DNA from: Girardia tigrina
Taxonomy: Eukaryota
Assembly (NCBI GenBank): GCA_001938485.1
Contig: MQRK01235633.1
Span: 1 to 51,433, forward strand
DNA: 51,433 nucleotides
Reading direction: 5' to 3'
The stretch's first letter is position 1. Every line of letters begins with the position of its first letter. Shown one piece after another: positions 1-51,433 of this stretch. The translations under genes and the position numbers were made by a program. The notes under the pieces are model-generated. The model was not told where the DNA came from, searched no databases, and was given only the letters and a program-made list of their open reading frames with translations.

Positions 1-575
1 CACTGTGCAGTGATCAATTAGCACTTTTTTCTACGGTCCTTAGTTACGGGGTCACGGTTGCTATGGAGTTGGGAACCGTTACCATGGTTACAACCGCCTT
101 GGATCAGTGTATCCGTTGCCAATGAGAAACGTCCCTTGGTTACCGTTACCCTGGGAACCATGACATTGGTTAACGTCACCAAGTGAACCGGAACGGTTGC
201 TATGGTAACCGCGACCGTTGCTATGGCGATCGCGACCGTTGCTAGGGAACCGTCGACCAATCAGAAGCGTTTCTAAGGTGATCGCGACCGTTGCTATGGT
301 AATCGCGACCGTTGCTANNNNNNTCGCGACCGTTGCTAGGGAACCGTCGACCAATCAGAAGCGTTGCCAAGGTGATCGCGACCGTTGCTAGGGAACCGGG
401 CGGCCAATCAGAAGCGTTGCCAAGGTGATCGCGACCGTTGCCATGGTAACCGCGACCGTTGCTATGGTGATCGCGACCGTTGCCATGGTAACCGCAACCG
501 TAGCCATGGCAACCACGGTAACTAGTTACGACCCCCCCCGGGGGGGTGGTCCAGAACTCTCATTTTTCCCCTACT
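1..575. repeat. GC-rich degenerate tandem array (~21-bp core cgcgaccGTTGCYATGGTAAC plus CCAATCAG-containing units); possible terminus of a large DNA element
   Basis: Repeated gttgctatggtaac/gttgccatggtaac/gttgctagggaac units; ccaatcagaagcgtt at ~257, 351, 404; C/G-run palindrome at ~532-546; sharp switch to AT-rich DNA after ctact at 575. Confidence 0.85.
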
Positions 576-719
576 CATATAATTAATTATACAATCAGTA
601 TTTTGTGAAAACTTATTGTTTGTTGAATATTAAGTTTGTTTAACAATCCATTTTTATTTAAACAAAAAATGTAGTATAAATAATTTAAAAATAAATAAAT
701 TTAAATAGTCTATTATATT

Positions 720-1916
720 TTAATTTTGTATTAACAACTGATTATATTTACCTGTTGGACTTTTACTGAATTTTTTTTGTTTATCTGGTTCTCCTTTGTT
801 CTTAAAATTATTAGGACTGATAGAACTTATTCCACTTGGACTTTTACTGGCAGAATTTTTACTCATATGACTTTTACTTGGATTTCGTTGCCTATTATCT
901 GGAATCATATACATTGGATCGACACGTATATCATACGGCATGAATTCATTTGGATGAAAACTTTCAAAAACATCTAAATTTCCTAGTAATGTTTTCATTT
1001 TATGCTTTTTATCAAATATCATAACATCATGCAATGTTTCACCATAACGATTTATTGCGACTTTCTTCAGAGATTTTCCATCATTAACCTTTATTTTTTT
1101 ATCGAATATGGGTTTTAGACTTTTCGGTGTCGGAGAACCTGGCCTTGATGGTGTTAAAGATTTGCCACCTAAATCCAAACTTAAACGAGAATCTTTCTTG
1201 ACAGGCGTCGATTGAAGTTTGTTAGTGTTATCGAAATCAACTGATAATGTTCCAAATGATTTAGATGAAGATTTGGATTTTTCAAGCTTTATAAACTCTG
1301 ATGGTAGAGGGCTCATGCTCTTCCCTTGTTGATAAATTACATCACCTTTATTTAATGTCTTTGAAGGTGCTCTGAAAATATCATTCTTAGGTGATTTTGA
1401 TAATTCATCTTTTTTATTTCCCTTTCCTGGAACGCAGAGCCAGGAGCATTTTTTATTGTTGTTTTCTTCATTATCCTCATTTAACTTATCATTTTCTATG
1501 CATGTTTGAATAATCAGTGGAGATTTTCCAGGTGTGTTTTGTTGATTTCTACTTGTTACACTGGATGAGGGAGTTCTTATCGGTTGAGACATAACATTAT
1601 CGCTTTTGGAGACTTCTTTGGACATGTATTTTGGTGTTTCAATCGATTCAACCAAATTCTTTTTCACTGGTCTCACTGATATAGATCTCCGAGAACGAGC
1701 TCTTTGTCGAGTCGGTTTTGCGGGTTGAAAACAACTAAAAAAACACATTCCCCGTCTACAAGAATTCGATCGTTTTTTGTTACGTTTTAATGAGATGTCT
1801 TTATTTACTTTTCCATTGTTTTTTTGATCTAAGCCACAGTTATTCAAAAGAAATTCTTCGTTGATTTTGCTCTCACTTTTTTCCGTTTCTACATTCATTT
1901 CGACTTCAAACAGCAT
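720..1916 (-). CDS. Hypothetical 398-aa Ser/Lys/Pro-rich, probably disordered protein
   Basis: Uninterrupted 1.2-kb ORF in very AT-rich DNA; many SP/TP sites; two Cys clusters (MCFFSCF, KCSWLC); no recognisable domain. Confidence 0.65.
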   Translation of the reverse strand: MLFEVEMNVETEKSESKINEEFLLNNCGLDQKNNGKVNKDISLKRNKKRSNSCRRGMCFFSCFQPAKPTRQRARSRRSISVRPVKKNLVESIETPKYMSKEVSKSDNVMSQPIRTPSSSVTSRNQQNTPGKSPLIIQTCIENDKLNEDNEENNNKKCSWLCVPGKGNKKDELSKSPKNDIFRAPSKTLNKGDVIYQQGKSMSPLPSEFIKLEKSKSSSKSFGTLSVDFDNTNKLQSTPVKKDSRLSLDLGGKSLTPSRPGSPTPKSLKPIFDKKIKVNDGKSLKKVAINRYGETLHDVMIFDKKHKMKTLLGNLDVFESFHPNEFMPYDIRVDPMYMIPDNRQRNPSKSHMSKNSASKSPSGISSISPNNFKNKGEPDKQKKFSKSPTGKYNQLLIQN

Positions 1917-2289
1917 TCTTTAGGTTTTATCTTGTCAGCACATCGGTTTGCATATTATTGATGATTCCAAACGAAAGAAGAATGTTATTAAGATTTCGAA
2001 TTCAACATTATCATTTAAATCAACTTCATTGATCGCTTTGGAATATTTTTTCATTATAAAAAATCAATAAATAAATAGCCTTCTGACTCTACTTAGTTTA
2101 TTAAAAGCAAAACAAATATAAATAAGTAATAATTATTGGTAAATGATATACAAAATTGAAGAATATTATATAAAGAATTTGGATCATAGATAGAATTAGT
2201 ATGAAACAAATTGTATATTAAAAATAAAATATAGTGAGCTACTATGAAATTATCAGTAAATAGAGTCAAAATTATATGAATGTCAGGCA

Positions 2290-2585
2290 AACTAAAATCA
2301 AAAAATTAAATTTTTTTATATCCATTCTTTATGCAGATAGAACTCTACTTTGCCAACGAAGTATTTAAAATTTAAAAAATTTTAATTAAAAAAAACAATA
2401 AAAAATTAATATAAACTACTTATAATTTATAAGTAGATCTTTTTCAATTAATATTGTTCTGGAACTCCGAATTTTCCGTTTTTTTTCCATTTTGGGACGT
2501 TAAAAAGTTTTTTTTATCAAATTTTCATATAATCATTTATTGTCATCGAGAATGAGTAAGTGTAACAAGTTTGAAGAAAATTTTG
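2290..2585 (-). mobile_element. Non-autonomous interspersed repeat, probably Helitron-related (copy 1)
   Basis: Reverse complement aligns by eye with 12168-12445 and 27075-27273; copy 3 ends in CTAG|T. Confidence 0.7.
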
Positions 2586-3065
2586 ACAAAATTTCAAGTT
2601 GAAATATGTAAAGATATCCTGGGATAAACATTGAATGCTCAAAGCTATGGTCGCTGTGTAGAGCATCTTTGACTTGTGTGCGAGATTAATGTTATTAACC
2701 GGCTACTGGTGCATCTGCCGTGACTGTGTCGGTAAGATTTGTCGTCACCGCATTTGACATCAGTGGGTTATATGGACCGGTATTGTGTTTATGCCATGTC
2801 GAGTTGGAATATTTGATATTCGATACTATGCACATTTTGGTTAGATTTTTTATAGTTGTACCTGAAAGATGTAATTTGTTTTTAATCAGATTCTCATTAT
2901 CAGCGGGCCTAGATCCTAAACAGCCTACAAAAATTGCTCCTAATATTACAGTCCATCCTTTATGAGCCGCCTTTGCTTCAGTTAGCAGACTTTTATATTT
3001 CTTTTTGTTGTTATCTCTGGCATCTTTAAGTACTTTGATTGTGTCGTAAGGGGTTTTTATATCTA

Positions 3066-4802
3066 TTGGCTTGGTCAAAAAGTTATTGCGTTTTTGAGTA
3101 CGTCCTAATAAAAAGCTTGAAAATATAAAACGATGTGATAAAATTTAAATTCAAACCTTAATTTTCAGACTATGTTTATACAAAATATTAATTGATTTTG
3201 TTTTAATTTATTACTTAACCGTCAATTCGAAATGGAAAATCAAAATGAGCATATTCATCATGCTTTGTTGCATTATTTTTGCAAAGGAAAAACCGCTGTG
3301 CAAACTCATAAGAAGATATGTTTTGTATATGGTAGTGACTCCTTAAAACTTCGACTGTATCAATACTGGTTTTCAAAATTTCGTTCTGAAAAATTTCATC
3401 TGAAAGATGCACCACGCTCCGGTCGACCAGTTGAAGTTGATGGCGAAAAAATAACAGCACTAATCAAATCTAATCCACATATGACGACATGAGAAGTTGC
3501 AGAGACTCTGGAAATATCAAAATCAAGTGTTGAAAGTCATTTAAAAAAACTTGGATTCGTCAGTAACTCGATATGTGGTTACCACATTAACTGAAAGAAA
3601 TTCATTTGGTGAAATGTATAGACATTTGCGATTCCCTTTTGAAGCGAGAACAAAGTGATCCATTTTTGAAGCGCTTGATTACGGGTGACGAAAAATGGAT
3701 TGTTTACAACAATGTGGAACGCCGATGATCATGGACAAAACGTGGTGAGCCTGACAAAACGATCCCAAAAGCAGAAATTCACCAAAAGAAGGTTATGCTT
3801 TCCGTCTGGTGGGATTTTAAAGGAATTGTGTTTTTTGAACTCCTTCCGAGAAATGAAACCATCAATTCATACAGATATTGTGGCCTGCTGGAGAAATTGG
3901 CTCATTCAATTCAACAGGAATGTCCTGAATTGGCAAATCGAAAAGGAGTTGTAATTCAGCAGGATAACGCAAGACCGCATACAAGTTTGACCACTCGCCA
4001 GAAACTCTTATCACTGGGTTGGGAGGTTTTGCCGAACCCACCGTATTCTCCAGACTTGGCCCCATCGGATTTTCACTTATTTAGATCACTGCAGAATTCC
4101 TTAAACAGAAAAACATTCGCCAGTGATGATGACATCAAATCGTTCCTAGACTGCTTTTTTGCTGACAAAGGCAAAAGTTTTTAAGAATCAGGAATAATGA
4201 AGCTACCGGAAAGGTGGAAGAAAGTGATTGAAAATAATGGACAGTGTTAAGAGAACTCACACATTTGACAGAACATTTATTACATTCACATTTCTTATCA
4301 TCTTTATGATGATTAATAGTATTGCTTTCACTTAGATCCATCAATCAATTTTCAATATCTCCCATCATAATCTGAACTATACTTGAGCAGACCCCTTTAT
4401 TTAAAAATATTTAATTTAAATTTTATTGGTTGAAATAAAATATTTTTATAGTCATTTTTAAACATTAATTTGATTTTAATTATTTAAAAATTTACAAGAA
4501 TAAAATCATTAAAATTATTTAAAAGTTGCAATAATAAAAATTAAAAATTTGAATATTAAATCTAAATTTAAATAAATTAGTTTCAGATTATAAGAAATTA
4601 AATATTGATAATCCATCTGGTTAGGAGAGGCATAATCCCAAATCAACATAGAACATTTAAACATGCAAAAACTACACAAAAACTTCCACACACCAAATAT
4701 TCCTCACAGACAGTATATCGTGTAAAAATATTTGTGCATCCATGTCATTTTTTGATAATTAATATTTTAGTAAAAAACGCAATGACTTTTTGGCCAACCC
4801 AA
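3066..4802 (+). mobile_element. Full-length defective mariner (DD34D) transposon with ~30-bp TIRs and TA target duplication
   Basis: TIRs ttggcttggtcaaaaagttattgcgttttt / aaaaacgcaatgactttttggccaacccaa; TA at 3064-3065 and 4803-4804; motifs RSGRP, TGDEKW, QQDNARPH, YSPDLAPSD; internal stops and frameshifts. Confidence 0.95.
4245..4708. mobile_element. Solo LTR (464 bp) inserted in the mariner transposase 3' end
   Basis: TGT...ACA termini; 5-bp duplication GACAG at 4240-4244 and 4709-4713; removal restores WKKVIENNGQYIV*. Confidence 0.85.
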
Positions 4803-5420
4803 TATAAGCCAGAGTTCTTTGGTTCCATGGTTAAAAACTTGTAAATCAACCCGGCTTCCCGACACAGACCAATCACATTCTCGATTTATGATGATTTTGA
4901 AAATTGGTTTCTCTGCAAGTAAAGCATCTGTGACGATTTCTGCGATTGCATTATGTCTCGCCTGTATCAGAGTGCTGTTGGGTTTACACCAACATAGAAC
5001 ATGGATCTGTGTTTCTATATCTTGATCACATGCTCTGCATATCGATTGTTGTCTTGGTTTTTTCGGCTTATAATTGGTTGGTAAACTATTAGTCCTTGCG
5101 CTGTGTAAAAAGCGCCATTCCTCGATGGATAGTGACTCGTTGTAAAGTACTTTGGAGCTGAAGTTGTGTTCTGCCAATGAGATGGCTGACATTCCAGCCA
5201 TCCTTTGTTTGCTCCATTTGTCAAATTTCATTTTGTTATAGATTCTGTGCAAGTGGAAAGTTATATTGTCAATTGAATGTTCACTTAGTATCATGGAGTC
5301 ATTGGATATGTGAACTTTTAAACAAATACCTAGCTTTTTGGTGACAAATTGAATTTGTAACCCAATGCCTGTAAATGTACATTTGTTTTTTGGTATGAGT
5401 CTGACAACCTTTTGTTCTTA

Positions 5421-6192
5421 TGTAATTTATATTTTTCTTTTCTTTCGTGATAAAAAACATTCAGTTTTATCTAATGTGATACTTTCAAATTTTAAATGCA
5501 TTTCTGTTATACATTAGTGTTAGATCTTTTTCTGGTGAAATTTGCAGATTATTTTATTTTATTTTTTTGTATTTTTATTTTTTCATTTTCGATCAAAATG
5601 AGAAGATTATTTTATTCGAAATCAAGAAGAAGAAGAAGAAGAAAGAAAAAGATCGAGGAAGAAGGAAAGAAACTTAATTATATATCAAGGAATTATTATT
5701 GAAATGATAATTGCAATTTGAATAAAATTAAAATTGCAAATCAATATACAGTAAATAATACTAACAAGCAATTGCTTGTCGACAATTCCCAGCTATTGCT
5801 TGCCAACAATTCTCAACAATTGCTTGTCAAAAATTCCCAACAATCACTTGCCGACGATTCTCAACAATTGCTTGCCGACAATTCTCAACTGGAATAATTG
5901 AACTACCAATTTTCCATCAACATTCCGAACTTTCTGTAATCGTTTTTGTGAGTAATTGTTATGACAATTATATCATTCAAATCGTTGAGATTAAGACTTT
6001 TGTTTTAATTGAAAATCGTTAACTATTATTGCGTTCTTCTGCACAACTAAGCTTATTAAAAAAAAGAATTTCTTTGTGATCAACTTAGTTTAGGAATGGT
6101 GTAAACAAAAGTTAGTAAATCATTTTTTTTGTTTTGTAAAAGTAACTAAATTATCTCATATCCGTTAGTTGATGAGAGTTGTTACTTTTACA
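5421..6192. mobile_element. 772-bp insertion with TGTAA...TTACA ends (solo-LTR-like)
   Basis: Interrupts non-LTR coding sequence; 5-bp inverted termini; no clean TSD outside the TG/CA. Confidence 0.5.
5765..5890. repeat. ~21-bp minisatellite (caattgcttgccgacaattct), about 5-6 copies
   Basis: Directly visible tandem units. Confidence 0.85.
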
Positions 6193-8700
6193 ATGTCTTT
6201 CAGGTATTTGAGTGAATTCCGAATCTTGGTCCATCAAGATTTAAATCCATTCTCTTTGTCACTTGTGTTGATCCAGTTTAGGCAATCAGAGAGTGTCCAT
6301 TCTTTTTTAGTATCGTGATATCTGTCTAGGGTGTTGAATAAATTTATAAAGGTGAGATAACGCGATGTTTCGTCACAGCACACCATGTTCCTGTACGCTT
6401 GAATTATAGATTGTATTGCGTATTCATCTCGGGCAGAGACTAAGCCTTAAACACCCTTTTTCTTGTCAGCATAAATGTAGTCATTGGATGAATTTGGGAA
6501 TGTTCCACAAATCTTCTTCAAGTAACGACGAATTTCCACGTCAATGCCACTTTTAAAGATAGATTTCGTGGTTTCGTGGTGGCCATAATCCGTAAGTTCC
6601 CTGTTTGGTATATTATAATTTCGAAAATAGAAGTTGAATCGTGAGTGTATAAAGATTCTATACGCTTCTATTTTCTTCCAGGGAAATAGTATTGATTTGG
6701 TTATTTTTTCAAATCTTTAATAGCTGATAGAAATAGACATTCAGGAGTGAATTTTGTCTTTCTGGTAAAGTCTACTCCGAGATAACGGTAACCTCCTTCA
6801 TCTGTGTCTATAGGTATTGGTTTGTTATTAATATGGATTGATTCATTCATAGGAGGAGTTGATAAATATCCACATTTGGCTGGGTTGAACTTCGTAGAAG
6901 TCCATTCAACCATGTCACATGCAGATGAAACCATGGCTTGTAAACAAGAGTTGCTAGTTGCAACTAGTGCAATATCATCTGCATAAGCCAGACAAGTAAT
7001 CTTTCCAGCCTCGGTGTCAATACCAAAAGCATCATTATCTTGTAGTACAGCCAAAATTGGATCAATGCCAACGCTGAACAACAGTATTGAAAGCAGACAT
7101 CCTCGTCTAACCGCCCTCCTGATTGATATGTCTTCAGTCTTACAATCATATGATTAATATATGATTAACTAGTGCGCTCGGCCCGCTTCGCGGCCCTCTC
7201 TTGCCGGGGGTTCAATTTTTTTTATATTATAAAAGCCCAAGTCACTCACTGCCTGCCTCACTGCCTCACTAATGCTGTAAGGNNNNNNNNNNNNNNNNNN
7301 NNNNNNNNNNNNNNNNNNNNNNNNNNNNNNNNNNNNNNNNNNNNNNNNNNNNNNNNNNNNNNNNNNNNNNNNNNNNNNNNNNNNNNNNNNNNNNNNNNNN
7401 NNNNNNNNNNNNNNNNNNNNNNNNNNNNNNNNNNNNNNNNNNNNNNNNNNNNNNNNNNNNNNNNNNNNNNNNNNNNNNNNNNNNNNNNNNNNNNNNNNNN
7501 NNNNNNNNNNNNNNNNNNNNNNNNNNNNNNNNNNNNNNNNNNNNNNNNNNNNNNNNNNNNNNNNNNNNNNNNNNNNNNNNNNNNNNNNNNNNNNNNNNNN
7601 NNNNNNNNNNNNNNNNNNNNNNNNNNNNNNNNNNNNNNNNNNNNNNNNNNNNNNNNNNNNNNNNNNNNNNNNNNNNNNNNNNNNNNNNNNNNNNNNNNNN
7701 NNNNNNNNNNNNNNNNNNNNNNNNNNNNNNNNNNNNNNNNNNNNNNNNNNNNNNNNNNNNNNNNNNNNNNNNNNNNNNNNNNNNNNNNNNNNNNNNNNNN
7801 NNNNNNNNNNNNNNNNNNNNNNNNNNNNNNNNNNNNNNNNNNNNNNNNNNNNNNNNNNNNNNNNNNNNNNNNNNNNNNNNNNNNNNNNNNNNNNNNNNNN
7901 NNNNNNNNNNNNNNNNNNNNNNNNNNNNNNNNNNNNNNNNNNNNNNNNNNNNAATTGATATTTTTTCACATTTATTTTTCAACAAATAATACTATTATTA
8001 CGTCAACAATTATTACGTCAGCGTTAGTGAAGCAGGCAGTGAGTGACTTGGGCTTTTATAATATAGATTGGAATGCTGCCAAACGCATCAGTTAGATCGA
8101 GGAATGCAATTTGAAGATGTTGATATTCCTCCAGTAAAATTATCATAACGTTATTGTGTTCAGCGCACTCGTCCGATGGTCAAATGTCTTTTTGGGACTT
8201 TGAAATTAAATTGTTCTTCACCAGCCATTGTTCCAGTTGAGCGAATAGGCAAGATGTGAACAACTTGGCAATGCATTCCATCAGGGCTATTGGTCTCCAT
8301 GATCATATATCTTTGTAATTTCCTGACTTACCGGGTTTAGGTATCATTAGAGTTAGGAATTTCTTGATTTCTTGGAATGATTCCCGTATCAATGATTTTG
8401 TTGAATAATGTGGCCAGAAATTGACAACCCGGGTCGCAATAGTCAATATCTGCATAACCAATGTTTGATATACCTGGACTAGTATTTTTGGTGTTCTTGA
8501 GTATGTTGGCAATCTCTTCTGGAGTAACATGCTGAAATTGAAATTTTGGGCCAGGTTTGATGTTTTTTGCATTGCTCAAGTCTGTTTCAGGAGGATAGTC
8601 GCTTTTTGATTCGGCATAAATTGTAAGAGATTCCAAAGATAGCTCTCCATCAACAGTAGTGTCACTTAAAATTATTTCCATGGCCTTTTTCGGTTTTATT
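6193..8700 (-). pseudogene. Reverse transcriptase/thumb region of the RLE non-LTR element (disrupted)
   Basis: TPEEI..KNTSPG, LDLTDAFGSIP (8069-8101), YADD, YRYLG. Confidence 0.9.
7169..8067 (-). mobile_element. Non-autonomous Helitron-type element spanning an assembly gap
   Basis: Minus strand starts A|TCtatattataaaa at 8067 and ends with GC hairpin ggccgcgaagcgggcc then CTAG|T at 7169; no TSD. Confidence 0.75.
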
Positions 8701-8916
8701 TTAAAGTAATGTCGTAGATTTACATCCGTTTTTTTCTAATGTTCCTGATGTTTCTTGATGCATTGAGATTTTTAACCCTTTTAACTCTTGCTTACAAAAT
8801 GTAGTCGGTAGTGAGTGAGTCCAATTCTTCAGTACTTTTGTGGAGTTAGCCACTATTATCTCTGAGATTTTTGATTCGCAATTTTCTGTTATTCTTTTCT
8901 TTAATAGCTTTTCTTG

Positions 8917-10060
8917 TCATCTATTTTTTTGAACTTTCTTTTTAGTGATGTTGTAAATTATTTCTCGTACAACATTGTTAAGGGGGTTGTTGTGATGCAA
9001 TTGCCATATAGAGTTGGCAATCCAGTATCCACTCTCTGCAAATTTTTGTGAAGTTGGCAAATCATTGGATTGTTTCAAGATCCAACCCTCACCTCCTAAT
9101 CGAAAGAAGGAAAGAAGATTAGCATTGAGGCTGTTGATTGCCAGTTCTTGTTCCAGTGTTAGGGATTTCATGACATTATAAACGATGGTAATTTTGTTGT
9201 TAAAATCAAAAACTACTAGAATCCATTGCAAGTCTGATATACATAACGGGCAAAAAACTTTATCTATATTTATAAATATTTTATATGATATATTACTTTT
9301 CATATATGATTCATTATTTTTGGCAATTTGATAAGTGGCTTGTGTAGATAAGGTAAGCCACTTATTATTAGGCGGTAATATATCAATAAGATTCGACATT
9401 TGGAAATATTCAAATCGTCGGAGGTTCATAATTTTTTCCCTTTTGGTATTATATACATTAACTTTCTGTTGACTTATTTTTTTAGAATAAACTTTTGTTT
9501 TAGATATCTCAGTGACTGAAATGTCCACCACCCCTAGTTCTTCCCGCAGGACGATCCGATACATGAGGGCGCAGCTGATGACAGCGTTTTCGGGTATTTT
9601 CTATGTTTATTTCAAAGAGGGGGTTGATTGTTTCGTTTATTATTTTTTCTATAAAGCCGCAGACAAAAAGACCACAGTCATTATTGTTCATCTGCTGCTC
9701 ACATTCGGGGAACTTCAGTGGGAGCGGCACTCTATAGGGTTTATTTTTTCTGTCTGTGACGACTTCCTTTATGGCAGTAAGGAGTGGGCCACTAGAGCTA
9801 TGACTATCTTTTCACATTGCAAGTTACTCAGTGAATTGTAGATATACGCATGTTCCGGCGTGCAGCACAGAGCAAGCCAATGTGTGTTGTTGTGATCGAT
9901 TGGAACTACACATTAATCTGTTTGTTTTGTATTAAAGCTAGTAAAGACCGAATTTAAATCGTCCTCTCCATGAAACAACCTAGTTGCGACAAAATCGGGC
10001 AGAACCAGAGACTTTTTTGAGAAGCTGATGTGCTCCAAGAAGGTATTCATATCATCGTTG
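8917..10060 (-). pseudogene. Ulp1/C48-like cysteine protease domain followed by a second degenerate Ulp1-like domain
   Basis: VPIDHNNTHWLAL...YIYNSL (~9830-9910) and QQMNNNDCGLFVC; second: FCPLCISDLQWILVVFD..IVYN..PTSQKFAESGYW. Confidence 0.7.
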
Positions 10061-10646
10061 TCGAATCAATATTACGGATCTGGCTGCCTATCTGCATCTT
10101 CAATAACAGTCAAAGCTGCAGGGCCATCCCGTCAAATTTTTTTGTTAGTTTTTTTACATATTTTTATTTTTTGGATCCACAAATCGCGAAGACACGCTGG
10201 AAGCATCCGAGAATAAGTCACTATCACTGTCATTAGCAATGTTCTCTTTTGTTAGGTCGGCCGCTGACACGGTAGATATAAGTCCTAGACTATCATCAAG
10301 GTCAACCGGATTGGCAAATTTGGCGACGACAGTTACTTGACTCTCGGTCCTTCCTGTAGTCGTAGCAGCATTGTCACATTTACCAGCAACAGTCGGCAGA
10401 ACCAATCTGGTTGCATCACTAGACATAGAGTCAATTGTTTTTTTATATCATCATTGCTGGTGATGCAAGAGCGGGCGCAGCGGTTTTGTGGCTGCGGCGC
10501 ACCGGCGGTGGGGCGCGAGCGTCAGGTCGGGGGGAGTAAAAAATTTGAATCTCACGTTTTCCCAACCGATGCACCAGGCTATATGTCGATGGATTGATTA
10601 AAGCTTTCTGGTTACTGATTTTCGTTTGAGACTATTTTGATTCTAT

Positions 10647-11196
10647 TTACAACGGAGAAAGTGAATTGATCAATACTGACGGATGCGAGTTATGGTTGGC
10701 GCTCGTTGTACTTTTAAACAATTCATTTTTATCAATCTGACGTGAATATTTCTCTACGTGAACGTTTTCTTCATATTTCTGACGTGCCGATTCGAGCATC
10801 AAATAAATCTTATTGTCACCGGCAATGGGAGAACTTAAATCGGATTTATTATTGAGACCAGAGAAATCTGAAGCTTTGATTGATTCATTTTTCAATTCAT
10901 TAACGATTACGTTAATAATTGTGCACATTCGATCACACTCAGTTTTAGTAAGGAACAAAATCGTCCGAATAATGCCCTTTCCTCTGTAGTGAACAGGACT
11001 CTCTGTCGACCGAGTCAGTTGACTGTCATTGTTGTGGAATACAAACAACTGCTGACAATGCGCCACGTTGAAAAATTATCTCAATTTTTTTCATGTATTG
11101 ATCATTTTTAAAAACAGATTTTAACTCATCGATTTTCACTTTCAAAGAATGTTGGATTCTATTCTCAATCCACGATAATCGATAGTCGTTATCCAT
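10647..11196 (-). pseudogene. Frameshifted coding-like segment, tentatively resembling an axonemal dynein heavy chain N-terminus
   Basis: MDNDYRLSWIENRIQHSLKVK... then, after one frameshift, QQLFVFHNNDSQL..STESP..RGKG..LFLTK; resemblance from memory only. Confidence 0.3.
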
Positions 11197-11358
11197 AAAA
11201 GTTGACGAAAACTCTAAAACAGAAAAAAATAAAAACGATTCGTAAATGATGTTTATTATTTCTTCAGGAATACAAAACGAAATGGCCGCTCGACGATTTT
11301 TCAAAAAAAATTCTTGCGCCAAAACTTTCATTGATCTTATTGACAAAAGAAATACAAT

Positions 11359-12109
11359 GGAAAGCATAATCTTCTTTTGGTGAATTTCTGCTTTTGGGAT
11401 CGTTTTGTCAGGCTCACCACGTTTTGTCCATGATCATCGGCGTTCCACATTGTTGTAAACAATCCATTTTTCGTCACCCGTAATCAAGCGCTTCAAAAAT
11501 GGATCACTTTGTTCTCGCTTCAAAAGGGAATCGCAAATGTCTATACATTTCACCAAATGAATTTCTTTCAGTTAATGTGGTAACCACATATCGAGTTACT
11601 GACGAATCCAAGTTTTTTTAAATGACTTTCAACACTTGATTTTGATATTTCCAGAGTCTCTGCAACTTCTCATGTCGTCATATGTGGATTAGATTTGATT
11701 AGTGCTGTTATTTTTTCGCCATCAACTTCAACTGGTCGACCGGAGCGTGGTGCATCTTTCAGATGAAATTTTTCAGAACGAAATTTTGAAAACCAGTATT
11801 GATACAGTCGAAGTTTTAAGGAGTCACTACCATATACAAAACATATCTTCTTATGAGTTTGCACAGCGGTTTTTCCTTTGCAAAAATAATGCAACAAAGC
11901 ATGATGAATATGCTCATTTTGATTTTCCATTTCGAATTGACGGTTAAGTAATAAATTAAAACAAAATCAATTAATATTTTGTATAAACATAGTCTGAAAA
12001 TTAAGGTTTCAGAATATATCATTGAATTTAAATTTTATCACATCGTTTTATATTTTCAAGCTTTTATTAGGACGTTCTCAAAAACGCAATGACTTTTTGG
12101 CCAACCCAA
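11359..12109 (-). mobile_element. 3'-truncated inverted copy of the 3066-4802 mariner
   Basis: Identical 86-aa N-terminal ORF with the same premature stop; TIR at 12080-12109 abutting (TA)n. Confidence 0.95.
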
Positions 12110-12119
12110 TATATATATA

Positions 12120-12445
12120 TATATCCATGGAACTTAGAAACCTATTTTTGCAGGCCTTCTACTCAATCGATTTTCTTCAAACTTTGCACACTTACATGAC
12201 AATAAATGATTATGTGAAAATTTGATCAAAAAAACTTTTTAAGGTCCAAAATGGGAAAAAACGGAAAATTCGGAGTTAAGGAACAATATTAATTGAAAAA
12301 GATCTACTTATAAATTATAAGTAGTTTATATTAATTTTTTATTGTTTTTTTTAATTAAATTTTTTTAAATTTTAAAAACTTTGTTGGTAAAGTAGAGTTC
12401 TGTCTGCATAAAGAATGGATATAAAATTTTTAATTTTTTGATTTA
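12120..12445 (+). mobile_element. Helitron-related interspersed repeat (copy 2)
   Basis: Begins after a (TA)n run; inverted match to 2290-2585. Confidence 0.7.
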
Positions 12446-12502
12446 CAAGTATATTATAAAAGTATATTGTATATTATATGCAAATCTCTCCCTTGTTGTT
12501 TA

Positions 12503-12923
12503 CAGTAATCAGGTGAATGTTTTCCGGATGGAGAAAATAATAGTTGATTTTCATACCACGTGAGATAATTGACTGATTCGCTATACCCAGTCTCTGTTAC
12601 GACTATAAGAAGCACCGCTAACAACTAAAAGAATTACCTTTAATGTGATACTAGAGTTGACCGTACTCTTAAATTATCATTTTTTCTTCAAAGACTTAGG
12701 TGACGTTTCTTTTTAGGTAAATAAATGCAAAGTTGCTTTTGTTAGCAATCGTAAATTATTTACTCATACTGGCGGACTATGATTGAGAAATTAGATATGT
12801 GGCTAATGTGACTAAAAAACTCTTAGAAATTATTATTGATGAATAGTTAATTCCTTTAGTAATCTGGTGAATGTTTTCCGGATGGAGAAAATAATAGTTA
12901 ATTTTCATACCACGTGAGATAAT
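12503..12923. repeat. ~68-bp direct repeat pair (12503-12570 and 12857-12923)
   Basis: agtaatc(a/t)ggtgaatgttttccggatggagaaaataatagtt(g/a)attttcataccacgtgagataatt occurs twice. Confidence 0.85.
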
Positions 12924-15661
12924 TTATCTTGGAAACTTTCCATTAGTCTGATGAAAAAGTAGATAAGAATAAATCATAGGAAACAGATTTTAGAGCTATA
13001 CAGTAACACCACTAGACGTTTAAGGTCAGGAGATTTTCCTAACATTATCAGCTCTAAAATTTCAAAATCTAAGCTATTTTTTCTTTTTAGTCATTACAAA
13101 TGCTTTCCTAAACTCTTCTCCAAATATCTGGTAACTTAGTTTGTTTTGCTATTTATCTAGTTTGTGCCTGTCACATAATAAATCCAAAATTTTTTTACAT
13201 TCATAATTAAATTAATTTTTACGGCGTGATATGAGCTACCACTTCTTAGTACAATATGATCAATACCGTTGTCTTTGGGAAAGAAACAGTGACACTGTTC
13301 TTCCTTAACAATTCGTCTAAATCATGAAACGTTTATCTATGTAACACACTGTGTTCCATCAAAACCAAACTCATTTTTTATACTGACATAGCTCCTTCAC
13401 ATGATTCTTTGATGCTGAAGTTCTTCTTCTTCAATTATTGCCTGCATAAAATTGAAAATTAATGACATAAAACTATGGAAAATGTAACGTTTCTTTATTT
13501 AATGACGTGAAACATTGGTTAGTTAATGAAAATATTATGTTTAAATATTTGCCTTGGAAGAAGTTTTCAGTGCTTGGAAGTCAAGATATCATGTAATTAG
13601 ACTCTTCCCAAAATCAAAAAAACCTAATCTTCTTTGTACTCACTAACAAAATCAATAATTTTAATTAATTATTTTTTTATTCAATCAATTTTTTATCCGT
13701 AACGCTTTTACCTATAGTGTTACCCCGAAAAGTTTGCTCGCGCAAACTAACCAATTAAAAAAATCAATTTCCTAAAAGTTTTATAAAATTAATTGAATAA
13801 TTTGCACACCGTTTAGCTATCAAGGGCATATTTTTAGATTCAAAACAAATAAAATAAAAAGATTTGTAAAAACTTTTCAATATACAAACAATTTCTGATA
13901 TCCATTTTTTATTCTTATTAAAAAATATATACTAGGTAATAAAAAACTATTGAGTACAAAAATTTATTTAAATTTCTAGAAAAAATGATACTCAATGTTG
14001 ATAAATATTTGAAGATTAAAAACAAAAATTCTCAATGTTTTTATAAGCAAAATATTTGTTGTGAGATATTACAAAATTTAATTAAAATTAATTAAATAAA
14101 ATATTACAAAATCAACATATTTTGAAAATTTCTAAATTTGTATTACACAACTATTGCGGGATCGAGAATAGAGTTAATCTTTGACTCTCCTTTTATTTGG
14201 TATATAAAAGACGTATGTGTATATGTATGTTAGTTTATTAAAAATATTTTAGTGTTGAATCTTTTCTTTAACATGGCGCCCTACGCAAATTGTCTCAATC
14301 ACATGATTGCAGAAGCGTTAAAGACAACAAAACATCAAAAAATTTATTACGGACTGTAATAGATGCTTCGAAATTTCCAACATTGATGGAGAAGTCCAAA
14401 ATTTAATCGTCAGAGCTGTTGGCCAAGGATTTAATTTGAATTTATGAAGCTGTGGATCCAAAGATCACCAAATTCGATGAACAGTTGAAAGAGGCTTTTC
14501 AGAAACCATCTTCATTAATTCAGGACTTCATGAATTTATACAATTATGAAGAGGAAGTTCTCCAGTGGCACTGTTTTTACCGAAGATCGATACAATGGTG
14601 GACAAACTGTTGTCTCACAAATGGAATAAAGAGAAATTAACGACATATTTCATTGTTTATTGTATAAAAAATGTTGAAACAAAGAAAAAGTTAAAAATTC
14701 GCGATGCGACGAAAATTGAAGATATCAAAGTATTGTCAAGAAAATGGAATATGTTCCAGAAGACAACGAAGAAGCAGTAATCAGTCGAAAAGAAACTTTT
14801 GTTCAGATGGTGAAAAATAAAAGAAACTTTCAGAAAATACCGGCAAATAACTTCTCAAGAAACACTTCAAATCAGAGAAAATATTATCCCAATTCAAAGA
14901 TGTGGAATCAGTAAGAAGAAATCAAATGATTCAACTGCAAAAAAGAAGGACATTCCTACAGAAACTGCAACTAAATTCGGTAAATCCAATGCTATGCGTA
15001 CAAAGAAGAGGGTCATATCAGAATGAAGTGCACAACATATGCTGTTAATCGTGCACGAAGCAATGACATTTCAGTTACCAGTGCATTTCGATACAACAAG
15101 GTCAAAGTGGTAATTTTCTATATAACAATTTCAGGCAAAGAAGAAAGGAAAATGTGGCTCCAATCAATTTAGAAATGAGATGAGTTTTAGAAGTTAGTGG
15201 TACAATCATAGATGTCCGATAATGTTTTTGGCAAGTAATTAATAGTAGTAAGAAGATCAGAACTGATTGAATTCCATAATAATACCAATTATGGCGTATA
15301 GAATGTCCAGGGTTTTCGGATATCGCATGTGGTGTGTGGCACACAAATAATGCAGGTGCGATGAGAATTTACAGTCATCGAGTAGTGACAATAGTAAAAT
15401 CTGACACTTTTTGACTAATTTCTTTGTTCAGTCACTTCGCGTCAGCTGATTATGATTCAACGATGGCCATTTAGAAAATCGTAAGTTTTTATTTTGTTGT
15501 TTTAGATTTTTACAGGTGTTTTACGATCAACAGGAAGGGGTTACAGGATTATCGGACTCGGATATGGAATCCTTGCGGCGTACCCTTTCTCTGAAGATGT
15601 CGGATGGTGAAGTAATTCGAAGGAAATAGGCCTGGAAGGGACATCAGGAAAAAATTAGTTA

Positions 15662-15860
15662 TTAATTATCGATATTTTTTAACTTATTTGATGCAATCAA
15701 TGTTTTTAAATTATTTTTTCGATAGGAAACGGTGACAGAAGGGTACGACAGAACGTTCGAGGGCACCATCTTCGAAGGAGTTTTTATATATTTTTGTCTT
15801 TTAATTAATATTGTACGATAAAACTCAATCTTTTGGTTTGTTATTACTTTCATTATTGGT
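15662..15860 (-). mobile_element. Penelope-like fragment (RT to GIY-YIG linker)
   Basis: PSVTVSYRKNNLKTLIASNKL resembles the PLE linker motif P..YRR..NL..L. Confidence 0.4.
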
Positions 15861-16149
15861 ATTATGTTTTAGGAGTATTTTCGATGAATACAAATTTCTG
15901 CAAGGGTCACAAGACATAAGGATGAAGTGAGGATATTTGTAAGGCTAAATTAGGGTACGTCAGAATTTGTGAGGTACGAACGCAACAATTCTTTAATCCA
16001 ATTAGTTATTTCTATATAGGAAGAAATTTTTATATTTTCAGCTTTTATCTTCATTTTTGGATTATTTATTGCTTGGCCATTTTAATATTTAAAATTATGG
16101 TTATAATAAACTTGAAGACTTGAATATCTAAAGATTGCAAAATACCAGT

Positions 16150-16745
16150 CCTTAAGGATAGAATCAACCGTAAAAAGTATTATAACTTTCTTCATAAAAT
16201 TGTGCATATTGATTTACAAATTTCTCATATACTACATCAAAAAATATTAATGTTGGTTGACGTAAAAGACTTGCTTGAGTTTTTTTAATAGGCATTCATT
16301 AAAAATCTCTTAATATCGATTCATTCCACATACCAGTTTTATTTACGTCAACTTTGAAACCTGAGGAAACATTGGGTTTTTTCTTAATTTAGAAAATAAT
16401 AAATGTTGGAAAAGAATCTGTCATTTAGCATTTATAGATGGAGGATACGTAAACTTTTCCATGATTTGTAGAAGCTTTTCTAAAAAGAATATATTTTGTT
16501 CTTCTTATTGCAATTTTTGTTGTTGGCTCGTGTTGAAAATACCTTTGTACATGATCGAAATTAAAAATATTTTCAGGTAAAATATTTTGCTTTTTAATAA
16601 TTGATTGACATTCTCCAATAAAACTGGTGGAAATCTCTACAATTTTTTCTGGCAATTCTTTTTTTATTGTTTACATACGTTTATCACATTGTATCGATTT
16701 TTTAAACAAAAAAACCAATTTGGGGAGGCTTTAAAATTGTTGAGG
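16150..16745 (-). mobile_element. Decayed pogo/Tigger-type (CENP-B HTH + DDE_1) transposase
   Basis: FKASPNWF..LKNR, PENIFNFD, PTFIIF, NKTGMWNE motifs. Confidence 0.7.
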
Positions 16746-16924
16746 TAATATTTCAAAATTTTATGTATTTGTTTAAATTAATAAATATTAGTAAATAGTT
16801 ATATTTTTTCATAAATGTAATATTTGTGTTAAGGAAAGATAAAATTATATTTCCTATATAAATAAGTTGAATAAAGGATAAGAAGGAAATAAATAAAAGA
16901 AAAGGGAGGTTGTTCGGTTTCGTT

Positions 16925-17027
16925 AAATTTAGAAATTAAAGTTAAAAGAAAATTTAAAGTTATTTCAAATTAAAGTTAAAAGAAAATTTAAAGTTAATTT
17001 TAAATTAAAGTTAAAAGAAAATTTAAA
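16925..17027. repeat. AT-rich ~34-bp tandem repeat running into an assembly gap
   Basis: aaattaaagttaaaagaaaatttaaagtt repeated three times. Confidence 0.8.
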
Positions 17028-20000
17028 NNNNNNNNNNNNNNNNNNNNNNNNNNNNNNNNNNNNNNNNNNNNNNNNNNNNNNNNNNNNNNNNNNNNNNNNN
17101 NNNNNNNNNNNNNNNNNNNNNNNNNNNNNNNNNNNNNNNNNNNNNNNNNNNNNNNNNNNNNNNNNNNNNNNNNNNNNNNNNNNNNNNNNNNNNNNNNNNN
17201 NNNNNNNNNNNNNNNNNNNNNNNNNNNNNNNNNNNNNNNNNNNNNNNNNNNNNNNNNNNNNNNNNNNNNNNNNNNNNNNNNNNNNNNNNNNNNNNNNNNN
17301 NNNNNNNNNNNNNNNNNNNNNNNNNNNNNNNNNNNNNNNNNNNNNNNNNNNNNNNNNNNNNNNNNNNNNNNNNNNNNNNNNNNNNNNNNNNNNNNNNNNN
17401 NNNNNNNNNNNNNNNNNNNNNNNNNNNNNNNNNNNNNNNNNNNNNNNNNNNNNNNNNNNNNNNNNNNNNNNNNNNNNNNNNNNNNNNNNNNNNNNNNNNN
17501 NNNNNNNNNNNNNNNNNNNNNNNNNNNNNNNNNNNNNNNNNNNNNNNNNNNNNNNNNNNNNNNNNNNNNNNNNNNNNNNNNNNNNNNNNNNNNNNNNNNN
17601 NNNNNNNNNNNNNNNNNNNNNNNNNNNNNNNNNNNNNNNNNNNNNNNNNNNNNNNNNNNNNNNNNNNNNNNNNNNNNNNNNNNNNNNNNNNNNNNNNNNN
17701 NNNNNNNNNNNNNNNNNNNNNNNNNNNNNNNNNNNNNNNNNNNNNNNNNNNNNNNNNNNNNNNNNNNNNNNNNNNNNNNNNNNNNNNNNNNNNNNNNNNN
17801 NNNNNNNNNNNNNNNNNNNNNNNNNNNNNNNNNNNNNNNNNNNNNNNNNNNNNNNNNNNNNNNNNNNNNNNNNNNNNNNNNNNNNNNNNNNNNNNNNNNN
17901 NNNNNNNNNNNNNNNNNNNNNNNNNNNNATGATAGAAACATAAATAAAGATAATGAAATTAAAAATAATAAAATTGAGTACGTCATTAATAAAAACAAAA
18001 TCAATATAAATGGTAAAAATAAAAATAATAACAATAATAAAGTAAACTACAATAATCAAAAAATCGAACCCACTCCCCTCCCCTTGATACCCCGCGGGAG
18101 GACGGGATGTGTTAAACGCTTCCACTGCGCTGCTCCCCCAACAGAGGTTATTTATTTTTAAATTTTTAATAAATAAAAGAATATATTTTATATGTTGAGG
18201 ATTGTTTTATTAGCTTTTGTTTATTAACTTTATTTATTTGCTTCTGTTTATTAGCCTTATTTATTAATGTATTATTTTGGCTTTTATGTAAATAATTAGT
18301 TTTATTTTTATTGTATTATTTTTATATAAATAAAGAATTAATTTAATTATACGAGGATATTATTAAATTATTATTATAATTATCAAGTTAAATATTATCA
18401 ATATTTATAAGGTTAAATATTAAGAATTAAATATTATCAGTATTTATCTTTTAAAATGTTAAAGTATGAAGGGTAAGAACCAGCGAAGCCACGCATTTTC
18501 TTTTGTTATAAGGGTAGGAACCACACAGCCACGCACCCTTAAAATAAGTATATATATCAACAACATTTGAGATTCCTTTTATAAGCTTTTTAAAAAAAAT
18601 TTATTCAGCTATCTTGCCATTGGAGAAGACTTCGAGGAGAAGAAGATTGATTTTCACGAGAAGACGATTTGATTTTTTTTACGAGAAGAAGATGTGATTT
18701 TTTCACAAGAAGACGATTTAATTTTGTTTTACGATAAGGAGATCTGATTTTTTGGATAACAAGTTATTTCTCTCTCGGTGAGATTAAACACATTCATTTG
18801 TTATTATTATATTAACTTTCCATATCAAAATTTTATAAAATTTAAAATAATAATTTTTATTATAATAAAATATCTATTCTTATTTACATAAAATCACACC
18901 TTGTAGTCTGCAGTCGAGGAACTGTGACTACACTAAAATCACTCCATTACACACACAGGCTATTGTCTTATTATTTTATAAAATTTATACCTGTACTTAT
19001 TGAATATAATCAAATAAAATTTATAAAGAAAAGTGTTGTCATTTATTATTGATTTCGAAAATCTTAAAATTCAATAACTAAGTATCAAAATCAACAAGTT
19101 GTAGATCAACCTTTTGTTGGATTTCTACGGAGGTTAGAGACAAATAAACAACCCCCTCGAAACCTAACATATAAATAATTGATTAAGAATTCACACAGTT
19201 GATGATTCGGTGTGCTTGGACTGATGTGGAGCAGTCGAGTCTCGGGTTAAGCGTAGAATATAAAATAGGAATATAAAAGCCATGATTTATTTAGAGAAAG
19301 ATCAGAGTTACATTAATCTAACGAGAAGTGTGAACTGATTAATTTGAGTTGAAAAGAGCTCCGATTAATTTAACATTAAAGAGTTAAAAAGGACTCAGAT
19401 TCGAATTATTTATAAAGATATTTAATAAATAACGAACTAAATTATATATAATACCGCGCTGAAAAGTGTGGCTTTTATCAGGTAAAGCCACACTTTTCAT
19501 AAAACGAAAATCTCGAGTAGTCGCTAAGATTCTCGGCGATTAAAATATAAAATCGGCCAGGGGCCAAGATAATCTATATATATTTAATCTTTTAATTGTG
19601 TACATAAAAGAAAAATAAAACTTTTATAAAATTATTTGTTTTTAATTGATCGCTTTATAAAAATGCTAGATAATCTCTACAAAATCAAGTAATTCGTTTA
19701 TTAACTTGAATAGGTCTTCTTTCAATTAACCGTCATTACAATTATCATTACAATTAGGAATATGTAACTACCGTAATCCCACAACTTTTTCTGTCAACTA
19801 ATTTTATGCGTCTCTAAATCATTTTAGAATTGGACCATTAAGATGTCTGCATTGAAGTAATTCGCAATTACTTTTAGAAAAAGAAAACTATCCAGCCTTA
19901 AGATTTGTTTCTGTGTGGAGTACTGATTTCCATAAACCTTCTTGCATTTAATATTTTAAAAGTAGCTATCTATCATGATTCGCTTGAAATTATGTAAGTA

Positions 20001-20779
20001 GTTATTGTTCTAAAAGACTAGCTAGATTATATAACAAAATGTAGTTACTTTTTTAACACCAACAACGAACAAATTACAGAATTGAGATCTCTATTGTTTA
20101 AAATCCCAGAGATACCTATCTAGTTAACTACTGATTTTGCATGTTACAAAATCTTTCTGTTTTAGTGTAACTTCTTTTAAATAAATTTATTTTTTATTTC
20201 TCATCTTTCTATTGTGAAATTTTGTCATTGTAATACAGCAATAAAACTTTATCTGAGATCAAATTTATCTTGATCTGTCTAAAAACTCTCCATAAATCCT
20301 GAAAAGTAAATGATAAATTACGAAACTGAAATCTCTTTAGCCATGTCGAATCGGTCTTAAATAATAATTAAATAACTTCGTAAAATAATATTTTCAAAAT
20401 AAAATATGTCTGTCATTCACCGGTTTGTGTAAACACTATTGTCAAAATAAACAGGGCAGTCAATGCGAATTAAGGTTAACGATATAAAAACATGCTTTGG
20501 TCAGAATAATGCTGAAGTGTTTCAATCTAAATCATATATTTAACTAATTTTTTCGCATTTTCAATATCCCGCTAAATAATTTAAAAATTTTTTTTAAGTA
20601 CCATTTAGAACATTTTTAATATTAAGTGTAACTACATATATAAAGTGAGGCTAACTGGAACTAATAAATGACTGTATAATAAAGCCTAATTGTGTCACGA
20701 ATTTGTCAAAGCTAAACTTAAAAGACAAATCACCTCAAAATCTTGACTGAATTTATTAAACATTTACCTAACTTACTTG

Positions 20780-21000
20780 GCAGCTACTTCAAATTAAAAT
20801 CGACTTGTCCGAGGCAACCAAAAAGTATATTATCAGCGTGAGTTTCTTTGGTGTATGGGAAAATGTTTCATGGGTGAGTATTCGGAGGGGCAAGATCAAG
20901 GCAATATGGTAGATTTCGTAGCATTTTTAGTCAGATTTCCTATAGTTTTCCATTGTAAATAACTGTCGTGATTTGGTGGGCATTGTCATCAAGGAATTAT
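20780..21000 (-). mobile_element. Old mariner transposase remnant
   Basis: DDNAHQ and PYCLDLAPPNTH, degenerate forms of DNA.PH and YSPDLAPSDYH. Confidence 0.55.
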
Positions 21001-21937
21001 AGGCATTAAACAGCTGTGTAGCTATAAAGCTTTTTTTTGTATTACAATTTTTAGCTCTTCGAAAATTTAACAGATTATATCGGCACTGATTATCTTCTCA
21101 TGTGTAAAGATATTGGATAATATTACACCTTTTGTCACAAAAGACAACGAACGTATGTTTCTTCACTTTCTTTTGTATTAAAAAATCATTCGAATTAAAA
21201 TTTTCAATCATATCAAAAGCGAATATTACTTTCAAGAAGAATGTATTAATCGAAAATTCTAAATTATTAAAACAAATTTCTGTTTTCATTTTTTTTTAAA
21301 TTATTTTTTTTTAATTTTGGAGGAAATATTTATTTAGATTCTCAAACCCATATCATAAAAATATTTTTATATACACACGAACAACTTGTTAAATTTTATG
21401 TAACTTTGTTTTTTTTTAATTTCCATGAGACTCTTACGTTATTATTTAATTTTTAGAAGATTAATTTTATCCATCGAAAATTTTTATTTCACTTTAAATC
21501 AGAAACAATATGTATTTTCCGTGCTTCATTATTGATTTAGTCACTAAAACCTCTCCAAAATTTCGGAGTAGTTCTTGCATGGTTCTACCAGCGTACTAAA
21601 AGCTAGTCATATAGTCAGCAAATTTTTAAAATCCTTAATGCAAAGAACTTCACTAATTTTTAAATTGAGAGTAATTTTCACTACTATCAAAGTATGAAGT
21701 TTCTTTTGAGTGTGCAAGTAAACCTAGGGTGAAACCTTATACTTTGTAGAGATAAATCTTCCTTTGCGAACTAGAATCGATGGATTCACTCAATTGACTA
21801 TAAATATATTCGCTCTTATGCACCATCCATTAATGCACTGCACGCGAAAAGTTTATTTTCAAAACACTGTTTAATTGATAATATTTAAACAAAATATTTA
21901 TCAAAAAAGTAAATGTCATTTTTCAATATTTATTTTC

Positions 21938-21976
21938 GTAATTAATTTCGGCGGATTACCCGCCATCTACAGACTA
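21938..21976 (-). ncRNA. Minimal hammerhead ribozyme motif with mutated core (CUGUAGA)
   Basis: ctgtaga t ggcgg gtaat ccgcc gaaa ttaa tt. Confidence 0.55.
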
Positions 21977-23191
21977 AATTAACACTGGCTTTTTACAGCT
22001 TATATAAGAGAAAGGTGATTATGCAATCAATCATGTAATAGAGGCTCTATTTGAAAATGTTTAACAGAGAAGTTGAATGTGAAGCTTGGATATTAATTTT
22101 TGGATCCATGGATCTTATTAATAAGGCCTCACACGTTACTCTCTCCCAGTAATTTTCAAATCGATTACACAGAATTTTAAAATCATTTTTGCTCCCATTA
22201 TCCAACCGACTATGCTCTTTGATCCGTTTGCAGAGATGACGAGATGTCTCTCCAATGTATGTGGCGTTACACCCATTACATGTATATTTATAAACAAGAT
22301 CGGAGCACAAACCGAGAGAAGTGGGAGATTTATTACTGAACATATCACGAATTTTATATGATTGGGAAATAATTTTTAGATTCATGGTATTTGGGATCAA
22401 ACTTTTCAAAATTGATGATTTTCAAAATTGATGTTTAAAACCCTCTGAATAAGGAATCGATAAGATATACCTTGATTCAAGTGGGTTATAATTTGTATTA
22501 GGGGAAATGGTTTGATGAATCGTATTATTTTCCATTTTATTAATATAATCTTTTTCATTTAAAATACCTTTATCGTACCTTTATCGTATTTACAGATATT
22601 AATATTCTTTTTTGAAAGATTTTTTAAAATTAAAAAATCTTTATTACTTTGTTTTGCATTTTTATTAATATAGTTAATATTATTTTTATAAAGTACATTT
22701 TTAAAATTTTCAAAATCCATGCTTTTATTTAAATGCGGGTAATTTAAGTTATAAAACTTGAACATACATTCAATTTTTGATTGGAATTTATGTTTATTAA
22801 ATTTTTTACGAATACTATGTTTAGGACCAAATTTTAATAAATTCATTTCCTCTTCATTTAAAGTTTCATCACTTAAGTTTAAAACTGTATTTTGGATATC
22901 AAATTGAAAAACACCAAATAATTTGCGTAAATTTATAAGTTATTTATTCTATTTAAAATGTAAAAAGAAAATCGGAGAAAATGATTTTAAAATTCTGTGT
23001 AATCGATTTAAAAATTACTGGGAGAGAGTAGCGTGTGAGGCCTTATTAATAAGATCCATGTTTCCAAAAATTAATATCCAAGCTTCACACTCAACTTCTC
23101 TGTTAAACATTTTCAAATAGAGCCTTTATTACATGATTGATTGCATAATCACCTTTCTCATATATAAGCTGCAAAAAGCCAGTGTTAATTA

Positions 23192-23230
23192 AGTCTGAAG
23201 ATGGCGGGTAATCCGCCGAAATTAATTACG
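23192..23230 (+). ncRNA. Minimal type I hammerhead ribozyme motif in Penelope pseudo-LTR
   Basis: CUGAAGA-U-GGCGG/CCGCC-GAAA-UUAA-UU; palindromic stem III; weak stem I. Confidence 0.7.
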
Positions 23231-23341
23231 AAAATAAATTGTGAAAAATGGAGTTCACTTTTTAATAATGAATATCAATTTCCATTATTTTTTAAATTCC
23301 TTAAAAAAGTAAATATTAAATATTTCAAATAATTAAAATAT

Positions 23342-24365
23342 CTAATATCCAACACTCCCACCAGATTCGTCCGCAGAAGAATCTGAATCCACAATGTAAT
23401 CATTTAGATAAGGCGGTCTTCGTCTTTCTCTACTAGGCCTACAGTTCAATGATTGTTCCTCTTGTGTTTGATTGTCTGGTAGTGATGTAGTTTCCTCCAT
23501 ATTCATATAGTATGACTTGGAATTTTCAAACAAGTCAGGCTGTATAGGTCGAATGTCTGCGATATGTCTTGGACCACAAAATCCGTTGCAATTTACTAGA
23601 TATTTCCTTTGATCTATTCTTTTCACGACAACACCCTTGGTCCATTGCTGTGTACATGGTGTACTGTTTTCCGGTTTTACCCACACTAATTGATACTCAA
23701 CATAATCTGGATTTCCATAGAACGGCTACTTTTCACTTCTTCCAATTATATCTAACCCTATAGGCAAATAGCTATATAGCGCCGAGCTTGGTGTTTCTTT
23801 TCCTCCAGATGGCGTGTTATTATACCACCATAAGGCTTCCAAAATGCTGATATTTGATCTGGACGCAATTCTTTTGATTGTTCTATGATTCCTTTCTATT
23901 ATTCCGTTGCAGTTGGGTCGATTGATGACACGATACATGACTCGAACGTTCCATTTTTCCATTAGTTTGTTGAATTCTACCGAATGAAATGTGGTATAAT
24001 TATCGATAATTAGTTCCTTGGGAGACCCGCGTTCACAGCACAAACTTGAGAATTCTGAGACAATTGACTTGATGTCTTCAGCCTTAATTAATTTCCATAT
24101 TGCAAAGAGAGAAGGACCACAATCGATTACGCTTAAAAATTTTTGTTGATTGTACTTTGTAACATCCGCAGCAAGTCTTGTCCAGTTTTCGTTGACGCTC
24201 AGCCTACCGGTTTTCCATTTTACGGGTGCCGGATCGATGGATTGACATTTTTGACATCTTGAAATCAGATCCTTGATATCCGCGTTTGACACACCTATTC
24301 CTTGCTTCGAACATAGATATCGCCTTCTGTTTGCGCCTAAATGACACTTATCACGAAGTTGCTGC
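23342..24365 (-). pseudogene. Retroviral-type integrase (HHCC zinc finger + DDE + C-terminal domain)
   Basis: HDKCH...CQKC; AADV, IIDN, NGIIER; C-terminal ORF stops inside the 3' LTR; break near 23700-23726. Confidence 0.9.
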
Positions 24366-24377
24366 AGTTTGAGTAGA

Positions 24378-25034
24378 TCACCCGTAACCGTTAAAAAAAT
24401 AATTGCTTCTTTTTAATTGTTTTGGGATTCTTGTCAACTCATCTGCCTTGTTAGCTTCGCTATTAACAAACTCGATCTTCAACTCGATCTCATACTCCTG
24501 ACACAGCTCCTTGATCATCGACAGTCTTCGTTTTATTAAAAGCTCAGATGAAACCTTGGTATTTAATTTTTCGCGATCTGAGATTGTTGAAACTACTGAC
24601 TTATTACCCGATTTTACTATCACGCTCCTTAAACCCCATTTCACACATAAGTTTAAACCCTTTACAACTGCTTCTAGTTCTGCTACATTAATATGTCTAG
24701 AATCACCAGTTTTTCTCAACCATGATGCGTCCTCGATTATGTTCCCTTTGACTTCTAACGCAGCACCAATGGCTATTGAACTTGCGTCGCACCATATAAT
24801 ACCTTCCCTGCAGTCATCAATAGCCCATAAACCTCTACAAGGATCACTCTCCCTCACTGCCTTTAAAACCCATTTAATCTTCTCGAATAATTCCTCATCT
24901 ATCTTCTCATCCCACTCTTCCTCACTAAGTCGTTTAAGATATGAACATGACGGACGTAGCCAATTAGCTACCGGATGTATTCCTACTAATTGTCCACATA
25001 ACGAATATAACTCGCGACGTGAAATTGATTCCAC
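24378..25034 (-). pseudogene. RT connection + RNase H with DIRS1-like motif pattern
   Basis: WCDAS, HINVAELEAV, VKS(G)NKSV, NKADELTR. Confidence 0.85.
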
Positions 25035-25055
25035 ATCCAGCTCATCCCTTACCTG

Positions 25056-25442
25056 TTACTCGAAAGGCAGTCCAGCCATGAAGGCAGCCTTTGTTATATC
25101 GTCGATCTTCGTTGCTAAAATCTTCACCTGAGATGCATATTCATCGGTAGTCTCGCCATCGTGATACTGTAAGTTTATCAATTGACTGTACGCAGAACGT
25201 CTAGTCAGGCCGAAGGAATTGTTTAATATCTTGAAGAACCGATCGCAGCAGCTTTGCGTCTTCTCGTTCGATTCCATGTAGTTGTTCAGTGCAACGCCCG
25301 ATAGTAAAAAAGGGAGATACGGGGCTGGATCAGTAATCTTCTGGATTTTCATGATCATTTCAAATTTCTTCTGCCAAATCTCGAAACTGATGCTTCCATC
25401 GAATTTCTCAAAAAACTCCAAAACGATTTTCATATCATTCAT
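25056..25442 (-). pseudogene. Gag (capsid-like) N-terminal part
   Basis: FDGS..FEIW..KFE...LSGVA...LQYHDGETTDEYA...FMAGLP; first ATG 15 nt after the LTR. Confidence 0.8.
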
Positions 25443-25445
25443 TAT

Positions 25446-25457
25446 GCCCGGATAGCT
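25446..25457 (-). promoter_or_regulatory. Putative primer-binding site AGCTATCCGGGC, complementary to nt 1-12 of tRNA-Lys(UUU)
   Basis: Directly abuts the 5' LTR terminal CA; plus strand reads GCCCGGATAGCT. Confidence 0.65.
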
Positions 25458-25599
25458 TGTAACACGCGAAAAGTTTATTTTCAAAACACTGTTTAATTGA
25501 TAATATTTAAACAAAATATTTATCAAAAAAGTAAATATTAAATATTTCAAATAATTAAAATATCTAATATCCAACAGATAAATAATAATAGAGATTAGA

Positions 25600-26800
25600 A
25601 TTTTGTGCACAAATTTTTATAATTATAGTGAGAAGATAATTCCTGAAGCATTGTTAATTAAGAATTATAAACCCTACCTAAATATTCAAAGTGAATCATA
25701 CAATCATATTACAATATTGTAGATGTTTTTTTCTATATCTTGAATTAAAAACTAGTAAATCAAAAAAATTTATATTCATTCTTTAACGGGTAGAACTCTA
25801 CTTGATCACATATTTCCTTGTAATCTTTTGTAAAATGGAAAAATACTATTACATATTTTAATAAATTAATATGTTATTAGTAACTATTTAATTCTTTTGA
25901 AGAAGGCAAAATTCCATACAAAAACATTTACAAAAAACATACTTCACTGGACAGTTTTTGTGAACTTAAGTGTAAAAGAAACATGATTAAAGGTTTAATT
26001 TATCGCTCCTGGTCGTTGTCTTCCACTTTTGTTAAATCTGTAGAAAGTGTTAATAACCTAAGTTCTTTGTTAAATTAGAATGGTTATTCTAAATCTTTTC
26101 TAGAAAAATTAATAAAGGAAACAGTAGATAAAATACTTTTGAAAGATTTTTCGAAAAATCAGAATTTGGCTTATCCTGATGGATCTAAGAAAGAAATCGA
26201 AGGATCATTAGATATGAATAATATGCCTAAATATTGTTTAATTGTACCTTATTCTGAAGGATTTAAAAACTTTAAAAATGCATTGTTAAAAGCAACTAAC
26301 AATGAATTAAATTTAAAAATTATCAGGATCTCATAAAATTCAAAATATGTTCAGTAATAAATCTTTAACACTTTGTTCTGATATTATTTATGAATATAAA
26401 TGTAATAAATGCCACATACATTGGAGAGACTGCCCGTCATCTCCGTAAACGAATTCAAGAACATGGTCGAAAAGAGAGAAGAACAATATTGCAGAACATA
26501 GGAAAAAATGTAAATGTGATGTTAATTTTGATAATTTCAAAATTCTGTGTAAGCATTTTGACAGTTATTGGGAGAGAGTGTCATGTGAAGCATTGTTAAT
26601 TAGNNNNNNNNNNNNNNNNNNNNNNNNNNNNNNNNNNNNNNNNNNNNNNNNNNNNNNNNNNNNNNNNNNTTAGCATGATTTCATGCAATCGATTACATAA
26701 TCATCATTTTTGTATTTATATACAGGTGAATTGATTATTAATTAGTGATCTGAAGATGACGGTAGATCCGTCGAAATATATTGTCTTACAATAAATTATG
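25600..26800 (+). mobile_element. Second Penelope-like element (5'-truncated; thumb + GIY-YIG + pseudo-LTR)
   Basis: EALLIKNYKPYLNIQ at ~25640-25690; MIKGLIYRSW..NGYSK; LIVPYSEG; TYIGETARHLRKRIQEH. Confidence 0.85.
26747..26785 (+). ncRNA. Minimal type I hammerhead ribozyme motif
   Basis: GAU-CUGAAGA-U-GACGG/CCGUC-GAAA-UAUA-UU-GUC; all three stems can pair. Confidence 0.8.
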
Positions 26801-27074
26801 TTGGTTTTCATTTAAATTAAGTTTCAGAAAATAGTGGAATGTAAATTTTCAAAAATAAAGAGAACAAAAAATTTCAATTTTAAAATAGCTTATCAGTATT
26901 TATAATTCCATATTTTTATATAAAAATTTGGTCAAAAAGAAAACGAAGAAAAGTTTCTCGACGAAAAATTGTTATTAAAAGAATTGTTAACTAAAAATTG
27001 TTTGAATAATTGTTAATTGTGTTAGAAATAAAATTTTGGTGTTAATGAGTCTTAATCTCGATCAAGAACCCAAC

Positions 27075-27273
27075 AGTCCCAAAATGGGAAAAACTGAAAA
27101 TTCAGAACTCCAGAACAATATTAAATGTAAAATATCTAGTTATAAATTATTAGTTTATATTAATTTTTATAATGTTCTTTTGAAATTATTTTTTAATTAA
27201 AACTTGGTGGCAAAGTAGAGTTCTGTCACCATAAAGAATGGATATAAAAAATTTAATTTTTTTGATTTACTAG
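27075..27273 (+). mobile_element. Helitron-related interspersed repeat (copy 3, 3' part)
   Basis: Matches 12245-12445; ends gatttaCTAG|T. Confidence 0.65.
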
Positions 27274-28150
27274 TTTTTCAAATAATCTTTTATTTTGAAA
27301 TTCTGATTAATCTTTAACACTCAAAAATTATTATATTTTTTAAAGATCAAAATTAAAAATAATATCTAATCCAATTTTGATTTAATCTTATTTGTTCTAA
27401 AATAATGTGTAGTTTTAAATTATTAAACTCATTTAATTCTCAAACCATCAAAAATTATTCTAAATCATTTCAAATATTAAAAATTACTTCAAAATACAAA
27501 TATTCTCATTTTTTCATTAGTATTTTATATTATAGGAAAGTGCACTGTAATATTATTAAATCCAAACTCTGGATCTTACGAAAAAGCGGTGTAAGACAGG
27601 GACATATTTTACCGAACATACATAAAACACTTGGATTCAGAATAGGATATTAGAAAACACGGGAGAAGTATATTCTACCATTACGTTGTTTGGTAGTTAT
27701 TCATTTCTGCCAAAAACAAATTTTGAACCTAAAATAGCACTTGATGATGTTTAATGAAGTATAAGTAATATGGCAAAAGCAACCTATTGATGCTGGAATA
27801 TCTGTTATAGAGAAATATCCTACTTTATCCTGCTTCTTTTGTCCGTCCTTGTCCAGTCAGAAATATTGTACTCATGTATTGGCACGATGTCGAGAATTAG
27901 TTTGAAAAAGTAATTGAAATCATTTTAATCGACAATAAAAATGGATGAAATAAATTAAGATTGTCAATATTAATGTCACACATTTTATAACATTTTTAAA
28001 ACATCGAATGTTGAAGAGATATCATTCCTGAAAAAAATAATTTTACCGAAATAATGAATATTGTTTCTTTCTAGATCTCTATTTCAATTCAAACTGTTTC
28101 ATACATAAAAAACAATTACATTATAAACGCCAGAATATTCTTAAGATGTC

Positions 28151-28423
28151 TTAATAAAACTGAAATAACAATTTTCTAATAAGCATTTTCAAAGGCTTAT
28201 ATACTTCAGCCTCAATGCTCGTTAGATACCGACTAGATCTAAGAAACTGCATGGGGCCCGAGCGCATGTCACCTTCCAGTATCAGCACGATTCCAACCGT
28301 AGATAACACACTTATAACCATTAAAACAATCATAGTCAATTTGAATCCGGAAATATAATTATCATTGTTCTCATCCAAATCAAGAGATTCATCATTATCC
28401 TCTTTCAATTGCATCTTCTCCAT
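28151..28423 (-). CDS. Small ORF or first coding exon with acidic N-terminus and one hydrophobic helix
   Basis: LTMIVLMVISVLSTVGIVLIL; splice acceptor ttttaatAG 6 nt before the ATG. Confidence 0.4.
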   Translation of the reverse strand: MEKMQLKEDNDESLDLDENNDNYISGFKLTMIVLMVISVLSTVGIVLILEGDMRSGPMQFLRSSRYLTSIEAEVYKPLKMLIRKLLFQFY

Positions 28424-28793
28424 AATGGTCTATTAAAACAATCAACAAATATCTATGTTCATTATCTCAATCGAGAGTAAATCCAAATGAATATATAGTT
28501 ACAGAACGAGAATAAAAGTATGTTGGGTGGGGCCTTAATTCACGAAGGCGTTTCGATACTCACCAATCACTGGTCATTTGAGTAAAGTAAATATTGATTA
28601 ATAACTAAACAAATAGAATGAAAACGACAAGAAAACTCCAAATATTTTTATTGACATCAATTATTGGACTTTTGTTAAAACACTATAACGCTAACAGCAA
28701 TTTCTAAATAGTTTTAAAGGGAGAATAACACATCACATTTAACTACATCTAATAACATAACCCTGATATATAGATATATATATCTTCTCTATT

Positions 28794-28961
28794 TCAACCA
28801 CTCTTTCTGACTAAATCCATCAATTTTTCCGTCGAGAGTGACTTGGGTCTCTCAATGGGAAGTCCGAGAGCCCTGTCCCATACCAGTGACGACAAGACAC
28901 CCAATGCTCGCGATATTCCGAACATGACCGTATAGAAATTAGTTTCCGTCATTCCGTAATA
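28794..28961 (-). CDS. CS: Citrate synthase, last coding exon
   Basis: cag|[55 protein letters not shown]; absent from the ORF track. Confidence 0.95.
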
Positions 28962-31114
28962 CTGGAGAAAACAAAAATAAATAAACGATAAAAGTATTTA
29001 TGGAAATATGTCAGCAAAAATAAAAAAATTCAATTTACTAAGATCTATAAATATTCTTCAAAACATTCTTTTAACTGTTTAATCTTCGAAATTAATCTAG
29101 ACAAATTGAGGTGAGCTGATTGCGACTTCGAAGTAAAGAAATTGAGTGCCTTTTGAAATTCTTTCATTTTGCTTGCTACTTTACCTATACAACCATATTG
29201 ACCTCAAGTGTCCTTTTTATTCGAGGATTTACCACATTTTTTGAAACAATAACTTACTGCTCTAAATTAATTTCTGAATTTATTTTTTAAATTTTTATTT
29301 AGTAATTGTATGTTTTTATGTATATTTACAAACATGATTTTTATATACTTATTTTGACTATTTCGGACGTCAGACGGTCTATTAAAACTTTAAAACTATA
29401 TTTATATAATTCCGGCAAAAATTAAATAACATTGATTGTCACATTAAAAAGAAGTTATGTAAACTAATAAATCCAATGCGAAAAGAATCATTTCAAGAGG
29501 CCGGATTCCATTTATAAAACAACTATTTGAATAATCCAAAATCTTCAAAATATCGGAGACGATTGACTTTGTTGTCGAAAAGAAAAAAAGAATGGTCTTT
29601 AGTTTCGAAATTGTGATAGGCAATTTACATAGTCAAAATAATTTATAATAAATAATTGTCATGAGAATTTAATTAATTAATTATTTATAGATTAAAAACT
29701 CAAATTCAAGAATAAAAATTAAAATGAATTACATAGAGAAGGATTAAATTAATATTAAAAATAACCAAGATTTTAGAAGAAAAAGAAACAAAAAAAATCT
29801 AATACATTAAATCCGAAACACTAAATCCAAAACGATTAAATTTTATCTCGCCGACAATTAATACCTTATACATTTCTACAAAAATAACAATTAATATTTT
29901 TTTAATTCCTTCAAAGCGTTATATTTGATCGACCATTAATAATGACAGTAGCTATCTTTCTTTCTGGTTTTTAATTATAAATAAATTATTTAATAAATCA
30001 GTTAATTTATTTTATGTACATATTGATAAAAGTTTATAAATATTAACACTTCAATTTTTTAGCTTCCTTGTAATAAAAAAATGACCATTAAGGTTTTCCG
30101 ATATTATTAGAAATATGTAACTGGAAACTCTAACGGATTCCTCAATATCGTATTGACTGTCAAAAATATTTAGTTACACGTTTTACTTCAAAAATACCTT
30201 TAGAAACAATTCATTAAAACACTAATAAGTTTGTTTGTAATACCTTGATATTTAAATCACTGTTAATGAAAATCTAAATCAAGAATTTAGTTTGTTATTA
30301 TTATTAGACATAATAACATGTTTAAACAATTTGTTATTATCAATATAACTATTAGAAACATTTTGGAGACATAACATTCATATTATCCATACATATTCTA
30401 ATTTAGAAATTCCCGTATCAATGATGTAAATAAATTTTGAGAGTCATTTAGATTTAATAATAACTAATAATTAATAATGATTTTTTCCTCTATTAAATAA
30501 ACAAATTATGTAATTTGTAATGCCAAATTTCAGACATAAATTTTGACTACATTTTATAAATTTGTCACTATCTACTAAGCTAAAAAACTATTTATATCAC
30601 CAACCAAATTCAGTTATAGGACTGGGTGAATATAAAAATCTAGCCTGTTGATCCTATTCGACACAGCCAGGGAATTCGTGGTTACAAAAAGTATATATTT
30701 TAATGCAAAATTTCGAGGAATACTGCGAATACTGGAATTACTTTAAACCGGTTTAGAGCGGTAATAATCTGCAAATAACTGTTTACTTATTTATTATATA
30801 AGGATCAATTATATACATGATTAAGATTAAGGTTATTGATATTATAACCAGATTACTGTTGTAACAATTAATAATTTCATTTATAGCAGTTTTTACAATT
30901 CTACAGGGTGTCCAACAATGATGAAGGACATTTTGAACACCTCTGAACAGCAAGTTTATTTATGTAAATATAGTTGTTTGCCTTCATCATGTGTTTAATT
31001 AAATAAAATTTGGGTTTCATAAAATCCTTTGGTTTTCTACTGGGAGAAAATATGAAAATATCTGAATATTAATTATCTAAACTATAATTAAAATACTACT
31101 CAAAGCATGTTTAA

Positions 31115-31349
31115 CCCTTTCGCAGCGGCTTTCCGTTTTAAGTTATAGATAATTTTTGTTAAATATATAATGTTTATTCCGGTCTGAAATTTATTATTTA
31201 AAAGTTTTTTTTGGAAATTTATTCAGGGGNNNNNNCTGGGGAGGTTGGGACAAATATATCCCATTCGTCTTTTATGATGGGTCATATATGTCCCAACAGC
31301 CTTTTTAAACATTCACTGGGACATATGTGTCCCAGCAGCTGCGAAAGGG
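31115..31349. mobile_element. piggyBac-type MITE
   Basis: TTAA|CCCTTTCGCAGC ... GCTGCGAAAGGG|TTAA; three internal TGGGACA-N4-TGTCCCA-like palindromes. Confidence 0.9.
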
Positions 31350-32269
31350 TTAAATAACATGTTTAACAATTTTATATTTTAAAACAATATTTAAATTATT
31401 TCATAATTTATATAAACGTTATTGAAACAATATTTAAAATTTGTGAAAGCATTAAGAATATTTGGAATGTTCTGCCATCAGGGTAGGAAAGGCAACACTC
31501 ACAACATAGATACGAAAATAGTCATCAGACATAATATTAAAATTGGATTTAATTAATCAAAACTGATCAGTGTCACTTTAACTGAACTAATTAAATTCAA
31601 ATTATCAATTGCAGTTGTTAAATTGTACTATTGACTTTTATTTTAATAATTGTATAATTAAATTTAATGCCATATTCTAGAAATGTGACAAAAATCTTAA
31701 AAGAATTTTAATTCCATTAAAAGCTAAATCTTATTTATTAAAATACTGAAATAAAATCAAACATCCGTCAGGAAAAATGTTTTTCTGCTCAATTTCATAA
31801 GTAACAAAAAGTGTGCATTCAAAGAATACTTTAAACTAAATTTGTTGAAATAGTCTGTTTTAAATTGGTGTGACAATTTTTGGTCTCCTTTGTAATTTAA
31901 GTCGATTTGCATATCAATTTGTTTAATATGCAATTTTAGATTAACTTTATAATATTTATCATTATGGATAACAAATAATTTATAGTATTAAAAAAACGAA
32001 ACTTATTACTTATAAATATAGACAAAATATTAATATATAAAGACAGTATTGGCCATACCATTAGAAATTTTCCAATTTTTACAAAAAAAATGTCAAATGA
32101 ATTATAGCTTTTCAGATACACAAACGAATGATTTTTTTAAGAAACACAGAAGGTTTGACAAAGTGTTAGGTATAGTATAAGTGCATAATAATCAATATCT
32201 TAAAATCACTAATTCTTTATTATATTTTCTAATTCAGTAAGTTATATTATCATATGTCATTTTCAAGGA

Positions 32270-32542
32270 TTAACCACCATTGAACGATCAACAAGTTCCA
32301 AGAAAGCATTTTTGTAGAAAATTGGTGGCTGCTCCTTCAGGAAATCCTCAACGCACTGACGCAGATCATCAGCATTTTCAAACTTCTGACCTCTCAAATG
32401 TCTTTTCATGTTACTTGCTCATGAAGAGTCTTATGTTGAGAAATAGTACCTTTATATGATTAGTGTTCCTGTGTTGTAATATTAGACTCCTATTATTTTG
32501 CTTTCTTGCTTAGTCCGGATACTTATTGGCCACACCACGTAC
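32270..32542 (-). mobile_element. Internally deleted mariner remnant
   Basis: TIR-like TAcgtggtgtggccaataagtatccggact; NMKRHLRGQKFENADDL..VEDFLKEQPPIFY. Confidence 0.65.
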
Positions 32543-33589
32543 TTTGAATCATATCTTCTCTTTGGATAACACATTGTTTGATTTTTGTTAGTGAAAATAA
32601 TTTTTAATCATTTAAATTTATAATATTTTTCATAAAATGCAACTACAATAAAAGCGGAATGAAAACAATCTTAATCTATCAATTTAATTTAGGCCAAGAC
32701 AGTTTTATAATAAAAAATCTGCATTATTTTCAAGCCCAAAATATCGAAATGTACTTCAATCTATTTGATAAACTTCATTCGAATTATCAAGAATGCAAAC
32801 TCTCTCCATTCGACCAAATGTGACATGAAAAGAATATTTTCCCGAAAACCATTTTGTCTCATGTCTAGTCATCTGATCATTAATTAATTTTTAAAATATT
32901 TAGTTAATTATTTATATTTTTCTTAAAGAAAAAGAGGCATAATGTATATTGCCTTAAAAATACTTTTTGATAAACATAATGTGAAACTCACCAGTTGTGT
33001 TAAAGTTCTATTGTGAAATTTCACTTGAATATTTCAGTAAATGAAAAATGAATTATTTGAAGACGAAGTTCTACTATCGGCACTCTTTAAACAACATACA
33101 CGCATATGCACCACATTAGAATGTGCTTTAACACCGAATGCTCACATGGAAGCACCGAATATCAAACAACATTCGATTGAATCGATTAGAACTTATCTTT
33201 TTGAAAATCGATATTTTTTACATTGATATAAAATTAAGAAAAAGTTATAATTTTGTAAAAATACATATCTAATTATTTCAAATAATAACGATCAAAGTTC
33301 AAACAAACAATAATTGAGTATCAAAATGAAAAACGCTTGAATGTACAATCGCCTACGTGACATAAACAGGGTTGACCGACGACCGAATATTCGCTCGATG
33401 ATTTGTTCATTATTCTCTCTCTGTATATTCGATTAGCACTATTATAATTAGAATTGTCATGATAAGTCATCCGTCATGTTTATATTTGGTTTTAAAAATA
33501 ATTATTATTTACCATGATTATTTAAATGCATTGAAAAACTCCGACTATCCAAATATTAGTCAGGTCAAATGAGCTTGCCTGATATAGGT

Positions 33590-36500
33590 ACCATATAAGC
33601 ATGTCCCATAGTCGAGCCGGCTGCAAATAAACCGGCTCTCCCACATGAAGCAACCTGGATGAAGGTATGTGGACACACAGTAGGATAAAAAAAGCAAAAC
33701 TTTCCAAAGGGTTGATGAGCTCTTAGGAGCCAACAGCTATCCATACATGAAGAGGAGAAAGGTAACACCAGGTTACTTGCCTACTGATATACCCAAAGAA
33801 GCAAAACCATCATAAATCACTCAACATCGGATCGGTCAGCACCTGAATCAACAACGACCGTGTTACTCATTGGTGTCGACAAGATTATTTTGCTACTACT
33901 GACAAAATGACATTGATAACTTCAGTTTTTATAGGCCCTTGGAATGTGAGATCCTAGTCCCAAAGTGGAAAGATTTAATTATTGGCTAGAGAGTTGGATA
34001 ACATCAGATGGAATGTGGTTCAAATATCAAAAATGAGATGGGCTGGCACAGGTGAGTACAAGACAGAAGATGAACATAAGATGTGGTACTACGGCAATGA
34101 AAATAAGACACAACACGGCGTGGGATTCATATCAAACAAGCGAACTACAACCAAGGTGATGGAATGCAAGTCAATATCAGAAAGAATTTTTGCAATAAAT
34201 TGCCAGTAAACCATTTAACACTACCATTCAACACAACTCACTAACAACTGACTACGATGATGTCGTTGAAGAATTTTATGAACATCATGAGACACTCATT
34301 GGCAATACTACAAAGAAAGATCTACTGTTTATTCTAAGCGACTTGAATGCGTAAATTGGTGAAGGCATTAACCACTCTTCAATTGGGGAAATCGAGCATG
34401 GCATTACAACTGAAAGGGACGTGAAACTCCTAGAATTTGGAAAGACTGAAAATGGTAGTGGCGAAATACTTTGAAAAGATACAATGTATCAAGAAGGACA
34501 ACGTGGCATTCACCTGACGACGTGACTTCGAAACAACTATACTAAATCTTAGTACCTAAGAAATTCAAATCCAGAGTGAAAAAATTCAAAAGGAGAACTC
34601 TTGAGAAACCAGACATCGGAAACAATCACGATCTTGTCATGACAACTTCCCAAATAAAGATCTCCACAAAGACTATAACAAAACATGAAGAACAATATTC
34701 GGACTGGAGAAACTGAAGGATGATAAAATTAGGGATAAGTTTTAGAGTGAACTGTCTTTGCTGCTACTCGAGAAACATCAACCACAAAAACTATTATTTA
34801 TTTCTATCATCATATGACGAGTTCACAAACATTATCACAGATACAACAGAGAAGGTTCTGGGAAAAGGTGATGAAATTCTGGATTAACGCAGAGGTTCTA
34901 GACTGCTGTGACAGACGACGTCAACTTAAAAGCAAAATAAATGAGGGCGAGGAGAAAATGCAAGAATACAAGAATGCAAACAGGTTCGGAGGTTACTGAG
35001 GAATGCCAAAGAGGATTTTGCAGAAGAGCAAGTAAAATTTATTGAAGACAGTTTAGAAATGAACAATAAAGAAGTATTCAAGATAATTAAAAAAATGACA
35101 GTCAAGAAGTGGACAAAAAGTGTAGTTGAGGATCAAGATGGAAACATATGAATAACGAATACAGAAATTTATCAAAGATGGAAAGAATATTGAAGCAAAA
35201 TATACAATTTCAAAGCAGATGTCGACAGCATCGTTATCTCTGAAAAACAAAGTTAGATCATGAAGATCAGTAATACGAAATTTTAAGATGAGATATAAGC
35301 TGCCATAAAAGGTTTGAGATGAACGAAAGCCTAGAAATGGACATCTTCTTATTGACCTTAACCGTTAGGCCCTTGGTGCACCCAATTATAAACAAGCCTT
35401 CGCTACATCTCTGTTTTGTAGTTTCTTTTCTCAGACATTCCATACTCATTCCACTCCATTCTTTTAAATCGTCTATCCATTGCCTCTTTAGTCTTCCTCT
35501 TGGTCTTTCTCCTTCCACTCTTCCATCAATCATTATCTTTACTAGTGTTTGTTTTCTTATCTGATGTCTGTAGAATTTCAGCTTCCTTCTCCTGATAGTC
35601 TCTTCTATTGATTACGGTCTTTTACCTACTATTTCTGTCACTCTTCTCAAGACAAAGTCGTTTGTCTTCTTTTCTTCGCACGTGATCTTCAAAATTCTCC
35701 TGTATCACTTCATTTCAAACGCTTTAAGTCTATCCATGCTCTTCTGATTTATTGTCCAACTCTCGCATCCATAGAGGAGTGTTGCCCAGCTTTGGTGATC
35801 TTTAATCTGCTTTTGAGATGGATTTCTTTGAGGTTAAAAACTGTGCTAAGCTTAATCATTGCGCTTGTTGCAATACCAATCCGGCTTCTGATTTCTTCTT
35901 CGCTTCCCCCATTCTCTGTGATAGTAGAGCCTAAGTATTTGAAACTCTTAACTTGTTCCAGTTTCTCCCCTTCAATGTAAATCTCCAGTTTAACCTAGTT
36001 GTTATGATTTCCTGAAACCATTATTTTGCTTTTTTGTCTGTTGATTTCCATTCCAAATTTGTTTGACGCTTTGTTTAATCTATTCGTAAGTTCCTGAATC
36101 TCTGCCTCATCTTTGCCGATTAGGTCTATGTCATCAGCAAATCGTAGGTTAGTTATTCTTGTTCCTCCGCAGCTTATTCCAACATCGTCTAGATTGTATA
36201 TTGCTTCCATAACAATTCTTTCAAGGAAAAGGTTGGACAGTGTTGATGAAAGAATACAACCTTGTCTTACTCCTACTGATGATTTAATCTAGTCGCTAAA
36301 TTGCTCAGTTGTCAACACTTTTGTCTTTGCGTCTTCGTAAAGGCTCTTAATAATTTTCGTAGCATGAAATCTATAAAGTTATGACAAATTATTTTTTGTG
36401 GTCTCAGGTTTTCTCACATCAGTGCGGAACTAATCTAGAATGGAGACGAAAATACAGTGAACATTTTTCATGCACTATGTAAAAAAAATTTAAACAGTGG

Positions 36501-37880
36501 TGTTTGACCCTAACAATTGACTAAATCCATCCTCATTCCTAAGAAATCGAATAGCAAAAAGTGCAGCAACTTTAGATCAATTGATGGATAAGTAACGCAT
36601 CAACGGTTATATTGAAAGTAATACAAAGAAAATCACACTGAAAGTGTAGTAAATTCTCAGTGAGATGCAGACGAGCTTCAGAAAAGACAGCAGCACTACT
36701 GAGGAGATAACCAAACTGAAAATGCTTTTTGAGAAAACCAGAGACCAAAGTAGAATAATTTGACACAACTTTATAGACTTTTAAAAATCTTTTGAAAGTG
36801 TGTGGTATGAAGCATTAGTGTACACTACGAAAAAGTACAACATTGTAAAACATATTACAAGAATATCAAGAACCTTTAGGAAGAAGCCAAGACCAAAGTG
36901 TTGACAAGTGAACAATTTAGCCACTGGTTTAAATCATCAGTAGGAGTAAGAAAATGTTTCATTCTATCATCAATAGTGTTCAACCTTTTCCTTTGGGGCA
37001 TTGTTATGGAAGCAATAGACGACCTAGACAATGTCGGAATAAGCTGCATAGGAAGGAGAGTAACAAACCTAAGATTTGCCGACGACATAGACTTTAATTG
37101 GTAAAGATAAGATAAAGAAAGTTACAAAAAGACTACACAAAGTGTTCAAGAAATTAGAAAAAGAAATCAACAAAGAAAAAAGCAAAATAATGATCTCTGG
37201 AAACTGTAACGACGTCAAATTGGCGATCATCATTGAAGGGAAACAGATAGAACAAGTTAAGAGTTTCAAATACATAGACTCTACTATCACTGAGAATGTA
37301 TGAATGGAAGAAGAAACCTGAAACAGGATTTGTATTGCAACAATTGCAATCATTAGACTTAGAACAGTTTTTAACCTCAAAGAAATTAAACTCAAGAGCA
37401 AAATGAAAATAATTAATGCTATTGTATGGACAAAATTTCTCAATGGATACGTGATTTTATCTAAATCAGAAAATTTTAACTAAAGCTAAATGTAAATTTT
37501 AACTAAATCAGAGCATGGACTAAAGCCTTTTAAATGAAGTAAAAAAGATCACTTGTTAAAAAAGAGAACAAACGACTTTGACTGGAAGAGTTACAGAAAT
37601 ACTAAGTGGAAGACCGCAATAAATAAAAGATACCATTAAGAGAAGGAATCTGAAATTCTATGAACATCAGATGGGAAAATAAATACTAACAAAGGTGATG
37701 ATTGAAGGAAGAGTGGAAGGAGAAAGACTAAAGACAACGGGAAGAGTATTTAAAAGAATGGAGTGGATGTAACGTGGAAGGTTTGACAAAAACGGCGTTA
37801 AATAGAGAGCATTTGCGAAGGCTTCTGCATAATTGGGTTCAGCAACGGCCAAACAGCTAAGGTCGAAAAGAAAGAAGATC
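33590..37880 (+). mobile_element. Decayed near-full-length RTE-clade LINE (APE endonuclease + RT), interrupted by an inverted related copy
   Basis: WNVR, MRWAG, HGVGF, SDLNA, NHDLV; GVRKCFILS, NLRFADDID, FKYIDS, EGRVEG; aaga-type tail near 37870. Confidence 0.85.
35343..36360 (-). mobile_element. 5'-truncated RTE-clade LINE
   Basis: GVRQGCILS, NLRFADDIDL, FKYLGS, LLYGCESW, GRVEGERPRGR..QWIDD; aagaaga tail. Confidence 0.9.
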
Positions 37881-39652
37881 TAAATACTGAAAAAAACTAT
37901 TATCTTTTACAATTTTCGAATCGTTTTAAAAAATTTCGAGACTTAAAAAATACGATGAAAAGAATGCTGTTATAATGCTATTGTATGGGCAAAATTTCTC
38001 AATGGATACGAGATTTTATCTAAATCAGAAAATTTTAACTAAAGCTAAATCTAAATTTTAACTAAATTACAGAAATACTAAGTGGAAGACCGCAATAAAT
38101 AAAAGATACCATTAAGAGAAGGAATCTGAAATTCTATGGACATCAGAAATATTACTTCTTCAAATTTACTTCATCTCAAATTTAGTATGGAATTAAAATT
38201 AAAAAAATCATTTATTTGAAATTTGAATAATACGCTTTCACATCGGAATGAACCATCGATATTCCTCAGTTAGTTTTACAAAAAATATTTCTTTTTATTG
38301 TAAATTTTATTAGTTGCCAATTTATTATTAATCATTATACTTATAATATGTGCGTTGACTCAGCGTGTTGTTAAGTAATTAATTATCAATTATAACTCTG
38401 ACTAATAACATTTTCTATACTTCACGTTTTATATTTATTAATTTTTGAAATAAAGTTATCTAGAACATTTCTTAAAAATAAACCGCGTTTCGAATATACA
38501 TTTTGTAGATTAATAACAGTTCAAAATGTGTTTATAAAAACTATCAAAATTTGTAAATAATCGATAATTTGATAGAATTTCCGTTTATTGCAATTCGGGT
38601 TTAAAGTATTCAATTTCTTCAATACCCACTACCAGTTGAAAAAAAAAATCTTTTTGGTGATAATACTATTAAACTCATCATGCAAACATAAACGTCTTTT
38701 ATGTTATTCAGAATCGCTTTCACAATATTGTGATAAAAGTATATCATACTAATTAAGACTAAAAATTATTATACTAAAAATTGCTTGGTACATTCATCTT
38801 TATTAAAGCATTTGACACACCACAAATCGATAATATATATTTCTGCTAGCCCCGTAGACGTTTGTGAAATGTCTTTTTAAAATAATTAAGGATACATATA
38901 TCGAAGAACGTCTCAACTACCCGCTACAAATCTTTGGCACCTGTGAAAGTTTTCCTACTCAGATCCTTCTTTCAATGTTGAAAGAGTTGTTCGTCGCTGA
39001 GTGCAAGGTTAGAACTATAAAAATATCATCTGAAAGAGTCAATACAGTTTACTTAATTCTGACATAGAGAATACTTATTTTTTAAATAAGCGCATAGTTG
39101 CACAAAAACCCCGTTGGTTTCCATGCTTGATTTCTTATCTTCTCTCAGGCTGCTGTACAAATATTACTGTAATATTTTACATTAATCTTAACGGATTTGT
39201 CAGCAAGACTATGTGCAAAAGATCTTACAATCTCAGAAGGTTGAAAGAAGATAGCGGGAAGTCCCTAGTATCATCTTAAATATTGAGTTCATGCTTGATA
39301 ATTTCCAAACTGATTTTGTAAAGTGTGAGCTACTTGACAGATCTTGTATATAGCAAAAGACAACAACACTGTCAAAGATGAAAATTCGTATTGAAGAAAA
39401 ATGTGAAAAGAATAAACTGATAATAATTTCAAAGGTAGATTAGATAAGTCTATTGCAGGTAATGATTCTCATGTATAAAAAAGATAAGTTTTATAAAAAA
39501 AGTGTTTTTGTGTTAAAATATGTTGTGTTTATTTTTAATAATAAATATGTAATACACATTTAAAATAGTAATAAAATGTTAATATCTTGATTGAAATAAA
39601 CGACCAGAGAAAAAATATAAACGAAAACAAATATATAATTTAAAAGACTAAC

Positions 39653-40084
39653 TTGAAGTAGAACTCCACTGTGAGCATCAACATTTGGAAAGGGATTGGC
39701 AATTTTACTTTTTTTACCAAGAACCACCGGTACAATTTGATATAACTGACTGACTACTTTGAAAAGAGGATCGTCTGGTAAATGTTTTAATGCAAATTCC
39801 CGCTGAACCATGTAACGAGGATCGGTCTTTCGTAAAACTGCGTGGCCGTAACCCGGGACAACTTGTCCAGCTTTGAGAGTTTTTTCTATGAAATCTGTAA
39901 TTTCATTATCGCTAGGTTTCGTTCCAATAACTTGGACCATTTTCTGAATCCATGTCAAAACTTCTTGATTGGCAAGTCCATGGAGAGGTCCAGCAAGGCC
40001 ACACATGGAGGCTGCATAAGATAAATATGGATCTGATAAAGCACTACCCACTAAATGACATGTGTGAGCACTAACGTTACCACC
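39653..40084 (-). CDS. CS: Citrate synthase, internal exon
   Basis: cag|[47 protein letters not shown]|gttagt; phase 0 on both sides. Confidence 0.97.
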
Positions 40085-40214
40085 CTGAACAAAATTGATA
40101 TAGCTTTCAAAATATAATTTATTCTTTTTAATCATTACAAATAGTAAGAAAATAAACGAAATCTTCAATTACTTAATAAATAAAAGAAATAATAAAAAAA
40201 CTAATTTAAAGGAA

Positions 40215-40672
40215 AACTAATTTAAAGATCGAATGTATGCGGCTTTTTGCGAGAAATACCCCACTTTGATAAATCGAAAACGAGTTCTTCTACAACAGGA
40301 CAATGCAAAACCGCACACCGCCAAACAAACAAAGGAAAAAATCAAAAATCTCGATGCCTTTGAACTTTTTCAACACCCAGCGTATAGTCCGGATCTTGCG
40401 CCATTCGACTATCACCTTTTCCGCTCTATGGTACACTTTCTTCCTGGTCGCAACTTCAATAATCTGGCCGAGGTCGAAAACGGGTGTAACCAGTTCTTCG
40501 CTTCTAAGAACAAGGATTGGTACCGCAGTGGGATCACACAACTTGCCCATAGATGGGTTCAAGCTATAGATTCAAATGGCCTTTACTTTGAAACTTAAAT
40601 GTTTTTTATTTGTTGTAAATTTATGTTTAAAATTTTAATAAAAAATACGAAAAGACTTTTGATTCATCCTAA
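40215..40672 (+). mobile_element. 5'-truncated mariner of a different family
   Basis: QQDNAKPH..YSPDLAPFDYHLF..; 3' TIR ...gattcatcctaa|TA. Confidence 0.9.
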
Positions 40673-43600
40673 TAATATTTTTTAATATGTAAAAGATTAA
40701 TTACTTGTTAGTTTATCAATTAAATGCAGTTTAATGGAAGTGGTGTTTACCTAATAAACTGATCAGAGATACTCTCTTTAATATTTTAACAGAAAATAGA
40801 AAATTAGATGTTTTTTTTATTTTTTAACATATAATTTTATAAAAAGAACAAAACAACCTTTTCTAATATATTATCTAACAAATGTTATCTATAAAATCTT
40901 TTTTTGTTTAGAAATTTTAAAACAATAGTTATGTTTCTTTAATTAATGTAGTTAGGTAACAAATATTATTTAGGGTCTCTCTAAAAGCCTTTGTTTTAAT
41001 TCATAAGTATCTGAAATTTAAAATAAGTTTCATAAGTTATTATTCTCGCACCATCATAATATTATTCAAATGAATGTCTATGTAGAGCATTCACATCAAT
41101 CAGAATGTAAAGTACTCTACGTTTACTCTGTGGCAGAATGAACACCATAGTCACATAGAAACAATATCTATGTATAAATATTAATTACGATAACTCGACC
41201 ATACAAATTGAAGAGAAAAAATATTACAATACTCACTGATCTGTATTGTTAATCGTTCAAGCTTAACCTTGTGTAACAAATTCTAGGTATTAATAACCTT
41301 TAAAGAAAATTAAAATTGACAATAATTATACATATGTTGAAATATTTGGAAATTCAGTATTTAAAATTTATTGAGAAGTTTTATTTGAATTGCGTGGCTA
41401 AATTAATCCCTCATTTGACGCAAGTGAGTGTCAAGTGCCACTCATTCTAGCGTCAATGGTGACGCATAAATCACATTGCCTATTTTATACAAATATTTGA
41501 TCTTAAAAAAATTGAAGTAGTTTGCATATCATATTATTAACCCAAATGAATAATTAATGTAATTATAATCCAATTATTAATTATCATCTAGTTGCTTTTA
41601 ATTACATTTTATAACACATAAAACTATAAAATATCCCAAATATTATTTCTCATTAATATTTAAATAAATTCTCATTAAGTTAAATGATTTTACCTCAGAA
41701 TTTGTGGTGACGGAATTTAATAAAAAAATTTCGAATGTTAAAATATAGAATATGTACGAGACATTTGTATTAGATGTAATATTGAACTTTTCGATGTTTT
41801 ACTATGAAGTTTCATACTCTGGAAATTATAGAATGGTCATTGTAAAAAGAAATTTAAAATAATATTAATGGTATTTAATCAATAAGACATCTTATAGATA
41901 CAAAAAGTATTAAACCAAAATCTTAGAATTGTAATCATTTTTATAAGTTAAACAAAATCGAAATTTGATCTGCCTCGTAAATGAAGTAATAAAAATAAGA
42001 ACTTTACAATAAACACATATTTGTAATGAAATATCGATTAAAAACAAAATAGAAGAAAAATATAGATGAATTTAACTCTGTGTGTATTTAAATTCCATGA
42101 ACACGATTTTCAAATTCAAATCCCAACATAAACACTATTCATGCATCCCGAACAACAATAGAAACCAATTATTTCAACATGAGTCAATTTCCCATTTCAT
42201 AATCTCTTCAATTTACTAATTGTCCTCAGTCAAGTCGATAGATACACTCTAGTGTCCGTCATCTAGATTAATAGATTAACTTTCCTCATCCATTGAATTT
42301 TTCTCCTTCTATTTCAAGTTGAAATTTTAGGTTTTATAGGTTTTGATTTATTGAAATGTTTGGTTGGAATCATAGAAGCAACACATTACATAAAAAAATC
42401 TTACATATAAGATTCAAATTTATTTAAAATCCCAATCTTTTAATGTCTGATAAAAATACTGAATTCTGAAAATAAAGAATCCGGTATTTCTATTTTACAA
42501 ATAAAAAAAAGAAGTCCGAATTAACCTATCCCAACTATCACTTAACTGTTGAGATAGGTTAGTTTAAGTCAACGAAACAAATAATTAATAAGAATCAACA
42601 ACTACAAAATCGGTAAATAAAAATAAAAATAAAAATAACCTCTGTGGAAAAAACTAATTTATAAACTAATGTTATAACAACATAGCTTTTACAGTTAACG
42701 GTAATTAATTAGTATTGTTTATTAATTATTTTTATTGATTTTTTTTCAATTTATTAAAGGTTATTTTACAACATTAACGGAATAAATATTTTACTTGTTG
42801 CTACAGCATGTCTCAATGTCATTTCACATTTATAAATTTAAGAGTCAAAAAATGCGATTATTATATAAAAAGGTCAGCTAAATTTTGCATTTCAGAGTCA
42901 AACAGCTTTCTAAAACATATTTAAGCATTTCAGAAGATGAACTATTATTTTCCTTGTTATCTTGAATGAGATGAAATTCGATTGAAAGATTAACGGTGTT
43001 ATATCAGGATTATTATAAGCCTCATTGTAGTATGATATTTGATAATTCGGAATTTTTGGAATTTCTAAGTTCACTTTCGAGTGATTATTTTCACACACTT
43101 CTTTCTGTTCGGGTTTTGTGTTGTCGATTTCGTCTCTGGCAATCAATTTAGAGATCGTACATTTTCTCTACAGATATTTGGCGACAGTTATTTTACTGGA
43201 GTTTTCGACCACACGGGAACTTCTTGTTTGATCGGCGTCGAGTCGTCCGGTTGTACGAAAGCCGTATAATCATCATAAATTATTTCCATAAATAATTAGT
43301 TTCTTTTGTATTTATTGAGATTGGAATAATTAAATTCGGAATTATTAATAATATAATAATAATGTTTTTATCGGGTCCCAGTTACTAACAACTATATCAA
43401 AACCCATTTACGTACCCGGATCGATGAATGACTCGTTTTTCATGACTTGAAGGAACTTGAAAATACCTTCGAGTTTGATCAGATCAACACTTCTTGCTTT
43501 CAGTGCTTCTCGACATTGTAAATGTTCTTGACAACGTTTGGATCAAAATTGAAATTAGAAAATCTTTAATAACCTTTACTTACAAAAAACGCATTAAAAT

Positions 43601-44049
43601 AGAATCCGCAACTACATAATCGTTCCGTTAATAAAACTGTCCTTGAATAACGATGGGTTGTAATAAAAGAGAAGTAATAAAATAAATCCCCCAAAAAAAA
43701 CCATCGCAAACACAACATACATCACACTCAAGGACGTCTATGCACAACTACCACTTTAACAAATCAAGATCTTGTACAAAAACAAAAGAGAGATAAGTGT
43801 CGTGGCATAACTTATATACAGAATTTCACAATATCTTTGAGATTTGGGACCAATATCTACGTATGCTTCTTTTAATCATTTTTCGTCATTTTAGCGATTT
43901 TTCTCATATAAAAAAGGCTTTTGTATTAGATTGTTCCTTAAAATTTGATGAAGTCTTAGATATCATTTGAAAGCCCGTTTTATACAAGATTAAAGTAATC
44001 ATTTTTGTCTATATTGTTGTTTGTCTTTCTTAGAGCCGTCAAATGGATT

Positions 44050-45765
44050 GTAGACGTTGCCTTTAATCGAGTCCAAAAAGCGAGTGAGGTACCAGAGATG
44101 TTTGTGTCATGTATGGAGAGGGCACTATAGCTGAGAGAACTGATCGGTATTTGTTTGCCAGGACTAAACAAAATAATTTCGAACTCCACCACTCTCCTCA
44201 TTCCTGAAGACCAGTTAAGATGGACTAGGACTATCTCGGGTATCTTTTGAAGGAAGATGGACTCCAGAGATTCAGAGAATTTGTGAAAAGACTAATTGTG
44301 ATTTTGAGACAATTTCATGCCACCTTCAGTCTATTGGTTTCACTTAAAAGCTTGGAATCTAAATCTCACATGAACTCACCCAAAACAGAAGGATAAGTGG
44401 CCTTTATTTTCTTTATTTTCTTTTATCTTCTTATCGTGGTCAAAGCTAAGATGGAGCCTCAAACGTGATGGAATACCTACGTGTTGTGGCAGCAAAACTA
44501 AAAAAAATAAGAAGTAAAGACGATACTAGTTCATTGCTTCGATCATTTTTAAATCTTTGCCTTCAAGATACTGCGAAACCTTGTATCATTGTTAGAGATT
44601 GCAAATTCCCCAAAACGGCACCAAGTTTTCAAGAATGTAAAAGCAGAGCTCTCTTCTGAAGCCACTGGTTTGAGGCCTCGCTGTTCTACTCGGTTCGAGT
44701 TCAATTCAGTCTGTTCTAGATAATTATGAAACACTCAAGTAGACAATGGAATAAATCAATGAGAACAGTATGGATGATGAAGGACAAAAAGCAGGCGGTC
44801 TTTTGTGGTCACTAGAAAAGTTTGATACCTATTTTTTGCAGCATTGGTGCCACGTCATCTTTTTGCATGATGGAACTGTTTCATCAGAAGTCCAGAGTAA
44901 TGATATCGCTGTTCAGGAATGAATTCAGCATTGTGAATTCTTGAGAGACTTTCCTTCAAAGAGTCGTTCAGAAGAAGAATTTCGCCATTTCTATGAAAAA
45001 GTGAGACAAACAGCAGAAAACCTGACAAAGTGTCCTCCGAAACAATTTGAACAAGTATTGGGATCTCATTGTCACGAGTTGGCAAAAGACTATCACAGAG
45101 TCATTTTTTGCTGTTGTGCACAAAGTCTGCAAAGAACTTAACAGGCGTCTCTCCCAAATCTCTTTAGAAATGCCTTTCAAATTGAAACGGCCGCAAACTG
45201 AATTGGACCAGAAGATATTCCCGTAGAGGAGTCTGTCTTCCTCTACTCTCAGCTCTCTGGTTTTAAAAAGACGGTTGAATCTTTCGCCGTATTTTGTGAG
45301 AGAAATTAAGAAAACTCCAGATTTTGCTCATGGACGAAGTAAGTCATTTGAGGACAATTGCTAAGATGTTGATTGCATCGGCAATGGAAATGTCTTCGTT
45401 TTCATAAATTTGTAACATAAACCCGAACGCTCTTATTCTACCATGAGAAGACTCAAGACGTACTTACGGAGCTCAATGACACAAAAGTGTTGTAACAATC
45501 TCATGTTGATACATTGCCACAATGAAAGAACCGACAAATTGGATCTTTTTATCATAGCAAGTGACTTTGTGTATGCCAATCCTCGCAGAAATGAGATTTT
45601 GGAGCATATTGTTAATCGTATCGTTTAAATAAAACTTAAGTAGTTTCTTGGATTCAAAAATAAACTAGATCATGTGCTTTGGTGGGTCTATTAGCTACAA
45701 TTTTTCAGGGCTGTTTTTCTGCTTTTCAGTCCCCTATGTGTAAAATCGTTCTGGTGCATATGACC
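44050..45765 (+). mobile_element. Decayed hAT transposase
   Basis: LRPRCSTR (LCxTRW-like); ERSYSTMRRLKTYLRSSMTQ..NNLMLIH hAT C-terminal dimerisation motif; boundaries approximate. Confidence 0.8.
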
Positions 45766-47639
45766 TTGAAGAAATCGATTATCGTTAATGTCGAAAGCTT
45801 CAAACAAGGCATTTTAACTTGTTTTTGTTTTCTTAGTATCACTTAGATTATTCCAAACATTAGATTATTCACCATAGGAATTACCTTGATAAAATGATTT
45901 TTTGATGGTTCTTTCCGTTTGATTGTCTTAAAAATTTTTGAAATCTGCGATTATAACTTATGTGTATTTTTAAAGTCCTCGAAAATGATTTATAAATTGG
46001 AAGACCGCATAAACAATATTTATACATTTAAACTACCGAACAACAATAAAATAAATTAATCATGTCAATATGTTGTACCTCAAATTTTGTATAAGTATTC
46101 TTATAATAATTGAGATTTATTTTATATATAAAATTTAAACTAGGACGTGTTATTTTTTGGAAATTGGTCTACAGAAAATAACTGTGGAACTCTGAGGAAA
46201 ATTACAATGAAACGATCACAGAATAAAATCTCGAAGTTGTCTGAAAGAAATAATATAACTACAATTAAAAGAAAACCAGAGAAAATTAACTTCGTTCAAT
46301 TATAAGTTTAAAAATTTCTCAAAAGTAAACAATTTGCACGATTACACGAAACCCCAGGATAAATTTATTAAAATAGTATTTTAATAGAAAAAAATGAGTG
46401 ATCAAAATAGATAACAAATAAAACAGTATTTTTAAAATAATTTAAATCCGATTAAAAAAATATTAACATTTGCAAAAATCTATTTTCAATTTTTAAATTA
46501 ATTTATTGACATGATTAAAAAATTTAATATTTAAAAAATAAAAAAATTAACGCATTTTTTTATATATAACGTATTTTTAAAATTTCTAAAATAATAAAAT
46601 ATTAAAAATTTTTTTAAAACCAACGCAAATTAAAAAAACAACATATAAGATTTCAGTTGAAAAACAAAATTATAAAAAACATTTTAAAAGGATTAAAGTA
46701 AAAAAAACAAATTTTAACATTAAATATTTTTAAAACATTAAATATATATAAAATCATTTTGATAAATATTTGCATTTAAAAATTTAAAAGTTGAATGTTA
46801 TTTTTGATTTGATGGATGAAAAATTATTTGACAATAAAGATCAATGGATTAATTATTAATTAAGGAAATAGTTGGAAAATTTGTTTGAATGTTGTTTTAT
46901 AATAAAGATATAATTTTAGTAAAATGACTTTTGATATTGAAGTTACAAATACTGCCCACACTAACCACTCTTCCATAAACAATACACCGAGCTTCAGTAA
47001 CTGTAGCTACAACTGTAGTACAATTTAACAAATTATCTTGTTTTTATGTTGTTGAGAGGAAACAAAAATTTATTCAAAAGTAAAATATCCTAATAAATAA
47101 TTCACAATAATTATTCAGTTATAAAAATTCTTGAAATACAGTCTTTTCGGTTGTTCTTGTTTAAAAGTGGTTGTTTAGATTCGTTCTTTGTGCATTTTAT
47201 AATAATAATTGGATCTTGTTTAGTCTCAAACATTTCACTGAAAATTATATTTGACAAACGACTAATTTCAAAGAACTTTTATTGTCTTAATTGTATTCCA
47301 AGGAAATTTTCTGTGACTTTCAAAACAATAATTTTTGAAGTTAATAATAAAACTGAGCATTCCAACCCAAGGAGTAGTATTTCGGAAAACTTTCGAATAA
47401 ATATTCAGTGAACATTTATTCTCAACATAAAATATTTTAAGAACAAATCGAAACTATTTTTTAGTTCGAAAATTCACAAATTGAGAAAGAATTTTAAATG
47501 ATTTTTTAAATTATTCTTTATTTTAAATAACTTTCTTGGTGAATTGAAGAATAAACTAAACAGTGCATAATGAATAAATAAATACATAATCAAATTTTAT
47601 AATTTATTACTTGATTCAACCAGAATAAAAGTAATCAGA

Positions 47640-48290
47640 AATACAATTACTCAGTTTGGGAACGTGTTTCACATGTTAGAAGGCCTATTGGAGCCCGATA
47701 TAACGAAAGGTATACAGTACCAACGATGAAACATCCGGCTTCAATAATGATTTAGGGATGTGTGAGCAGCTATGGGCGTGGGGCTTTGATGATCTTGGAA
47801 AAACGTAAGAATGAATTCCAAGATATATACTGACATGCTGGAGATCAAGCTTAAGACTTTCATGGGCAGTGCATCAGTTTTATGCAAGATTCGGCACCTT
47901 GTCATGGGGCACGAAGAAGTCTGGAGTGGTTTCGAAAGAACGCTATTGAGCTTCTTGAGTGACCAGGAAATTCTCCAGACTGCAACCCCATCGAAAATAT
48001 ATGGACTATTTTGAAAGAGTCTCATTAAGACGCCCTACATCAATTGCAGAGCTAAAAGAAGCTATCAAGTCTGTCTGGGATACAGTGATAACAGATGAAC
48101 TCTGTAAGACATGCGTGAACTCCATGCACATTAAATACAATATTGAAAAATGAGCTTGAGAAGGCATTTATATATCTATAATAAATCGCTGTACAAAATG
48201 TATTGAATCAGGACTAGAATACTTTGAATAAATAATAAACGAGATCGGAAAACAATTGTTCCTTTCATTTTTACACCGTCATTACTAGAA
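47640..48290 (+). mobile_element. Tc1-like (DD34E) transposase 3' fragment
   Basis: TMKHP, FMQDSAPCH, PGNSPDCNPIENIW. Confidence 0.85.
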
Positions 48291-48436
48291 TTGGATTGTT
48301 GTAATGTTTATAATAATTTAATTAATAGAAAAATGAAATATAAATTATGAAAAATAAGATTTGAAAATTCTATGAAAAACTAAAATTATATATCCATTAT
48401 TTTAAATTTAATTTTATTAATTTAAATTTATTTTAC

Positions 48437-48835
48437 TTCGTGGTCACTGTGAATTGTCAGATAGAGTCTCATTAATTCTGTGAAAGTATGATCTTCATAT
48501 CCAAGCATTCTGACAAAGTTTTCTGACCAATCTTTTGTATTGTCAATACATCCGACTGAAGTTCCATCGCGATAAAGGTTTCTGTAAATCATTGCAGCAA
48601 CTGTTGGCAATTTAGCAATCAGATCCATCGAATCTTCGTACACTGTTTCCCAATATAATGATTTATTTACTCCATCATGATATGCTTTAACAAATTTTGA
48701 TTCAGAATTTAAAGCTGCTGATGCCGCTGCTAATTGGCTCATGGGGTGAAGATTTGAGGGGAAATTGTTTATCATACTAACTACATGACCGGGTAAATCT
48801 GCTCGATTTGCCCACTCTTTTGATATCCATTGGAC
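48437..48835 (-). CDS. CS: Citrate synthase, internal exon
   Basis: tag|[39 protein letters not shown]|gtaaaa. Confidence 0.97.
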
Positions 48836-48878
48836 CTATACTTTGCCATAAATCTTTTTTTTCATTTATACAATTCAC

Positions 48879-49076
48879 CTGTTCATTCGTTGGTATTTTA
48901 CCCGTTAATAACAGGAAAAATAAACCTTCTGGTAAAGGTTGTTCCCCCCCTGCTGCTTTAGGTAATAACTTTTGGCATTCTGGGATTGAAAATCCACGAA
49001 ATCTGATACCCTCTTCTGGATCTAAAACAGATGTTTCTGTAACAAGTCCTTTGATTCCCCGCATTCCACCATACAT
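48879..49076 (-). CDS. CS: Citrate synthase, most 5' exon visible
   Basis: cag|[38 protein letters not shown]|gtgaat; followed by a 43-bp intron. Confidence 0.97.
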
Positions 49077-50309
49077 CTGGAATAAAATTATGATAATCGA
49101 TAAACTTTTTATTTCAATATAAAAATTATTCGAATGTGTTTGAAAATTCCTTTCAATACTGAATTAACAGAAAACATAAAATTTTATGAAAAACAGACAA
49201 CAAATGCATAGTTTGGATGTTCAAAATATTATTATATATATATATGAATATTTACTGTCTGTTTCGAAAAATAAATTATTTTCATTCATGAATTTAGAAA
49301 ATAGTTTTATAATATTCATTGTCACTGACAATTTGTCAGTAATGCATAAATATAGTTAAAATAAACTTTATGGATGCGTTTCTTACTGAATTATCATTAT
49401 AGAAGAAAACATTCGGTCAAGATGATGTCCATGTAAATATGATACAGATATTAAACAAAAATTCTTATAACATTCACTCTGTACATGATATACGAGTTTG
49501 TAAAGAGATTATATAAATGGAGGTATAAATTGTATAATTTGCATAAAAAATCTAACAAGACTTTTTTTTACTTTTTCTTTCCTTTTACATAAGTAATTAA
49601 AGAAATTCAAACTTATCTAATATTTTCTAGTGCGCCTTCATTAATGCAAATGTAAAATTAAATATTTAATTTTAAATCTTTATCTTTTTAACAGGTTTCA
49701 GTTTTAATATGGAAACAGCATTAATTCTAATTTATAAAAGACCAGATCGAAATGAGCAGCTGTTCAGAAATTTAAAGGAAATCAAGCAAGAGTTTATTGA
49801 ATGCTACTGTTATTAGTAGAGTTACGATCAATCGGTATTGAGGAAAATAAAAGCAATAAATAATTGTGCATGTACTAAATTACAAAATTATAAAAAACCC
49901 ATTTAAATTGTGCTTTTATTTAAAGGAGAAACGACCAGAGAAAGTATCTGTTACCTTTTAGCTACATCTTATTACACAATGTGATATTTTACTTGCACTC
50001 TTTAGATGAAACCATCTTTGACCCAATGAACGAATCTTCCTACAATATTAAGGGGCTTTACATAAAGGATGTCCTACCTTGATTGAGGAAGGGAGATCAG
50101 AGACATTGTGTAATCCCATATTTGTTATATTGATAATAGTGATTTCAATACTCATAGATAAACATTATAAAATATTCTGTCACTAGGGTGAACAGTGAAT
50201 TGTGTTGAACAATTCGCTACTCATTTCATCATACATACAAACTAAGGTCTAAAATTAAAACAGTAAGGCATAAAAAGTTTTCATTCATGGTCTTTCAGAG
50301 ACCCCATTG

Positions 50310-50362
50310 AAAATGTTGCGTAATCCCAGTTTAGGTCGTGACCCCCAGTTTGAGAACCGCTG
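50310..50362. mobile_element. hAT (Charlie-like) MITE end
   Basis: ggtcgtgacccccagtttgagaaccgctg resembles a CAGCGGTTCTCAA-type TIR; partner end not found. Confidence 0.5.
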
Positions 50363-51378
50363 CTGTAGATGATACTATGTCAATGTGGACCGTACAAACA
50401 AACATTATAATTTAAAAGTTACAATCTCTAGCTGCTAAGACAACTGTTAAACATTGGGTCAGGGGATTTAAAGGTGGTCTCACGTCCGTTTGTGATCAAG
50501 CAAAATCAGGTCAATCATAAGAAATTTTATATCGACCTGAGTGAGTGTGTAAATGTTTCGGAAATTCTTTTTCCATCTTCAGAAATTATATTTGTTAGTT
50601 ATAATGTAACTGTTTCAAAGTTATTTTAAAAGCGTTATTTAAACCGCTTTAAACTGCCATTCCCTCGAAGTCCGCCAACCGCCAATACAAAATAGGAACA
50701 AAAATATACGAATCCCTCGTTAAACCGACAATATTAGTGTAATTTTTTGTCTCGAATTACTGTGTATAGAATAGGGTTTACATTGTAGGATGTAGAGTTT
50801 TTTGAATAGTTTTAGAAATGTGATACTGACGACATACACGCTGATGAAGATTCAGATGACGAAAGTTCAATGCTTGTCCCAACTGCTAATGATGCGAAAC
50901 GATCTATTGATACAATTCTAGAAAGTCAACCCATGACGGATAAAGAAGTTTTTGTGGCTTTAAAGTTGTCAGCAGTTATTAATCGTTAGGCACTTAGCAT
51001 TTTACACCAGCCTTTTATCAAAAACTATTTTAAACCAAAATAAACCGTATTAATTTAAAACAAATACAAGATTTTCTGGTACGTGAGGTTTTGAACTGTT
51101 GGTGATGAGAATAGCCATTAAAAAATAACACGACATTTGGGAGTAAAAAGAAGACATAATTTAAAATTTGGTTCAATACCAAATCACTTCCATTAACAGA
51201 TTTTATAAAACATCAGAAATAAGTAAACATAATGGTATTAGATAGCTAAAAAATTCATTGATACCTCGATTAACCGCCAAAATAATGGTGGTTTAAAGAG
51301 GTTTCGTTATAAATTATATATATATATATATATATAATGAAAAGAAAGGCCATTTTTTAATATTAAATTTATTCCCAA

Positions 51379-51415
51379 TACAAACGCGTTTCACCATTTC
51401 GGCATCTTCAGTGCA
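51379..51415 (-). ncRNA. Minimal type I hammerhead ribozyme motif (Penelope type)
   Basis: UGCA-CUGAAGA-U-GCC/GGU-GAAA-CGCG-UU-UGUA, followed by AATAAA. Confidence 0.75.
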
Positions 51416-51433
51416 ATGAAATAAAGTGATTAA

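Follow-up and report, generated by a model that had tools for sequence, protein, structure and literature searches.

Putative primer-binding sites complementary to nucleotides 1 to 12 of host tRNAs in an LTR retrotransposon lineage of Girardia tigrina

Introduction

What primes DNA synthesis in an LTR retrotransposon whose 5′ LTR is not followed by TGG? The question is raised by an element within a 51,433-nt stretch of Girardia tigrina DNA (contig MQRK01235633.1 of assembly GCA_001938485.1, positions 1 to 51,433), here called the window. A sequence-only reading of the window had noticed that the 12 nt adjoining the LTR match the complement of the start of animal tRNA-Lys(UUU), and it proposed priming by a 12-nt 5′ tRNA fragment cut in the D stem, perhaps by the element's atypical RNase H, or priming from an internal 2′-OH. 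A survey of plant LTR elements distinguishes, in the extracts available, three primer types, namely, a whole tRNA, an anticodon-cut half tRNA, and a self-primer (PMC6317226). Corresponding extracts describe anticodon-loop primers taken from further tRNAs in fungal Copia elements (PMC10886601) and a primer site for a tRNA 3′ end in flatworm TRIMs (PMC4558846).

Results

The window element and its LTR boundary

The element is a dead LTR element lying on the reverse strand (Table 1). A deletion in this copy has removed the rest of gag, the protease, and the RT core; full-length natural copies are ~3.8 to 3.9 kb long. Read along the minus strand, the end of the LTR, GTGTTACA, is followed directly by the 12-mer AGCTATCCGGGC and then by ATA ATG, the gag ATG being at 25442, 3 nt past the 12-mer. 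A second Penelope-like GIY-YIG remnant lies directly outside the element's 5′ LTR (window 25577-26760).

TABLE 1 Annotated parts of the window element and of the insertion that splits it
Feature	Position	Strand	Basis
5′ LTR, TG..CA, 119 bp	25458..25576	-	End established from TSDs of 5 bp and the 3′ LTRs of sister copies
Primer-binding site, 12 nt, LTR-flush, complement of host tRNA-Lys(UUU) nt 1-12	25446..25457	-	Predicted from sequence
gag 5′ part, 128 aa	25059..25442	-	Retrotrans_gag E=0.005, under cut-off
Internal-deletion junction, ~1.5 kb gone	25055..25058	-	Alignment to natural copies of full length, L063-L065
RT thumb (DUF7047) and RNase H (RVT_3-type)	24381..25055	-	DUF7047 E=4.8e-17, RVT_3 E=1.7e-10
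Integrase: zinc finger, core, C-terminal part; frameshift before, one stop inside	23363..24412	-	rve E=0.005
Polypurine tract adjoining 3′ LTR	23355..23362	-	Sequence
3′ LTR, first 52 nt only (broken)	23303..23354	-	Sequence
Foldback Penelope-like insertion splitting 3′ LTR; 286-nt inverted arms, GIY-YIG remnant	21904..23263	.	GIY-YIG E=0.0015, under cut-off
Displaced 3′ LTR piece, LTR nt 41-114, terminal 5 nt absent	21841..21914	-	Sequence

Since the window's 3′ LTR is broken and lacks its last 5 nt, the LTR end had to be established from sister copies. In 24 of 29 sister 3′ LTRs, the CA end falls at LTR nt 119 and is followed by unrelated host DNA; two of the others have damaged ends and three are truncated. 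Target duplications of 5 bp flank 7 of 10 two-LTR copies. The 12-mer directly follows the LTR in all 30 of the 5′ LTR copies that we fetched by their likeness to a query containing it (26 exact, 2 with N, and 2 with one change). An unbiased pattern placed 606 copies in the window family, with 87 exact sites, scored by eye, among the first 100 listed.

Within the window, the 12-mer occurs once when up to one mismatch is allowed (0.02 expected by chance), and its complement is therefore absent from the window LTR. The whole genome holds 2,443 exact copies, versus 11 for a reversed control. Twenty exact loci from the top of the list represent several distinct families, and 18 of them are element junctions; the other 2 belong to an unrelated repeat family (L294, L297, and L209), where the same 12-mer is internal and stands after CAT, not after an LTR end.

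Pairing with host tRNA-Lys(UUU)

Four host tRNA-Lys(UUU) genes start with GCCCGGATAGCT, the exact complement of the 12-mer, so that the earlier match, made to the general animal tRNA, is borne out in the host itself and, through the sister-copy LTR ends, at the very edge of the LTR. Pairing covers exactly nt 1 to 12; nt 13 and the pre-tRNA leader are unpaired. The 12-bp duplex has a calculated energy of -25.5 kcal/mol, versus -29.6 kcal/mol for the fold of the whole tRNA. In a search of the rest of the element for a conventional site, the best match to the 3′ end of this tRNA was 9 nt long and lay inside gag.

Phe-type sites in the same genome

A pattern excluding the Lys site matched the genome 1,138 times, versus 81 times for the control. 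By eye, 78 of the first 100 matches listed read AGCTATCGCGGC, which is the complement of nt 1 to 12 of host tRNA-Phe(GAA). These Phe-type sites are spread over many families with differing LTR ends and Gag starts. When 20 such loci were fetched at greater length, the lineage's pol was present in 12 and gag or pol in 15, and a second LTR ended flush with the site in 6, two of which are one duplicated locus. Rather than being confined to tRNA-Lys or the window element, the 12-mer site marks a whole lineage, mostly in a tRNA-Phe form.

We saw no uninterrupted host tRNA-Phe gene; nt 1 to 31 and nt 16 to 73 lie on one contig, flanking an insertion, and the acceptor strands of this split tRNA-Phe(GAA) pair with each other. 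The insertion at this locus (L450, G000:C181207, 89-1946) is ~1.8 kb long and is accompanied by a duplication of ~16 nt of the gene; these half-gene junctions are found again on further contigs (L172, L173, L225, L246, and L247). The insertion resembles a mobile element with tRNA-Phe genes as its targets.

Neither of the two Lys families tested yielded a two-mismatch conversion to a Phe-type site, and three apparent conversions in Lys families were rejected as members of a Phe family. No sites of the Thr(UGU/CGU) or Met type were found in the genome. An Ile(UAU)-type site (L277/L278) was not counted: it represents a single locus that has been duplicated, and double variants of other kinds are just as common.

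Lys(CUU) variants among Lys-type sites

Covariation with other tRNAs, Lys-CUU among them, had been named in advance as a check on the proposed priming, and both the Phe-type sites of other families and the variants described here agree with it. Within nt 1 to 12, host tRNA-Lys(CUU) differs from tRNA-Lys(UUU) at nt 7 alone. Among the first 100 listed of 122 matches, counted by eye, the non-T letters opposite nt 7 comprised 17 T>G changes, which give the Lys(CUU) complement, 2 T>A changes, and 15 transitions. At a neighboring T, the same classes numbered 2, 13, and 14 (Fisher p=1.2e-5 versus the nt-7 position), and the background in the family was 34 T>G and 61 T>A. All 17 Lys(CUU)-type copies are true element junctions, and they belong to five families.

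The distribution of these copies bears on how they arose. In one family of 129 copies, the first 100 listed carry T in 97 cases and G in the remaining 3, G being a 3% minority, and in two families three G copies carry no shared private variants. Three of the 17 copies form a subfamily. One family lacks an established majority state, and 12 of 14 then remain (p=1.8e-4). Taken alone, the window family shows no significant Lys(CUU) excess (3 of 5 transversions, p=0.25). We replaced family trees with counts of shared variants because internal deletions spoiled the trees; in these deletion-spoiled alignments, a single clade of variants was not rejected in the window family (p-AU 0.75), and a single clade for 2 copies was rejected in another family (p=0.016). 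The same first 100 of the 122 matches also hold 7 T>A variants of the Phe-type site at the nt-7 position and no T>G variant of it; these may be background or a subfamily.

In retroviruses, copying of the primer leaves scattered near-cognate variants of the primer-binding site, as set out in section 4.3 of PMC7472051. The scattered Lys(CUU) copies are as would be expected if primer sequence were copied into progeny here too. Selection acting on chance mutants is an alternative origin for them, and either route requires pairing with the tRNA.

Relatives in metagenomes and other animals

We found 173 long relatives, with names from crustaceans and molluscs. A metagenome scan yielded 77 loci, with the gag start in 52 and upstream DNA in 50; after L099 and L115 were dropped as truncated, 50 metagenome relatives were tallied. 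Their best RT segments are 31 to 47% identical. The motif AGCTA-N4-GGC, its frame derived from the same loci that were then tallied, is exact in 44 of the 50, has one difference in 3, and has two differences or an indel in 3. The site comes after CA in 47 and has the gag ATG 0 to 30 nt downstream in 48, among 44 distinct junction contexts. Over 626 kb, there are 52 occurrences of the motif on the coding strand against a single one on the opposite strand. Four linear elements retain both LTRs, and in these the end of the repeat is independently flush with the site.

Two further observations in the original reading hold across this set. The absence of TGG at the junction extends from the 30 family copies (0/30) to all 50 relatives (0/50), and the absence of a complement within the LTR is matched by a longest self-complementary run of 5 to 8 nt anywhere in each of the 50 loci.

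Half of the relatives' sites (25 of 50) correspond to a verified tRNA start, one that belongs to organisms other than the contigs' own hosts. The commonest form (13 of 50) equals the 3′ end of a Drosophila tRNA-Phe 5′ probe given in extracts of PMC7038984; 11 have the Phe form of the G. tigrina genome and 1 has its Lys form. Among the remaining 25, two forms are seen at the start of tRNA-Phe in viral contigs, not in hosts, which is a weak indication. On an RT tree of 51 rows, itself weakly supported, the type of site switches 19 times or more. A scan of viral contigs identified no relatives.

Two relatives have individual features. L101 carries a tRNA-like stretch (~1845-1950), which ARAGORN does not call, between its Phe-type primer site and gag, with a T-run in the leader. 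L132 (~2740-2752) has the only site starting with C; it resembles the start of an elongator tRNA-Met and differs by one base from that of G. tigrina (G000). This Met-like assignment is tentative because no CA precedes the site and the locus has no independent LTR boundary.

Classification of the lineage

The lineage has the features of an LTR retrotransposon of the Ortervirales type: TG..CA LTRs, a polypurine tract, 5-bp TSDs, and Gag, protease, RT, and RNase H proteins along with an integrase. A predicted RT model matches viral RT folds, and acidic active-site motifs of RNase H are visible in the relatives' sequences. The domain order, PR-RT-RH-IN without a tether, is that of Ty3/Gypsy (Metaviridae). 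Mean RT identity is 22% to 8 host Gypsy RTs, themselves mutually close kin, and 19% to 2 BEL RTs; identities are 12 to 18% to caulimoviral, foamy, HIV, MLV, and Ty3 structures. A profile scan of 17 proteins found DUF7047 in all 17 and RVT_3 in 15, with no Gypsy-type RNase H (PF17917/PF17919) in any of them and no Gypsy, BEL, or Copia profile. Because those profiles are absent and RVT_3 is present, the description of the RNase H as atypical stands as a statement about profiles. Searches of Atlas and PDB structures gave no name for the lineage.

BEL/Pao elements have a triple zinc knuckle; we rejected this assignment because the Peptidase_A17 region (PF05380) was found in 0 of 17 proteins and the window family has one knuckle. 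Copia was rejected because the RT precedes the integrase and the primer-binding site is not that of an anticodon stem-loop. A further comparison is with the Troyka elements, or Kuafuorterviruses, likewise an LTR lineage of aquatic animals with short LTRs and a gypsy-like domain order, far from classic Gypsy (extracts of PMC12440569 and PMC11673190). These were rejected on their ends, TSDs, RT motif, and zinc knuckle: the same extracts, which give no primer site, describe CG..CG ends, 3-bp TSDs, [IVL]ADD, and a long knuckle (CX2CX8-10HX4C), whereas the window lineage has TG..CA, 5-bp TSDs, YIDD/YVDD, and a short knuckle (CX2CX3-4HX4C). The lineage thus fits neither Troyka, BEL, nor Copia; against Gypsy, on RT identities and profile matches, it is unplaced.

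Discussion

A model for priming from tRNA nt 1 to 12

The site, its position flush with the LTR, its match to a host tRNA, and its change along with the tRNA are direct observations. The DNA-level evidence, that is, the host match, the kept site, and the covariation, supports the proposal of priming by a 5′ tRNA fragment, and we think it very likely that synthesis is primed from tRNA nt 1 to 12. If so, the chances that the element's own RNase H makes the cut appear about even. Taken together, we judge it probable that the lineage's primer-binding site is the complement of nt 1 to 12 of a mature host tRNA and that a 12-nt 5′ tRNA fragment serves as the primer, probably cut by the element's RNase H.

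In LTR elements, DNA synthesis starts at, or within ~2 bases of, the LTR edge. As only tRNA nt 1 to 12 pair there, the primer end should lie inside the D stem; it could be at nt 10 instead if the integrase trims two bases. Gag-assisted annealing would unfold the acceptor and D stems to form the 12-bp RNA duplex, and cleavage of the tRNA after nt 12 would then place a 3′-OH at the edge of the LTR, a trans counterpart of the cut that the RNase H of Tf1 makes at the 5′ end of its own mRNA. The RT would extend the fragment into U5, and plus-strand synthesis would copy the attached fragment to its 5′ end, regenerating nt 1 to 12 exactly and occasionally introducing the letters of a near-cognate tRNA (Lys-CUU). 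A fragment ending at tRNA nt 1 would be a natural stop for the plus strand, which would explain both the exact end of the site and the Lys(CUU) letters. A still fuller picture, held tentatively and with somewhat less than even confidence, is that of an unnamed, widespread LTR lineage, equally far from Gypsy and BEL, whose RT-RNase H clips 12 nt off the 5′ end of tRNA-Phe or -Lys, primes with them, and copies them back.

The fragment might instead be made by the host, through a D-loop cut leaving ~14 to 16 nt, and be harvested by the element, with its unpaired 3′ tail trimmed to nt 12. D-loop-cut 5′ tRNA fragments are a known class (tRF-5a), all of the pairing evidence fits such a source equally well, and the exclusive use of tRNAs with a U8-A9-G10-C11 start could mirror the pattern of a host nuclease or modification. 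The trimming step would still be needed, however, because pairing stops at nt 12, the LTR's CA being fixed, and because the same 12-nt end is found in very distant elements and hosts we favor a ruler borne by the element; a host-made fragment seems possible but rather unlikely. The other source raised at the outset, an intact tRNA from which the RT primes at the 2′-OH of nt 12, would need no cut and would account for both the LTR-flush internal end and the copying of nt 1 to 12. The product would be a branched RNA-DNA, as made by retrons through 2′-OH priming, but to our knowledge no LTR-type RT primes in this way. Half-tRNA and Tf1 primers are, moreover, described as cleaved in extracts of PMC6317226, and we regard 2′-OH priming as improbable.

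Another explanation is that the 12-mer is no primer site at all, the element being primed by something else, and that it is a conserved motif for packaging, translation, or protein binding, or a sequence targeted by 5′ tRNA fragments of the host. This would suit its place 0 to 30 nt ahead of the ATG of gag in 48 of the 50 relatives and the near fixity of eight of its letters. Yet the letters that do vary agree with those of host tRNAs (Lys-UUU, Phe, and Lys-CUU), the site occupies the obligatory position of a primer site, and a mere silencing target would not be retained. Nor is there another candidate, as there is no TGG, no self-complement, and no better match to a tRNA 3′ end than the 9 nt deep in gag. 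We give this explanation little credence, a shade less than 2′-OH priming. Self-priming of the Tf1 type, by the 5′ end of the transcript itself, would agree with the length and position of the site, the Tf1 self-primer being 11 nt long; the complement is missing from the window LTR and from all 50 relatives, which refutes it at the DNA level barring a nontemplated or trans-spliced transcript 5′ end and makes it extremely improbable.

Relation to known primers

Priming from nt 1 to 12 of a tRNA would resemble half-tRNA priming in drawing on the 5′ part of a host tRNA rather than on the CCA end, as we predict here from sequence. Half-tRNA systems include Drosophila copia, yeast Ty5, Osser, Bianca, and fungal Copia/Helenus, all Copia elements with a site for the anticodon stem-loop in the extracts available (PMC6317226 and PMC10886601); the site of the window lineage pairs instead with acceptor and D stems, and the lineage differs further in its PR-RT-RH-IN order and its Phe or Lys tRNAs. 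In the Tf1/sushi group (Tf1, Tj1, and Tcn1), as in this lineage, a short LTR-adjacent site pairs with the very 5′ terminus of an RNA, and a cut in that RNA is needed to yield the 3′-OH (extracts of PMC4600332). In Tf1 that RNA is the element's own mRNA, whereas elements of this lineage lack the complement, which is located in a host tRNA. The lineage also resembles retroviruses in having near-cognate tRNA variants scattered among its copies: primer sequence is copied into progeny in HIV, MLV, and ETn, the last with a switch to Lys-CUU (section 4.3 of PMC7472051). What retroviruses copy is 18 nt at the 3′ end of an intact tRNA, and the same source states that Ty1 and Ty3 do not inherit primer sequence.

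Our literature searches, including searches with the 12-mers, found no primer site for tRNA nt 1 to 12, though an earlier description in Repbase is possible. Fragment priming by tRNA nt 1 to 12, extended from one element to a lineage, is likely to be new. Such a fragment, 12 nt from the 5′ end of a tRNA, would make a fourth primer type, in a lineage with thousands of copies in the genome studied; it would amount to a trans form of Tf1 self-priming, linking tRNA priming with self-priming, and to a programmable tRNA-cutting RT. The origin of the 3′-OH in fragment primers is an old question that becomes testable on a minimal 12-bp substrate. Release of the Tf1 self-primer reportedly requires RNase H. 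We would also predict that elements of this lineage interact with 5′ tRNA fragments and not with 3′ ones, and they could, as the original reading suggested, escape silencing by the latter. In practice, the 12-mer site is a simple marker by which to define the lineage, and finders of primer-binding sites keyed to TGG or to tRNA 3′ ends would miss it.

Other features of the window

Elsewhere in the window, a 651-nt inverted repeat (3153-3803 and 11359-12009) is 100% complementary over arms 7.5 kb apart, which probably reflects either a young DNA transposon or an effect of the assembly. Five or six reading frames are open simultaneously at 7169-8095 and 16933-18206, probably in low-complexity or N-rich repeats, and a 40-nt inverted repeat (7223-7262/8026-8065) bounds one of these stretches. 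A long series of nested inverted repeats at 35426-37791, 75 to 83% complementary, forms an old foldback of ~2.3 kb.
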